Source of the DNA: Acidimicrobiia bacterium
Lineage (GTDB): Bacteria > Actinomycetota > Acidimicrobiia > Spongiisociales > ZC4RG35
Length of the DNA: 64,000 nt
Direction of reading: 5' to 3'
Assembly (NCBI GenBank): GCA_965203555.1
Contig: CBDBCY010000004.1
Span: forward strand, 1,152,001-1,216,000
This document shows, piece by piece, positions 1 through 64,000 of this stretch (position 1 is its first letter; every line of letters starts with the position of its first letter). Made by a program: the position numbers and the translations under genes. The notes under the pieces are model-generated. The model worked only from the letters and a program-made list of their open reading frames with translations. It was not told the DNA's origin and did no database searches.

Positions 1-21
1 ACCCGCCCCGGCCCAGGGGCA

Positions 22-1265
22 CCTATAAGTATGAGTGGATGAGGTTGTTGATGCCTTCCAGGGATCCGTTCGAACGGCGGGCGTGGTGCCAGTTGAGGAT
101 TTCTTTTGACCAGTTGAGGACGGTGGTGACGGTGTGGTAGTACTCGGGTATGTGTCCGGTTTCGTACAGGGTGACGAACCGTTCGAGGGCATCGAGCGCG
201 GTGGGGAGGTCTTTGGCCTCATAGAGGCCGTAGAGTTGTTGGAGAGCGCACCGAGGCGACCCGCAGACGCGGGTACGCCTCGAATAGGTGTCGGAGACGT
301 TTTTTCTCTTCGGGGGTGATATTGGCCTTTCTTTTGAGGAGCAGGTACCGGGCGCGGAACAGATCCGGATGCCAGGCGGGTTTGACGCCGGGCGACTGGC
401 GGCGTTGCAGATCCCGGCGTACCAGGGTCAGTCCTTCGGTGAACCAGCGGGCGGCGTGGAACCGGTCCAGGACATGACAGGCCGAAGGAAGGTAGCGGAC
501 GATGGCCGCCTGGTAGGAACGGGAACCGTCGGAGACCACGACCTGTACGTTCTGGCGCCAGCGGGGTCCCTGCTCGATGAAGAACCTGCTCAACGCCTGT
601 TTGGACCGCCCAGGGAACATGGACAGGATCTCGCCGGTGTCGCCGTTGACAACAACGGTTACATAGCGGTGGCGTTTTCGGATCGATGTTTCGTCGATCA
701 GCAGCACCCGGCACCTTTGGCGACGGCGCCGGGTTCGGATCAAATGGGACCAGTCGGTGACCAGACCCATGATCAGATGCCAACTGATCTGGTGGCGGCG
801 GGCCACTGCCCGGATGGGCATGGCCTGGGCGTCCTGGACCAGCCGGCGGGCCAGCCGGCGCGTTATACCACCCACAAACTGGGGATGGGTTTCCATGTGC
901 CGCCTCTCGCACCGGTCGCACACGTACCGTCGCTGCGTCCACAACAACACCGTCAAACGTCCGCTCACTTCCAGGTCGCGGATTCGCCGCTGGCGGCGGT
1001 CGTGCACCCGCCGGCACGACCGGCCACAATGCGGACACTCCGACAGCTTCTTCACCGAGACCACCTCCACCACCAGCTCCCCGACGGTGTCAACCACCAC
1101 CTTCGTCACCCGCACACCACGCAGGTGCAACCGGACCGGCATAACATCAGCATTCATTGAGGCCTCCTGGATAGGCGATTCGCTTACACCACCTATTCCA
1201 GCGAGGCCTCAACCCCTAACCAAGGACCCCCTCCCTAACCCTGCTCCCCACAAAAACGCGCAGCC
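22..1265 (-). mobile_element. ISL3-family insertion sequence, frameshifted and 3'-truncated
   Basis: ORF 219..1157 has the CPHC zinc finger, IDETS and VVSDGS...LDRFH motifs of ISL3 transposases. The C-terminal part (ILNWHHARRSNGSLEGINNLI) continues in another frame at ~25-250. A GG-starting terminus (GGCTGCGCGTTTTTGTGGGG on the minus strand) begins at 1265, and a hairpin lies at 1157-1211. Confidence 0.85.
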
Positions 1266-1628
1266 TCCTAAAGCGGCGGTCCGCGTGGGTGCTGGAGAAG
1301 GAAAAGGCCCTCCGAGACCAAATCGTCCAAATCTGTTCACTAATGGGGACTGAGTGGACCATCCGGGCGCAGACCAAGATTCGCCAGATGAAATAAGTGG
1401 ATCATTGGCCTGACCATTGTCACCACATTGGTAGCTGTGTCATCCCTCTGCGTCAATACTTCGGACCCCTTAGTGGATTTTGGGGATCGCCGGGGGGTTA
1501 GTCCAATCACCCTATTTCTGTCCAGTCCGAAACAGGGGGGATCTGAGGCCCAAACGACTCGAGAATCCTCATAACGCCTCAGACGGTAGACCCCACGATG
1601 CGCATTCGTGTTAGATTGGTTGGCTTGC

Positions 1629-2711
1629 TCAATCAGTGCTTCGACAATTCACTCTCTCGAGAAGGTGTAAAAATTCCTCGGAGTTGTCCTTGGTCGGTGG
1701 CTGGACGACATCTACTCTTTCGCGCCTTAACGTATGAATAGTCTTCTTCACATTACTGGGACATAGGTCGACAATTGTGACTTCAGGGTCTAGGGTCACT
1801 GCGTTTGAGATCAGCGCCATAATCGAAGTGTCTGTGGGTGGCATTGAATATCCAAAGATGACAATGTGGCTTGCTGTCGCCAGAGCGGAGTGAGCTCGGC
1901 GCCATATCGCCGATATTATCGCATTGCCGTAGAGAACAGACTTGTCAGCAAGAGGAGGGAGGATCACGGGCGAAAGCGTGTCCTTGAGTGCGGCCCACCC
2001 TTGACCGAGCCTCGGTACATCTTTCCCCCAATGGGGGACTAAGGCATCGAATTTCACTATCGACAACAGGTCCGAGCTGTCTAGACGACCGAACCAGGCT
2101 GTCGAACCATGGAGCTTATGAAGGGAAAACGACGACACTGGCCCATTACTCAAGTTGACTCCGGTCTGCGGTGGCGTTGGTGGGAGGGAACCCAATATGT
2201 CGTCTACCTCCGGGAAGGTACCCGGTCCTTTTCTGGGGATTACCTCTCTTGTGGCCGATTCGATCAGCGTGTCGTAGTTCAGCGTGATGACGTCATTCTT
2301 GTTACGATGCCAATGATTAATAAGCTTGTCTAACCACTCAGGCCGGCAGTCTCGGCTGGCTTGGAACTGTCGATCCATTATCTCTTCAGCAATCTGATCC
2401 GCAAGTTCAACGAAGAGAGAGCGGCGTTGCAGCTTCTGCGATTCCGACAAGAAGGGCTGATCAGCAGCAAGTGCAGTAAACCAGGTTTCGACATCGCCGA
2501 ACGGCACAAGGCCGTTGTCTATTGAGTCTGTTTCGTATCCGTCAAGCAGCGCGCTCAAGGGACTGCTATGTTGGAACCTCTTAGCGACCGCCATGCCAAG
2601 TTCTTTGATGAGCGGCATTTGGCGAGAGATCGCTCGCGAGAACCCTGCTCCGAGAAGGAAGACTGTTGGGGAACGTCTCCCTGTTGGAACCCTGGGATCC
2701 TTTGTTTCCAC
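1629..2711 (-). CDS. SIR2-like (SIR2_2) NAD-binding protein, putative defence NADase
   Basis: Motifs VFLLGAGFS, ITLNYDTLIE, LHKLHGS and IFGYSM are typical of SIR2_2 proteins. The ORF is open from 2795; GTG 2711 is a plausible start. GC content is lower than in the flanks. Confidence 0.8.
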   Translation of the reverse strand: METKDPRVPTGRRSPTVFLLGAGFSRAISRQMPLIKELGMAVAKRFQHSSPLSALLDGYETDSIDNGLVPFGDVETWFTALAADQPFLSESQKLQRRSLFVELADQIAEEIMDRQFQASRDCRPEWLDKLINHWHRNKNDVITLNYDTLIESATREVIPRKGPGTFPEVDDILGSLPPTPPQTGVNLSNGPVSSFSLHKLHGSTAWFGRLDSSDLLSIVKFDALVPHWGKDVPRLGQGWAALKDTLSPVILPPLADKSVLYGNAIISAIWRRAHSALATASHIVIFGYSMPPTDTSIMALISNAVTLDPEVTIVDLCPSNVKKTIHTLRRERVDVVQPPTKDNSEEFLHLLERVNCRSTD

Positions 2712-3210
2712 AGAACTACGGTACTCGTGACGGCTGGGGGGCGCTAAGTGCAGGCGCCCGGAGTTCATGGCTACGTTCGACAGGACAACGGGCACAAAAT
2801 GCTGCTCCTGGCGTCCCCGCGGGTTTGGGGTCTCTCGTCAAGGGTTCAGCTTCCCAAGCTAGGAATGTCGACACGTCCTGCTCCTAGCTCCGTTGTGGCC
2901 ATCTCAGGTAGAGTACAGTTCCGGTTCTTCGGTCGGTCAATGCCATCACCCACACCTGGTCTAGTCCTCGATAGTCAAGGTCCGCGAAGATGGAAGGGCT
3001 GCGGGTAGCCCAATGCCTGGAGCTGTTGTCCGGCGGGTGGACGAACCGCCAATAGGCGTCTGTGTCTCCCAAGACGAATCGCCAGCCACTTCTGGATGAC
3101 CGGCTAGCTGCCTTTTGTTGACATGACAAAGCCAGCGCTGCCTGACGACCAGGCTGGGAAATGGCTAGGCTGGGCTCCCGGGGATGTGAGAACGGAATCG
3201 GATCGACTAG

Positions 3211-6200
3211 GAGGCTGCTGATTTATTCGGGTGGGTGAGATGCTTGGTTTGGGGGGTGGGGTTGTGGGATAATTTTGGGGTATGTTGGGTGTTGAACGTT
3301 TTGATCGAGAGTTGTTGGACGCGATGGCGGTGTGCGGTGATCTGGTTCCGGAGGGGTCGGTTTACCGGTTTTTGGCCGAGCATCGAACTGGGGTGTTCCC
3401 GGATGGGTTGTTCAAGGATTTGTTCGGCCCTCGGGGCCGTCCCTCGGTTCCGGGGTCGGTGGTGGCGACGGTGATGGTGTTACAGGCTTTGGAGGGCCTG
3501 TCCGATCGGGAAGCGATCGGTCGGTTGCGGTGTGATATTCGTTGGAAAGCCGCAGCGGGATTGTCGCTGGTAGATGGGGGGTTTCATCCCACGGTGTTGA
3601 CGCTGTGGCGAGCAAGGCTGCGCAACAGCAAAAGACCGGAACGGATCTTCGACGCGGTGAGGAAAGTGGTCGACCAGACCGGGATATTGAGAGGTCGCAG
3701 CAAGCGGGTGTTGGACTCCACGATATTGGATGATGCGGTGGTCACCCAGGACACGGTGACGATGATCTGTGCCCAGATACGCAAGGTCCGCCGTCTGATA
3801 TCCCGAGCACGGCAGGTGAGGTTGTCCCGTGATTATGAACAGGCCGGTAAGCCGTCGTGTGATTGGTCGGATCCGCAGAGTCGTTCCAACCTGATCGACG
3901 GTCTGGTCAAGGACGGACAGGCGGTGCTGGACGCGGTCAAAGATGTTGATTTGGATGCTGGGCAGTCGGAGGCGGTGGGGTTGTTGGGGGTGGTGGTCGG
4001 CCAGGACGTGGAACCCGACCCCGACCGGGAGGGCAGATGGCGTATCGCCCGGCGGGTGGCTTCGGATCGGACGATCTCGGTGGTCGACCCGCAGGCTCGT
4101 CACGGACGCAAAACATCGTCGCAGCATCGCGACGGTTACAAGGCTCACATAGCGGCCGAACCGGAGACGGAGATCATCACCGTCGTTGAGGTCACCGCCG
4201 CCAACACCCCCGACGGGGAGACCGGCGCGAGAATGCTGCAAAAAGACGCAACGGCTGGTCAGGGCGATCCGGCTGGCACGGGCTTGTCAAATTCTCTGTG
4301 TGAGGGGGTGGGTTCATGGGTTTTAGTGGGTTAAGTTCATTCGGTTTGGGAAGTGGATTTCGAGTTGGTTGAGGGCTAGTTTCCAGCCGTGGGTTCCGGT
4401 GCCGAGGTTGCCTCCTCTCTTGTTGGCGATGTTCCGAGCTGCCAGGCGCAGCAGCTTCAAGGCGGATTGGTCGGTTGGGAAATGGCCCCTGGTTTTGGTG
4501 ACTTTCCGCAACTGGTAGTGAACGCTTTCCACCAGATTCGTGGTGTACACCACCCGGCGAAGCTCTGGCGGGAACCGCAGGAACGGGGTGAACTCTTCCC
4601 AGGCGCGTCGCCATATTCGTATCACTCCCGGGTACCGGTTTCCCCATTGGTCGTCGAGTTTGTCCAACGCCTGGGCGGCCGCTTCGGCGTTCACCGCGGT
4701 GTACACGGCCCGTAACCCTCTGACCACCATTTTGCGGTCTTTCCAGCTGCAAAGCCGCATAGAGGCCCGTATCAGGTGGATGACACAGGTCTGGACCAGC
4801 GCCTGAGGCCAGGTGGCCTCGATCGCGTCCGGGAGTCCTTTGAGACCGTCACAGCACACGATCAGCACGTCCTCGAGGCCTCGGTGGCGTATCTCGGTCA
4901 GCACTGACAGCCAGCATCTTGGCGCCTTCGCTGCCGTCGCCCAACCACACCCCCAGCACATGTTTACGTCCGTCGATATCGATGCCGACCACCACATACG
5001 CTGGGCGGTTGACAACAGTTCCGTCGGTACGGACCTTGATGACATGGCGTCCTGTGTACAGCAGGGGATAGCACCTATCGAGGGGCCGGTTCTGCCATTC
5101 GGTGAGCTCCTCGACTATCCCGTCGGTGACCTTGGACACCAACGCTGGCGACACGTCCACGCCGTACATGCGCTTCAACTCCGAGCGGATGTCACGGGTG
5201 GACAGACCCCGGGCGTACAACGCCACAATGTTGGCGTTGAAGCCCTCCAGGCGCCGGGCGCCCTTCGGAACGATCTTGGGTTCGAACGTGGCGTTGCGGT
5301 CACGGGGCACGTCCAGGTCCACCGCGCCGATCTCGGTAAGCACCTGTTTGGGAGTGGTCCCGTTCCGGCTGTTACCCGTCCCATGGCCGATCGGATCACC
5401 GTGCTCATAGCCCAAATGATCGGTCAACTCCTCAGAAAGAGCCCGTTCCAGCACCCGCTTAGTCAACTCGGCCAGCACACCATCGGGACCCAAAAGATCC
5501 ACACCACCCTCCACAGCATCAGCCACCACAGCCTCCACCAGCTCGTCGGACACCACACCAGCAGCCACACCAGCCGGCTCCGCCATCACATGATCAGTCA
5601 TACATCATCTCCTCTCAGGCCGGCGCTCACACCAGCCAAAGCAATCAGAGAACCCAACCTCACACAGACATTTATACAGGCTCGCTGGCATGGATGATCC
5701 GGCTGGTGTGGACGATCCGGCTGGGGTGGAGGTCATCGCTGATTCGGCGTACGGGTCGGGCGAGGTTCGCGCCAAGTTGGAAAAGGCCGGGTATACCACC
5801 ACTGTGAAACCGATACCTTTGCGTGGTAACTATCGGTTGGGCAGTGACCAGTTCACCCGGGACGATTTCGAGGTGGATCACGACCGAAAACAGATCACCT
5901 GCCCGGCCGGGGTGACGGTGAACATCAGCCCCAAAGGCTGGGCCCGGTTCGCAAAACACTGCACCGGTTGTGGTTTTCGGAGTCGTTGCACCACCAACCG
6001 ACGGGGTCGCCAGATGCGGATCCACCCCCATGACCGGTTACTGGTCCAAGCCCGCCGAAAATGGAAAGATCCCCCGACCAAACACCGGTACAACAAGTAC
6101 CGGTCGACGGTTGAGCGGTTGATCGCTCACTTGGTTGCCAACGGCCACCGCAAACTCCGCTACCGGGGCACCGCTCGAAACCGGCAACAACTACACACCC

Positions 6201-6424
6201 GCGTAGCGGCGATCAACCTGCGCAGGCTCATCAACCTCGGACTGCACCCCACCACCACCGGATGGGCCACCAACCCGATCTAACACCGGGGACCCCCAAC
6301 AGAGAACAAGCAAACACTGGAGCACACCGGCCACCACCCCCCGGAACCGGTGCGCCCACCGCGCCGCTTTCGAGATCAAGCCCAGTGACCCACCATCACC
6401 CCAACACCAATACTCAGCAGCCTC
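3211..6424 (+). mobile_element. IS1182/IS5-like element copy 1, interrupted by IS256
   Basis: Terminal IRs GAGGCTGCTGA (3211) and TCAGCAGCCTC (ends 6424), flanked by CTAG at 3207-3210 and 6425-6428. Transposase halves 3282..~4279 (GRPS, LSDRE, LDST, GYKAH) and ~5684..6283 (ADSAYG, RSTVER). Confidence 0.9.
4280..5683 (-). mobile_element. IS256-family element with frameshifted transposase (4323..5601)
   Basis: Motifs VPRDR, LYARGLSTRDI, DGLKG, QTCVIH and YTTNLVES. Imperfect IRs GGGCTTGTCAAATTCTCTGTGTGAGG / GAGCCTGTATAAATGTCTGTGTGAGG. Flanks GCTGGCAC / GCTGGCAT (7 of 8 match). Confidence 0.9.
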
Positions 6425-7460
6425 CTAGGAGGTCGGGTCGACGAGGCGTCCTATGAACAGCAGTGCGCTGGTTTCGGAATGGACGATGGCCCAGAGGAAG
6501 GGGCGGTCAGCGACTACCGTGAGGTCGGCTTGTGGAGTGCTGACTCATCGAAGGCCATGGCGGTGGCTGCGGCCGCTTCGGTGCCTTTCTCGTCGACGAT
6601 CACCTTGGCGCCGTGGAGGGCGGCGGTGATCATGATCTGAGGAGCGATGTTCTCAAAAGGCGCTCCTGTGCAGAACCCCAGGGGGCAGAGCCATGCGAAC
6701 AGGTCGGTGGGCGGCAGAGTCTGTTCCCATTTGGGAATGGTGAGATCGACATGACCCTCTTGAGCGGAGGCTCCCAGTCCTGCCAGGTCCTGCGGGTCGA
6801 GGAACTCCTCAACCGCGGCCAGTCCGTCGGGATCGTGGGGCACGATCAACCACATGGCCAACCGGCCACCCTCATAGGGAAGTTCAACCGCATCGGCGCC
6901 GTCGAGTTGGACGAAGCGCCGATGCACCGGTTCGCGATCGCGCATGAGCGGCACCGTCACCACCTCGCGGTCGCCGGTTGTGAACCGGCCATCGGTGGTC
7001 AACTCAGGGAGGAACGGCTCGATCCAGTCGGCCTTCAGGTACACCGTGTTCACCAGGACCAGTTCCTGGCGTACCACCACCAGCTCGGTGACGATGGTGG
7101 GAATGAGTTCCCGGGTGGCGTCCGACATCCATTCGTTGATGGCCTCGGCCGCGGGGGAGCCTTCGTCGAGGTCGATCGGGTGACCGCCGCTCCGTAGTGG
7201 GAAGCGGCAGTTTCCAAGAACGCGGGCAGTGGAGAAAACTCGTCGTCGGGAAAGAGACGGTTGGCCACCTCCAAGGTGGTCGGTTCCACCGATGCCGACG
7301 CCAGCATCAGATCGACCGCGTTGGCCGCAGGATGAGGACCAGCCTCGGGGAATCCCAAGATCTCATCGAGCACCGCCCCGGTGTCTCCGGATGCGCCGGC
7401 ACGGCTGAGACTGAAGGCCAGACCGAGGCTCACCGGGCTAGAGACCGCGTTGCCCAACCA
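6425..7460 (-). pseudogene. Serpin (serine protease inhibitor), two frameshifts, N-terminus truncated by IS1634 remnant
   Basis: SPVSLGLAF (helix B region), LVNTVYLKADW, hinge DEKGTEAAAATA, and C-terminal ADRPFLWAIVHSETSALLFIGRLVDP in a third frame ending at TAG 6427-6425. Confidence 0.85.
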
Positions 7461-8885
7461 GGCCGACTGGTCCGCGCCGTCGCTTGACCAGTACTACCGG
7501 GCCCTCAACGCCGTAGCCGATGTCAAACCGGAGACCGAGGAGCATCTGTATCAACGGCTGTGCGATTTGACGAACCTCGGGCTGCGGCTGGTGTGCTATG
7601 ACCTGACATCCCACCCTGTTTCGAAGGTTCCGCCCGACCCTCCGACGCGTTTTCGTCGCGAGTGTTCGGGTACTCCCGGGACTATCGCCCGGACCGGCCC
7701 CGGATAGTGATCGGTCTGTTGTGCACGACCGACGGGATCCCTATAGCCCATCACGTGTTTGCAGGGAACACCAACGACGCGTCCACCCTATCGGAGGTGT
7801 TGAACGGTCTGGCCAAACGGTTCGCGGTGGGCAGGATCTGTGTGGTAGCGGACCGGGGTCTCATATCGGGCGCCAACCCGGAAACGGTCTCCCGGGCCGG
7901 GTACGATCATCTGTTGGCCACCAAGCTACGCCGCGACCGGATCACCGCCGGGGCCCTTTCGGCTATCGGCCAAGACACGGTATGGGTCGATCTGTCCCAA
8001 CTCGGCAGCAGAGCCACAAATATCACCCTTTGGGACGGGACCCGTACCGTGGTGGTCGAGTCCGACCCCGCGCTCGGCGGGACACACAACGCACTGCCCA
8101 GATCATCCAAGCAGCCGAAACCCGGCTGTTGGCGCTGGATCACCGCGTCCGCTCGGGTGGGGTCAAAGACCCCGCCAAGATCGGCAGAGCCGCCCAACGA
8201 ATCCTCGGCACCGGGCGTGTCGGGCGACTGTTCGATTTGGAGATCGGCCCGGGGTGTTTTCTCTACCACTACAACGAAGACAACCATGCCTATGAGAAGC
8301 TGTTGGCCGGTCGTTACGTGCTGACCACCAGTCTCACACCCGCCCAGGCCGACACCACCCAAGTCGTGGCCGCTTACCGGCAGTTGCAAACAGTCGAGAC
8401 CAGGTTCCGGGTCCTCAATGACTTCCTACGACTGCGACCGGTAAGACACTGGACCGAACAACGAGTCCGCGGGCACGAAGGCAGTCGTGTTTACGCCGCT
8501 CTCATGCAAAACGCTCATCACCCGCGCTCTCACCACAGGCGATGTCCGAGATCCCGACCTCGACTACCAACACCTCACCGCCGCACGGGCCCTCCAACAA
8601 CTCAACCGCATCCGCCGGATCGATCTGACCGCCAACAAGCACCGGATCACGCTCACCACCCGACGAACCTCCCTCCAAGCCCGGACCCTCACCGCCGTCG
8701 GAGTCGACACCCGCACCTGGGACAAAGCCACCATAACGAACACACCCCACAAAAACCCGCACCCCATCCCACCAACACAATGTCGCCACTACAACACCCT
8801 ACAGAACCAGCCCCCCACAACACAAAACCCCAGGTCAACACACCAATGACCATCCCGCCAAACCCCCCGACCCGCCAAATTCCGG
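7461..8885 (+). mobile_element. IS1634-family remnant (5'-truncated, frameshifted transposase)
   Basis: Motifs YDLTS, GYSRD.RPD, VADRG and VE.RFR..RP.RHW. Homologous to the copy at 13050..14993. Ends in the IR CCCGCCAAATTCCGG at 8885. Confidence 0.85.
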
Positions 8886-9359
8886 TATTACCGGTTGGGT
8901 GAGCGGGCGGCGGCGGCCGATTGGCCTAGTCGGATGGCGGTCGCGTCGGTGATCGTCGAGCAGCTCGGCGGCGGGGGGCGGGTGCGGGCTACTCCCTGGT
9001 TCCGGCGGGTGATCGCCGGGGGTAACGGGCGGTTGCGCGCCGGTGGCAACCTGGTCGTGAAGGCGGTGGCATGATGTGGTCGTTGTGTCTGGAGTGCATG
9101 TCGTGGTGTCGGGATGGGTGGACCTGCCGGTGCGGGATGCTGGGGGCTGCTCATATGGGCGCGAACTTCGCGGCGGAAATCGTGGGGAACGACTGGGCCG
9201 ATTTCACGCGGTTCGGTTGCAAGCCGGTATCGCCGGGGTGGGCGTATCTGGCCGGTCTGAACCTTCCGCCTAGCTGGCGCTAAAGGGAAGGGAGGGGAAC
9301 CCCAGGGTTCCGGGCTTGGGGGATGCCGGTTCCCTGGGGTTTGAAGGGTGGGTTAGTGG

Positions 9360-11927
9360 TTATTCCTCCCAGTTGGGATAGTCCTTGGGTGTACGTCGGT
9401 CCTTGGATGTACGTCGGTCCTTGGATGTACGTCGGGGCTCAAGTTGGTCACCGGGGTTGTCGTCGGGTTCGTTGTTGTCGTCTTCGTCATAGGGGTCCCA
9501 TCGCCAGGGCGGATCGGGATCTTTCCAAGGCGGATCGGGGTCGGGTATTGGAGGGTGGGGATCCCACGGCGGCGGGTCGGGATCTATGCATACAAACCAT
9601 TTCCTGCAAGGGTCAATCGGTGGTGGTGGGAGGCATTTGGCGCGTTGCTTGGCTGTAGATCGCCAGGTCCAATCACCGGGACTTTTCGCGCATGGGTCGA
9701 TGGGCGGTTTGATCGGTGGCCGTGTGGTGGTCGTGGTGGTCGTGGTCGGCGGTGGCCGTGTGGTCGTCGTGGTCGGCGGTGGCCGTGTGGTCGTCGTGGT
9801 CGGCGGTGGCCGTGTGGTCGTCGTGGTCGGCGGTGGCCGTGTGGTCGTCGTGGTCGGCGGTGGCCGTGTGGTCGTCGTGGTCGGCGGTGGCCGTGTGGTC
9901 GTCGTGGTCGGCGGTGGCCGTGTGGTCGTCGTGGTCGGCGGTGGCCGTGTGGTGGTCGTGGTGGGGCGGGGATCGTCGCTTGTTACGGTGGTCGAGGCGG
10001 ACCTTTTGGATCGGTTGATGTTGTAACCGTCCAGGTCGGCGGTGATCGTGGCGGTAACGGTTCCGTTCTGCTCATATTCGGTGTCGTTGTCGGTAAGACG
10101 GGAAAAGCTACCTTCGCCACTGTTGCCGATGTAGGCGGTTAGATCGTCTTCGCCGGTGGTTAGGAAAAGGCCGCGTTGTCGGAGTTCGACACTGACGGGA
10201 AGGGTCTTCCAGGGCGGGGGGCTGGCAGCGAGGGAAAAGCTAACGCTTCCGCCCTCTTTGACGCTGGCGCGGTCTGCGGAGATACTGACTCGGGGAACGT
10301 CGTTGTCTCTGACTCTGACGGTGGCTTGACCTGTTGTGTCGATCTGGTAATCCTGTGAGGGAACAATGATCGTGGCGGTGAAGGAACCGTGCGGTTCGTT
10401 AACCGAGTCGGGGATGGTCCCGATCGAGATTTCACCTTCGCTGGTGGAGGGGCTTATGCCGACCGTGAACTCTTCGCTGGTCCAGGTGGTGAAGCTGGGC
10501 GCGTGGTTGGCGTCGTCGCTTGCGTGCGTCACGATTACTTTCACATTGAGAATGGCGTTGTCGTGCAGTTCGGAACTGGTGACGGTGAAAACCGCGCGGG
10601 AACCCTCGGTGATCGTTCCGTTGCCGGATATGTTGACCTCTGGAAGTGGAACCTGGGGTCTGTCGGGTTTACAGAGAGCGCTTTCGGTTCTTCTACCGTC
10701 ACTGGGCTTTGATGGTGGGTACCCGTCTGGACAGTCGGGCGGGTCGCCTACCGATGATGTACCGAGGTCGCGTTTAGAAATGTCGCTGAAGTCCGTGTCA
10801 CCGTTGGCTAGCTTGTCTAAAGCCCAGCTGATGTACCATTCCCACAGTTCTTTTTGCTTGTCGTGGTCTTCTTTGATCTTCTTGTTTTCCCATTGGCAGT
10901 ATGTTTTGGTCCATCCGCGTAGATACCAGCAGCTCCGTTGCAGTGGGTTTCCTGATAACAGGTTTACGATGTTGGCCGCGATATTCTCGCTCTTGTCTTT
11001 ACAGGAGCTGTAGATAAGCGGGGGGACACTCAGTGTTCTGTCCTTGCCGCGGAATCTGTAGGGGATACTGGTGGCAGGAGTTTTGACAATGAAGCAGTCG
11101 CGCGTCACTTTGACGGTGGCCGATGACCTGCTACCGAGGCGGTAGCGACTGTCGGGTACGGTGTTCCAGTCGCTACTGCGTAGCTGTATCGAGGCGGTAA
11201 GGTCTTCGGAGCCGTCGGCGTCGTCGTTCTCGGAGGTCGCTACGCGGATGTAGGCGTATTTGCTGGTTCCGCTGTATAGGGTGACCTGCTGGAAGTAGTT
11301 GCTGTCTATGAAGCTCGGCGCTCCGGCGATCCAAACGTTCACTTTGAGGGTGGAGGAAGTGCGGGGTGTGGTGACCTTGAAGTAGGCGTACTCGCCCTCG
11401 GTTATCTGGTTTCCTGGCTCGCAGGGATCGCTACGAGGTGTTGGATACTCTTTACAGGTCTCGATGTTGACAACCGGATAGCGACTACCTCCGCCGATGG
11501 AATTAGAATTGGAATTGGAATTGGTGGAAAAGGAATCCGTGGAAAAGGAATCCGACGTCACCCGAGGCCTGGTGGTCGTCGTAGTCACCCGAGGCCTGGT
11601 GGTCGTCGTAGTCACCCGAGGCCTGGTGGTCGTCGTAGTCACCCGAGGCCTGGTGGTCGTCGTAGTCGTCGTGGTGGTGGTAGTTGTTGTGGTTGTGAGG
11701 GATGGCAGGCCGCACCGTTCCCTCCATTTGGCGTCCACTTCCGAGCCGGTCACGGCGTAAAAACTTCGACCGTCGGCCATCGTGTAGATGGTCCATTGTC
11801 CAATTTTCCTGATGCTGCATTCCTCAGCGGCGATTGCCGGTGTCGTTGTGGACATCGTAGCAGTCAACAGCCCGAGGGCGAGGGACAGCGCAATCGTCAC
11901 TGCGAGGACTCGTTTTCGGGTTGTCAT
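9360..11927 (-). CDS. Secreted mucin-like Thr/Pro-rich surface protein with Calx-beta-like domains
   Basis: N-terminal signal peptide (…PAIA/AEE), two Thr-rich repeat stalks, beta-rich domains with ITEG/VKEG and TVRVRDND / TVTSDD signatures, and a Pro/Asp/Trp-rich tail. Confidence 0.8.
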   Translation of the reverse strand: MTTRKRVLAVTIALSLALGLLTATMSTTTPAIAAEECSIRKIGQWTIYTMADGRSFYAVTGSEVDAKWRERCGLPSLTTTTTTTTTTTTTTTRPRVTTTTTRPRVTTTTTRPRVTTTTTRPRVTSDSFSTDSFSTNSNSNSNSIGGGSRYPVVNIETCKEYPTPRSDPCEPGNQITEGEYAYFKVTTPRTSSTLKVNVWIAGAPSFIDSNYFQQVTLYSGTSKYAYIRVATSENDDADGSEDLTASIQLRSSDWNTVPDSRYRLGSRSSATVKVTRDCFIVKTPATSIPYRFRGKDRTLSVPPLIYSSCKDKSENIAANIVNLLSGNPLQRSCWYLRGWTKTYCQWENKKIKEDHDKQKELWEWYISWALDKLANGDTDFSDISKRDLGTSSVGDPPDCPDGYPPSKPSDGRRTESALCKPDRPQVPLPEVNISGNGTITEGSRAVFTVTSSELHDNAILNVKVIVTHASDDANHAPSFTTWTSEEFTVGISPSTSEGEISIGTIPDSVNEPHGSFTATIIVPSQDYQIDTTGQATVRVRDNDVPRVSISADRASVKEGGSVSFSLAASPPPWKTLPVSVELRQRGLFLTTGEDDLTAYIGNSGEGSFSRLTDNDTEYEQNGTVTATITADLDGYNINRSKRSASTTVTSDDPRPTTTTTRPPPTTTTTRPPPTTTTTRPPPTTTTTRPPPTTTTTRPPPTTTTTRPPPTTTTTRPPPTTTTTRPPPTTTTTTTTRPPIKPPIDPCAKSPGDWTWRSTAKQRAKCLPPPPIDPCRKWFVCIDPDPPPWDPHPPIPDPDPPWKDPDPPWRWDPYDEDDNNEPDDNPGDQLEPRRTSKDRRTSKDRRTPKDYPNWEE
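9380..9434 (-). repeat. 18-bp coding tandem repeat (RRTSKD), 3 units
   Basis: Unit GTCCTTGGATGTACGTCG repeated. Confidence 0.9.
9715..9963 (-). repeat. 27-bp coding tandem repeat (PTTTTTRPP), about 9 units
   Basis: Unit GGTGGCCGTGTGGTCGTCGTGGTCGGC repeated on the plus strand. Confidence 0.95.
11557..11697 (-). repeat. 27-bp coding tandem repeat (TTTTTRPRV), 4 units, plus poly-Thr
   Basis: Unit GTCACCCGAGGCCTGGTGGTCGTCGTA repeated. Confidence 0.95.
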
Positions 11928-12659
11928 GTTTTGATCCTTCCGGTACTGGTGTTTTCGCGGGTTTGTTGTTTGGTTATTGGTGTCGCGTGTGGCGACGTGC
12001 TTTTGTCGGGCTCGAGCAGCGCTGGGTTTGTTTCGTCAAGACTTGGTCCGGGGACTTTCCGGCTGGCCTTTGAACGCGACCGGGTGACTGACCGGAGCCC
12101 CGGTTGCGGACCGATGCCGGCATGGCCGGCGATGTGGTGGGCTTGTTGATGCTGTCGAACAGGTGTTCTTGGAGGGTCCGGCAGTTCTATAGAGATCTGC
12201 TGGACTCGGCAGGTCGTCTGCGGTTTCACGATGCCATGCCCGACGGTGACGGTATGCCCGGCCATACAAGTCGGTGATCGGTCACTGGTTTTAGGGAGGA
12301 TCAGTCCGAAGACAGCCCGCAGGCGCGGGGCCGCGGTTGTGTCCTTACCGCCTGTTACCCCCGATGCCGGCCCCTTCTCGGAAGATGTCCCCAATCTGTA
12401 CCCTGGCGCCCTGCTGACCCCACCACCGAGAAGCACACCAAAAGACCCCCCCCCCCCCGCGATTCGCCCAACCAAGACCTGCGTTTCGTCTTGGGTTGCC
12501 TTCTCCAAAAACCTTGCCCACACCACGCCGCTTCTCCTACTGGTTGTTTAATCACCATAACAAAAGGGCGTGTGCTTTAAGGGCGTCGAACAGAAGCTAT
12601 AGCGGTGCATATCAGCATGATGTGGGTTTTCGGGCAAAAACGTGTGAGTTCTTATGAGA

Positions 12660-12822
12660 TCGGAGAAAGGACGCATGTGGACGATGCTGGCTGCGTAGCA
12701 GGCAGCCAATCTGGGGACTTCGCCAGTCTCCTCATAGAAATGTGTCTGCATGGGTCTGGACAGGGCCTGATCAAGGAAGCTGGTGCTACCCAGCCCGGGC
12801 CTGCCTCCGAATTCGGAATATG
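12660..12822 (-). pseudogene. Doc/Fic toxin remnant
   Basis: EFGGRPGL...LDQALSRP...LAACYAASIVHMRPFSD resembles the Doc N-terminal half up to a degenerate HPFxD. The GNKR part is missing. Confidence 0.65.
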
Positions 12823-13049
12823 GCCCGCTCGTAAATCCACCGATTTGCGGTTTGGGTGGCTGTGGTTGGTGTGACCGGGCCTGTTTCGGGTGGTTTTTGG
12901 CGGGCGGGTTTTGTTCTTTGGGGGCCGGTCGGGGTCTTGGTGGTGTGAACGGCCTGGGTGGGTGGCAGGGGAATTTGGAGCCATCCCCACCGGCACTGCC
13001 ACACCCCCCACTTATAACACGCATGGGGAATCTCGATGATCGACTCTGA

Positions 13050-14993
13050 CCGGAATTTGGCGGGTGGTTTGGTGTTTTGCCTGGTCAGGGGGCATGCGCG
13101 TAAAGGGTGTTTCCACTACATTCGGTGGGTTTGGACCCTTTTAGGGTTGGGTGATGGTGGTGTTGTCCCAGGTGCGGGTGTCCGACTCCGATAGCGGTGA
13201 GGGTCCGGGTTTGGAGGGGGGTGCGTCGGGTGGTGAGCGTGATCTGGTGCTTGTTGGTGGTCAGATTTCACCCGGCGGATGCGGTTGAGCATCCTTAGTG
13301 CCCGTGCGGCGGTGAGGTGTTGGTGGTTGAGGTCGGGATCCCGGACATCGCCTGTGGTGAGAGCGCGGGTGATGAGCGTTTCCATGAGGGCGGCGTAAAC
13401 ACAGACTGCCACATGTCCGCGGACTCGTTTTTCGGTCCAGTGTCGTATTGGTCGTAGTCGTAGGAAGTCTTTGAGGACCCGGAACCTGTTCTCGACTGTT
13501 TGCAACTGCCGGTAGGCGGCCACAATCTTGGGTGGTGTCGGCTTGGGCGGGTGTGAGACTGGTGGTGAGCACGTAACGACCCGCCAACAGCTTCTCATAG
13601 GCATGGTTGTCTTCGTTGTAGTGGTAAAGAAAACGACCCGGGCCGATCTCCAGATCGAACAGTCGCCCGACACGGCCTGTGCCGAGGATTCGTTGGGCGG
13701 CTCGGCCGATCTTGGCGGGGTCTTTGACCCCACCGGCGCGGACACGGCGTTCCAACGCCAACAACCGGGTCTCGGCTGCTTGGATGATCTGGGCGGTGCG
13801 TTGGGTGTCCCGCCGACAACGAGCGTCGGACTCGACCACCACCATGCGGGTACCGTCTGAGAGGACGATATCCGCCGCTCTCGTACCGGGTTGGGGCAAC
13901 TCCACCCATACCGTGTCCCGGTCAACAGCCGACAGCGCCCCGGCCGTGGCCGAATCGCGGCGTAGCCTGGTGGCCAACAGATGATCGTACCCGGCCCGGG
14001 CCACCGTTTCCAGATTGGAAGCTGACATGAGACCCCGGTCCGCTACCACACAGATCCGGCCCACCGCGAACCGCTTGGCCAAATCACCCAACACCCCGGC
14101 CAGGGTGGACGCGTCGTTGGTGTTACCCGCGAACACATGATGGGCTATCGGGATCCCATCGGTGGTGCACAACAGACCGATCACGATCTGGGGTCGGTCC
14201 GGACGATGATCCCGCGAATATCCGAACACCCGCGACGGAAACCCGTCGGAGGGTCGGGTGGAACCTTCGAAATAGGTAGACGTCAGGTCATAGCACACCA
14301 GCCGCAGCCCGAGATTGGTCAAATCGCACAACCGTCGATACAGATACTCCTCGGTCTCGGGTTTGACATCGGCCACCGCGTCCAGAGCCCGGTAATACTG
14401 GTCAAACGACGGCGCCGACCACCCGGCCGGCATGACCACGTCATCGGTTGTCCATTCGGGCAGGCGACGTTTGGAACAGGGATCCACCAGCCGGTTGGCC
14501 ACCATCGCGAACACCGCATCCTCCAAAGCCCCAGCACCGCGTCTTTTGCCTATTTGGGAGAAGAACCCGCCCAACTCCAGCTGGTCCCACACCGCTTCTG
14601 CGGCTGCTACCCCTCCCAGTGCCGGTGCCTGCTCGGCCGCTAACGCGTCGATATCGACGCGTTCTTTGTGCAGGTGGCGTTCCAACGCCGAAATGATGCG
14701 TCCCAGTTGCCCGGTATCGCGCAACGCGGTGACCTCTCCCAGGCGAAGAAGGGTCCGGTGACCGACCTTCGACCCTTTGCGGACCGATTCCACCAACGAC
14801 AGGTACTCATACACCTTGTCGCCCCTCCGACGGCGGGTCGTCTTAACGAACATACTCCACAAAACCCGCAACCCGTCCCACCAACACAATGTCGCCACTA
14901 CAACACCCTACGGAACCAGCCCCTCACAACACAAAACCCCAGATCAACACACCAATCACCCCCCACCAAACCCCCCGACCCGCCAAATTCCGG
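13050..14993 (-). mobile_element. IS1634-family element, full length, transposase frameshifted near ~13530
   Basis: IR CCGGAATTTGGCGGG at both ends, 5-bp direct repeat TCTGA at 13045-13049 and 14994-14998. Transposase MFVKTTRRRRGDKVYEYLSLVES...YDLTSTYFEG...VADRG. Confidence 0.92.
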
Positions 14994-15218
14994 TCTGACA
15001 GGGGTGGAGCACTGTTAAGACTGAACAGGTCGGTGATGGACCGGGAGGGGTCGGGTAACTGTTCCACAAACAGGATCGGACCGCGACCTGCCCGGCCTGA
15101 GGGTCTTGCCATCACGGGCTATCTATTTGCGCCGACCTTCGCCGACCACCGGATTCTGTTTGGGTGCCGGCTCATGGACCACCCGGGCCGGCCCGCTACC
15201 GGTTTGGGTGAGGCCGCC

Positions 15219-15998
15219 TCACTCTGAAGCTGGTGACCTCCGACGGTTGGCGATGTAGGCGGCCGCGGAGCGCCGGCTCTCCGGGTCGGCGGAGATTGCC
15301 GCGAAGATGTCGGCATCGGCAATGCGTCCCCGGGCAGCCAGCATCTCCTCGGTAGCTTCCAACACGGTGCGCTTCACCGTTCGTAGAACCGCTCTGGGTT
15401 TGGCGCACAGGGTGGACACCAGTTCGTCGACGGTGCGATCGAGATCCGAGAGTGGCACCACCCGGTTCAGGAAGCCCGCCTGCTTCGCCTCCTGCGCGGT
15501 GAAGGGGCGGCAGGTCATTATCAGCTCTCTGGTCAGCGCGGGCCCGAACTCGCGGACCAGTCGGGGCACCCCTCCCCATCCCACCGGCAGTCCCAGATCT
15601 ACCTCGGGAATCGAGAAATAGGTGTCATCGGCCGCCACCCGCAGGTCACACGCGGCCGCCAGTACCAGACCGCCTCCCACGGCTGCTCCCCGCAGCGCCG
15701 CCACGGTAACCGCCGGGATCGAATCGAAGGCTTCCATCATGGCGCGGCCCGCCTCGCCCACCTCCCTCGGGTCGACGCCGTCCCCACCCCCGAGCAGACC
15801 CAGGTCGACTCCCGACGAGAACGCCCGGCCCCGTCCCCGAACGACCACAACCTTGGTCGACGACCGGTCCGCCACCTCTCTGGCCGCGGTTTCCAACGCG
15901 TTGAGAGTGGCCATGTCGAGCGAGTTGAGCGTGCGTGGCCGCTCGATGGTGATCACAGCCCGGTCATCGCGCGGATAGACGATGGAAACTTCTGTCAT
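15219..15998 (-). CDS. Enoyl-CoA hydratase/isomerase family protein
   Basis: Motifs AFSSGVDL, AVGGGLVLAAACDLR and FSIPEVDLG. Start taken at ATG 15998 (MTEVSIV). Confidence 0.9.
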   Translation of the reverse strand: MTEVSIVYPRDDRAVITIERPRTLNSLDMATLNALETAAREVADRSSTKVVVVRGRGRAFSSGVDLGLLGGGDGVDPREVGEAGRAMMEAFDSIPAVTVAALRGAAVGGGLVLAAACDLRVAADDTYFSIPEVDLGLPVGWGGVPRLVREFGPALTRELIMTCRPFTAQEAKQAGFLNRVVPLSDLDRTVDELVSTLCAKPRAVLRTVKRTVLEATEEMLAARGRIADADIFAAISADPESRRSAAAYIANRRRSPASE

Positions 15999-16134
15999 AT
16001 CGTGCCGAGGGTACCGCAGACCCTCCAAGGGCTGGACAGGGCGACCGCCGAACACAGACCGGCGATAACGGCCACCACCCCGGCTGCCCGCATCCATCGG
16101 TTCCGGCAAAAGGTAGTCTCTCAACTTCGTCGGG

Positions 16135-16262
16135 TGATGAGTGGTTGCCTTTCGGGAGTATCCGCAGTTTCGACATCCCGGTTTCCGGCTGCCCACAGGG
16201 CGCGGACAACGTCGAAGGCGTCCTCTACCGGAACGTTCAGGTCTTCTGAGGAGTGGAGGACG
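16135..16262 (-). pseudogene. Fragment of an alpha/beta hydrolase paralogous to 21026..22030
   Basis: Nucleotide similarity to ~21155-21277. It encodes VLHSSEDLNVPVEDAFDVVRALWAAGNRDV and LRILPKGNHS. Confidence 0.75.
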
Positions 16263-16284
16263 GGCTGTGACACGGTGCCCGACT

Positions 16285-16632
16285 TCAGATGGCCAGGTGG
16301 AGCCGGAGAGCATCGTCGAGTCGGCCCATGAGATCAAGAGGCATGTGACCGATCAGGGCGCCGACCCTTTCAACAGCGACCGATCTCACCTGTTCGGCTT
16401 GTGCCTTGGCATCGCGGTCCAGACCGGTCTCGGCGGCGTCCAACAGTACTTGGAACGGGTAAACCCGTTTCGTGTTCGACGTGACGGGAACGACTGTGAC
16501 AACCCCACGTCCAAGCCGTGCCGCAGTCGTGTTCGCGCCGTCACTGCTGACTATCACAGCCAGTCGGATCCGGGCTGCTTCAACCCCGACCACGTTACCG
16601 AGGTTCACGACGCGGATTTCTCCGCGACGCAT
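16285..16632 (-). CDS. mazF: MazF/PemK-family endoribonuclease toxin
   Basis: MRRGEI...AVIVSSD...VTVVPVTSN...PFQV...KAQAEQVRSV...LRLHLAI, similar to actinobacterial MazF proteins. Confidence 0.92.
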   Translation of the reverse strand: MRRGEIRVVNLGNVVGVEAARIRLAVIVSSDGANTTAARLGRGVVTVVPVTSNTKRVYPFQVLLDAAETGLDRDAKAQAEQVRSVAVERVGALIGHMPLDLMGRLDDALRLHLAI

Positions 16633-16638
16633 CAGCTG

Positions 16639-16851
16639 TCAAACCCCGTCGGCAGCGGTGGCATCCCACGCCTCTTTGTCACCATGATCGGCCCACTCGT
16701 CAAACGCCGCCGCGTAGTCCGATGACAACTCGGACAGGCGGAGAAGCCTTACCGCCCGCCGTACGGCAGCCGACCGGGACGCCCGGTGAGCACGGGAATA
16801 ACTGTCGAGAAACTCGAGATCTTCTCTGGACAGAGTGACGCTGATTCTCAT
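16639..16851 (-). CDS. mazE: MazE-type ribbon-helix-helix antitoxin
   Basis: MRISVTLS...SRSAAVRRAVRLLR...YAAAFDEW...WD. Directly upstream of the toxin. Confidence 0.88.
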   Translation of the reverse strand: MRISVTLSREDLEFLDSYSRAHRASRSAAVRRAVRLLRLSELSSDYAAAFDEWADHGDKEAWDATAADGV

Positions 16852-17152
16852 ACCACTGATCCTGTCAACAGTAGGAAGACTGGTCGCACGACAACTGCCG
16901 ACGCGCTACCGCCCTGTACTTCCTCACTGCGATTCCTGCCGGCCGGATCGGTCGTTGTGACGGAGAGTGACAGCGGCGAATGTTGCCGGGATCACCCGTC
17001 GGCGGTGGCACCCGGTTGATGTCGTGGGGTTGATCCCCACGTCACCGTAGCTGTCCCAATCCCAAACACATACTGCTGGGTGGAAGGGCGCTTCGCAAAG
17101 GACCGCCCATGGCGCCATCCCCGCTGTCACCCGTACGCGACAACAACTGCAC

Positions 17153-17419
17153 ATGAGCATTGTCTCGCTCTCTGAGGCCCGCAAACAAGTCTCGAACAAC
17201 TACAGAGCCTTTATCGGGATGCTGCCCTCGCTCTTGGAGGAACATCATGGCCAATGGGTTGTCCTGCGTGACCAGGAAGCGATCAAGGTACTTGCTACGG
17301 AGGTGGACGCCTACCACTACGCGACGAGCGAATTCCCGGACGAGCGATGGTCGATACAACACATCCGTGACCAGAACGCGATCAGGATGGGGTCCTTCAG
17401 CCGTGCGCCTCGTCATTGA
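17153..17419 (+). CDS. DUF5678-like small protein
   Basis: LLEEHHGQWVVLRDQEAI motif. It precedes a retropepsin-like gene. Confidence 0.6.
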   Translation: MSIVSLSEARKQVSNNYRAFIGMLPSLLEEHHGQWVVLRDQEAIKVLATEVDAYHYATSEFPDERWSIQHIRDQNAIRMGSFSRAPRH

Positions 17420-17439
17420 GGATCCGGTCGACAACACCG

Positions 17440-17779
17440 GCGCGATAATGGAAGGGGTCACGTTGGTCGGCAAACACCCGCGACCGCCAGTGCACTGATC
17501 GATACCGGATGAACGACCACGGCGATTTCAGAAAACTTCGTGCCGCACCTGGGAATTGTCCCTCATGGAACAGAACAGGTACAAACCGCTGATGGCATCG
17601 TTGACGCAGATGCCTACTACGTCAAGGTCGGGTTGCCTGGTCCGCCATTCACCATCCGCGCCATCGAGTTGAGGGACATGGGCATTGACATGCTTTTGGG
17701 AATGAATATCATTCGTCTCGGTCTGCTGCTAATCACCGAGACCCGTTTCATGTTTACCTTGGAAGAACCGACCAGCTAA
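17440..17779 (+). pseudogene. Clan AA (retropepsin-like) aspartyl protease with in-frame stop
   Basis: Frame reads ALIDTG*TTTAIS...QTADG...DMLLGMNII, with TGA immediately after the DTG motif (~17509). The start is unclear. Confidence 0.7.
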
Positions 17780-17833
17780 GGCAACATCTCCCCTGGGTTT
17801 GATGTAGGTCGGCTGAAAGAGCTGTATGGCTGG

Positions 17834-20221
17834 TCAGGGTCCTTCCGCAAGGCCGAGAGCCCTGGTGAGAAAGGTTGCCATCTGTGCTCGGGTGACCGGC
17901 TGGGCGGGGCAGAAACGGGGCGGGTCGGTGCTGCATCCGACGGTGATGCCGGCTGCGGCGAGAGCGTCGATGTCGGTCTGGTGTGTATTGTCGCCGATGT
18001 CGGTGAATCCTGCCGACTGAGCGTCATCGAGGGGGAAGGCGCGGACCAGGAACGAGGCCATCTGGGCTCGCGTTACGGAGTCGTCGGGGCAGAATCGCGG
18101 CGGGTCGGTCCCGCATCCCCTGGTGATCCCCAGCACTGCCAGTCGCTCGACAAAGGGCGTCCACCAGGCGGCGGCGTCCACGTCTTCAAAGGCCGTTCCG
18201 TCTTCTGCGGGAGGGTCCGGGCCTTCGAGTGCCCTAACGATCCACACCGCCACGGTCCAGCGCTCGATCGGATCGTCGGGGCAGATACGGTTGTCGGCGC
18301 ATTCGGCGCCGTCCAGGACGCCTCTTTCCGCCAGGGTCTCCAGATGCTCGGCGTGAGCGTGACCCACCGTGTCGACGAACGCCCGACCCGGGTCGGGACA
18401 GGCCCACACCCCCGCATTCGCCGTATTGTCGAAAGACGCCCACCAGGCCTGCAACTCCGCAGGTACGCACAGGTCGGTGCCCCCGAGCCGCACGTCCTGG
18501 AGTTCCCCCAGGTCGGAGATACGCTCGGGGAGGCTGCCGGACAGTTGGTTGCCCGAGAGATCGAGCCGCATGAGTCGGCTCAGGTCGCCGATCTCCTCGG
18601 GCGCCGCGCCGACCAGGTTGTTGCCGAACGGGCCGCCGAGGTCGAGTCGGGTGACGCGCCCGGCGGAGTCGGTGGTGACGCCGTGCCATCGGCCCAGGGG
18701 AGTGTCGGTCTTCCAGCCCCAGCTGTTGAACCATGCCTTTCCACCGGTGGCGTCGAACAGCGCCGCCAGCGCCTCCCGATCGGCCCGATGACCGGGCTCG
18801 ACCGAAAGGGCCGGACCGTAGGTGTAGTTGGCGGCGGCGTTCATCATCGCCCTGCGCAGGCGGTTGCAGCTTCCCAGTTGGATGATCATGTGTCTGTTGG
18901 CGATCATTGCGAATGTGAGCGTCTCGCCGCCGGCCGCCACGGTCGTTCCGGCCAGGGCGGTCACGTCGTTGAGGGTGCCCGTCTTGGCTCTCAGAACGTT
19001 GAGGCCGGCCGGGCGTTGACGGACCGGTCGGCAGTTCATCAGCGCTCCCTGCTCACCCGGAACGGACAGGCCCTCCACCACCGGCGATCCCGGACCCGCC
19101 AAGTCGAGCAGCTCCGCCGCGGCGGCGCAGGACAGGCGGCTGTAGGAGGACAGGCCCGAGCCGTCGGCGATCACGACCCCCTCCGACAGCGGTCCCAGCT
19201 TCTCTGCGATGAGCGCCTCGACGCCCGCCGTCGCCGAGGCCCGGTCCGAGTCGGCGATCCGGCGTCCGATCTCTTTGAGAACCATCTCCGCGATGGTGTT
19301 GTCGGAAAAGTTCAGCATCCGGGCGAGGATCTCCGACAGCGGCGGTGACTGGACCGTGCCCAGCAGCGTCCGCTCACCGGGGGCAGGCGCCATCCCGGCG
19401 GCCGGTCTCTGAGTGATCACCATCCCCCGCGCCTCCAGCAGGTCGTCGAAGACCGAAGCGGCGTGCCGTGCCGGGTCCGCGGCGCGCACCCGCCGGAGCC
19501 GGGCCGCGGTGGTCCTCACGGGAATGTAGGACGAATACCCGTCGTTGAGGAGCAGCCCCGACAGGGGCCCGACGTTGTTGGAGGTCACCAGGGACCGCTT
19601 CCACACCGGATCGGCGCCTTCGGCCGGTATCTCCCGGCTGTAGTCGCGTTGGCGGTCGGGATACCAGGACTCGTCTCCCACCAGCCGTCCCTCAATCCTG
19701 GTGATGCCGCGGCTGCGCAGGGTTGCGAACACCCGGTCGGCCAGATCGTTGACGTCGGTGTGGGCGACAGGCTTCTCGTAGCGACTGACGTACCGGGGAG
19801 TGGAGAGCACCGGGTCGCCCTGCCCCACGAGGTAGACGTCGCCTCTCAGCACTCCGTCCGCGGCCGACTCGAAAACGTCTGCGCGAGCGAACACCTTCGT
19901 CGAATAGACCTCGTCGGGACGCATCACCTCCAGGGCGGCTGTGGCGGTGACCACCTTGATCAACGAGGCGGGCACCAGGCTGGCGGCGGACTTTGATTCG
20001 AAGATCGACTCGCCGTCGAGGTTTACCGACACGCACATCGAATCGGGGGCCTCCCACAGGGAAAGCACGGCTTCGAACTCCTCGACCAGCCGCTCTCTCA
20101 CCGCCGGGTCCGGTGAATCCGACTCGCTGAGGGCGACGGCAGGCGACAGCGCCGAGGCGACGACCGCCGTCATCACGAGGGCGGCGACGGGTCTTGCCCA
20201 ACCACGCGCCCGGTGTCCCAT
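17834..20221 (-). CDS. D-Ala-D-Ala carboxypeptidase/endopeptidase (peptidase S13, DacB-like) fused to LRR and SLH domains
   Basis: PASLIK (SxxK), SDN, DGSGLS and KTGT motifs. Then WHGVTTD..GRVTRLDL..NNL.G / LDLSGNQLSG LRRs, and C-terminal FCP..VTRAQMA.FL SLH repeats. Signal peptide follows ATG 20221. Confidence 0.9.
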   Translation of the reverse strand: MGHRARGWARPVAALVMTAVVASALSPAVALSESDSPDPAVRERLVEEFEAVLSLWEAPDSMCVSVNLDGESIFESKSAASLVPASLIKVVTATAALEVMRPDEVYSTKVFARADVFESAADGVLRGDVYLVGQGDPVLSTPRYVSRYEKPVAHTDVNDLADRVFATLRSRGITRIEGRLVGDESWYPDRQRDYSREIPAEGADPVWKRSLVTSNNVGPLSGLLLNDGYSSYIPVRTTAARLRRVRAADPARHAASVFDDLLEARGMVITQRPAAGMAPAPGERTLLGTVQSPPLSEILARMLNFSDNTIAEMVLKEIGRRIADSDRASATAGVEALIAEKLGPLSEGVVIADGSGLSSYSRLSCAAAAELLDLAGPGSPVVEGLSVPGEQGALMNCRPVRQRPAGLNVLRAKTGTLNDVTALAGTTVAAGGETLTFAMIANRHMIIQLGSCNRLRRAMMNAAANYTYGPALSVEPGHRADREALAALFDATGGKAWFNSWGWKTDTPLGRWHGVTTDSAGRVTRLDLGGPFGNNLVGAAPEEIGDLSRLMRLDLSGNQLSGSLPERISDLGELQDVRLGGTDLCVPAELQAWWASFDNTANAGVWACPDPGRAFVDTVGHAHAEHLETLAERGVLDGAECADNRICPDDPIERWTVAVWIVRALEGPDPPAEDGTAFEDVDAAAWWTPFVERLAVLGITRGCGTDPPRFCPDDSVTRAQMASFLVRAFPLDDAQSAGFTDIGDNTHQTDIDALAAAGITVGCSTDPPRFCPAQPVTRAQMATFLTRALGLAEGP

Positions 20222-21025
20222 GGGGCTCCCGCGCGGTCCCGGCCTTCGATACCAGGGATTCGGGCGGGCGGCGACTTGCCGTGTCTTCGATGAACGACTC
20301 ATCCAAAAAGCGAGTCTATGGCATTCGGCCACACAAGCGTGGGAACCACCAGCGCCGGGGCATTCCCATCACCGTTAGGTTGAATTATCGGGTGAAGCCA
20401 ACGAGACGGACCGGAGACGGACCGAGGCCGACCACCATCGGGAGCCTTGCAGTCTTCATAGCGTCTTTTGACGCCCGGAATCGTACTTGTGATGCCCGGA
20501 TTCGTACTTGGCGCGGCGGGAGACGCTATTTCCCAGCAAGCATCACAGCACACTCCGAGAGACCGCTACGGTGCGTAGAGGGCAGGAGCGTCTCGGGGAT
20601 AGGATGTTGCTCTGCGGAATGGGGCAAAGCGTTCTGCCGACAACTGACTCTCGAGTTCTCCGGCGGTCATACTCGGTTGGGTTCATCGTCTTGGACGCTT
20701 GGTATTCTTCGTTGGTGAAAGCCCCGGTCTGGTGGCCTACCCGCCACCCCCGGGGTTGTGTTATGACCTTCCGTAGGTTCACCAGGCAGCGTGGCAGGGT
20801 CCGGGGGGAAGAAACCGACGCGGACGTGGCTCGGGGGTCAGTGCCATTGGGCCGAAAGAACCCGTTACGCCCAACCCCCGGTCATCCAATGGACTGATGG
20901 AAGGACATCTTCCGGCCCAATTTGATGACGGCAAACGGGGACCGGAGGAGGCGCAGACCCCTCTCAGTCCTTGCAGATCGTCGTGTAAGGCGGCCACTCT
21001 CGGGGCCCTCCGACCCGCAGTCGGG

Positions 21026-22030
21026 TCAGGCGAGTCCGCGGGCCAGGTAGTCGATGACCACGGCCGGGTAGAGGGGGTCGAACGGGCGAGCGAAGTTCTG
21101 CATGGTGATCTTCTCCTGAACCCGGGTCTCGTAGTCCTCGGCGTCGAACTGAAACGAATGGTTGCCGGCTGGAAGAATGCGTAGTTCTACATCCCGGTTT
21201 CCGGCGGCCCACATGGCGCGGACGGTGTCGAAGGCGTCCTCCACCGGGACGTTCAGGTCCTCCGAGGAGTGGAGCACGAGAGTGGGAGCGGCGAGAAGGC
21301 GGAACTGGTCTTCGGGAGGGAAATCCAGGTCGTATCGGAGACTCGACAGGTCGCGGGTGGTTGTCACACCGTCGATCTCGGCTTCGGCGACCGATTCGCC
21401 ACGCTCGATGGCGCCGACGATGGCATCCAGCATCAGCGCATCCTCATACGCCTTGGGAGAGTGCTCCCGGAGCCATGCCACCTGCTCTTCGCCGAGTTGC
21501 ATGTAGTCGCGCACCAAGCCGTAGTTGTACCTGAACAGATCTGCTATGGACCGGTACAGGGCGCCCTGTAGCACCGCCGCGTCGGGTTGGCAGACCTCGA
21601 GCGCCACCCGGCACAGGACGTAGGCGCCGGCGCTGTGACCCAGCATGGCTGCTTTCCCGCTGCACTCGGGCAACTCTCTGACCCAGCGCCACACCGCTCC
21701 GGCGTCAGCGACCTCCTGGGGACGCTCCACCCCGAATTCTCCGGTGCTCTCGCCGGCGCCTCTCCGGTCAAACCGGTAGGAGGCGATGCCGGCTTCCGCC
21801 AACCCGCGCGCCAGGATCTTGTACATGCCGCGCTTGGGAGCGTCGGGGAACCGCCTCGGATCGGCGTCCGCGTCCCGCAGGTCGGAGAAGGTCCCGCCCA
21901 GCAGGAGGGTGACGGGCCACGGTCCGTCTGTGGTGGGACACGTCAGGGTTCCGGCTAGGGTGGCGCCGTCGACCTCGACGGACCGGTCCTCCTCGCGGAA
22001 GGTCGGTCTCGAGTCGGCGGGGTCGCCCAT
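21026..22030 (-). CDS. Alpha/beta hydrolase
   Basis: LAGTLT.P, RFDRRGAGES, nucleophile motif GHSAG, Asp in EDLNVP, His in GNHSF. Confidence 0.88.
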   Translation of the reverse strand: MGDPADSRPTFREEDRSVEVDGATLAGTLTCPTTDGPWPVTLLLGGTFSDLRDADADPRRFPDAPKRGMYKILARGLAEAGIASYRFDRRGAGESTGEFGVERPQEVADAGAVWRWVRELPECSGKAAMLGHSAGAYVLCRVALEVCQPDAAVLQGALYRSIADLFRYNYGLVRDYMQLGEEQVAWLREHSPKAYEDALMLDAIVGAIERGESVAEAEIDGVTTTRDLSSLRYDLDFPPEDQFRLLAAPTLVLHSSEDLNVPVEDAFDTVRAMWAAGNRDVELRILPAGNHSFQFDAEDYETRVQEKITMQNFARPFDPLYPAVVIDYLARGLA

Positions 22031-22062
22031 CTACTCGCCGGGTGCGCCGTGGGTCATGACAC

Positions 22063-22500
22063 CTATCCGGGGAAGGTGACCGGGCCCACCACATCCTCGA
22101 CGTCGTCGGCTTCGATCACGTTCCGGCCCCGTCCGATGGCCTCTTCTTTCATCGTGTCGAGGTTCACGCCGGGCGGCGGGGGTGCGAAGCTGAGCACGAA
22201 CGAGACCGTGTCGGAACCCCGGTTCTCCACTCCGAAGGGCATTCCTCTGGGTATGTGCAGCGCGTCTCCCGGCGCCAGTTGCACCCGCTCGGTGTCGAGG
22301 ATCCCGTCGAGATGCCCCTCCAGCATGAACAGCGAAAGCTCGAACAGTTCGGCCTCCTCCGCATCGGGCGGCATGTAACCGCCGGCGGGCACATGGGCCA
22401 CGTAGGAGAACAGTTCCTTCCCCGAAACCAGCGGACGGTAGTAGTAGCCGTCATCGGCATGCTGGTAAGCCTCGACTTCGGTGAACCTTCGGATGTTCAT
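22063..22500 (-). CDS. Cupin-domain protein
   Basis: FMLEG...LAPGDALHIPRG.PFGVEN beta-barrel pattern. The canonical metal-binding His residues appear replaced. Confidence 0.8.
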   Translation of the reverse strand: MNIRRFTEVEAYQHADDGYYYRPLVSGKELFSYVAHVPAGGYMPPDAEEAELFELSLFMLEGHLDGILDTERVQLAPGDALHIPRGMPFGVENRGSDTVSFVLSFAPPPPGVNLDTMKEEAIGRGRNVIEADDVEDVVGPVTFPG

Positions 22501-22672
22501 TGCTACCCCCTGTGAGATCTGTGGTCGCCGCCTGCGGCCTCTTGCCGCACCGGCCAGTGTCGGCTGTGTCGTTGACTCAGCCTAATGAAATCTGGAAACA
22601 ACGAAGGCCCCGAGTGGGAGGTTCACCGCTTTACCGATACTTCGAGAATTCTCCGTTACAGCCGCATGTGAA

Positions 22673-22966
22673 TCAAATGTAGCGGGCGTGGAATACGATC
22701 CAGACATCTCTATCCCTGATACGTCCGTCCTGGCGCAGGGCGATTTCAAGTGACCTGCGCCTGCCGGTGTAGCCGACCGCGACGGTGCTTCGGCTTTGAT
22801 AAAGGCTGTCCAGACGGCGGTCTTTCTGTCCCGGTTGGATCTTTTGCAGTCTGTGTCTGAGCGTTCTTGACACAAATCGAATGTCACTCTCGGCAACATC
22901 GTGTTTCAAAGCTGACCCGATGAGATAGATTTCCGACTCTGCGCGCGGCCAGGGCACTCTCGGCAA
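22673..22966 (-). CDS. Putative BrnT/RelE-like toxin
   Basis: SALKHDVAESDI...VGY...SLEIAL...IVFHA resembles actinobacterial 'SARKHG...LLE...VIHAM' toxins. AGGAGG RBS lies before the TTG start. Confidence 0.55.
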   Translation of the reverse strand: MPRVPWPRAESEIYLIGSALKHDVAESDIRFVSRTLRHRLQKIQPGQKDRRLDSLYQSRSTVAVGYTGRRRSLEIALRQDGRIRDRDVWIVFHARYI

Positions 22967-22992
22967 CCGTCCCCTCCTTTCCTGCTACGTCG

Positions 22993-24060
22993 CTATTGGG
23001 TCCCCTCTAACAGCGGGATGCTTTCGGGCAGGGGACCTCGGTAGAAACGGAGATCATGCTCAGCCATCCTTCGATGTGCTTCGGCCAGTTCCGATCGCTC
23101 ATCCTCCGAATAGCCGCATCTGCTGATGATGTCGTCCACCGTCGCAGTCAGCAGGTCGAACTCCACCAGCCTGTCCTCTTGCTGATGCGGGACGTAAAAG
23201 GCGGTGTCGTGCGGTCCCCTGGGGCCCTCCTTGGCTATGCGCTCCGCTTCCTCGTCCAGGGGGTCGGGATCGTATCGGTCAAATAGGTGAGCAGCGCTCC
23301 TTCGGTTGTGGCCGGCCAAAGTGGCGCTTTCGGCGTCACTCCCCCGGGATCCGCCTGAAATCTCATCGTCCCTCTCTCTTTCAACTACTTCCAAGACTCT
23401 TGCTATGAATCCGGCCATGGTCGCACGGGTGATCAGCGCCGATGGTGCGTAGGTAGTGGATGACATACCCGAAGCAACACCCAACAGGCGTAGCTGAACT
23501 ATGGCGTTGTAGGCGGCGACCGTGACCATGCCCAGGTCGGTGAATGGCGTCCCCGCCTCCGAGACTTGCGTGTTGTGTATCACGTCGGCAGGTGTCCGTC
23601 CACGCTCTTGGAGAAGAGGAATCCGGTTCATCAGATGCTGCAGAAACAGAGCCATCTGTCCGCGGGTGACGGCTTGGGAAGGACTGAAGGTGGTCGTAGA
23701 GGTCCCATATGAGATCTCAAGCTTGGTCGTCAACTGATCGATGGCCGCCCGGGACTCATAGGGGAGTTGAGCGACATCGGAGAACCTCGTATCGCCGGCC
23801 GGGGGGACTTCGATGCCCACTAGCACCGCCAGGCGGATCAAAGACAAGGCCACCTCCTCCCGGGTAACCGCTTGGAGGGGACCGTATGTGTTGGCCGAGG
23901 TGCCCCGGATGATGCCGCGATGCACGACCAGATAGATGTCCTCCTCGTTGGGGTGCCCTGGGGGAACGTCCGCGAACCTCCCGCCAAGCGGCTGATGTGG
24001 TTCAGCGGTCTCGCGAGGCGATGAGCCCCTGTGCTCTTTCAGGCCGGTGGATCCGATCAC
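22993..24060 (-). CDS. SLH-domain protein (3 repeats) with acidic C-terminal extension
   Basis: FADV...TYGP..AVTR, FSDV...TFSPSQAVTRGQMA, FTDL...TYAPSALITRATMA. No clear signal peptide. Confidence 0.8.
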   Translation of the reverse strand: MIGSTGLKEHRGSSPRETAEPHQPLGGRFADVPPGHPNEEDIYLVVHRGIIRGTSANTYGPLQAVTREEVALSLIRLAVLVGIEVPPAGDTRFSDVAQLPYESRAAIDQLTTKLEISYGTSTTTFSPSQAVTRGQMALFLQHLMNRIPLLQERGRTPADVIHNTQVSEAGTPFTDLGMVTVAAYNAIVQLRLLGVASGMSSTTYAPSALITRATMAGFIARVLEVVERERDDEISGGSRGSDAESATLAGHNRRSAAHLFDRYDPDPLDEEAERIAKEGPRGPHDTAFYVPHQQEDRLVEFDLLTATVDDIISRCGYSEDERSELAEAHRRMAEHDLRFYRGPLPESIPLLEGTQ

Positions 24061-24301
24061 AGATTCGATGCTAATGGCGCCTTGGACTTGGGGTTGGTGG
24101 AGTATCGGTCGTCCGTCACCCTGCGACCTTTCTGGTCAGATGAGGTATTAGGTCTCACACCGGCGTTACCGTGCGGCCTTGTCCTCCCTACGGGGACATG
24201 ACGGTTGGATCAGGAAAATGGGCCGCCAAACGTCTTGTCTCTGATCGGTAGCAACCGTACGATGTTTAGGTGTATACCCGGCATTCACCAGCGAGAACTC
24301 C

Positions 24302-24476
24302 ATGGACCACAACCTGAATTTCAACGAAAGAACGCCGGAGGAAGAAACGGCGCTACCGAGTGAAGAACCGCCTGCGGCTACGGGAAGAGCCTCAGACCAA
24401 ACAGGAGCGGCAGGACGCTATCGACATGATCTTCGAAAAGGACAGCGAGTTGCTCCAGATCCTCGCTGACGCCTGA
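24302..24476 (+). pseudogene. Possible decayed CopG-like antitoxin
   Basis: Two frames give 'TPEEETAL' and 'AIDMIFEKDSELLQILADA*', reminiscent of Doc-associated antitoxins. Weak. Confidence 0.3.
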
Positions 24477-24601
24477 TCAGTTCGATTAGGTGAACAGATG
24501 GAGAGAGAGTATCTAGCTGGGTCCCCCTTGAGGATGTTCTGGCACCCTGGATCAGGAAGTGGCTTGTTGTGTGCCTCGGTTCGACGTACATTGGGATCCC
24601 T

Positions 24602-24874
24602 ATGAGCGCCAAGACCAAACAGTGGACCCTCAGGGTGACACCGGCCCAGGACACCATCGTGCGCCGGGTGCTGAGTTCCAACGGGATGTCGCTGAGCGAG
24701 TACGTGGTCAGCCGTGCGGTCGCCTCGGCTGTCCAAGAACTGGCTGACCGTCAGGTCTTTGCCGTGTCCGAAGAGGCATGGGAGAAGCTTCAAGAAGTGC
24801 TCCAACGCCCGGCGACGGCCAGGCCGAAAGTGGCAGCGTTGCTGGCGGGGGACTCAGTACTCGACTCGGGATAG
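24602..24874 (+). CDS. DUF1778 (TacA-like) antitoxin
   Basis: LRVT...SLSEYV...LADR..F.VSEEAWE..Q..L.RP...P.VAALL. Confidence 0.85.
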   Translation: MSAKTKQWTLRVTPAQDTIVRRVLSSNGMSLSEYVVSRAVASAVQELADRQVFAVSEEAWEKLQEVLQRPATARPKVAALLAGDSVLDSG

Positions 24875-24975
24875 AGCCCATACCGGGGCTGTAACTGCCG
24901 GGCTGCTTCGCATGAAGTTGACAGAGTCGACGGCCGCAATGAGTCGCTCGACAACTGGCTCAAGCGGCGGGCGCC
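24875..24975 (+). pseudogene. GNAT (TacT-like) toxin N-terminal remnant
   Basis: HEVDRVDGRNESLDNWLKRRA matches the H...FDCG..SLD.WL.RRA start of GNAT toxins. Directly follows the DUF1778 gene. Confidence 0.65.
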
Positions 24976-25084
24976 ACGCCACCGGCTGTGGTCTCTTGCA
25001 GGCGCTCTTCGTCCGCCCGGGAGAGGCTGTGGAGAGCACCCGCCGCCGGCGCCGGATGCAGTTGCGCGATCCGGTCAAGCCGCT

Positions 25085-25205
25085 CGGCAAGGTGGTCTCA
25101 AGATCGTATTGGCTCTGTAACCCCATCCAGAAGAGCGGAGAATTGCCGAAAAAGCTCGCCAGCAGCAGAGCCGTTTCAGCAGTGACGGCCCGTTCGCGCG
25201 GACGA
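25085..25205 (-). pseudogene. HigA antitoxin C-terminal remnant
   Basis: RAVTAETALLLASFFGNSPLFWMGLQSQYDLE is the HigA signature. Confidence 0.8.
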
Positions 25206-25467
25206 TGCCTCACCGGCACGCCTGACGTCGCCCAAACGATCCGAATGAGGTGAGAGGTTGACTGGCCATCTAGTCGTGTCTAAGTTAGGGCGTGTTCACA
25301 TTACATACGCGCCGCGGATGAGGTGGAGGTGATGAGAGCGAGGAATCTTAACCGACCGGGAGGCCGGTTCTGTCACCGGCGCCCGGTGGGTGCTTTTCGG
25401 TAGCCGTAGACCTCTGGGGTGAGATTTTTCGGTATTTTAGTGTTTGTTTTCACAACTTGGTGATGTT

Positions 25468-25490
25468 TTGTCACACCCCCTGTGCATACT
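25468..25490 (+). promoter_or_regulatory. RecA-NDp/PafBC-like DNA-damage promoter, leaderless
   Basis: TTGTCACAC-N8-CATACT followed 6 nt later by ATG 25497, resembling tTGTCRgtg-N8-TAnnnT. Confidence 0.5.
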
Positions 25491-25496
25491 GTACAC

Positions 25497-26726
25497 ATGA
25501 AACAAGCAGTCAACAGTCGGCGGTCCGCCAACCTGGCCAAGTTGCTGGCGCCCACCATGCCGGTCGTGGACGCGTCGGTTGAAGAACTGAAACAGCGAAT
25601 ACAGTCCACCATCCGCGTCCAGAACCAAGCCGCCGCGGTCCGCGCCCAAGCAGTGTCGGAGTTGCGCCGCCGCCAGGGAACAGAGAAGGTGGAAACGGTA
25701 TTGCGGGAAGACGGTCTGTTGGGCCGTCGGAAGGCCCGATCTGAGGCGGAGACCGCCCGGGGGTTGGAGGAACTGCCCAAAACCCGGGAAGGTTTCCAAA
25801 AAGGAGAGATCTCTGCTGACAACGCCCGTATCCTGGCGGGCGCCAACCAGAGGGGAACCATCAACGAGGACGAATTGTTGGACGGGGCCCGTTCCCAGTC
25901 TCCCGACAAGTTCGCGGCCACGGTACGCAAACACGAACAGGCCCGTGCCCAAGATGATGGTGTTTCCAAGTTGGAGCACCAGCGCTCCCGCCGGTTCGCC
26001 AAGATCACCACCGACCAAGACGACGGAATGACCGTCCTGTACGGGCGTTTCGACCCGGTCACCGGCGCCCGGGTCGAAACCGCGGTGTCTCACATGATGA
26101 AACAACTATGGCACCAAGAAGACCCCAGGGATCGGGCCACTGCGGGTCAGCGGATGGCCGACGCCATAGCCGAACTGGTCACCCGCCAAGGAAAAGGAAA
26201 AGACGGTCGTTCCCAGGGCGCGCGCCTGTTGTTGATCGCCGACTACGACACGATCAGCCAACAGTTGAGCAACCCTCGCCTCGAGAACGGAACCCCCCTC
26301 CCCGCCCGTACCCTGCGACAGTTGGCCTGCGACGCTCAGATCCTCCCCGCCATCTTCTCAGGACCGTCGGTACCCCTGGATTTGGGAAGAGCCCGGCGAA
26401 CAGCCAGCGGTTCCCAACGGGCCGCCCTCGTCGCCCGCGACAAACACTGCATCGGATGCGGCGCCAAAGCCTCCTGGTGCCAGGCCCACCACATCGTCCA
26501 CTGGCAAAACAACGGTCCCACGAACCTGGACAACATGTGTCTTCTGTGCAGCAGATGCCACCACAAAGTACACGACCAGGATTGGACGGTACACAAAACA
26601 CCCACCGGCAAATACACCCTCCGCCGCCCACCAACCACCGACTGGAACCCACGTCGCCGCACCCCCAACCGCTACCGCCCCCCACCCACCCGCAAACGCC
26701 GACGTCCCATGCATCAAAGAAAATGA
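25497..26726 (+). CDS. DUF222 / HNH endonuclease (13E12-repeat-like)
   Basis: QRMADA, LACDA, PLDLGR..R, RDKHCIGC...CQAHHIVHW..NGPTNLDN...LCSRCHHKVH. Confidence 0.92.
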   Translation: MKQAVNSRRSANLAKLLAPTMPVVDASVEELKQRIQSTIRVQNQAAAVRAQAVSELRRRQGTEKVETVLREDGLLGRRKARSEAETARGLEELPKTREGFQKGEISADNARILAGANQRGTINEDELLDGARSQSPDKFAATVRKHEQARAQDDGVSKLEHQRSRRFAKITTDQDDGMTVLYGRFDPVTGARVETAVSHMMKQLWHQEDPRDRATAGQRMADAIAELVTRQGKGKDGRSQGARLLLIADYDTISQQLSNPRLENGTPLPARTLRQLACDAQILPAIFSGPSVPLDLGRARRTASGSQRAALVARDKHCIGCGAKASWCQAHHIVHWQNNGPTNLDNMCLLCSRCHHKVHDQDWTVHKTPTGKYTLRRPPTTDWNPRRRTPNRYRPPPTRKRRRPMHQRK

Positions 26727-26844
26727 AACAGCCCGCCACCCAAAAGCGTGAACACGCCCTAGTCGAACCGCTCTTAACCGCGGTTAGATCACAGAGGGCA
26801 TTTGGTTGCCGCATTGAGACGTCATGGGGCGGTAAGGATCCTAG

Positions 26845-28654
26845 GAGGCTGCTGATTTATTCGGGTTGGTGAGATGCTTGGTTTGGGGGGTGGGTTGTGG
26901 GATAATTTTGGGGTATGTTGGGTGTTGAGCGTTTTGATCGGGAGTTGTTGGACGCGATGGCGGTGTGCGGTGATCTGGTGCCGGAGGGGTCGGTTTACCG
27001 GTTTTTGGCCGAGCATCGGACTGTGGTGTTCCCGGATGGGTTGTTCGAGGATTTGTTCGGCCCTCGGGGTCGTCCGTCGGTTCCGGGATCGGTGGTGGCG
27101 ACGGTGATGGTGTTACAGGCCTTGGAGGGCCTGTCCGATCGGGAGGCGATCGGTCGGTTGCGGTGTGATATTCGTTGGAAGGCCGCGGCGGGTTTGTCGC
27201 TGGTTGATGGGGGGTTTCATCCCACGGTGTTGACGCTGTGGCGAGCAAGGCTGCGCAACAGTGAGAGACCGGAACGGATTTTCGACGCGGTTAGGAAAGT
27301 GGTCGACCAGACCGGGATATTGAGAGGTCGCAGCAAGCGGGTGTTGGACTCCACGATATTGGATGATGCGGTGGTCACCCAGGACACGGTGACGATGATC
27401 TGTGCCCAGATACGCAAGGTCCGCCGTTTGATACCCCGAGCGCGGCAGGTGAGGTTGTCCCGTGATTATGAACAGACTGGTAAGCCGTCGTGTGATTGGT
27501 CGGATCCGCAGAGTCGTTCCAGCCTGATCGACGGTCTGGTCAAGGACGGACAGGAAGTGCTGAAAGCGGTGGAAAACACTGTTTTGGACACCGGGCAGTC
27601 GGAGGCCGTGGGGTTGTTGGGGGTGGTGGTCGGCCAGGACGTGGAACCGGACCCCGACCGGGAGGGCAGATGGCGTATCGCCCGGCGGGTGGCTTTGGAT
27701 CGGACGATATCGGTGGTCGACCCGGACGCTCGTCACGGACGGAAAACATCGTCGCAGCGTTTGCGACGGTTACAAGGCTCACATAGCTGCTGAACCGGAG
27801 ACGGAGATCATCACCGTCGTTGAGGTCACCGCCGCCAATACCCCCGACGGGGAGACCGGCGCGAGAATGCTGCAAAAAGACGCAACGGCTGGCACGGACG
27901 ACACCCACGAACCGGCTGGCATGGATGATCCGGCTGGTGTGGACGATCCGGCTGGGGTGGAGGTCATCGCTGATTCGGCGTACGGGTCGGGCGAGGTTCG
28001 CGCCAAGTTGGAAAAGGCCGGGTATACCACCACTGTGAAACCGATACCGCCTGTGTCGTAACTATCGGTTGGGCAGTGACCAGTTCACCCGGGACGATTT
28101 CGAGGTGGATCACGACCGAAAACAGATCACCTGCCCGGCCGGGGTAACGGTGAACATCAGCCCCAAAGGCTGGGCCCGGTTCGCAAAACACTGCACCGGT
28201 TGTGGTTTTCGGAGTCGTTGCACCACCAACCGACGGGGTCGCCAGATGCGGATCCACCCCCATGACCGGTTACTGGTCCAAGCCCGCCGAAAATGGAAAG
28301 ATCCCCCGACCAAACACCGGTACAACAAGTACCGGTCGACGGTTGAGCGGCTGATCGCTCACTTGGTTGCCAACGGCCACCGCAAACTCCGCTACCGGGG
28401 CACCGCTCGAAACCGGCAACAACTACACACCCGCGTAGCGGCGATCAACCTGCGCAGGCTCATCAACCTCGGACTGCACCCCACCACCACCGGATGGGCC
28501 ACCAACCCGATCTAACACCGGGGACCCCCAACAGAGAACAAGCAAACACTGGAGGACACCGGCCATCACCCCTCCACCGGTGCGCCCACCGCGCCGCTTT
28601 CGAGATCAAGCCCAGTGACCCACCACCCACCGAACGCCAATACTCAGCAGCCTC
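26845..28654 (+). mobile_element. IS1182/IS5-like element copy 2, transposase with two frameshifts
   Basis: Same IRs as copy 1, with CTAG at 26841-26844 and 28655-28658. ORF pieces 26915..27793, ~27770..28061 and 28069..28515. Confidence 0.92.
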
Positions 28655-28741
28655 CTAGATCCGGTGGTCAGTGGTGTCTGTGATTGAGCAAGCGTCGCTT
28701 TCCGGTGGCATACTGGTCTCCATCCTGAGAGAGGACCCAAA

Positions 28742-29095
28742 GTGGCAGTGGAAATGGCGATCTGGCGAATGACCGATGACGGACCGCGGCGGTTGCGGTC
28801 GTCGCCGCTCCATGTTGAACAGCGGCTTGAGGACATGCTCGCTGAGTACCCTGGTATGACTGGGATCGACCTGCTTGTCGTGGGAAGAGCGGGATGGTGG
28901 GAGGACACGGACTCAGAGGACCCGGAAGTTACTGAGATGGTCGTGCCGGTCAAGTGGCTCGGCACGCGGCCGCTGGAGGAGGCAGTGTGGGAAAAGGGTC
29001 TCTTCGCTAACCAACTCACCGCCTGCAGACTGCGGGACAAGCACACGATCACGACCGTCGAATCGGCCTTTGGGCTCCGCTCCGGAGTCGACTGA
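28742..29095 (+). pseudogene. NucS/DUF91-like endonuclease, internally deleted in frame
   Basis: N-terminus MAVEMAIWR...EQRLEDML...LLVVGR is joined directly to the C-terminus VVPVKW...AVWEKGLFANQ.TAC.LR. The PD-(D/E)xK core expected between them is absent. Confidence 0.6.
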
Positions 29096-29526
29096 TGTCA
29101 AGACTGATAGCAGCCACAGACGGCTCTGCGGACAACCCCCGACCGGGACCGGGCGGCTGGGCATGGGTAACCACAGAGGGGACCTGTGGGTGGGGAAATC
29201 ATCCAGAGACAAACCACAACCGCATGGAATTGACAGCTGTGTTGAAGTTACTCGAGGCGCATCCCGACAGACCGCTGCTGATCCAAGCCGAGTACCTTGT
29301 CATCAACATCTTCACTGACTTGCTCAACGGGTGGCGGGAGCAAGGCATACGAAGAGGCCGCCCACTTAAGAACAGTGACCTGATCAAACAGATCGATGCG
29401 CTCCTGATTGGGAAAGACATCAAATGGGAACGGGTCAAGGCCCACACCGGCCATCTTCTCAACGAAAGCGCGGACCGGTTGGCTGGCTTTGCGAGGTTGC
29501 AAGGGAAACTCGGACATAGGCGCTGA
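29095..29526 (+). CDS. Ribonuclease HI-family protein (third acidic site altered)
   Basis: ATDGS..NP.PGPGGWA, NRMELTAV, KNSDL, VKAHTGH..NE.ADRLA. It reads IQAEY where DSxY is expected. Confidence 0.85.
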   Translation: MSRLIAATDGSADNPRPGPGGWAWVTTEGTCGWGNHPETNHNRMELTAVLKLLEAHPDRPLLIQAEYLVINIFTDLLNGWREQGIRRGRPLKNSDLIKQIDALLIGKDIKWERVKAHTGHLLNESADRLAGFARLQGKLGHRR

Positions 29527-29672
29527 CCCCCGAGTTCCGCGATTCGGAGGGGTTAACCTTCTTCGGCCCCCGCAAGCAAGCGGACATAGAGTTGGGAGTG
29601 ATCAGCTGGCTTTGTCACACCGCGTTTCTATAGCTTTCAAGCGTAAGATTCCTTTATAGGAAAGGACGAGAG

Positions 29673-29843
29673 ATGGCAAAGAACGGAGCCAAGGGCAGGG
29701 GTCGAAGAGGTGCCGTCTCCAAGCGCAGCCAGATCCAGAACCCCAACACCGGCCTATGGACCAAACGTGACACATCATCGGGACGGTTCATAGCCACGAA
29801 AAAGACCGGAGGGCCATTCAAGGGCGTGCGGCGGGAGCGTTAG
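29673..29843 (+). CDS. 56-aa basic conserved hypothetical protein (missed by ORF track)
   Basis: MAKNGAKGRGRRGAVSKRSQIQNPNTGLWTKRDTSSGRFIATKKTGGPFKGVRRER, with RBS AGGAAAGGA upstream. Confidence 0.8.
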   Translation: MAKNGAKGRGRRGAVSKRSQIQNPNTGLWTKRDTSSGRFIATKKTGGPFKGVRRER

Positions 29844-30250
29844 AACCCATTGAGCCCTTTGGTTCGCATCGACCTCATAGCTGCAACCGAGCCGCAGTGT
29901 ATAGATGCGGCGACAGGTTTCCTTGGTCGGCCACCACCACCATCCGTTCGGTGTGTCTGGAATACAGCAGCTAACTCTGTCCTGGTCCACCCGCGCCTTC
30001 ACCGACCAGTGCCCCTGCGTCTCGAGGATCGCCCCATCGTGCCGGGCTCATGAGACGGCTACATCCGAGAATCAACTCAACATGGCGCAACACGAAGTCC
30101 GCGCGATGGCGGGTTGCTGTGACCAGTTTCGTGTTCGCCTCGTCGAAGCCAGCGGCAGTTTCGACTCATGTGTTCCCCGACGGCACAGCCTCCTGGGTTG
30201 ACTGCCCGCGATATGGGAGTGAATGCGAACGCATCTAGCCTGTGAAGACC

Positions 30251-30859
30251 ATGACACCCTCGTTTCGGTCAAGAACCGGGGTCTTTCCCGGCGTAACCGA
30301 CGAACCGGCCGACGTGCTCGATGTCATAGTGGAAGGCGTTGTTATCGGGTCGTTCTACCGCCTGTCTACCGACCACTGGGAGTTTCTCGGACCTTGGGAC
30401 GACGAAAACAGGATACAGGTGGAAAGCACTGCGGACTGTTTGACGCAGGACGACAGTACATTTTGGTTGTACACAGATGGGGCTTCCCGGGAAAACGGGG
30501 CCCGGGCGGCCATCGGCGCTGTCTTGTACGATTCGCATGGTCGGGAGATTGACACCCTGACCCACCCCATCGGATCTGCCACCAACAACCAAGCCGAATA
30601 CCGAGCATTAATAGAGGGTCTGAAGATGGCCCTGCTTCAAAACATCCGATGTTTGGTAGTTCGGTCTGACAGTCTGCTTGTGGTCAATCAAGTGCGCGGG
30701 AGGTTCAAAGTGAGAAAGGCCGAGTTGACATCGCTTCACGCCAAAGCCCGTGAACTGTTGGATCGTTTCCCGAAATACCACTTGGAACATGTCCCCCGGA
30801 AATACAACCGGAGAGCCGACGCTTTGGCCAACGAAGCGTTCTCCACCCAATTCGAATGA
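30251..30859 (+). CDS. Ribonuclease HI (archaeal/Rv2228c-like type) with N-terminal extension
   Basis: YTDGASR, ATNNQAEYRALI.GL, RSDSLLVVNQ, HVPR..N.RADALAN. All four acidic residues are present. Confidence 0.9.
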   Translation: MTPSFRSRTGVFPGVTDEPADVLDVIVEGVVIGSFYRLSTDHWEFLGPWDDENRIQVESTADCLTQDDSTFWLYTDGASRENGARAAIGAVLYDSHGREIDTLTHPIGSATNNQAEYRALIEGLKMALLQNIRCLVVRSDSLLVVNQVRGRFKVRKAELTSLHAKARELLDRFPKYHLEHVPRKYNRRADALANEAFSTQFE

Positions 30860-31208
30860 TCGAAGGGCACACAGGCGCCATGAGTCCCGGGCGGAGTCCC
30901 ATAAAAGGTGGGCACTCGGGTTGCTCGAAGACGTACAAACGCCGCAACAGTTGCCGAGATTAGAGGCGGTATTCGACGCGACGGCGAGTCGAAGAGCCTG
31001 CGCCGAGGCGATTCCAAGCCATCACTCGGCGGGTAGTGATTCCGGGGCGCCTCCGGTGGGTGAGGTCTGCGCATTCGTTCTATCCGCATCCTTCGCCAAG
31101 GTGTCCGGAGGGGAGGAAGGATGCGAAGGGGTTCGCCTTACCTTGACCAGACCCCCGACAGCCTCCCCACCCGGAAGTCTCCGGCCCTCTGGGGACCCTT
31201 GGATAGCA

Positions 31209-31230
31209 TTTGTCATAATATAATGACTAA
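31209..31230 (+). promoter_or_regulatory. GntR/HutC-type operator overlapping -10 box
   Basis: Palindrome TTTGTCATAATATAATGACTAA (18 of 22 positions symmetric) containing TATAAT, just before ATG 31234. Confidence 0.75.
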
Positions 31231-31233
31231 CCC

Positions 31234-31980
31234 ATGGGTCACCTTGATCGTCATCTTCAGCGGGGCCATCTGCCACTCTGGTTCCAGATCAAGGAGCAAC
31301 TGCGGCACGCTATCGACTCGGGCGAGTGGGCGCCGGGTGAGCAGCTGCCCACCGAGAACGAACTGATCGAGTTCTTCGGCGTCAGCCGGATCACCATTCG
31401 CACCGCCTTCGAACGACTGGGCGACCAGGGACTGGTGGAACGGATCCCCGGGCGCGGCACCTTTGTAGCCCAACGCAGCTTCGAGCAGCCAGTCACCCGG
31501 CTGGCGGGTTTCCACGAGGACATGGCCAGTCGGGGCTTTGTCCCCTCGACGCACACTCTTTCGGTGCAGGTCGTCCCCGGGCCCTCCGATGTGGCGTCAG
31601 CTCTGGGGGCCCAGGGCGAGGACCTGGTAGAGATCCGGCGTCTCCTTCTGGCCGACAGCGCTCCCATGGCCGTTCAACACGGCTACCTGCCGACCTGGGT
31701 GATGGGGAACCAGGAGTTCAGCGCTTCGGACCTGTCCAACAAGTCGCTCTATCGAATCATGGAAGAACGGACCGCCTCCCGCCCGGCGGCGGCGGAGGAG
31801 ACTATCGAAGCCGTCCGCGCCGATGCCGACCGCGCCGGCCTGCTGGAAGTGTCGGAGGGTTCGCCTCTCCTACTGGCCACCCGCCTGTCGCTCGACCGGT
31901 CACGCCGGCCGGTCGAATACGTTCGCCTCTGGTACCGAGCCGACCGCTATCGCTTCCGAGTGGAGTTGCAACGGCCATGA
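31234..31980 (+). CDS. GntR family (HutC/UTRA) transcriptional regulator
   Basis: LPTENEL...FGVSRITIR...GRGTFV and a C-terminal UTRA domain (SLY, VEY...YRADRY). Confidence 0.95.
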   Translation: MGHLDRHLQRGHLPLWFQIKEQLRHAIDSGEWAPGEQLPTENELIEFFGVSRITIRTAFERLGDQGLVERIPGRGTFVAQRSFEQPVTRLAGFHEDMASRGFVPSTHTLSVQVVPGPSDVASALGAQGEDLVEIRRLLLADSAPMAVQHGYLPTWVMGNQEFSASDLSNKSLYRIMEERTASRPAAAEETIEAVRADADRAGLLEVSEGSPLLLATRLSLDRSRRPVEYVRLWYRADRYRFRVELQRP

Positions 31981-32879
31981 TCGACGTGGTTGGAGACGCC
32001 TGCGTCGACCTGGTCCTGCCGGTTCCTCACGTGCCGGAACCGGACCAGAAAGTGCATACTCCAGAGGCGGTGGTGAGCCCGGGAGGGGTGGCGCTGAATG
32101 TGGCCGTCGCCCTGGCGCGGTTGGGTGCGGAGGTGGCGCTTCATGCCCGGATCGGAGAAGACGCCTTCGGTTCGATGGTCCTGGAGACGCTCGAGTCCCA
32201 AGGAGTGGACACCGTCGGCGTGGTGATCGATACCTCTATCTCTACCTATTTCACCGTGTCACTGATCACCGACGACTCACCGGAAAAGCGGATGGTGGTG
32301 GCGGTGACTCCCGGCCTGTACCCCGAAACGACCACCTTGGGACCAAGCGCCTGGGGTCACACGGCCCCCTTCGACTTGGAGGCTGCGGCAGAGGTCACCG
32401 ATCAGTGGCGGTCGCTGGGAGTCCCGTTCTCGATCGATCTCGAACCGGCCTGCATACCAACCGACCCAACCGACATCGCCTCGGTGACCCGGGGCGCCGA
32501 CACTCTGATCGCCAACGCTCGGACCCGGGACCTGTTGGCCGACTCCGCCGAAGATGCGCTCGAGGTGCTGACCGGGCCACTGGGAGGTCGGCACGCGGTG
32601 GTCACCCAGGGATCCGACGGCATTGTCTTCAGTTCGGAGGGGAACCTCGGACGGATTCCCGCCCACCCGGTCGAGGCGGTCGACACGACCGGCGCCGGAG
32701 ACAGCTTCGCGGCCGGATATATCTGGGCGCGCACCACGGGGTCGGGGGTGACCGAAGCGCTCGAGACGGGAACCGTCACCGGAGCGCTGGCCTGCCGGAG
32801 CCTCGGAGCATTGGCCTCGCTCCCCCACCGGGACGAAGTCGAACCACTATTGCGGTCCCGGAGAGAGGGCAACTCGTGA
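31977..32879 (+). CDS. PfkB-family carbohydrate kinase
   Basis: PGGVALNVAVALARLG, IGEDAFG, VDTTGAGDSFAAG. Confidence 0.93.
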   Translation: MIDVVGDACVDLVLPVPHVPEPDQKVHTPEAVVSPGGVALNVAVALARLGAEVALHARIGEDAFGSMVLETLESQGVDTVGVVIDTSISTYFTVSLITDDSPEKRMVVAVTPGLYPETTTLGPSAWGHTAPFDLEAAAEVTDQWRSLGVPFSIDLEPACIPTDPTDIASVTRGADTLIANARTRDLLADSAEDALEVLTGPLGGRHAVVTQGSDGIVFSSEGNLGRIPAHPVEAVDTTGAGDSFAAGYIWARTTGSGVTEALETGTVTGALACRSLGALASLPHRDEVEPLLRSRREGNS

Positions 32880-33730
32880 GTTCCCTGCTACCCCAAAAGC
32901 CTGACCCCCTGAAGGCCATATTCGATGGGCCCAAGCCGATCATCGGGATGATCCATCTGGCGCCGCTCCCCGGGGCGCCCCGCTACGACAGCCAACCCGT
33001 CGAAGAAATCTACGCGGCCGGGGTGGCCGACGCCCTGACCATGTCGGAGGCCGGCATCGACGGAATCATCGTCGAGAACGCCTTCGACATTCCCTTTGCC
33101 CGTCCCGAAGCGATCGGACCGGAGACGGTTGCCGCCCTGACGGCGGCGTGTCTGCGGGTACGGGATGCCGTGGACCTCCCGATCGGGATCACCTGCGTCG
33201 CCAACGGGGTGATACCCGCCCTGGCCGTGGCCAAGGCGGTCGGGGCCCGCTGGATCCGAGCGAACCAGTGGGTGAACGCCTACGTGGCCAACGAAGGGTT
33301 CATCAACGGACCGGCGGGCGAGGCGCTCCGTTACCGGTCGGCGATCGGCGCGCAGGACGTTCAGATCTTCGCCGACGTCCACGTCAAGTTCGGCGCCCAT
33401 GCCGTCACCGGCGACCGGCCGATCGCCGAACAGGCCCGTGACGCCGAGTTCTTCGACGCCGACCTGCTGATCGCCAGCGGGCAGCGCACCGGCTCGCCCA
33501 CCGACACCTCCGAGGTCCGCGCCATCCGGGCGGGCACCTCGCTTCCGGTGATCGTGGGAAGCGGTCTGGACGTGACCAACGCAGCCGAGTTGCTGTCTGT
33601 GGCGGACGGCGCGATCGTGGGAAGTTCGCTCAAAGAAGGAGGCAAATGGTGGAACCCGGTCGACCCCATCGTCACCAAGGAACTGATGGAGGTCGTGCGG
33701 AGCGTAAGAAACAGAACAGGAAAGCAATAA
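32876..33730 (+). CDS. BtpA/SgcQ family TIM-barrel protein
   Basis: IGMIHL.PLPGAP, GIIVEN, ADVHVKF, SG.RTG, IVGSG, DGAIVGS.LK. GTG start overlaps the pfkB stop. Confidence 0.92.
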   Translation: MSSLLPQKPDPLKAIFDGPKPIIGMIHLAPLPGAPRYDSQPVEEIYAAGVADALTMSEAGIDGIIVENAFDIPFARPEAIGPETVAALTAACLRVRDAVDLPIGITCVANGVIPALAVAKAVGARWIRANQWVNAYVANEGFINGPAGEALRYRSAIGAQDVQIFADVHVKFGAHAVTGDRPIAEQARDAEFFDADLLIASGQRTGSPTDTSEVRAIRAGTSLPVIVGSGLDVTNAAELLSVADGAIVGSSLKEGGKWWNPVDPIVTKELMEVVRSVRNRTGKQ

Positions 33731-33743
33731 TGAAGGAGGAAAC

Positions 33744-35330
33744 GTGAAACATCATCTGCGGTTGCTGACCGCACTACTGGCCATCCTGGCCCTGGTGGCC
33801 GCGTCCTGCGGCGACGGGGATGACGACGCCGCGGTCGCCGACCCGACCACCACGGCCGCGGTCGCCGAGCCGGAACCCGAGCCCGAGCCGGAACCCGAGC
33901 CCGAGACTGCCGATCCGGGCACCCCCGGCAACATCCCCGACCCGGGCACCGCTGCCGGGCGCTTTGACGGGGTCGAGGTCGTGGTGGCCGGACCGGCCGG
34001 CCAACTCGACTACATGAAGGCCAAGGCCGCCGACTGGGCGGCTGAGACCGGCGCCACCGTTCGGGTCGACGAGATTCCGTTCGGCGAGCTCAACGACAAG
34101 GTGCTGGCGGCACTGTCCACCGACACCTTCATCGCCGACATCATCAACATCGGCTCGAACCTGGGCGGTGACCTGATGGGCGGCGGGTTCATGGCTGCTG
34201 CGCCCGAGTGGGCCCAACAGCGGGCCGACTGGGAGGGCATCCTTCCCATCTTCCGGTCGAACCAGTTGTCGTTCGGCGGGGTCGCCTACGGAATGCCCTG
34301 GGACGGCGACGTGCTCATGTACTACTGGCGCGCCGACGCCTTCGAAGCGCACGCCGACGAGTACGAGGCGGCCACCGGCAATGCCCTCCGTCCGGCCGAG
34401 TCCTGGAGCGAGTACGCGGCCATTGCCAAGTTCTTCACCGAGAACGCCTGGTCGGACCAGGACGAGGGATACGGCCTGGTCGAGTTGCCCATGCGCAACA
34501 ACCAGGGTTGGAACGGATTCATGACCCGCGCAGCGGGATATGCCAAGGCGCCCAACGATCCCGGTTTCTTCTTCGATCCCGAGACGATGGAGCCCCGCAT
34601 CAACAATCCGGGCTTCGTCCGGGCTCTCGAGGACTGGGGCGCCGTCATCGAGTACGGTCCTCCGGGAATGCTCAACTTCGGTTGGATCGAGAACGCTCTG
34701 AGCTTCGTGGGCGGCATCGCCGCTCAGGACATCCAGTGGGGTGACATCGGACCCATGTCCAAGTCTCCCGACTCGGTGGTCGAGGGAGCGGTGGGATACG
34801 GCCCCGCCCCCGGCGCCGACGAGTACTGGGATCCGGTGGCCGGAGCATGGGCTTCCGGCGACGGGCCCAACAAGGCTCCCTTCCTCGGCTTCGGTGGATG
34901 GTTCAACCTGGTTCCCACCACGTCCAACAACCTGGCGGCCGCCTTCGACCTGGCCTCCTTCCTGGGCAGCCCGGAAGTCCTGGCCGAAGCGGCTGTGACC
35001 GCCGGCACCGGCGTCAACCCGGGAACCGCCGCCACGCTCGATCCCGCCCTGTGGGTGAGCGCCGGCTGGCCCGAGGACGAGGCGAAGGCCTACACCGACG
35101 CCATCCGGGCATCGCTCGATCACCCCAACGCGGTGTTCGACATGAGGCTGCCCGGCTTCCCCGAGTACAAGGACGCCCTCGAATTGGCGGTGTCCGAAGC
35201 CCTGTCCGGTCAGGCCAGTGCGCAAGACGCACTCGACGAGGCCGCGGAGACGTGGAACGAGATCACCGACCGTCTCGGTCGTGACGAACAACTCCGCATC
35301 TACCGCGAGGCCTTGGGGCTCACCGGCTGA
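33744..35330 (+). CDS. Sugar ABC transporter substrate-binding lipoprotein
   Basis: Lipobox VAASC, (EP)n linker, MPWDGD...YWR.D. Confidence 0.9.
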   Translation: MKHHLRLLTALLAILALVAASCGDGDDDAAVADPTTTAAVAEPEPEPEPEPEPETADPGTPGNIPDPGTAAGRFDGVEVVVAGPAGQLDYMKAKAADWAAETGATVRVDEIPFGELNDKVLAALSTDTFIADIINIGSNLGGDLMGGGFMAAAPEWAQQRADWEGILPIFRSNQLSFGGVAYGMPWDGDVLMYYWRADAFEAHADEYEAATGNALRPAESWSEYAAIAKFFTENAWSDQDEGYGLVELPMRNNQGWNGFMTRAAGYAKAPNDPGFFFDPETMEPRINNPGFVRALEDWGAVIEYGPPGMLNFGWIENALSFVGGIAAQDIQWGDIGPMSKSPDSVVEGAVGYGPAPGADEYWDPVAGAWASGDGPNKAPFLGFGGWFNLVPTTSNNLAAAFDLASFLGSPEVLAEAAVTAGTGVNPGTAATLDPALWVSAGWPEDEAKAYTDAIRASLDHPNAVFDMRLPGFPEYKDALELAVSEALSGQASAQDALDEAAETWNEITDRLGRDEQLRIYREALGLTG

Positions 35331-35350
35331 CAACCAAAACAGCACGCGCA

Positions 35351-35385
35351 CCGGTCCGTCCCGGCAAACCGCTGGGACGGACCGG
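35351..35385 (+). terminator. Strong intra-operon stem-loop after the binding-protein gene
   Basis: CCGGTCCGTCCC...GGGACGGACCGG, a 12-bp perfect stem with no U-tract. Confidence 0.55.
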
Positions 35386-35425
35386 CAGTGCGCCACGCTG
35401 GTTCATATCGCCCGCCACCACCGCG

Positions 35426-36250
35426 GTGCTCGCACTGAGCATCTTCCCGCTGGTCTTCTCGCTGGGCCTCACTTTCACCAACGTCAATCTCTTCCGGCGG
35501 GTGCCTTTGCGCTTCATCGGCCTGGAGAACTGGGCTCGCATCTTCTCGGACGAGGCCCTGCTCGAAACGCTTATCAACACCATCATCTTCGTGGGCGGCG
35601 GCGTGGCCGTCCAATACGTGTTGGGCCTGGCCCTGGCCGTGGCGCTCAACCGGGGCTTTCGGGAACAGCGCCTGATGCGCATCCTGTTCCTGCTGCCGAT
35701 GATGGTGAGCCCGATCGCAGTGGGCTTCATAATCGGCCGCATGGTTTTCAGCGAGGGCTTCGGGCCGATCAACGACATGCTGGAGGCGGTGGGACTGCCG
35801 GCCGTGGCGTGGGTCACCTCGCCGGCCATCGCCAAGGTGACCATCATCCTGGTCGACACCTGGCAGTGGACGCCGCTGATGATGCTGTTGATACTGGTCG
35901 GTTTGCAGGGCATTCCCACCGAACCGCTCCAGGCGGCCCGGGTGGACGGCGCCAGCGAGTGGCAGATCTTCCGCCACATCGTCTTCCCGCTGCTGCTTCC
36001 GGTCAGCATCACCGCGGTGCTCATCCGGGCATTGGAGGCCTTCAAGATCATCGACATCATCCGGGTGGTGACCGGCGGCGGCCCGGGCCGCGCCACCGAG
36101 TCGGTGACCGCCTACGTCTACAACGTCGGCGCCAAGCAGGGCGACCTGGCCTATGCCGCGGCGGCGGCCTATGTCCTGCTGTTCGTGGTTATAGGCGTCA
36201 GTTTCCTGGCGTTGTACATCAGTCGCCGGGTGCAGGAGCGATACGCATGA
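35426..36250 (+). CDS. Carbohydrate ABC permease
   Basis: WQWTP, QAARVDGA (EAA loop). The true start may lie upstream, near 35327. Confidence 0.93.
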   Translation: MLALSIFPLVFSLGLTFTNVNLFRRVPLRFIGLENWARIFSDEALLETLINTIIFVGGGVAVQYVLGLALAVALNRGFREQRLMRILFLLPMMVSPIAVGFIIGRMVFSEGFGPINDMLEAVGLPAVAWVTSPAIAKVTIILVDTWQWTPLMMLLILVGLQGIPTEPLQAARVDGASEWQIFRHIVFPLLLPVSITAVLIRALEAFKIIDIIRVVTGGGPGRATESVTAYVYNVGAKQGDLAYAAAAAYVLLFVVIGVSFLALYISRRVQERYA

Positions 36251-37083
36251 AGGGTCGGTTGGTCATCCGGGCGTTCCTGTGGGTGGCGGCGTTCATCACC
36301 CTGTTTCCCCTCTACTGGATCGTTATCACCTCGTTCAAGACCCAGCTCGACATCGGAGTGAACCCCACCTATCTGCCGTGGGTGGACTTCATGCCCACTC
36401 TCGAGGGCTGGCGGTGGTTGCTGTCAGAGGCGAGGTCCGATGTGATCAGGGCAATTGTCAACAGCCTGATCGTTTCCGGGGGCAGCGCTGCAATCGCCAC
36501 CCTCCTGGGAGCGGGGGCCGGGTACGGCCTGACCCGCTACCGGTACCGGTGGCGGTTCTGGCGCAACGAGGACATCGCCTTCTGGTTCATCTCCCAGCGG
36601 ATGCTCCCACCGGTGGCGATCGTGCTGGCGTTCCTGCTGATGTTCCGGTATCTCAGCCTGCTGGACACCCGCCTGGGTCTCACCATCGCCTACACCGGGT
36701 TCGCCATCCCGTTTACCGTCTGGATCATGCGCGACGCCTTCGCGCAGGTGCCGATCGAACTGGAGGAGAGCGCCGGGGTGGACGGCGCGTCGGCGGCCAA
36801 TGTCTTCTTCCGTATCTCCCTTCCGATCGCGGTGCCCGGCCTGGTCGGGTCGCTGCTGTTCGCCTTCGTGTTCGCCTGGAACGAGTATCTCTTCGCCCTG
36901 ATGCTCACCTTCCAGGAAGCCACCACGGTGCCCTTGCTCCTGTCCTCTCGCATCACCTCATTCGGAGCGCAGTGGGACCAACTCTCGGCGCTCACCCTCA
37001 CCAATTTGATTCCGGCCGCGGTTCTTGGGATCATGCTGGAGCGTTTCCTGATCCGCAACCGTACGGAAGGATCTCTCAAATGA
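36247..37083 (+). CDS. Carbohydrate ABC permease
   Basis: TSFKT, ELEESAGVDGA, AWNEYLFA. Confidence 0.93.
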   Translation: MKGRLVIRAFLWVAAFITLFPLYWIVITSFKTQLDIGVNPTYLPWVDFMPTLEGWRWLLSEARSDVIRAIVNSLIVSGGSAAIATLLGAGAGYGLTRYRYRWRFWRNEDIAFWFISQRMLPPVAIVLAFLLMFRYLSLLDTRLGLTIAYTGFAIPFTVWIMRDAFAQVPIELEESAGVDGASAANVFFRISLPIAVPGLVGSLLFAFVFAWNEYLFALMLTFQEATTVPLLLSSRITSFGAQWDQLSALTLTNLIPAAVLGIMLERFLIRNRTEGSLK

Positions 37084-37733
37084 CTGCAGGCGTCACCTTC
37101 ATCGCCGACGGGCTGCGGCTTCCGGTTGCCGGTGGCCTGGGGCGAGTCATGCAGGATCTGGCCGCAACCGGCTGGCTGCTCGACCCACAGCAGATCGCCG
37201 GTCGCGTGGAAGCCGGCACACCCACCATCTACTGGTCCGAGCCCTTCCAGAACGTGGCGGCGTTCGGGCTGTTCGAAGCGCCCTGTGTCACGGAAGCCCA
37301 CCGGGGGATCACCGCACTCACCGAGGCCGGTTGGGGGCAGACGTTCGAACGGACCCAGTGGATAGTCGGCCCCAGGGACCTTCCCCCGTCCCTGGGAGAG
37401 GGACCCTTCGACCAGGGGCTGGGATTCCTGGCCCTGTGGGACTGGAACGACGCCTGGCACGAGGCAACGCCCGCAGAGCGAGCTGTGTACGATGCCGACT
37501 GCGACGTGGCGTTCGAATACGACGTGGAACTGGGAATCGACATCTTCGGACGCTTTGACGTGAGCGGGACTTCGGACTGGGACCATGCGGCGCTGTGGGA
37601 CGTGCCGGACCTGCTGACCCTCACCGAAGCCATGCACGGTCACGAGATCCAGGACGACTTCATGTTCACCACCTCGCACCATCTCATCGGGCGTCCGATC
37701 GCCCTCGACCGATTGGAGGAATGCCTGCAGTGA
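37080..37733 (+). CDS. Hypothetical protein, probable tandem dimeric alpha-beta barrel
   Basis: ATG overlaps the permease stop. W...TPAER and LWDVPDL patterns resemble Dabb/chlorite-dismutase-like barrels. Confidence 0.65.
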   Translation: MTAGVTFIADGLRLPVAGGLGRVMQDLAATGWLLDPQQIAGRVEAGTPTIYWSEPFQNVAAFGLFEAPCVTEAHRGITALTEAGWGQTFERTQWIVGPRDLPPSLGEGPFDQGLGFLALWDWNDAWHEATPAERAVYDADCDVAFEYDVELGIDIFGRFDVSGTSDWDHAALWDVPDLLTLTEAMHGHEIQDDFMFTTSHHLIGRPIALDRLEECLQ

Positions 37734-38047
37734 TCACCTGGATACACACCTACCGGCCACGGCCCGGGTGGTATGAGCAGACCCCGGCGGCACGCCAAGC
37801 GTTGCTTGCCAGTTGGGAGGATGTCGCCGCCGCGTCAATCGAAAACGGCGCCACCTGCGCCGACCCTCTCTCCATCCGAGGCCAGTCCCGGCAAGAGCAT
37901 CTGCAGATCTGGACCTTCCCCGATCTGGAGCGACTGGAGGACCACTGGACCCGGCTCCGCAAACTCGGCTACACAGACTGGCGGGAGTCGGAGAACACGG
38001 TGGCCACCGAGATCGTCACGAGCAGACTTACCGGCCCGGAACACTGA
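37730..38047 (+). CDS. Hypothetical protein, DUF6616/Dabb-like
   Basis: GTG overlaps the previous stop. Y.PRP.WY...R.A...WTFPD...L..LGY..W.ESEN pattern. Confidence 0.65.
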   Translation: MITWIHTYRPRPGWYEQTPAARQALLASWEDVAAASIENGATCADPLSIRGQSRQEHLQIWTFPDLERLEDHWTRLRKLGYTDWRESENTVATEIVTSRLTGPEH

Positions 38048-38096
38048 GTTCTACCGATCAGTGCGGGCGGGGAGGTTCAACTCCTCCCCAGAGGAC

Positions 38097-40409
38097 TCAG
38101 CCGGGGCCGTTTACCCGGTAACCGCGGGGTGGCGTCTCTCCCAACAGGTGCTCTACGAAGTAGTCCCAGCGGCGACGGGTGAAGTAGGGATCTTCGTTCC
38201 AAGTGCCCCAGGTTCCGGAAAAGTCGTGGTTGCGGTTGGGAAGCACCAACAGGTCGAAGTCCCGGTTGGCTTCGATCAAGGCGTCGATCAGTTGTAGGGT
38301 GGCGGCCGGGTTGACGTTGTCGTCGAGGTCGCCTGTTACCAGCAGGAGCCTCCCGCGAAGGTTTTGAGCCAACGTCCGGTTGGCCTGGGTATCCCAGCCG
38401 GGTCCCCCGAAGGGACCGGTCCAGCGTTCTCCCCATGTGACGTTGGTGAGCGCCTGATCGTGATTCCCCGCCGAGGCCACACCCACCCGGTAGATATCCG
38501 GGTACTCCAGCATGGCTCTGACCACCGCGTACGCGCCCGCCGAGTGACCGTAGATGCCCACCCGATCAAGATCGAGGTAGGGCCGGTCCCTGGCCAGTTG
38601 GGTGAGGACCGCCACGTGATCGGCCAACCCTCCGCCCTCCGCGGAGAGGCCGTATCCCGCATCCAGGAAGGCCTTGGACCGTCCCGGCGTCCCCCGTCCG
38701 TCGACGGTGAAGACCACGAATCCCAGGTCGGCCAGCCCGTGGGTGGCCTCTCCCACCACGTCGGTGAAGGCGCGGGGAGTCCTGGTGGCCTGGGGACCGG
38801 GATAGATGCTCTCGATCACCGGGTACTTGCGGGCGGGATCGAAGTCGTGGGGCAGGACGATCATCCCGTACAGATCGGTCTCGCCGTCGCTTGCCTTGGC
38901 CGTGAACCGCTCCGGGTATTCCCACCCGGTGGCCAGGAGCGCCGAGACATCGGTTTCGGCCACCTGTGCGACCATTTCGCCCGTGGACCTTCGCAAGACC
39001 GTCCTGGGTGGTTGGTCGATTCGCGAAAAACGGTCCACGAAGAACCGTCCGTCCGGTGAGAAGTCCACCCAGGGAGGCCACTCTCCGTGCTCGGCGTCCT
39101 CGGGGGTGAGGAGCTTGGGCGCACCCCCGTCGAGGCTCACCGCGTAGAGATGGTGGTAGTACGGATCCCGGGAGGGTTCCCTTCCGGCGCCCATGAAGAA
39201 CGCGGTCCGCGTGTTCTTATCGACCCTAACCAGGTCCGTCACCAGCCAATCGCCGCCGGTCAGTCGCCGGATGGGACGGCCGCGGCCGTCGAGCAGGTAC
39301 AGATGACCCCAACCGCTCCGGGCGGAATACCAGATGATCTCCTGGCGGTCTCCGCTCACCCAGACATTGGGAGCGCCGTAGTAGAGAGCGTTGAGGTCGA
39401 TGGGCGTCTCGCTCTCCTCCTCCACCACCACCGTGCAACGGCCGGTCGACGGTTCGGCGCAGACCAGTCGGACCGAGCGACGGTGGCGATCCCAGTGAAG
39501 GAAGAATATGGCGTCTGACCCTGCGGCCCACCAGACGTGGTTCAACTCGATGGGAGCGAGAAACGGCGAGGCGAGAGGGTCCCACGACAGGTCCGTGCGC
39601 CTGCCGGTCTCGACCTCGAAGCAGACCAGTTGGGCCAGCGGCAACTCGGCGTCTCCCGGCAGGGCCTGGCGATAGGTGTGGATGCGAGGGCGGAGCGATC
39701 CATCCCGGGGGGCGCCCTGGAGGAGGCGCAGGGTCCCCACTCGCCGCTCGTCGAGCCTGTGTGTCAGAAGATGGCGCTCGTCGGGAGACCAGAGCACCCG
39801 GGGCGGTGGGGCGCGGTCTGCGAGACGGTCGGTGACCGCCGAGTTGCGGCCCTCCGGCGACGACCCGTACCCGTAGGCCGGCTCGGCGTCGTGGGTGAGG
39901 GGGGTCGACGTGCCCGCGAGGTGATCGATGAGCACCAGATTGCCGGACTCGACTCTTGCCTCGTATCTTCCCGAAGGAGAGACGCTCCCAAGCCCGGTTG
40001 GCGCCACGGGACCGAGTCCTCGCAGCGATGAGCCATCCAGGGCGCACTCCCATCGGTGGTCGTCGATCTCAAAGCGCATGGGGGCGCCGTCAGAGGTGAA
40101 CTCGAAGTCCTGGAAGGGGAGCCGGAGGGGCTCGATTTCCCTCCCGAGGGCTGCGGACAGCGCCGAGGCCACCGATCGGTGATCGAAGGCCTCGGTCTGG
40201 CGGCCGCTCCCGGCGTCGACCAGCATGAACCGGTGACCCGAGGCCGATTCGGAGCGGTACCGGAAGGCGCGGGAGTCGGCCAGCCAGTGCACCGCCGTCT
40301 CCAGGTTGAACACCAGCGACTTGACGTTTCGATGGAGCATCGACTCGGCGCGCCGGTAGCGCTCCCACATCGGGGGTGGGAGGGGAGGCGGTCTCTGGGG
40401 TTGCGTCAT
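38097..40409 (-). CDS. S9B (DPP IV-like) peptidase
   Basis: SARSGWGHLY, YPGPQ, DGRGT, GHSAG, DDNV, NRNH. No signal peptide. Confidence 0.93.
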   Translation of the reverse strand: MTQPQRPPPLPPPMWERYRRAESMLHRNVKSLVFNLETAVHWLADSRAFRYRSESASGHRFMLVDAGSGRQTEAFDHRSVASALSAALGREIEPLRLPFQDFEFTSDGAPMRFEIDDHRWECALDGSSLRGLGPVAPTGLGSVSPSGRYEARVESGNLVLIDHLAGTSTPLTHDAEPAYGYGSSPEGRNSAVTDRLADRAPPPRVLWSPDERHLLTHRLDERRVGTLRLLQGAPRDGSLRPRIHTYRQALPGDAELPLAQLVCFEVETGRRTDLSWDPLASPFLAPIELNHVWWAAGSDAIFFLHWDRHRRSVRLVCAEPSTGRCTVVVEEESETPIDLNALYYGAPNVWVSGDRQEIIWYSARSGWGHLYLLDGRGRPIRRLTGGDWLVTDLVRVDKNTRTAFFMGAGREPSRDPYYHHLYAVSLDGGAPKLLTPEDAEHGEWPPWVDFSPDGRFFVDRFSRIDQPPRTVLRRSTGEMVAQVAETDVSALLATGWEYPERFTAKASDGETDLYGMIVLPHDFDPARKYPVIESIYPGPQATRTPRAFTDVVGEATHGLADLGFVVFTVDGRGTPGRSKAFLDAGYGLSAEGGGLADHVAVLTQLARDRPYLDLDRVGIYGHSAGAYAVVRAMLEYPDIYRVGVASAGNHDQALTNVTWGERWTGPFGGPGWDTQANRTLAQNLRGRLLLVTGDLDDNVNPAATLQLIDALIEANRDFDLLVLPNRNHDFSGTWGTWNEDPYFTRRRWDYFVEHLLGETPPRGYRVNGPG

Positions 40410-40416
40410 TTCCCCC

Positions 40417-41583
40417 TCATCCTCCCAGGATTTCCACCAATCGGTCGGCGATGATCTTCTCCTGGCCCGCCTGCAGCGTGGAGACCCGGATGTCGAGGGA
40501 GTCCCGGTCGGGATCGACCCACAGGTAGTGGGGCCGGAGGATTATGCAGGGATCTCCCTGGTGGAGTTCTTTCACCACCTGCGCCAGGGTTTTGGGTGAG
40601 CGGGCACGATCAAACCTGACGCGTAGGGAGTCCGGTGGCTTGGGATCGGCGGTGGCCGAGCCGTCCTCGTGGGAGAAACTCAGGTACGAGAATACCTCCA
40701 GCCGTGACCGCATGGTGTCCATGAGCCGTCGGTAGCGGCGGAACCGTTCTCGGTGATCCATCTCCAGCCACTGCTTCAGAGCAGCGTAGGCCGCGGCGAT
40801 CTCGCCTCGCCCGACTTTCATGTGCCTCCCGAACGCCTCCGCGTTGGGTCCTTCGAAGGCCAGGTAGCTGTTCTTGCGGGCGGACTCGATTCCGGCGGAT
40901 GTCCCGGTGAGAATGCCGGCCATGGAGCCGGCGCCGAAGAACTTGCCGCTGTAGGTTGCGAAGTCGGCGCCGGCCCGGACGTATCTGCTGAAGTTGTCGA
41001 GCGGATAGACCTGCTCCGCTGCATCGACGATCACCGCCAGATCGTGGCGCTTGGCGATCTCGAGGACCTGGTGGAAGGAGACCACGTTGGGCGCGCCGGG
41101 AGCGTAGAAGAAGATCCCGGCGGTCCTCTCGGAGATGGCGCTCTCGATGTCGGCGGCCGACGTGGAGGTCTCGTCTCCGGCCAGCACTGTCTTGCCGCCG
41201 GCACCCTCCAGGCAGCGATCGTAGAAGGTCCGGTTCCCTGCCTGGACCACGAACTCCCGGCGGAGCCCGGCGGTGTCGGGGATGCGGGCCACCAGGTCGT
41301 CCTCTCCCCCGGTGATGCAGGCGGCGGTGGCCAGCACCGTTCCGGCGGCGGCGCCGGGGGTGACCAGGGCGGCCTCGATCCCGAGCAGGTCGGCGATCGC
41401 CCGGCCGGCCGCGTCGGAGAGGCGCTCGACCTCGATGAAAGACCGGTTGGCAGCCGCCACCGCCTCGAGGACCGGTCCCCGTGGGAGGCTCCCGCCCAGG
41501 CCGGTCAGATCGTTGTGAGCGTTGATCACCGGACCGACGCCCAGGTCCGAGAGGACCTGGTGACCGCTCTCCCGGTTGCTCAC
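40417..41583 (-). CDS. SelA/DgaE-like PLP-dependent enzyme
   Basis: VINA...T.LGGS, VTPGAAAG, IVDAA, YSGK (PLP lysine), FGRHMKVG. Confidence 0.85.
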   Translation of the reverse strand: MSNRESGHQVLSDLGVGPVINAHNDLTGLGGSLPRGPVLEAVAAANRSFIEVERLSDAAGRAIADLLGIEAALVTPGAAAGTVLATAACITGGEDDLVARIPDTAGLRREFVVQAGNRTFYDRCLEGAGGKTVLAGDETSTSAADIESAISERTAGIFFYAPGAPNVVSFHQVLEIAKRHDLAVIVDAAEQVYPLDNFSRYVRAGADFATYSGKFFGAGSMAGILTGTSAGIESARKNSYLAFEGPNAEAFGRHMKVGRGEIAAAYAALKQWLEMDHRERFRRYRRLMDTMRSRLEVFSYLSFSHEDGSATADPKPPDSLRVRFDRARSPKTLAQVVKELHQGDPCIILRPHYLWVDPDRDSLDIRVSTLQAGQEKIIADRLVEILGG

Positions 41584-41599
41584 CAGCGGATCGTCGCTC

Positions 41600-42421
41600 C
41601 TAGCGGCCGGTGGGGATCGGAGAGTGGGGAATGCACATCGGCGAGTTGGTCTTCGGGTCGGTGACCACCGAGGCTTCGACGCCGAAGCAGCTTCGCAGGA
41701 GTTCGGGAGTCAATACATCGCCGGGAGGGCCGTCGGAGACCACCTCGCCGTCGGACATGGCGATCATGCGATCTGAGAATCGGGCGGCATGGTTGAGGTC
41801 GTGGAGCACCATCACGATGGTCACCCCCCGGTCCCGGTTGAGACCGGAGACCAGCTCCAGCAGGTCCAGTTGGTGCCCGACGTCGAGGAAGGTGGTGGGC
41901 TCGTCGAGCAGCAGAATGTCGGTCCTCTGGGCAAGCGCCAGAGCCATCCAGGCTCGCTGGCGCTCACCGCCCGACAGGGTGTCGATGGGACGGTGGACGA
42001 AGTCCTCGAGGCGGGTCATCCGGATGGCTTCTCCGATGGCCTCGTCGTCCTGGCGGCGGAGCATTCCCAGAGCGCCGACGTGGGGAAAGCGCCCCTGTTC
42101 AACCAGTTCTGTGACCGTGAGTTCCGCCGGGACCTCGTGCACCTGGGGAAGGATGGCCATCTGGCGGGCCACCTGCCGGGTGGGCAGGCGGTTTATGTCT
42201 CGGCCGTTCAGGTAGACAGAACCCGACAGCGGCGCGATCAGGCGCGCCAGGGTCTTTAGGGTGGTGCTCTTTCCCGAACCGTTGGGACCCACCAGAGACG
42301 TCCGGGTCCCCTTTTCGATGCTGAGGGTGAGGTGCGGGGAGACCACATGATTCCGGTAACCGGTGGAGACTCCATCGATGTGAAAAGCGAGACCTCCGGG
42401 GCTCGACTGTTCCTTGGTCAT
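41600..42421 (-). CDS. Iron-siderophore ABC transporter ATP-binding protein
   Basis: GPNGSGKS, LSGGERQRAW, LLDEPTTFLD, VLHDLN. Confidence 0.95.
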   Translation of the reverse strand: MTKEQSSPGGLAFHIDGVSTGYRNHVVSPHLTLSIEKGTRTSLVGPNGSGKSTTLKTLARLIAPLSGSVYLNGRDINRLPTRQVARQMAILPQVHEVPAELTVTELVEQGRFPHVGALGMLRRQDDEAIGEAIRMTRLEDFVHRPIDTLSGGERQRAWMALALAQRTDILLLDEPTTFLDVGHQLDLLELVSGLNRDRGVTIVMVLHDLNHAARFSDRMIAMSDGEVVSDGPPGDVLTPELLRSCFGVEASVVTDPKTNSPMCIPHSPIPTGR

Positions 42422-43506
42422 CGCACGCGCTCTCTCATCAAGTAGAGGAAGAACGGCGCTCCCACCAGGGCGGTGAAGGCGCCGACCGGGACGCGGCTGC
42501 CGCTCTCGGTTCGTATGTCCACGAAGGGTATCCAGTCGAGCGAGAAGACGCGGGCCAGGAGGTCGGCGCTGACCAGAATTATGGCGCCCACCAGCGCCGA
42601 ACATATCAAGAGCCGACGCAGGTCCGAGCCCACCAGGGTTCGGGCCAGGTGCGGGCCGATCAGACCCAGGAAGGCGATGCCGCCCACCACCGATATCGAT
42701 CCGGCGGCCAGCACCACCGCGGTCATGAGGATGATGCCCCGGGCCACCTCGGTCCTGAGGCCCAGGCTTACCGAGGTGGCGTCCCCCAGTTGCAGGGCAT
42801 TGGCCAGGGGGATGATCATCACCACCAGTGGGAGGATCAGAACGGCGACCGGGACCAGAAAGACCAGGTGGTCCCAGGTCCTGGTGCCGAGCGATCCGAC
42901 CAGCCATCGCACGATCGAGTCGATATGACTGCCCGAGACCAGCACCAGGAACGAGGTGATCGAAGAGACCGCGGCGGCGACGATCACTCCGGTGAGAATC
43001 AGCCGGATGGGATCGGTGCCGGCGCGGCGGTAGCTCAGCAGGTAAACGAGAGCGCCGGCTATCAGACCTCCTGCGATCGCCGCCAGGGGCACGAAGACGT
43101 TGAGGTCGTCGAGCGCTCCCTCCGTTCCGTAGCTGATGGCCAGCGCCAGGACCGCGCCCAGGACCGCCCCCTGCGTGACGCCGACCGTGGCGGGAGCAGC
43201 CAGCGGATTGCGAAGGACCGACTGGAGGAACGCCCCGGAGGAAGCCAGCATCGCTCCCGCCAGGGCGGCGATCAGGACCCGAGGCAGTCGCACTTCCCAG
43301 ACCGAGATGCGGTGATGGACCTCCTCGGCCTGGTTGATCAGCGCCTTGAAGACCAGGTCGGGACCGAAGAAGACCGGACCGAGCATCACGTAGGCGAACA
43401 TCAGGGCCAGCAGCGCCAAGGCCAGGATCACGAGTATCCGGCGAGATCGAACCCGTGGGTTCACAACGTCGTGGCGGCGGCGGCCGTTGATGGCGGTGGC
43501 GGTCAC
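42418..43506 (-). CDS. FecCD-family permease
   Basis: RLPR, RNPLA, GGIAFLGLIGPH, PVGAFTALVGAP. Start approximate. Confidence 0.93.
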   Translation of the reverse strand: MTATAINGRRRHDVVNPRVRSRRILVILALALLALMFAYVMLGPVFFGPDLVFKALINQAEEVHHRISVWEVRLPRVLIAALAGAMLASSGAFLQSVLRNPLAAPATVGVTQGAVLGAVLALAISYGTEGALDDLNVFVPLAAIAGGLIAGALVYLLSYRRAGTDPIRLILTGVIVAAAVSSITSFLVLVSGSHIDSIVRWLVGSLGTRTWDHLVFLVPVAVLILPLVVMIIPLANALQLGDATSVSLGLRTEVARGIILMTAVVLAAGSISVVGGIAFLGLIGPHLARTLVGSDLRRLLICSALVGAIILVSADLLARVFSLDWIPFVDIRTESGSRVPVGAFTALVGAPFFLYLMRERVR

Positions 43507-44507
43507 GGGACGGCCTTTCGCCGCAACAGCCCGCGTTGCATGAGCGTCAACAGCACCGGAGCGCCGAAGGCCACCGTCCACAGACCGACCGCGATCTCGT
43601 GGGGATGGAGGGCCAGGCGGGCGGCCATGTCGGCGCCCAGCACCAGAATCGCTCCGACCACTGCGGACAGGGGCACAACGATCCGGGCGTCGGAGGTCCG
43701 CAACAACCTGCGGACTATGTGAGGCGACACCAACGCTATGAATCCGATCGGCCCGGCAATGGCGATCACCGGCGCCACCAGCAGGACCGATGCTCCGAAC
43801 AGCACCGCCCTGGTCCGTCGAACGCCGACACCGAGACCCTCCGCCACCTCGTCACCCAACTTCAAAGCGTTCAACGGCCTCCCGGCCAGGAGGAATACCA
43901 CCAAGAGAGTGATGGTCCAGGGGGCGACCAGGCGCACCTCCTCCCATTGAACGTCGGAGAGACTCCCCACCAGGAACCGGTAGATGACCGAGACGCCCCC
44001 GAAGTTGGGAGCAAGCGTTATCACCGCTATGACCAGCGCGTTCAACAGCGCGGTGAATGCCGCTCCCACCAACAGCATCCGCATGGGGTTGCTCTTGAGG
44101 CTCACCAGCGACAGGATCGCCGTTCCCGTGGCCAGACCGGCCACCAGGGCGGCGATGGGCAGGGCGATGCCCGTGAACGGGAGTCGGAAGGCAACGATGG
44201 TGGCCACCGCCAGGGAGGCGCCGGCCGACACGCCGATCAACTCCGGTCCGGCCAGCGGGTTGCGGAGCGTATCCTGCATGACCGCTCCCGAGGCGCCGAG
44301 CATGGCGCCGGCCACCACTGCGCCGACGACTCTGGGAAGCCGAAGGTTCTGCACGATGAATTGCTGGTTGCCTTCGGACGTCTCCGGACCGAAGAGGGCG
44401 TTCAGTACCTCCGCCACGGATAGGTCAGGCGTCCCCCACATGAGCGACAGGACAGCCACGGCTGCGCACAAGCAGGTGATGATGGCCACCACGGTGGCCG
44501 CCCGCAT
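43503..44507 (-). CDS. FecCD-family permease
   Basis: RLPR, RNPLAGP, GPIGFIALVSPH. Confidence 0.93.
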   Translation of the reverse strand: MRAATVVAIITCLCAAVAVLSLMWGTPDLSVAEVLNALFGPETSEGNQQFIVQNLRLPRVVGAVVAGAMLGASGAVMQDTLRNPLAGPELIGVSAGASLAVATIVAFRLPFTGIALPIAALVAGLATGTAILSLVSLKSNPMRMLLVGAAFTALLNALVIAVITLAPNFGGVSVIYRFLVGSLSDVQWEEVRLVAPWTITLLVVFLLAGRPLNALKLGDEVAEGLGVGVRRTRAVLFGASVLLVAPVIAIAGPIGFIALVSPHIVRRLLRTSDARIVVPLSAVVGAILVLGADMAARLALHPHEIAVGLWTVAFGAPVLLTLMQRGLLRRKAVP

Positions 44508-44609
44508 CCAACGGTTCCGGTAAAGCGAGACTCTCTCCTTAGAGAAAGGAGGGACGCCTGGAGCAGCAGCGGCCCTCCTTCCTCGGCTTGTCCTGGTGGA
44601 TCAACCGTT

Positions 44610-46625
44610 CTATGGCGTCGGCATCCAGACTGACAGGTCGCCTGGGTGGTTGTAGACCTCAGGCCAACCGGCATTCAGATAGCACTGATAGGCCCATTGG
44701 AGCATCAACAGTCCGTGACCGAACGCACCCGCCGAGTCCTCCTCGCACACCCTGCCCTCACGATGAGCAGTGGTCTGCAACCACACCTCCGCAGTCACGG
44801 TGTCCTTACGAGCACTCCCCGGCCAGGTGATCATCACCCACACCTCAGGATCGGCCTCCAATACGAACTCCCACGAGAACTCACTGTCCGCAGACCCATA
44901 CTCGGAAACACCCTGATCCGGGAACACACACGTCCCCGCACCCTCGGAATGCAAGAACCGACAGAACGACGAAGAATCCCAGATCATCCAGTTGGTGTCA
45001 CCGAACCCAACCGCCACCCTCGTCTCAACAGCACCAGCAGGCAAACTCGCCGACAAAGCCCCAACGTTGGCGTCGAAGCGGGCAATCGCCGCAGCAGCCT
45101 CATCCTCCCTACCGGTCAACAGGCCCACATCGACCCAACCCTCCTTGAGAGTCGCCACACCGCCGATATCCACCAGATACACCGGCGCCACAACCTCCAG
45201 CGCGTCCCGGACCTCTTCCTCACCGACCCGGCCGATGATCAGATCAGGCTCATACTGAGCCACTTCCTCCACCGACATCCGATCACCCAACACCGGAATC
45301 GACGCCGCCCCATCACCGTAATAGGCAGCAGCACTACCCCAACCATCACCCCGATGCATAGCCACCGGCACAATCCCCAGATCCGACGTCAGATCAGTGC
45401 AATTGTCCTGCACACACAAAACCCGCTCAGCCGGACCATCCAACGTGATCTCACGCCCACTCCCATCCGTAACCGACAAACTCACCGGCGCCTCGGTATT
45501 GAACGCTGCATCGGTGCCCGGCATCCAGACTGACAGGTCGCCCGGGTGGTTGTAGGTGTCGGGCCAACCGGCGTTCAGGTAACACTGGTATGCCCATTGG
45601 AGCATCAACAGTCCATGACCGAACGCACCCGCCGAGTCCTCCTCGCACACCCTGCCCTCACGATGAGCAGTGGTCTGCAACCACACCTCCGCAGTCACGG
45701 TGTCCTTACGAGCACTCCCCGGCCAGGTGATCATCACCCACACCTCAGGATCGGCCTCCAATACGAACTCCCACGAGAACTCACTGTCCGCAGACCCATA
45801 CTCGGAAACACCCTGATCCGGGAACACACACGTCCCCGCACCCTCGGAATGCAAGAACCGACAGAACGACGAAGAATCCCAGATCATCCAGTTGGTGTCA
45901 CCGAACCCAACCGCCACCCTCGTCTCAACAGCACCAGCAGGCAAACTCGCCGACAAAGCCCCAACGTTGGCGTCGAAGCGGGCAATCGCCGCAGCAGCCT
46001 CATCCTCCCTACCGGTCAACAGGCCCACATCGACCCAACCCTCCTTGAGAGTCGCCACACCGCCGATATCCACCAGATACACCGGCGCCACAACCTCCAG
46101 CGCGTCCCGGACCTCTTCCTCACCGACCCGGCCGATGATCAGATCAGGCTCATACTGAGCCACTTCCTCCACCGACATCCGATCACCCAACACCGGAATC
46201 GACGCCGCCCCATCACCGTAATAGGCAGCAGCGCTACCCCAACCATCACCCCGATGCATAGCCACCGGCACAATCCCCAGATCCGACGTCAGATCAGTGC
46301 AATTGTCCTGCACACACAAAACCCGCTCAGCCGGACCATCCAACGTGATCTCACGCCCACTCCCATCCGTAACCGACAAACTCACCGGCGCCTCGTCAGT
46401 GGGCTCTTCAGTGGAGGGCGCGGCCGTGGTGGCCGGCGCCTCTTCAGTGGCGGGCGCCGCGGTGGTGGTCGTTTCAGCCGCCGCCGCGGTTGTTGGGGCC
46501 GCCGCTTCGGTCGTCTCGGTGGCCTCATCTCCGCAGGCGGACATCACCAGCAGAAAGACCGCAAGCACACCGATAGAGCGAGTCCTCGCAAGCTTTCCCC
46601 GTTTGAATGCTCCCAGATTGGTCAT
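44610..46625 (-). CDS. Iron-siderophore ABC substrate-binding lipoprotein with duplicated binding domain
   Basis: Lipobox VMSAC, Ala/Thr linker, two copies of VTD..GR..TL..PAERV...EPDLII. ATG 46625 has an RBS and lies downstream of the Fur box. Confidence 0.9.
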   Translation of the reverse strand: MTNLGAFKRGKLARTRSIGVLAVFLLVMSACGDEATETTEAAAPTTAAAAETTTTAAPATEEAPATTAAPSTEEPTDEAPVSLSVTDGSGREITLDGPAERVLCVQDNCTDLTSDLGIVPVAMHRGDGWGSAAAYYGDGAASIPVLGDRMSVEEVAQYEPDLIIGRVGEEEVRDALEVVAPVYLVDIGGVATLKEGWVDVGLLTGREDEAAAAIARFDANVGALSASLPAGAVETRVAVGFGDTNWMIWDSSSFCRFLHSEGAGTCVFPDQGVSEYGSADSEFSWEFVLEADPEVWVMITWPGSARKDTVTAEVWLQTTAHREGRVCEEDSAGAFGHGLLMLQWAYQCYLNAGWPDTYNHPGDLSVWMPGTDAAFNTEAPVSLSVTDGSGREITLDGPAERVLCVQDNCTDLTSDLGIVPVAMHRGDGWGSAAAYYGDGAASIPVLGDRMSVEEVAQYEPDLIIGRVGEEEVRDALEVVAPVYLVDIGGVATLKEGWVDVGLLTGREDEAAAAIARFDANVGALSASLPAGAVETRVAVGFGDTNWMIWDSSSFCRFLHSEGAGTCVFPDQGVSEYGSADSEFSWEFVLEADPEVWVMITWPGSARKDTVTAEVWLQTTAHREGRVCEEDSAGAFGHGLLMLQWAYQCYLNAGWPEVYNHPGDLSVWMPTP
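44619..46395 (-). repeat. Tandem ~877-bp duplication with 900-bp period
   Basis: 44619-45495 aligns to 45519-46395 nearly base for base. Confidence 0.95.
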
Positions 46626-46674
46626 AACGAAGTCATCCCTTTCCTTCGACTCCTTGACTAGATATCCTCGACCA

Positions 46675-46695
46675 TGAGAATGATAATCATTCTCA
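46675..46695. promoter_or_regulatory. Fur-family box
   Basis: TGAGAATGATAATCATTCTCA is a 10-1-10 palindrome whose core matches 17 of 19 positions of GATAATGATAATCATTATC. It lies 50 bp upstream of the iron-binding protein gene. Confidence 0.85.
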
Positions 46696-46920
46696 GTATA
46701 CCCCTCCCGCGGCTCCCGGCGGCCCCTATCCGGGGCGATTTGCAGGATTGCGGGATCAAGGTCGACCGACTCCGTGACGACCGTCATGGCGGACTCTTTT
46801 CCATTGAGACGGTCTGTGCGCCCGAATGGCGCGGCCTGACCTCAATTAATTCCCTTCCTCCCCAGTAAGACCCGCAAGTTGAGGGTTAGCCTTTTTGGCA
46901 AGCCCACGGAAGGAGTTGTA

Positions 46921-48621
46921 GTGAGTTTGTTGAGAAAGAAGGCAGTGTTTGGTGTTTCATTGCTCTTGGTTCTGTCGCTGATCGCGGCGGCCTGCGGAGA
47001 CGACGCCGAGGAAGCACCTGCCACCACGGCGGCCGCTGCAGTGACAACCACCGCTGCCGCTCCCGCCACGACGGCCGCGCCCGCCGCAGAAGAGCCTGCG
47101 CCGGACGATGACATGGCCGACGAGGACATGCCGGCCGAAGAAGACGACATGACGGAAGAGGACGCGGACGGTCCCAAACGGGGCGGAGACCTGATTTTCG
47201 CCCGCCACAGGGACAACACCACCCTCGACCCCGGAGCGGCGGTGGAGACCGACACCATCTATGTCCTCGATCACATCTTCGAGACCCTGTTCGCCACCAG
47301 CGCCGACGGGTCCTCGGTGGATCCCTGGCTCGCCAGCGACTACGAGGTCTCAGACGACGGGAAGTCATGGACCGTCACCCTGCGTGAAGGCGTGGAGTTC
47401 TCCAACGGTCAGCCGATGACCTCGGCCGATGTGAAGTTCTCGATCCAGCGGGCGATCGACGAGGCGGCATTCGGCTTCCTCCTGTCCGCCATAGAGTCGA
47501 TCGAGACTCCCGACGACATGACGGTGGTGTTCAACACCAGCTTCCCGTGGGCGCCGTTCCTCGCCGACCTCTCGGTGTGGGCGGCCGCCATCATGCCCGC
47601 CGACTACGCAGGCATGAGCGCCGAGGAGTTCTTCGAGGACCCGATCGGGACCGGACCCTTCCTCTTCGACGAATGGGTTCCCGGCGAGTACATCCGGCTG
47701 GTGAGGAATGACAACTACTGGCAGGAAGGAAAGCCCTATGTGGACAGCGTCACCTGGACCCAGGTCCCGGACGACAACACCCGCATCCTCCAGTTGGAGG
47801 GCGGCCAGGCGCACATCGCCCAGAACGTGCCGCTCAACCTGTTGGCCTCCCTCAACGAGAAGGATGGCATAACCGCCACCACCTTCCCGGCCACCACGGT
47901 TTACTGGGTGAGCTTCAACACCACCATCGAGCCGTTCAATGACCGCCATGTGCGGCGGGCGATCGCACACGCCATCGACCAGGACGCCATAGCCAACGCC
48001 GCCCTGTTCGGGCACGGCGGCCCGGCGTGCTCGGTGATCTCCCCGGCGGTGCCGTTTCACGATCCCGACACGCCCTGCCTGGAGTCCAACATGGATCTGG
48101 CCCGAGCCGAACTGGCCCAGTCGAGCGTGCCGGACGGCTTCTCGGCCGAGTACCTAGTGGGCGACCAGTCGCCGAACCTGCCGATCGTGGAGATCATCCA
48201 GGGACAGTTGGCGCCGCTCGGCATCGACATCTCGATCCGGACCATCGATCCCGGACAGTTCTACTCCACCATCTTCGTGTTCGACTACGAGATAGCGTTC
48301 ACCGGCTGGACGATGGACATCCCCGATCCGGACCAGAAGATCTCCTTCATGTTCGACCCGGAACTGGGTGGAGGCGACTCCTACAGCACCGGTTACAACA
48401 ACCCGGAGATGATCGAGTTGGTCAGGGCCGGCCAGACGACGTTCGCTGACGCCGATCGCGCGCAGATCTACTCCGACATCCAGGCTCTCAACGCCGAAGA
48501 GGTGCCGTTCATCCCCTTGGTGGTGCTGGACGCACCGTTCGCATGGAGCGACAGCGTCAAGGGCCTGTGGGTGAACCCGGTTGGCAAGCGCCACCTGGAG
48601 GACGTTTGGCTGGACGAGTAA
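46921..48621 (+). CDS. Peptide/nickel (family 5) ABC substrate-binding lipoprotein
   Basis: Lipobox IAAAC, TLDP, LREGVEFSNG, PIGTGPF. AGGAG precedes the GTG start. Confidence 0.93.
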   Translation: MSLLRKKAVFGVSLLLVLSLIAAACGDDAEEAPATTAAAAVTTTAAAPATTAAPAAEEPAPDDDMADEDMPAEEDDMTEEDADGPKRGGDLIFARHRDNTTLDPGAAVETDTIYVLDHIFETLFATSADGSSVDPWLASDYEVSDDGKSWTVTLREGVEFSNGQPMTSADVKFSIQRAIDEAAFGFLLSAIESIETPDDMTVVFNTSFPWAPFLADLSVWAAAIMPADYAGMSAEEFFEDPIGTGPFLFDEWVPGEYIRLVRNDNYWQEGKPYVDSVTWTQVPDDNTRILQLEGGQAHIAQNVPLNLLASLNEKDGITATTFPATTVYWVSFNTTIEPFNDRHVRRAIAHAIDQDAIANAALFGHGGPACSVISPAVPFHDPDTPCLESNMDLARAELAQSSVPDGFSAEYLVGDQSPNLPIVEIIQGQLAPLGIDISIRTIDPGQFYSTIFVFDYEIAFTGWTMDIPDPDQKISFMFDPELGGGDSYSTGYNNPEMIELVRAGQTTFADADRAQIYSDIQALNAEEVPFIPLVVLDAPFAWSDSVKGLWVNPVGKRHLEDVWLDE

Positions 48622-48650
48622 AGACAGTCCTGTAGCAGGCGGCGCGGAAG

Positions 48651-49589
48651 ATGGCCCTTCGGTACTTCCTCCGCCGCCTGCTCAGGATGATCCCGGTGAT
48701 CCTGGGGATGACGATCATCGTCTTCTTCATGATCCATCTGGTGCCCGGGGATCCGGCGCGCACGCTCCTGGGACCCCGGGCGCCCGCCGAGGCGATCGAG
48801 GCATTCAATCTCCGGTGGGGATTCGATCGTCCCCTGCATGAACAGTTCGTCTCGTTCCTGGGAGGCCTCCTGCAGGGAGACCTCGGGACCTCCATGAGCT
48901 ACAACGTTCCCACCACCGAACTGGTGACGGGCCGGTTCACCCCCACGCTCCTGCTGTTGGGGATCTCGGCGCTGTTCGCCATGGTCATCTCCCTGCCGCT
49001 GGCGGTGGTGGCCGCTCTCCGGGAGGACCGCACGCCCGACCACGTGGTGCGGGTGATCCCGATGGTGGGCCTCGGGCTGCCGGCGTTCTGGGTGGGGATC
49101 CTCCTTCTGACGTTCGTGGCCCTGCGGGTGGAATGGCTTCCGGTGGGCGGGTACGGCGCCACCTGGCCCCAGCGCCTGATCGCCATGATCCTGCCCGGAC
49201 TGACGGTGGCGATCGGTATCGCTCCCTTCACCATCCGGAGCCTCCGGTCGTCGCTGATCGAGGTGATGGAAGCCGACTACATCGCCACCGCCCGGGCCAA
49301 AGGCCTCGCCGGAGTACGGGTGCTCTGGGCCCATGGGCTTCGCAATGCGGTGATTCCCACCGTCACGGTGCTGGGGGTGAACCTCGGGTGGCTGGTGGGG
49401 AACACCCTGATCGTGGAGAAAGTGTTCGCCCTTCCCGGCCTGGGGGCGTTGATGATCGACGCGGTCCTGGAACGTGACTTCGCGGTCGTCCAGGGACTGG
49501 CGCTGATTTTCGGGCTGCTGGTGGTGCTGGTGAACCTTCTGGCCGACGTGGTGCGGGCCTCTCTCGATCCCAGGGTGCAATTGTCATGA
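48651..49589 (+). CDS. Peptide ABC permease (DppB-like)
   Basis: PGDPA, TARAKGL, HGLRNA, RDF.VVQG. Confidence 0.95.
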   Translation: MALRYFLRRLLRMIPVILGMTIIVFFMIHLVPGDPARTLLGPRAPAEAIEAFNLRWGFDRPLHEQFVSFLGGLLQGDLGTSMSYNVPTTELVTGRFTPTLLLLGISALFAMVISLPLAVVAALREDRTPDHVVRVIPMVGLGLPAFWVGILLLTFVALRVEWLPVGGYGATWPQRLIAMILPGLTVAIGIAPFTIRSLRSSLIEVMEADYIATARAKGLAGVRVLWAHGLRNAVIPTVTVLGVNLGWLVGNTLIVEKVFALPGLGALMIDAVLERDFAVVQGLALIFGLLVVLVNLLADVVRASLDPRVQLS

Positions 49590-50428
49590 TTGCGGTGTCG
49601 CGGTCGGTCTCCCCGAAGACGGCCCGGGGCCGCCGTTCCTATTCGCTGGTGCTCGGCGCCGGCCTGCTGGGGGTGATCGTGGCGGCCGCCATCCTGGCGC
49701 CCTGGATCACTCCCTATGATCCCCTCGCCCACGACCTGGAGTCGATCCTGGCGCCGCCGTCCTCGGACCACCTGCTTGGCACCGATCACCTGGGCCGGGA
49801 CGTGTGGACCCGCCTTCTTTATGCGGCGCGCCTCGACCTCCTGATCGGGATAGGGGCGGTGATCACCCCGTTCGTGACCGGGACCCTGCTCGGGGCGGTG
49901 GCCGGATACTACGGGGGCAGGATCGACCTGGCTGTCTCCGCCGCCACCGACATGCTGATGGCCTTCCCCTACTACGTGCTGATCATCGCCCTGGTGTTCT
50001 CGCTGGGACCCGGCATCCCGTCCATCTTCATCGCCATGGCGATCGTGGCCTGGGTGTCCTACGCCCGGATAGTCCGGGGGGAGGTGCTCTCGGCCCGGGG
50101 CCAGCAGTACGTGATGGCGGCCAAGACCCTCGGATACAGCGACCTGCGCATAATCGTGCGCCACATCCTCCCCAACGTGATCACCCAGCCGGTGACCTAC
50201 GCCATGTCGGACATCGTGGTGATCATCGTGGGAGTGGTCACCCTCAGCTACCTGGGCCTGGGGGTCCCTCCCCCCACCCCCGACTGGGGATCGATGATCG
50301 CTTCGGGACAGAGTTTCATGACCACCCAGTGGCAGTTGTCGACCATTCCCGGGATCGCGGTGGTGATCGTCGGATTGTCCTTCTCCCTGATCGGAGACGG
50401 GCTGACCCACAGGCTGCGTCCCGAATGA
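49586..50428 (+). CDS. Peptide ABC permease (DppC-like)
   Basis: HLLGTDHLGRD, RHILPN, LSYLGLG...PDWG. Confidence 0.95.
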   Translation: MIAVSRSVSPKTARGRRSYSLVLGAGLLGVIVAAAILAPWITPYDPLAHDLESILAPPSSDHLLGTDHLGRDVWTRLLYAARLDLLIGIGAVITPFVTGTLLGAVAGYYGGRIDLAVSAATDMLMAFPYYVLIIALVFSLGPGIPSIFIAMAIVAWVSYARIVRGEVLSARGQQYVMAAKTLGYSDLRIIVRHILPNVITQPVTYAMSDIVVIIVGVVTLSYLGLGVPPPTPDWGSMIASGQSFMTTQWQLSTIPGIAVVIVGLSFSLIGDGLTHRLRPE

Positions 50429-51420
50429 GCGCTCCGGTTCTTCAGGTCCGCGATCTGCAGGTGCGACTCTCTTCGCCCCGGGGCGTGGTGCAGGCCGTCC
50501 GGGGTGTGTCCTTCGACGTCGAGGCCGGCCAGACCCACGGCATCGTCGGCGAATCGGGCAGCGGGAAGACCACCCTGCTGCGCGCCATCCTGGGGCTTCT
50601 GCCCGGAAACGCCGCGGCCGGTGGGACCATTTCGGTCTCCGGTCGGCCCGTCCCCCTGGCCGGGGGGCCCTCCAAGGCGGTGGACGGGGTCAGCATCGTG
50701 TTCCAGGAGCCGATGACCGCCCTCAATCCGGTGGTGAGGGTGGGTCACCAGATCTCCGAGGCCCCCCGACACAGGCTGGGCCTGGGGCGGCGGGCCGCCC
50801 GGGACCGGGCACTGGAACTGATGCGCCAGGTGGGGATCCCCGATCCGGTACGCCGCTTCGACGCCTATCCGCACGAGCTTTCGGGAGGGCTGAGCCAACG
50901 GGTGCTGATCGCCATCGCCCTGTCGGCCGAACCAAAGATCATTCTCTGCGACGAGCCCACCACTGCCCTGGACGTCACCGTGCAGGACCAGATCCTGAAG
51001 CTGTTCAGCAGGATCTCGGAGGAGACCGGGGTGGCGATCGTATACGTCACCCACGACCTGGCGGTGGTGGCCCAGACCTGTCGCACCGTGTCCGTGATGT
51101 ACGCCGGGCAATTCCTCGAGTCGGGGACCATCGACTCGGTTTTCGGACAGTCCCGCCATCCCTACACCCTGGGGCTCCTGGGGGCGGTGCCCGACGTCAG
51201 CCGGGGGCGGACCCCGCTGGTGGCCATACCGGGATCGCCTCCCGATCTGGTCAGTCCCGGCGAGGGCTGTCCGTTCCAGCCGCGCTGCTCCTACGCACTG
51301 GAGGACTGTGCCCACGGAGTGTTCTCCCTCCGGAGTCTCAGCCACCATCAGTCGACGGCCTGCATAAGGTCCGATGCTCTTTCCGGCCTTGTGGCTGCCG
51401 CGGAAGCGGAGGCGTCGTGA
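50425..51420 (+). CDS. Peptide ABC ATPase (DppD-like)
   Basis: GESGSGKT, YPHELSGG, DEPTTALDV, HPYT, GCPF.PRC. Confidence 0.95.
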   Translation: MSAPVLQVRDLQVRLSSPRGVVQAVRGVSFDVEAGQTHGIVGESGSGKTTLLRAILGLLPGNAAAGGTISVSGRPVPLAGGPSKAVDGVSIVFQEPMTALNPVVRVGHQISEAPRHRLGLGRRAARDRALELMRQVGIPDPVRRFDAYPHELSGGLSQRVLIAIALSAEPKIILCDEPTTALDVTVQDQILKLFSRISEETGVAIVYVTHDLAVVAQTCRTVSVMYAGQFLESGTIDSVFGQSRHPYTLGLLGAVPDVSRGRTPLVAIPGSPPDLVSPGEGCPFQPRCSYALEDCAHGVFSLRSLSHHQSTACIRSDALSGLVAAAEAEAS

Positions 51421-52451
51421 CCGTTCGGCCGATCCTCGAGGCGCGCGGCCTTGCGAAGACGTTTTCGTCGAGACGCTCGGTGGGAGATGTCATCTTCCGT
51501 CGGCCCACCGAGAAGTTGCAGGCCCTGGAGGACGTGAGTTTCCAGGTGGTGCGGGGGGAGAGTCTGGGCATCGTCGGCGAGTCGGGATGCGGCAAGTCCA
51601 CCCTGGCCCGGTGCCTGGTGGGTCTGTACCCACCCACGTCGGGACAGACCGTCTACGAGGGACGGGAATTCGATGAGAAACGGGCCTTCTCGGACCGGAA
51701 GAAGATCCAGATCGTGTTCCAGGACCCCTACTCCTCGCTCAACGCCCGGATGACGGTCGGTCAGGCCCTGCGGGAGGTGCTCCGGGTGCATAAGGTCGTG
51801 GCTTCCGACCGGGTGGCCGACCGGGCAGTCGAGTTGTTGGCGCTGGTGGGCCTCGGCGCCGAAATCGCCAATGTCTACCCCCGCCAACTGTCGGGAGGCC
51901 AGCGACAGCGGGTGAACATCGCCCGCGCCCTGGCGGTGGAGCCCGAGGTTCTCATCGCCGACGAGCCGGTCTCGGCGCTGGATGTCTCGATCCAGGCCAC
52001 CGTCCTGAATCTGTTGGCCTCGCTTCGGGAGCGGCTGGGCCTGACGCTGATCCTGATCGCCCACGACCTGAGCGTGGTCAGATACCTGTGCGACCGGGTA
52101 GCGGTGATGTACATGGGCCGGATAGTGGAGATCGCCGCCACCGAGGAACTCTTCGAAGACCCCCGCCACCCCTACACCCAGGCGCTGCTGGCGGCCGCAC
52201 CCAGCCTGGAGAGAAAGAGCCGCGACGACGCCCGGTCCATCGGAGGAGACCCTCCCAGTCCCTTCGACCTGCCTGAGGGATGCCCCTTCCACCCCCGGTG
52301 CCCGGTGGCCACCGGCCACTGCGCCACGGTCCGACCTCCCCTTGAGGAGGCACCTGGCGACTTGGTTCACCGTGCCGCCTGCCACTACGCCTGGGAACCC
52401 GTGGCCGCCCATCACACCCCCTTGACCCGAGGAGAGGAGAATCTCCGATGA
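51417..52451 (+). CDS. Peptide ABC ATPase (DppF-like)
   Basis: GESGCGKS, LSGGQRQR, DEPVSALDV, GCPFHPRC. Confidence 0.95.
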   Translation: MTVRPILEARGLAKTFSSRRSVGDVIFRRPTEKLQALEDVSFQVVRGESLGIVGESGCGKSTLARCLVGLYPPTSGQTVYEGREFDEKRAFSDRKKIQIVFQDPYSSLNARMTVGQALREVLRVHKVVASDRVADRAVELLALVGLGAEIANVYPRQLSGGQRQRVNIARALAVEPEVLIADEPVSALDVSIQATVLNLLASLRERLGLTLILIAHDLSVVRYLCDRVAVMYMGRIVEIAATEELFEDPRHPYTQALLAAAPSLERKSRDDARSIGGDPPSPFDLPEGCPFHPRCPVATGHCATVRPPLEEAPGDLVHRAACHYAWEPVAAHHTPLTRGEENLR

Positions 52452-53644
52452 GCGTGACGATATTGCAAGCAAGACAGGTCCTGACCGGCGGGGACGATCC
52501 CCCCATTCACAACGGCGGAGTCCGGGTGAGGGGATCGAAGATCGTGGCGGTGGGGCGGGCGGATGGCATCCGCGAGCCGGAGGACGAGGTACTTGATCTC
52601 GGCGAGGCAACGCTGCTGCCGGGGCTGGTGGAGTGCCACGAGCACCTCTCGGGGCACGACCGTTACGCGATCGGCGACCCGAGCGTGGTGGAGCCCGACA
52701 TGATGTATGCCCTGGTGGGCACCTACCACGCTCGTCGGCTGGTGCGAATCGGGGTGACGACCGCCCGGATCCCCGGTGCGCCGGGACACATCGACCTGAT
52801 GATCCGCCGGGCCGTCCGGGAGGGATACCTGCTGGGTCCCAAGATGGTGTGCGCGGGGGAACTGATCGTAATGACCGGCGGGCATGGCTCGATGTGGGGA
52901 GCGGAGGTGGACGGTCCCTGGGAAGCGAAGAAAGCCGCCCGCGCCCAGCTCAAGGCAGGCGCCGACTTCGTGAAGATCGTCGCCTCGGGAGGAGTGGGGA
53001 TCACCCGGGAGGGAGAGCTTCCCTCCCAGCCTGAGTTGTCGGTGGTGGAGATGGCCGCCGCGGCGGAGGCGGTGCACTCGGCCGACCGGCGGATCACGGC
53101 CCACGCCGACGGTGTGCCCGGAATTTCCAACGCCCTGGAGGCGGGGGTGGACTGCATCGAGCACGGGATCTACCTGAACGCCGATCAAGCCAAGTTCATG
53201 GCCGACAACGGGGTGGCGCTGGTGCCCACCCTCTCGACCATGCAGGGGATCTACCACCACGGGATCGAGTACGGGATGCCCGAGACCTGGATCCCGATCG
53301 CCGAGGCGATCCTCGAACCGCATCTCGACTCCTTCCAGCATGCCCTCGACGCCGGGGTCCACTTCGCCACCGGCACCGACGGGTTCGGCGACATCGTGGA
53401 CGAGATGATCATCTTCACCACCTTCGGGATCGACAACTACCGGGCCATCCAGTCGGCCACCCGGGACGCCGCCCTGGTCATCTCGCCGTATCCCGATTTC
53501 GGGGTGCTGGAGGAAGGCAAGGCCGCCGACATCATCGCGGTGGACGGCGATCCCCTGGACGATCTCAATGTCCTGCGGTCGGTCCGGTTCGTGATGATCG
53601 ACGGAGAGATACTGGTCTCCGACGGTTCGGTAAGAGAGGAGTGA
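52448..53644 (+). CDS. Metal-dependent amidohydrolase (Xaa-Pro dipeptidase-like)
   Basis: PGLVECHEH, TGGHG, AHA, IEHG, GTD, ADIIAVDGDP. Confidence 0.92.
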   Translation: MSVTILQARQVLTGGDDPPIHNGGVRVRGSKIVAVGRADGIREPEDEVLDLGEATLLPGLVECHEHLSGHDRYAIGDPSVVEPDMMYALVGTYHARRLVRIGVTTARIPGAPGHIDLMIRRAVREGYLLGPKMVCAGELIVMTGGHGSMWGAEVDGPWEAKKAARAQLKAGADFVKIVASGGVGITREGELPSQPELSVVEMAAAAEAVHSADRRITAHADGVPGISNALEAGVDCIEHGIYLNADQAKFMADNGVALVPTLSTMQGIYHHGIEYGMPETWIPIAEAILEPHLDSFQHALDAGVHFATGTDGFGDIVDEMIIFTTFGIDNYRAIQSATRDAALVISPYPDFGVLEEGKAADIIAVDGDPLDDLNVLRSVRFVMIDGEILVSDGSVREE

Positions 53645-53648
53645 GATA

Positions 53649-54653
53649 ATGGATGTCGGATTTCCCGAGTTGTTCCAAGCCGCAATGGAATCGGTGCGGC
53701 GCTGTCAGGTCACCGCGGATGAACGGGTGGTCGTCTATACCGATTCGGAGAAGAACCCGGCAATGGTCGAAGCCTGGTACGCGGCCGCGCTGGCCACCGG
53801 CGCCGACGTCACCCTGATACGGGCCACGGCTCGCTTTCCGGAGACGGATCCCCCCGAGGTGGCGCTCACCGCCATGAGATCGGCCGACATCGTGTTCGAT
53901 CTCGCCTCCAACACCTGGCTGTACGCTCCGGGCCTTCCCCCAATCATCGAGGCGGGCGCCCGGATCCTGCAGGTCCTGGTTCCGGAGCGTTCCATCATCG
54001 ACCGGCCCCCCACCGACGACATCCTGTGGAGAGCGGACATCTCCGAGGAGTTGACCGCCGGCACCCAGGAGATCCACATCACCAGTCCCCTGGGGACCGA
54101 CCTCCGGGGTAGACGGGGCGACCGCCCGTGGCACGCCCAGCGGGGTTATGTGTGGGAGTCGCGCCAGTGGGACAGCTACGGGGTGTGCATGATCAACTGC
54201 GCTCCGGAAGTGGAGACGGTGGAGGGAGTGGTCTACTTCAACGGTCCGATGATCCTCTTTCCGCAGTACTGCTACACCACCAAGACGCCGATCCGCGTCG
54301 AGGTCGAGGCGGGACGGATCGTCCACATCGACACCGATCACGAGGAGGCCCGGGTCTTCGACCGCTGGATCCGCCAGTTCGACGATCCCAACCTCTACCT
54401 GGTGGCCCATCTCGGCTTCGGGTTCGACCCCAGGGCCGACCTGGAGTCGTTCGACCTCGCCGCCTGGGAGAGCTACTACGGCGGCGTGGTGGTGGCCTTC
54501 GGCGCCAACACGGCTCCCCAACTCGGCGGAGGCATAAGCGCCACGGGGCACATGGACGGCATCCTCCTGGAGGCAAACCTCACCCTGGACGGCGTCCCGA
54601 TCATCGAAGGCGGGGAGTTCGTGGAGTCAACAGGCCTACGGTCGGCCGCCTGA
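53649..54653 (+). CDS. M29/leucyl-aminopeptidase-fold protein, NicX (2,5-dihydroxypyridine dioxygenase)-like
   Basis: ITSPLGTDL, AHLGFG, GANT...GHMD, giving a His/His-x-Asp arrangement as in NicX. Confidence 0.7.
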   Translation: MDVGFPELFQAAMESVRRCQVTADERVVVYTDSEKNPAMVEAWYAAALATGADVTLIRATARFPETDPPEVALTAMRSADIVFDLASNTWLYAPGLPPIIEAGARILQVLVPERSIIDRPPTDDILWRADISEELTAGTQEIHITSPLGTDLRGRRGDRPWHAQRGYVWESRQWDSYGVCMINCAPEVETVEGVVYFNGPMILFPQYCYTTKTPIRVEVEAGRIVHIDTDHEEARVFDRWIRQFDDPNLYLVAHLGFGFDPRADLESFDLAAWESYYGGVVVAFGANTAPQLGGGISATGHMDGILLEANLTLDGVPIIEGGEFVESTGLRSAA

Positions 54654-54771
54654 CAGAATACGGGGGGTCTCAGCCAGGCACCGGGGAACCGACCGCCCAC
54701 CGGGCCTTGACCGGTCGCCGGGCCAGGTGGGGCGAGTCCGGGGTGGCTTCCAGCCTTTTAACCTTCCGGTT

Positions 54772-56037
54772 ATGACGGCCAACGACCGACCGCGGCAACG
54801 GACCATGGGCGAGTGGGAGTTCATCTTCATGCTGGCCGCCATCACCGGCACCACCGCGGTGGGGATCGACATGACCCTTCCGGCCTTCAGTGAGATCCGG
54901 GTCGGGTTCGGTCTGGCCCCCGACTCGCCGCAGGTGGCGCTCACGGTCACCCTGTACTTTCTGGGTCTGGCCAGCGCCCAGTTGTTATACGGTCCGTTCG
55001 CCGATCGGTTCGGACGCAAACCCGTGCTCTATGCGAGCTTTGGCATCTACGCTCTCGGCGCGCTGGCCTCGGCCCTTGCGCCAACTTTCGGGGTGCTCAT
55101 CGCCAGCCGCTTCATCTGGGGCGTCGGCGCCGCCGGGCCACGAGCCCTCACCCTGGCCCTCGGCCGCGATCTGTATGAGGGAGATCAACTTGCCCGCACA
55201 ATGGCCGTTGTGGCCTCGATATTCATGGCGGTCCCGGCCTTGGCGCCCCTGGTCGCCCAGGCGGTGTTGAGCGTGGGATCGTGGCGTTGGGTCATGGCCG
55301 CCCCCACTGCCATCGTTCTAATGGTGGCCCTGTGGCTCATCCGGCTACCGGAGTCGCTTCCCCGGGACCGGCGTCGCCCGCTCACTCTCGCCCATACCCG
55401 CCGGGCCATCGCCGCGGTCTTTTCCAACCGGTTGACCATCGGGTCGACGCTGGCGGTCATGTTCGAATACGGCTCCCTCGCCGCCTTCCTGGGGAGCATT
55501 CAACTCCTCTTCGACGACGTGTACGACCGAAGCGACCAACTGGCCTACTACTTCACAGGGATGAGCCTGTTCATGGGGGCGGCGGTCTTCGCATTGAGCC
55601 AGCAGGTGAAGAGAGTCGGCGCCGACCGGGTGATCATCGTAGTCCTGCCGTGCCTGGTAATAGTGGCGACCGCGCTGGCCCTGTGGTCGTGGCAGGCCGA
55701 CGGGCGGCCGATGTTCCTGGCCTGGTTCGCCCTGGTCACTTTGATCAACTCTCTCAAAACGGTGATCCATCCACTGGTCCTGGCCCGGGCAATGCATCCG
55801 ATGGGCGACCTGGCCGGAACCGCCGCGGCGGTGATCGGTACGATCGCAATGGGGGGCGGCGCGGTGCTCGCCAGCTTCGTAGACCGCGCCATCGCCGGAT
55901 CGGTCACGCCGTTGGCCGTGGCCTACGCAGGGTACGGTGCGATCGCCCTCACCCTCGTTCTCTGGGCACGGCGGACCCGACCGGTCCCGGTCATCTCAGA
56001 CGCCACCGACGTTAAGGGTCTGAGTGATATGCAGTGA
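54772..56037 (+). CDS. Bcr/CflA-family MFS transporter
   Basis: IDMTLPA, QLLYGPFADRFGRKPVL, AGTAAA. Confidence 0.92.
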   Translation: MTANDRPRQRTMGEWEFIFMLAAITGTTAVGIDMTLPAFSEIRVGFGLAPDSPQVALTVTLYFLGLASAQLLYGPFADRFGRKPVLYASFGIYALGALASALAPTFGVLIASRFIWGVGAAGPRALTLALGRDLYEGDQLARTMAVVASIFMAVPALAPLVAQAVLSVGSWRWVMAAPTAIVLMVALWLIRLPESLPRDRRRPLTLAHTRRAIAAVFSNRLTIGSTLAVMFEYGSLAAFLGSIQLLFDDVYDRSDQLAYYFTGMSLFMGAAVFALSQQVKRVGADRVIIVVLPCLVIVATALALWSWQADGRPMFLAWFALVTLINSLKTVIHPLVLARAMHPMGDLAGTAAAVIGTIAMGGGAVLASFVDRAIAGSVTPLAVAYAGYGAIALTLVLWARRTRPVPVISDATDVKGLSDMQ

Positions 56038-56213
56038 TTGTTTGTCGAAAGAGTTGAGCAAGGAAGTGGCTTCCAAAAAGCCCCCGTAACAGAAGCTGTG
56101 GGTTGCGTGGGCAGCCTTGCCTATCCTGCTCTGATTCTGTCCGCCAACTCACCGCTTCAGGTAGGGTTACGAATGGGCAAAGTCTTTGATCCATACCAAC
56201 CTGGGAGGCTGGA

Positions 56214-57527
56214 ATGCGGCTCGACATCGTGAACGGGCACCTCGTTACCGGTGACGGTCGGTCCTTCCTGGAGGACACTTCCGTCACCACCGAAGACGGG
56301 CTGATCATCGATCTCCACCGCATCCGGCACCTCCCTTACCGGGTGTACTCCCATCGGGTCCTCGATGCCGAGGGCGGCCTCATACTGCCGGGACTGATCA
56401 ACATTCATGCGCATGTGGTGAGCTTCGGTCCGCTCTGTCCGGGGCTTCCGAGGGAAGGTGCTCCCGAAGAGAGGATTGTTGCGAACCTCGACAACCACTT
56501 GCTGCAAGGGACGACAACGGTGCTCAGCCTGGACGGATTCGGGTTGCCGTTCGAGAACGACGCCATCAACAAGATTCATCCGGTGAACGTCAAGATGTCG
56601 ACTCTCCACACGCCGAAAAACATCGCCTCAGGAGAAATGGGCGGCAACCGATTGGGCCCTTACCACCGCCGATTCGCCGCCGAGACGGCCGTGGCCTCGG
56701 GCGCGGTGGCCATGGGAGAAGTGGGTTCCTGGGCCACGACCGGAGCAACCTATGAGAAGAACCTGCGGTTGGACCAGCCGATTTCGGTGAGCGACGCGCT
56801 TGCGCTGGATGCTGCCTACCTGTCGGGAGACGCCCCTGCGATGGTTCGCATCATCGAAAGGGCCGGCCTGGGACCGATGACCCTGGATGAAGCGAAAACG
56901 CTGGTCAGGGAGACCAGCGTAGAACCGATGGCGGCGGCCAGGGCAGCGATCCTCGAGAGCATCGACTATGCACCGAGACTGGGCATCCCCGCCCTGTGCC
57001 ACACCGAACCGGACACCTACGACGTGATCGGGGAGGTCGCCAGGGAAATCGGCCACCAGATGGTGGCGCTGCACGCCAACTACCACGCCACCCCCGAAGA
57101 GGCGGTCGGAATCGCCAGGGAGGTCAGGGGTTACGGAGGCTTCGTGGAAGTGATCACCGCCGACCACTTCGGCGCCGGCCAGTTGGAGCCCAGTCCGGAA
57201 ACCGCTTTCGCCCTGCTGGCCGAGGGACTGGTCGACGCCCTGTCCACGGACTACTCCGGCGGCTACCACGATCCCATCCTGCTGTTGATCCAAAAGGCCG
57301 TGGAGAGCGGAGTGGTCTCACTACCGCAGGCCGTGAGACTCGCCACCAGCTCCCCGTCCGGCATTGTCCCCGGCATGGCACCCGGCAGGGGACTGATCGA
57401 ACCGGGACATGTCGCCGATATGGTCGTGGTCGACAGAGACGACATCACCCGGGTGAGGGACGTCATCATCGGCGGTCGAATAGTGGTGGAGAACGGACGA
57501 CGCGTAAGCAGGTCAGGCACTTCCTGA
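56214..57527 (+). CDS. Amidohydrolase superfamily protein (PhnM-like)
   Basis: PGLINIHAH, GTTT, LSTDY, RGLIEPG..ADMVVV. Confidence 0.8.
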   Translation: MRLDIVNGHLVTGDGRSFLEDTSVTTEDGLIIDLHRIRHLPYRVYSHRVLDAEGGLILPGLINIHAHVVSFGPLCPGLPREGAPEERIVANLDNHLLQGTTTVLSLDGFGLPFENDAINKIHPVNVKMSTLHTPKNIASGEMGGNRLGPYHRRFAAETAVASGAVAMGEVGSWATTGATYEKNLRLDQPISVSDALALDAAYLSGDAPAMVRIIERAGLGPMTLDEAKTLVRETSVEPMAAARAAILESIDYAPRLGIPALCHTEPDTYDVIGEVAREIGHQMVALHANYHATPEEAVGIAREVRGYGGFVEVITADHFGAGQLEPSPETAFALLAEGLVDALSTDYSGGYHDPILLLIQKAVESGVVSLPQAVRLATSSPSGIVPGMAPGRGLIEPGHVADMVVVDRDDITRVRDVIIGGRIVVENGRRVSRSGTS

Positions 57528-57649
57528 GAGTTCTCGGCCCCTCAGCGCTATTGGGGTCGGGTGGGAAGACGGGACTCGTTTATGGTGGTGTCGGCGACGT
57601 GTTGCGGTGATGGGTTGTTTCGTATGCGACGGTGGAGCCTCGCCCTCGT

Positions 57650-60064
57650 CTAGTGCGCGATCTCCAGGGTTGGTTTGAGTCTGTCGAGGTGGTTCAAACC
57701 CCAGCATTCCACGGTGTGGTCGGGTCTCAGTCCGCAGGTGCGCAGATCACCTGCTCCGATGTCGATGAAGAGACCACCCGGAACCGCCGTTTCGCCCTCT
57801 TCGTCGGAACCCCAACACTCCGCTGTGCCGTTGGGCCGCAGGCCACAAGCGTGGTTCCATCCGGCCTCCACACGGGTGAATCGACCCGGAGGAGGGGTTG
57901 ACTTGCCGTTGTAGTCGGAGCCCCAGCACTCCACTGTGCCGTCGGGCCGCAGGCCGCAACTGTAGAAGCCGCCACTGCTGAGCGATGTGAATTCACCAGA
58001 CGGCGGGAGAGTTTCACCGTGGAAATCCCGGCCCCAGCAACTCACCGTGCCGTCCTCCCGGATCCCGCAGGCGTGCGCCCAGCCGGTGCCGATGGAGGTG
58101 AACCTCTCACTGGGCATCGGGTGATCAATCTCCCTCCCCTTGACTGCTCCCCAACAGTCGACCGTGCCGTCCAAGCGAAGCCCACAGGTCTGTGAACCGC
58201 CGGTGCTTATGGACATGAATTCTCCGCCGGGCGGCGGGGTTCCACCGATGTCCTGGCCCCAGCACTCGACGGTCCTGTCAACTCGAACGCCACAAGCCCT
58301 GTCTCCCACGCTGACCGATTGCATGCTCCCTATCGGCGACGAATCGAAGCCCAACCAGTCCCAACAGACCACGATGCCGTTGAGGCGAGTACCGCATATC
58401 CCCCGCCCCACTTGTATCGAGGCGAATCCACTGGTCAGAGCAGTGGCGTTTACCTTAACCTTGTAGGAGTCATCCAAGCGCTCAACAACCTCTAGTTCGA
58501 AGTTCACAAAGGATCCCCTCCTCTGGTAGAACACGGACAGGTTAGCCGTCCAGGACTCTCCGACACCAAGAACCACGGCGCCGTCGGATCTCGAACCCGG
58601 AGGCAGGAAAACCCGTTTGCAAGGCACCACCCACGGATTGCAGAAATCTATCTCATGTATCTCTATACCTTCATCGGTGATGCTGAGGTCGTATCCCTCC
58701 CTTGTTCTGGCGCCAACGGCAATCACCCTGTCCGCCGTCACCGGTAGGAGCAACAGTTTCTGACCGCTATCCGACCGGGGAGAGGCAAGGAAGTACTCCG
58801 CGCTTGCATCCTGGTGTACCACCACCTCCGAGGGGTCCAGCCATCCGGTGTGAAACAGATTGTGGGCGTGGGTGCCTATCAAACTTCTGCCCATTGCCAT
58901 GACATCCATACCGGTGATCAGTGGCTGGGAAGCGCCGGGTTCGGCAAGGTTATGAGGCCAACCCAGGGTATGACCTATCTCGTGAGCGTAGATTCCGATG
59001 TGGTAGATCCCACCTGCGTCTACCCAGGCGTTTCGGTAAAACTTGCCCTCCCGGGAATCGAATGATCCTTGGAACGCCAACCCGGCAATGCCCCCGCCCA
59101 GGGGACTTCCGACAAAGACATGCGTACCCTCCACACGCCTCACATGTCGACTGTTGTCACCGCACCCCCTCAGAATGGCCGAGACTTCGGGGGTGGGGTC
59201 TTCTCCGTGTTGGAATCGTATCCGGTATTGACCACCCGACAGCCACTCGAAATAGGGGGCGAGTTTCCGGTTCAGGAAGGAGGGCACATCCTCTGTGATG
59301 TTGGCCCTCTCGCACATCCATACATTCCATGGGTCCTCTCCGACGGCGAGGGATTGCACTATGTCGCGGCCGGGTGCGTAGTCCAGAACGGCTTGCAGGT
59401 CCGCGGCCTGCAGCGCTCTGGCCAGAAAGGAGGCCATGGTGTCTCTTCTCACCAGGTCCTCGGGGCAGTAACGGAGAGGATCGACTCCGCACCCTCGGGT
59501 GATTCCCGAGGCCAGAACCGCTTCGGCTGCTTCAAGATAGGAGGCGTCAGGACCCACGTCAGAGAAGGAAGACGAGGTGGTCCCGTCGGGAATGTTCAGC
59601 CGGAAAGCCCTGTGGAGGAAGACCGCCATCTCTGATCTGAGCAAGGGATCGTTAGGTCGGTAACCACCCGATACCACGGTGTCGGTTAGCCCGTTTGCTC
59701 CCATTGCTTCCACGAAAGGCGTGTACCAGGCGCCTTCGGCCACGTCGGAATACACACTCAGGTAGGGCACGGTCGTGTCAAGGCGAAGGGCGCGGGCCAA
59801 GAAAGTGGCAATCTGTGCTCTGGTTACGTGTTGTTCAGGGCAGTAACGAGGTCCCTCGAGGTCACATCCAACCGTCACTCCCCGTTCGACGATGTAGCGG
59901 ATGTCCTCCTCGTGGGGATTGCCTTCAATGTCAACGAACCCGCCTCCGTTCCCAGCAGGGGGGCCCTGAGCCAGAGCCGGCATGCTCGCCACCGCCACCA
60001 ACATGACCAGGGAGGCCAGCGAGATACACCCCTGCATGGTCTGAAACCGCCCCTTGACAATCAT
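57650..60064 (-). CDS. Secreted SLH + metzincin metalloprotease + RCC1-repeat protein
   Basis: Signal peptide, three SLH repeats, HEIGHTLGWPH with a downstream Met (MDVM), and repeated CGLRPDGTVECWG. Confidence 0.88.
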   Translation of the reverse strand: MIVKGRFQTMQGCISLASLVMLVAVASMPALAQGPPAGNGGGFVDIEGNPHEEDIRYIVERGVTVGCDLEGPRYCPEQHVTRAQIATFLARALRLDTTVPYLSVYSDVAEGAWYTPFVEAMGANGLTDTVVSGGYRPNDPLLRSEMAVFLHRAFRLNIPDGTTSSSFSDVGPDASYLEAAEAVLASGITRGCGVDPLRYCPEDLVRRDTMASFLARALQAADLQAVLDYAPGRDIVQSLAVGEDPWNVWMCERANITEDVPSFLNRKLAPYFEWLSGGQYRIRFQHGEDPTPEVSAILRGCGDNSRHVRRVEGTHVFVGSPLGGGIAGLAFQGSFDSREGKFYRNAWVDAGGIYHIGIYAHEIGHTLGWPHNLAEPGASQPLITGMDVMAMGRSLIGTHAHNLFHTGWLDPSEVVVHQDASAEYFLASPRSDSGQKLLLLPVTADRVIAVGARTREGYDLSITDEGIEIHEIDFCNPWVVPCKRVFLPPGSRSDGAVVLGVGESWTANLSVFYQRRGSFVNFELEVVERLDDSYKVKVNATALTSGFASIQVGRGICGTRLNGIVVCWDWLGFDSSPIGSMQSVSVGDRACGVRVDRTVECWGQDIGGTPPPGGEFMSISTGGSQTCGLRLDGTVDCWGAVKGREIDHPMPSERFTSIGTGWAHACGIREDGTVSCWGRDFHGETLPPSGEFTSLSSGGFYSCGLRPDGTVECWGSDYNGKSTPPPGRFTRVEAGWNHACGLRPNGTAECWGSDEEGETAVPGGLFIDIGAGDLRTCGLRPDHTVECWGLNHLDRLKPTLEIAH

Positions 60065-60272
60065 GTCGGCTTAAAACACCCATGCTGAGTATTGCGGCGA
60101 AGGCCTACAGAAGAAGGTAGGACTCGGAGTTTCGGTCCGAGGCAGTGCGGATCGTGGTCGAGATGTCTGATGATATAAGTTTCTCTGTCTCTTGGCCTGG
60201 ATGCCAAGCCGTCTAGGGAGATAAAGTAGCAAATCGCTCATGAGGCCCTTGAAAAGCCCCCCTGGGCGCCCT

Positions 60273-60289
60273 TGTGATATTTTGTCACA
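60273..60289. promoter_or_regulatory. Palindromic candidate operator between divergent genes
   Basis: TGTGA-N7-TCACA in an AT-rich patch upstream of the hydantoinase genes. Confidence 0.35.
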
Positions 60290-60406
60290 TATCTCCTAAG
60301 ATACGATCCATGTCGCTTCCATCGCTTGATCCCGATCAGAGACCCGGGGTCGTCATTGGCCCGGAGGCAATGGCGAGGCGCAGGCGGAAGTAAGGTCAAC
60401 TTTCTG

Positions 60407-62515
60407 ATGAGCGCTTCCCGCCCCCCGCTGCCAGAGGAGTCACGAATCGGTGTAGATGTGGGAGGCACTTTCACCGACGTTGTGGTCACCAGCGCAGGTG
60501 GCGACATCTACACTTACAAACTGCTTTCCACGCCACAGGACTTCAGCGAAGGAGTCGTCGACGGAGTCCGCGAGATCATCGAATCTGGAGGAGTCGACCC
60601 GGCCGACACCCGCGATGTGGTGCATGGAAGCACCGTGGCCACCAACGCCATCCTGGAGCGAAAAGGCGCGCTCACCGGGCTGTTGACTACCAAGGGGTTC
60701 ACCGATGTCCTCGAATTGCGGAGGCTGCGAGTCCCCAAGCTGTATGACGTGACCTGGCAGAAGCCCGAGCCGTTGGTCGAGCGCGCTATGCGGCTGGAGG
60801 TGATCGAGCGCGTCGGAGTGGACGGCGGTGTGGTTACGACACTGGATCTCGTCGACGCTCGACAGAAGGTGGAGCGCTTGATCGAACTCGGAGCAGAGTC
60901 GATCGCAGTTAGCCTCATCCACTCCTACGCCAATTCCTCGCACGAGACGGCCATCGGGGAGATGCTCGCCAGGGAGTACCCCGAGGTTTGGATCTCGCTC
61001 TCCCACCGGGTGTTGCCGGTCATCCGAGAGTACGAGAGGACCAGCACCACGGTGCTCAACGCCTACGTCAGACCGGTGGTCGCCTCCTACCTCGAGGCAC
61101 TCCGGGGAAAGCTCAACCGGTTGGACGTGACGGCACCCTTGCTCATCATGCAGTCCAACGGGGGCGTGATGACCAGCGAAGCAGCCGCCGAGCGACCGGC
61201 GTATGTTGTGGAGTCCGGTCCTGCGGCCGGGGTGATCGCCTCCAGCGGGCTGGCGCGATCCTTGGGAGAGGACAAAGTGATCACGTTCGACATGGGCGGC
61301 ACCACCGCCAAGACGGCATTGGTAGAGGACGGCGAACCGCATTTCACAGCCGAATTCGAGGTGGCGTCGTCGATGTCGGCCGGAAGCCGTCTGCGAAGCG
61401 GAGGCGGCTATGCGTTGAGCGTGCCGTTCATCGACCTGGCCGAGGTGGGCGCCGGGGGTGGCAGCATCGTGTGGATCGATCCAGCCGGCGCTCCGAAGGT
61501 CGGCCCCTCCTCTGCCGGGGCGCTTCCCGGGCCGGTGTGTTACGGAAAGGGAGGCGAGGAGCCCACGGTCACCGACGCCAATCTGTTGCTCGGGTATCTG
61601 AATCCCGGGGGTCTGTTGGACGGAGCGGTGAAATTGGATGTTGCCGGCGCCCGGACCGTGTTCGAGGAGAAGGTCGCCGCTCCCTTGGATCTGGATGTCC
61701 AGGTCGCCTCCTACGGCGCTCATCTGATCGCCAACGCCAGCATGATCCGGGCGATCAAGTCGGTCTCGGTGCAGCGGGGCCGGGATCCGCGCGACTTCAC
61801 CCTGGTCGCGTTCGGGGGGAGCGGGCCCGTCCACGCGGTGGGGATCGCCAGGGAACTGGGAATCAAACGGGTGATCGTGCCGCCCCAACCGGGGGTCTTC
61901 TCGGCTGTGGGACTGCTGGAGGCCCGGTTGGAATTCCACGCCAAGAAGACCTACCTGCGGCGCACCGCCGGCCTGTCCCCCCAAGAACTTCAATCGGAGA
62001 TCAGCGAGTTGGAGGCGCAGGCGCGGGAGGGGGTGGGACATGGGAGCCTTGAGACCGTCTCCTTCGAATTCGAACCGTGGGTGGAGATGCGGTATGTGGG
62101 CCAGGGGTTTGAACTCCCCGTGAAGTTGCCGCCGTTTTCAGATGACTGGTCGGCATGGTTGGCGGAACTGGACCGGGCGTTCGGCGAGCAGCACCTGAAC
62201 ACGTACGGCCACGTAACCAACAATCAGACCGAGATCGTGCAACTCCTGGTGGTGATACGCGAGTTGAATCCACCCGGCGTACCGGCGGGCGACCGGCCCG
62301 ACTCGCAACCGGACGAGTCGAACGTGAGAGACGTGTTCTTCGGCGAGGCCCTGGGGCTTTTGCCGACCCCGGTGCTCCGTCGCGGCGATCTCACGCTTGC
62401 GCCCAGAGAGGCGCCGCTCATAATCGAGGACTACGACGCCACCACGGTGGTCCCGCCCGGTTACCGGGTCTTCCGGGACCGGTCCTGGAATGTGTTCATC
62501 GAGGAGGGTACGTGA
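60407..62515 (+). CDS. Hydantoinase/oxoprolinase subunit A
   Basis: GVDVGGTFTD, HGSTVATN, SGPAAG, DMGGTT, GAGGGS, PTVTDA. Confidence 0.95.
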   Translation: MSASRPPLPEESRIGVDVGGTFTDVVVTSAGGDIYTYKLLSTPQDFSEGVVDGVREIIESGGVDPADTRDVVHGSTVATNAILERKGALTGLLTTKGFTDVLELRRLRVPKLYDVTWQKPEPLVERAMRLEVIERVGVDGGVVTTLDLVDARQKVERLIELGAESIAVSLIHSYANSSHETAIGEMLAREYPEVWISLSHRVLPVIREYERTSTTVLNAYVRPVVASYLEALRGKLNRLDVTAPLLIMQSNGGVMTSEAAAERPAYVVESGPAAGVIASSGLARSLGEDKVITFDMGGTTAKTALVEDGEPHFTAEFEVASSMSAGSRLRSGGGYALSVPFIDLAEVGAGGGSIVWIDPAGAPKVGPSSAGALPGPVCYGKGGEEPTVTDANLLLGYLNPGGLLDGAVKLDVAGARTVFEEKVAAPLDLDVQVASYGAHLIANASMIRAIKSVSVQRGRDPRDFTLVAFGGSGPVHAVGIARELGIKRVIVPPQPGVFSAVGLLEARLEFHAKKTYLRRTAGLSPQELQSEISELEAQAREGVGHGSLETVSFEFEPWVEMRYVGQGFELPVKLPPFSDDWSAWLAELDRAFGEQHLNTYGHVTNNQTEIVQLLVVIRELNPPGVPAGDRPDSQPDESNVRDVFFGEALGLLPTPVLRRGDLTLAPREAPLIIEDYDATTVVPPGYRVFRDRSWNVFIEEGT

Positions 62516-64000
62516 TGACCATCCCAACATCCGGAACGGCCGCCATCGAGCGGGAACTGATCCGCGAGGGTCTGGCGGCGATATGCGAGGAGATGGCGGT
62601 GAGCGTCCTTCGGACTTCGCACTCGGAGACGGTGAAGAGCGCCATGGACTTCTCCACGGCTCTGTGTGACGAGAGCGGACAGATAATCGCCCAGGGAGTC
62701 ACCCTGCCCAACCAACTCGGCGCCCTGCCGGAGGCGGTGGCGGCGATTCTGAGGCGTTTTCGGGGAGATCTGCATCCGGGTGACGTGGCGATGGTCAACG
62801 ATCCATTCGATGGCGGTATGCACCTTCCCGACATTTTCGTTGTGCGCCCCGTCTTCTTCGAATCGGAGTTCGCGGGACTGGTGGCGACGGTGGCGCATCA
62901 TGCCGACGTGGGTGGAATGGTTGCCGGGAGCATGTCGCCCTACGCGGAGGAGTGCTTCCAGGAGGGCCTGCGGATCCCGCCCGTCAAGCTCTATAAGCGC
63001 GGAAAGCGGGAGGAGGGAGTGTTCGCCCTGCTCGGCGCCAACACCCGGGTGCCGGACATCGTCCTCGGAGACTTCGACGCCCAACTGGTGGCGTGTGCGA
63101 CCGGCGTCAAGGCTTTCGATCAGATGATCCGCCGGTACGGACTTGCGGAGTTCAGGGCCCATGTGGCGGCTCTGTTGGACTACACGGAGATGCTCACCAG
63201 GCAGGAGATCAGAACGTTCCCGGAGGGGACCTACTCCTACACCGACTATCTGGACGACGATGGCGTCCGCGATGACCCGGTGCCCCTCTCGGTGTCCATC
63301 GAGATTCGCGACGGTGGAGTGACTCTCGACTTCACGGGAAGTTCGCCCCAGGTCCGGTCCTCTTTGAACAACACCCTCTCGTTCACGAATTCGAATACCT
63401 ACGCGGCGATGCGCACCCTGTTGCGGTCCGACATTCCCAACAACGAAGGGTTCTTCCGGCCGATTACGGTCAAGGCGCCGCGGGGATGCATTCTCAACTG
63501 TGTGCTCCCGGCCGCTACCGGAACCCGGGGTCTGACCGGTTTCCGGGTGATGGACGCCATCTTCGGCGCCCTGGCGCCCGCTCTGCCCGACCGGGTGATG
63601 GGCGCCTCCGACGGTGGTCTGTCGCTGGTGACGGTGGGAGGCGTGAGACCGGGCGGCGAGCGGTTCTCGGTGGTGGAATTGATCTCCGGAGCGTGGGGTG
63701 GCCAGTCTCTTCAGGACGGCGAGGACGGCGTTCCGAATGTGGGTGCCAACGTGAGCAATATCCCGGTCGAGATGCTGGAGTCTTCACTTCCCGTGAGAGT
63801 GGATCACTACGGCTACGTTCCCGACACGGGAGGCGCCGGTCTCCATCGGGGGGGCCTGTCGCTTCAGCGCGAGTACACGTTCCTGCAGGAATGCGACCTG
63901 AGCGTTCGCTCCGACCGGGCGACGATCTATCCCTACGGGATCGGCGCAGGAAGGCCCGGCACCCCTTCGATGAACCTTCTCGGCCCGGATGGCGAGGAGG
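62515..64000 (+). CDS. Hydantoinase B/oxoprolinase subunit (runs off the window end)
   Basis: EEM...RTS.S, DFS, NDPF.GGMHLPD, HHADVGG, QEGL.IPP, D.GGAG..RGG. Confidence 0.93.
   Translation, partial: MTIPTSGTAAIERELIREGLAAICEEMAVSVLRTSHSETVKSAMDFSTALCDESGQIIAQGVTLPNQLGALPEAVAAILRRFRGDLHPGDVAMVNDPFDGGMHLPDIFVVRPVFFESEFAGLVATVAHHADVGGMVAGSMSPYAEECFQEGLRIPPVKLYKRGKREEGVFALLGANTRVPDIVLGDFDAQLVACATGVKAFDQMIRRYGLAEFRAHVAALLDYTEMLTRQEIRTFPEGTYSYTDYLDDDGVRDDPVPLSVSIEIRDGGVTLDFTGSSPQVRSSLNNTLSFTNSNTYAAMRTLLRSDIPNNEGFFRPITVKAPRGCILNCVLPAATGTRGLTGFRVMDAIFGALAPALPDRVMGASDGGLSLVTVGGVRPGGERFSVVELISGAWGGQSLQDGEDGVPNVGANVSNIPVEMLESSLPVRVDHYGYVPDTGGAGLHRGGLSLQREYTFLQECDLSVRSDRATIYPYGIGAGRPGTPSMNLLGPDGEE

What the first reader, a model, noticed from the sequence alone, without database searches (positions are those of the whole stretch)
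25286..26761. DUF222-HNH nuclease packaged between IS5-like terminal inverted repeats, with no transposase
Seen: a perfect 14-bp IR (TAGGGCGTGTTCAC / GTGAACACGCCCTA) with TA at both outer edges. Inside are ~70 bp ending in 'RGILTDRE' (like the start of IS427-group IS5 transposases), a hairpin (25355-25392), a promoter, and an intact HNH gene whose stop is 21 bp from the right IR. Known: DUF222/HNH (13E12-like) genes are multicopy in actinobacteria and their mobility mechanism is unclear, and other IS families carry nucleases as cargo (TnpB, IscB). Inference: a non-autonomous transposon in which an HNH nuclease replaced the transposase and might promote its own retention or homing.
Basis: partly seen in the sequence, partly recalled or inferred. 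Interest (0 to 1): 0.7.

Follow-up and report, generated by a model that had tools for sequence, protein, structure and literature searches.

The report
HNH nuclease gene riding IS5 shell
A nuclease gene of a puzzling repeat family has taken the place of the transposase inside a small jumping-gene shell and was copied about sixteen times around this bacterial genome, which shows one concrete way this family spreads.

Summary
Window 25286-26761 is a 1476-bp unit with perfect 14-bp terminal inverted repeats around an intact DUF222-HNH gene and no transposase.

It is a non-autonomous derivative of an IS5-family insertion sequence.
- The same genome holds one 817-bp IS with the same ends. Its transposase carries a premature TGA.
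- Relatives hold 73-74% identical full-length copies without that TGA.
- The element's left ~65 nt are the 3' end of that transposase gene read antisense. The right ~26 nt are the IS 5' end.
- Sixteen HNH copies carry these arms. The 13 intact ones form one clade.
- Three orthologous empty sites in sister species show insertion at a TA that is duplicated.

Ten other intact HNH copies lack the arms, and one of them is flanked by a 46-nt direct repeat. The IS shell is therefore a second vehicle for a gene that also spreads by other means.

All copies differ by at least 7%, so the family is fossil. The ORFs remain under purifying selection (median dN/dS 0.18).

What the nuclease does is unknown.

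The parts
25286..25287 (.).
   Evidence: Three orthologous empty sites of other copies hold one TA where the filled site has one at each end. Not shown for this copy itself.
25286..25299 (+). Left terminal inverted repeat
   Evidence: Identical to the end of the 817-bp IS at C4:3127550.
25286..25350 (-). Left arm: about 65 nt derived from the 3' end of the IS5-family transposase gene, which reads on the minus strand
   Evidence: Aligns with the 3' ends of the IS copies of G000, G008 and G009. BLAST of the IS against the genome hits the left arms of other HNH copies at 79-85%.
25351..25434 (+). Leader with two small hairpins (AACCGACCGGGAGGCCGGTT; CACCGGCGCCCGGTG followed by a T-rich tail). Origin and role unknown.
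   Evidence: Conserved in 11 long-left copies. Terminator-like site at 25373-25389. Absent from 4 short-left copies that keep intact ORFs. No Rfam match.
25435..25496 (+). Start of the HNH core unit (TTTTAGTG...): a conserved upstream block that presumably holds the gene's own promoter
   Evidence: Homology to all HNH subfamilies in the genome, and to the listed matches in the other 16 species, starts near here (element position about 150, none before 145). The consensus scan found no promoter.
25497..26726 (+). DUF222-HNH nuclease gene, 409 aa, intact
   Evidence: Pfam. HNH motif CxxC..HH..N..CxxCH..H is invariant in 23 of 23 intact paralogues. AlphaFold2 model pLDDT 86.3.
26736..26761 (+). 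Right arm: about 26 nt derived from the IS 5' end, including the right inverted repeat 26748-26761
   Evidence: 26 nt are 96% identical to the 5' end of the G008 IS copy. Repeat.
26760..26761 (.). Right TA, second copy of the target dinucleotide
   Evidence: As for the left TA.

Best explanation
The 1476-bp unit is a non-autonomous IS5-family element of the mobile-insertion-cassette type. A DUF222-HNH gene with its own upstream block, in antisense orientation, replaced almost the whole transposase gene of an ~817-bp IS. What remains of the IS is about 65 nt of its 3' end and about 26 nt of its 5' end, with both terminal repeats.

Inferred: the DDE transposase of an intact sister IS, supplied in trans, recognised these ends and inserted the unit at TA dinucleotides, duplicating the TA. 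This spread the unit to about 16 places in this lineage.

Shown: the common ends, the cognate IS, the discrete boundaries and the TA empty sites.

Inferred: mobilisation in trans, and that the HNH protein is cargo and not needed for the jump.

The family is now fossil. No two copies are closer than 93%, and the only cognate IS in the assembly has a premature stop. The nuclease genes themselves are still kept intact by selection, for a function that is not known.
For: 1. Boundaries. Whole-element BLAST hits to five other copies run from within 1-2 nt of the left tip to within 3 nt of the right tip, and the flanks are unrelated.
2. Arms. 10 of 23 intact copies have a left repeat within 3 mismatches, 122-226 nt before the start codon. 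6 of 23 have a right repeat 32-36 nt after the stop. Further copies have degenerate arms.
3. Cognate IS. C4:3127550-3128366 is 817 bp with ends TAGGGCGTGTTCAC...GTGAACAGGCCCTA. It has orfA and orfB with an A-rich slippery site. It hits Pfam DUF4096 and DDE_Tnp_1 and NCBIfam NF033580, IS5 family (134 bits for orfB, cut-off 110).
4. IS in relatives. Six matches spanning the full IS length (query 1-817) at 73-74% identity lie in G008 (1), G009 (3) and G003 (2). The three read in full (one per species) have the same ends and TA flanks.
5. Arm alignment. The left arms align to the IS 3' end. Copy C4:2305064 keeps about 190 nt of it.
6. Empty sites. Of 7 copies examined, 3 were clean.
   - G007 '..AAAAC TA CCCTGTCC' against G000 '..GACAC CA[GGGCG..CGCCC]TA CCCTGTCC'.
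   - G003 'ACAG TA GCCGGCCCGATCA' against G000 'CCAGC TA[AGGCG..CGTCC]TA GCCGACCCGATCA'.
   - G002 'GCC TA GTCTCC' and G008 'CTCC TA GTCTCC' against G000 'ACC TG[GGGTGG..CGCCC]TA GTCTCC'.
7. One clade. The 13 intact arm-bearing copies form one clade (SH-aLRT 99; 96.6).
8. A different native signature. An arm-less copy is flanked by a 46-nt direct repeat (85% identical, spacing 1787).
Against: - No recent movement. The best pair among arm-bearing copies is about 92% identical, and the best pair overall is 93%.
- No working transposase. The only cognate IS in this 95%-complete assembly has TGA at codon 19, where the IS copies read in G008, G009 and G003 have Arg. Trans-mobilisation therefore cannot be shown in this genome.
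- Empty sites are incomplete. Of the 7 copies examined, 1 site is empty in G003 but flanked by TG..CA rather than TA..TA. Three, including the window copy, could not be resolved.
- Shell variants disagree with the gene tree. The short left arm and the long 3' extension are polyphyletic on it (AU p 2e-38 and 8e-6). The groups were named after the tree was seen. This needs recurrent deletion between the 10-nt repeats ATGAGGTGGA, or exchange of cores between shells.
- The G008:C47 copy. It has IS-derived arms, but its protein is 96% identical to an arm-less G008 copy and clusters with three of them. Cores may therefore enter shells without transposition.
Confidence: 0.8

Rival explanations
1. Shells first, gene later. 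Small transposase-less derivatives of the IS (MITEs) spread by transposition. The HNH core then copied itself into each resident shell by site-specific homing or gene conversion. The nuclease gene would be an invader of IS sequence, not cargo moved with it.
For: - The HNH core has sharp ends of its own, from TTTTAGTG to the stop codon, shared by copies in unrelated contexts.
- G008:C47 joins a core that is 96% identical to an arm-less G008 paralogue with an IS-derived arm and a 117-bp IS-derived MITE.
- Shell variants are polyphyletic on the core tree.
- REP13E12 loci are among the most gene-converted loci of M. tuberculosis (PMC13061034, passages read).
Against: - No HNH-free shell of MITE size with these ends was seen among the motif hits that could be read in this genome. 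Those with at most 1 mismatch belong to HNH copies, the IS, one solo right end, one 28-bp repeat-to-repeat remnant and one hit that looks like chance. The middle of that list was cut from view.
- At 3 of 3 resolved sites the sister species lack the shell as well as the gene.
- No long identical tracts between paralogues were found. The longest run is at most 3.6 times expectation.
Confidence: 0.1
2. The HNH protein is itself the mobility enzyme of the repeat-bounded unit. On this reading a nuclease has taken over the transposase's job and recognises the IS ends.
For: - The catalytic HNH motif is invariant in 23 of 23 intact copies.
- The ORFs are under purifying selection although the cognate transposase is broken.
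- The N-terminal part of the model resembles ParB/KorB-type DNA-binding domains. The match is weak (Z 6-7, 96-98 residues aligned).
Against: - The insertion signature, a TA duplication at exact repeat tips, is that of the DDE IS itself. The IS copies in relatives have the same TA flanks.
- Arm-less HNH copies carry an equally conserved gene, and one of them is flanked by a 46-nt repeat.
- The protein is not specific to the shell. Arm-less paralogues are 74-79% identical in protein to the window's copy, and one G008 copy with arms is 96% identical to one without.
Confidence: 0.05
3. The inverted repeats are a chance match, or belong to an unrelated repeat that merely happens to flank one HNH gene.
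For: None found.
Against: - 0 of 100 shuffles give any match.
- The repeats recur at the ends of many HNH copies and of an IS.
Confidence: 0.01

Closest known systems
Mobile insertion cassettes (MICs) and other non-autonomous IS or transposon derivatives that carry passenger genes. Examples are Tn3-family MICs of Xanthomonas (PMC4337579, seen as search listing and start of abstract only) and MIC231 of Bacillus cereus (recalled, not from a call).
   Same: - Terminal repeats of a known IS family.
- No transposase.
- An unrelated gene inside.
- Many dispersed copies with the IS's own target duplication.
- A cognate autonomous IS exists.
   Different: - The passenger belongs to a gene family that is itself multicopy and spreads without the shell.
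- The shell is an IS5-family element in an uncultured member of a DUF222-rich phylum.
- The copies are old, yet their ORFs are kept by selection.
IS5 family, small ~0.8-kb members with orfA/orfB frameshift (NCBIfam NF033580). In ISfinder terms this is the IS427-like group with 2-4-bp duplications (group name and duplication length recalled, not from a call).
   Same: - Identical terminal repeats.
- TA-flanked insertions.
- The arms are pieces of such an IS.
   Different: The element encodes no DDE transposase and cannot move by itself.
REP13E12 / DUF222-HNH '13E12 repeat' family of mycobacteria and other Actinomycetota. Gordon et al. 1999 was seen only as a citation in PMC10589994. PMC13061034 passages were read.
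   Same: - Same domain pair, PF02720 + PF01844.
- Multicopy and dispersed.
- No known function.
- A huge family: 17,940 cluster representatives at E <= 0.001.
   Different: - Here one clade has explicit transposon ends and a demonstrated insertion signature.
- 0 of 22 evaluable DUF222 loci from other genera showed bracketing repeats above shuffled controls.
IscB and TnpB, nuclease genes carried in IS200/IS605-family elements
   Same: A nuclease gene sits within transposon ends. The HNH domain is most like that of IscB in sequence and fold (E 0.002-0.02; Z 7.3-7.5 over 64-67 residues).
   Different: - No RuvC domain.
- No Rfam RNA match beside the gene.
- A DDE-type shell with TA duplication instead of a single-strand HUH transposon.
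- The likeness covers only about 60 residues.

Membership tests
Mobile insertion cassette / non-autonomous IS derivative | Terminal inverted repeats identical or near-identical to those of an autonomous IS | tested here: met
   The same 14-nt ends are found on the 817-bp IS at C4:3127550-3128366 and on IS copies of G008, G009 and G003.
Mobile insertion cassette / non-autonomous IS derivative | No transposase gene inside. A gene unrelated to transposition is present instead. | tested here: met
   The only long ORF with a family hit is DUF222-HNH.
Mobile insertion cassette / non-autonomous IS derivative | Evidence of movement as a unit: several copies with unrelated flanks and the IS's target duplication | tested here: met
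   Five other copies align tip to tip with unrelated flanks. Of 7 sites examined, 3 clean empty sites hold a single TA.
Mobile insertion cassette / non-autonomous IS derivative | Mobilisation in trans by the cognate transposase | not testable with these tools
   This needs a transposition assay. The only cognate IS in this assembly has a premature TGA.
IS5 family (autonomous IS) | Encodes a DDE transposase of the family | tested here: not met
   The window element has none. The separate 817-bp IS does (NF033580, 134 bits, cut-off 110).
DUF222-HNH (REP13E12-type) proteins | PF02720 followed by PF01844 with an intact HNH motif | tested here: met
   The motif is invariant in 23 of 23 intact copies.
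IscB/TnpB-type RNA-guided nucleases | RuvC domain and an adjacent guide RNA | tested here: inconclusive
   Only the HNH part matches (NF040563, 31.9 bits against a cut-off of 175). No Rfam family matched in 24500-29000. An undescribed RNA cannot be excluded.
Known anti-phage defence proteins (PADLOC) | Match to a defence-system model | tested here: not met
   0 families at E <= 0.01.

The most novel reading that the evidence does not exclude
DUF222-HNH genes are invaders of insertion sequences. Their nuclease cuts IS DNA, the gene copies itself in place of the transposase, and it then uses the IS ends as a second vehicle, moved by sister transposases. If this recurs across IS families, it would explain part of the spread of the REP13E12-type family.
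Probability: 0.15. Interest if true: 0.75.

Novelty: new member of a known kind. Interest (0 to 1): 0.5.

Why it matters
DUF222-HNH genes of the REP13E12 type are among the commonest multicopy genes of Actinomycetota. Their function and their way of spreading are both unknown.

This genome shows two ways side by side. One clade spread by ordinary transposition inside a borrowed IS5 shell, with TA duplication. Other copies, including one flanked by a 46-nt repeat, did not use it.

That gives explicit ends, target sites and a candidate helper enzyme, so the question can be put to a bench test.

It also shows that a nuclease gene can outlive the transposon that carried it. The IS is dead, while the intact cargo genes, 13 of them in this shell, are still under selection. 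This points to a function of their own.

Tried and rejected
- Rfam scan of 24500-29000 at E <= 1: no match.
- Consensus promoter scan: none found.
- RNAalifold on 11 left arms: only weak, scattered pairs.
- Empty site of the window copy: the left flank is a mosaic of multicopy toxin-antitoxin remnants, and the right flank is 78 nt before an IS1182-family element. No orthologous site was found.
- Copies C4:687772 and C4:2751562: junctions not resolved.
- Public runs: contigs of X1 and X3 bridge the left junction, and contigs of X1, X3 and X5 bridge the right one. No joint skips the element, so no presence/absence polymorphism was seen. These are contigs, which drop rare variants.
- RNA run X6 has short contigs on the ORF at 93-99% likeness. 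They may come from paralogues or from DNA, so this is no evidence of expression.
- Recent gene conversion among paralogues: the longest identical runs are at most 3.6 times expectation, which is no clear signal.
- The IS origin of the hairpin leader could not be shown. The alignment is unconvincing beyond about 190 nt.
- Foldseek against PDB: no match at E <= 0.001.
- VIA-align: only the HNH part, plus a weak ParB/KorB-like match for residues 44-151. At Z 6-7 this is below what the tool calls trustworthy for helical domains.
- PADLOC: no hit.
- The search for related loci in genome contigs reached only same-genus records and four distant partial matches.
- Bracketing-repeat survey of DUF222 loci from other genera: 0 of 22 evaluable. 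Five were not evaluable. Two loci from unpublished genomes and the genome's own locus were left out.
- Literature: 0 papers hold 'HNH endonuclease', 'non-autonomous', 'insertion sequence' and 'passenger' together. The 5 papers with DUF222 + HNH and the 22 with REP13E12 were seen as listings only, apart from passages of two of them. None of the listed titles points to an IS shell. Papers outside the library, and the supplements of those papers (not opened), could bear on this.

Full report
**Observation**

The window holds a perfect 14-nt inverted repeat, TAGGGCGTGTTCAC at 25286-25299 and its complement at 26748-26761. With up to one mismatch the motif occurs nowhere else in the 64-kb window, and none of 100 shuffles gave a match.

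Between the arms lies one intact ORF, 25497-26726 from the ATG, with Pfam DUF222 and HNH domains. It ends 21 nt before the right arm. There is no transposase ORF.

**Census in the genome**

The window is G000:C4:1152001-1216000 of a 3.4-Mb, four-contig assembly.

BLAST and tblastn find 27 HNH loci:
- 23 with intact ORFs of about 405-415 aa;
- 2 frameshifted;
- 1 interrupted by a ~1.45-kb insertion;
- 1 remnant.

Copies are 67-93% identical in DNA. Across the 253 pairs of intact copies the median dN/dS is 0.18. Sister pairs at different loci give 0.14-0.23. The HNH motif is invariant in 23 of 23. The genes are therefore kept by selection where they sit.

**Two kinds of copy**

Sixteen copies, 13 intact and 3 broken, carry arms like those of the window element. 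I grouped them by eye and by the motif search.
- 10 of 23 intact copies have a left repeat within 3 mismatches.
- 6 of 23 have a right repeat 32-36 nt after the stop.
- Others have degenerate arms.
- Five copies align with the window element from tip to tip, with unrelated DNA outside.

The 13 intact arm-bearing copies form one clade on the gene tree (SH-aLRT 99, 96.6).

The other 10 intact copies share only a core that starts sharply at TTTTAGTG (window 25435). In several of them a conserved ~390-nt 3' extension follows.

The listed matches in the other 16 species of the genus also start near this point. None starts before element position 145. In G008 four copies share exactly TTTTAGTG to the stop codon.

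**The shell is an IS5-family IS**

The third genomic copy of the 14-mer is one end of an 817-bp element at C4:3127550-3128366, bounded by TAGGGCGTGTTCAC...GTGAACAGGCCCTA.
- It encodes orfA and orfB joined at an A-rich slippery site.
- It hits Pfam DUF4096 and DDE_Tnp_1 and NCBIfam NF033580, IS5-family transposase.
- It is the only such IS in the assembly. Its orfA has TGA at codon 19, where the IS copies read in G008, G009 and G003 have Arg.
- Six matches spanning the full IS length at 73-74% identity lie in G008, G009 (three) and G003 (two). The three read in full, one per species, have the same ends and TA on both sides.

The left ~65 nt of the HNH element align with the 3' end of this IS, which is the end of the transposase gene on the opposite strand. 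Copy C4:2305064 keeps about 190 nt of it. The right ~26 nt match the IS 5' end.

**Insertion signature**

I looked for orthologous sites in sister species for seven copies.

| Copy | Result |
|---|---|
| C4:1591522 | Clean. G007 reads ..AAAAC TA CCCTGTCC where G000 reads ..GACAC CA[element]TA CCCTGTCC. |
| C4:24498 | Clean. G003 reads ACAG TA GCCGGCCCGATCA where G000 reads CCAGC TA[element]TA GCCGACCCGATCA. The TA belongs to a stop codon. The site is also unoccupied in G002, G004, G007 and G008. |
| C4:2537994 | Clean. G002 and G008 read ..CC TA GTCTCC where G000 reads ..CC TG[element]TA GTCTCC. |
| C4:930904 | Empty in G003, but flanked by TG..CA. |
| C4:687772, C4:2751562 and the window copy | Not resolved. 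|

The unit proper is therefore GGGCG...CGCCC, inserted at a TA that is duplicated. This is the same signature as the IS copies in relatives.

An arm-less copy shows a different signature. It is flanked by a 46-nt direct repeat, 85% identical, with spacing 1787.

**What complicates the simple story**

- The shell comes in variants. Four copies have a short left arm lacking ~105 nt between two copies of ATGAGGTGGA. Five have a long 3' extension homologous to that of the arm-less copies, and only one of those five has a clear distal right repeat.
- These variants are polyphyletic on the gene tree (AU p 2e-38 and 8e-6). I named the groups after seeing the tree. Either deletions recurred, or cores were exchanged between shells.
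- In G008 one of seven HNH copies examined (C47) has an IS-derived left arm and a 117-bp IS-derived MITE after its stop codon.
- That whole 1.6 kb is absent at the orthologous G000 site.
- The C47 protein is nevertheless 96% identical to an arm-less G008 copy and clusters with three of them.
- Gene conversion among REP13E12 loci is documented in M. tuberculosis (PMC13061034, passages). I found no clear recent tracts in G000.

A rival therefore stays open at about 10%: the shells spread first and the gene then copied itself into them.

**Age and present state**

No two arm-bearing copies exceed about 92% identity, and the cognate IS is broken.

In public runs, contigs of X1 (0 differences) and X3 (9 differences in 708 nt) bridge the left junction. 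Contigs of X1, X3 and X5 bridge the right junction. No joint skips the element. The insertion in the window is old and shared by related strains.

**The protein**

The family is huge, with 17,940 cluster representatives at E <= 0.001. DUF222 is found in 61 of 151 sampled genomes of the phylum. That tally includes five unpublished genomes, all of which have matches.

An AlphaFold2 model has pLDDT 86.3 and pTM 0.70.
- Only the HNH part matches solved structures: IscB and McrA-type enzymes, Z 6-7.5.
- Residues 44-151 resemble ParB/KorB DNA-binding domains weakly (Z 6-7).
- There is no PADLOC hit.

A DNA-binding domain joined to an HNH nuclease would fit a site-specific endonuclease, but this is a lead and not a result.

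**Comparison and novelty**

In mechanism the unit is a mobile insertion cassette, that is, a non-autonomous IS5-family derivative. It meets the defining features that can be tested in silico.

Bracketing repeats are not general for DUF222 genes: 0 of 22 evaluable loci from other genera had them, in a crude screen.

The library searches found no paper describing a DUF222-HNH gene as IS cargo.

I rate this a new member of a known kind. It has moderate interest because it gives this enigmatic family explicit ends, targets and a testable helper.

Noticed in passing
window 26840-28659: An IS1182-family element lies 78 nt right of the HNH element. Its transposase is split into two ORFs, 26915-27793 (DUF772) and 28069-28515 (DDE_Tnp_1_6). 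Three other full-length copies (93-94% identical) and several partial ones are in the genome. One copy abuts the TA tip of the IS5 copy at C4:3127549/50 exactly.
   Followed up: partly
window 24569-25270: Left of the element lie a TacA-type antitoxin ORF (24569-24874, +) and a truncated HigA/XRE-like ORF on the minus strand (24854-25219; start near 25270). Pieces of this flank recur in many species of the genus, so this is a patch of toxin-antitoxin remnants and ISs.
   Followed up: partly
G000:C4:689257-689408 and C4:1147527-1147676: A ~150-160-nt MITE-like repeat with ends CTTAGAGGGCCGCGCGGTTAGGG.../...CCTACCCGCGCGGCCTCTAAG sits 6 nt from HNH copy C4:687772. Its end also flanks copy C4:930904. 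Copies occur in G008, G003 and G015.
   Followed up: partly
G000:C4:2435384-2435411: TAGGGTGTGTTCAC directly abuts GTGAACCGCCCCGG. This is a 28-nt repeat-to-repeat remnant of the same IS ends with nothing between them. It may be a fully deleted element or a junction footprint.
   Followed up: no
G000:C4:2306492-2307943: HNH copy C4:2305064-2308506 is split by a ~1.45-kb insertion inside the HNH motif region. The insertion was not identified.
   Followed up: no
Arm-less copies, e.g. L114 (G000:C4:833000-836300) and G000:C2:74900-76750: Arm-less HNH copies share a ~390-nt conserved non-coding 3' extension ending near ...ATCGCGAC. A motif GTTTT(T/C)(G/C)CCACTCTTG lies 60-90 nt after the stop, and it is also kept in the long-right-arm copies. 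Its function is unknown, and it was not tested for an RNA.
   Followed up: no
G000:C4:2813168-2813216: A solo right end of the element: the last ~49 nt with the repeat and no gene.
   Followed up: no
L016 1101-1522 (G000:C4:1591100-1591521) against G007:C1:1135060-1135092: The gene beside copy C4:1591522 has about 400 nt that G007 lacks at the same place.
   Followed up: no
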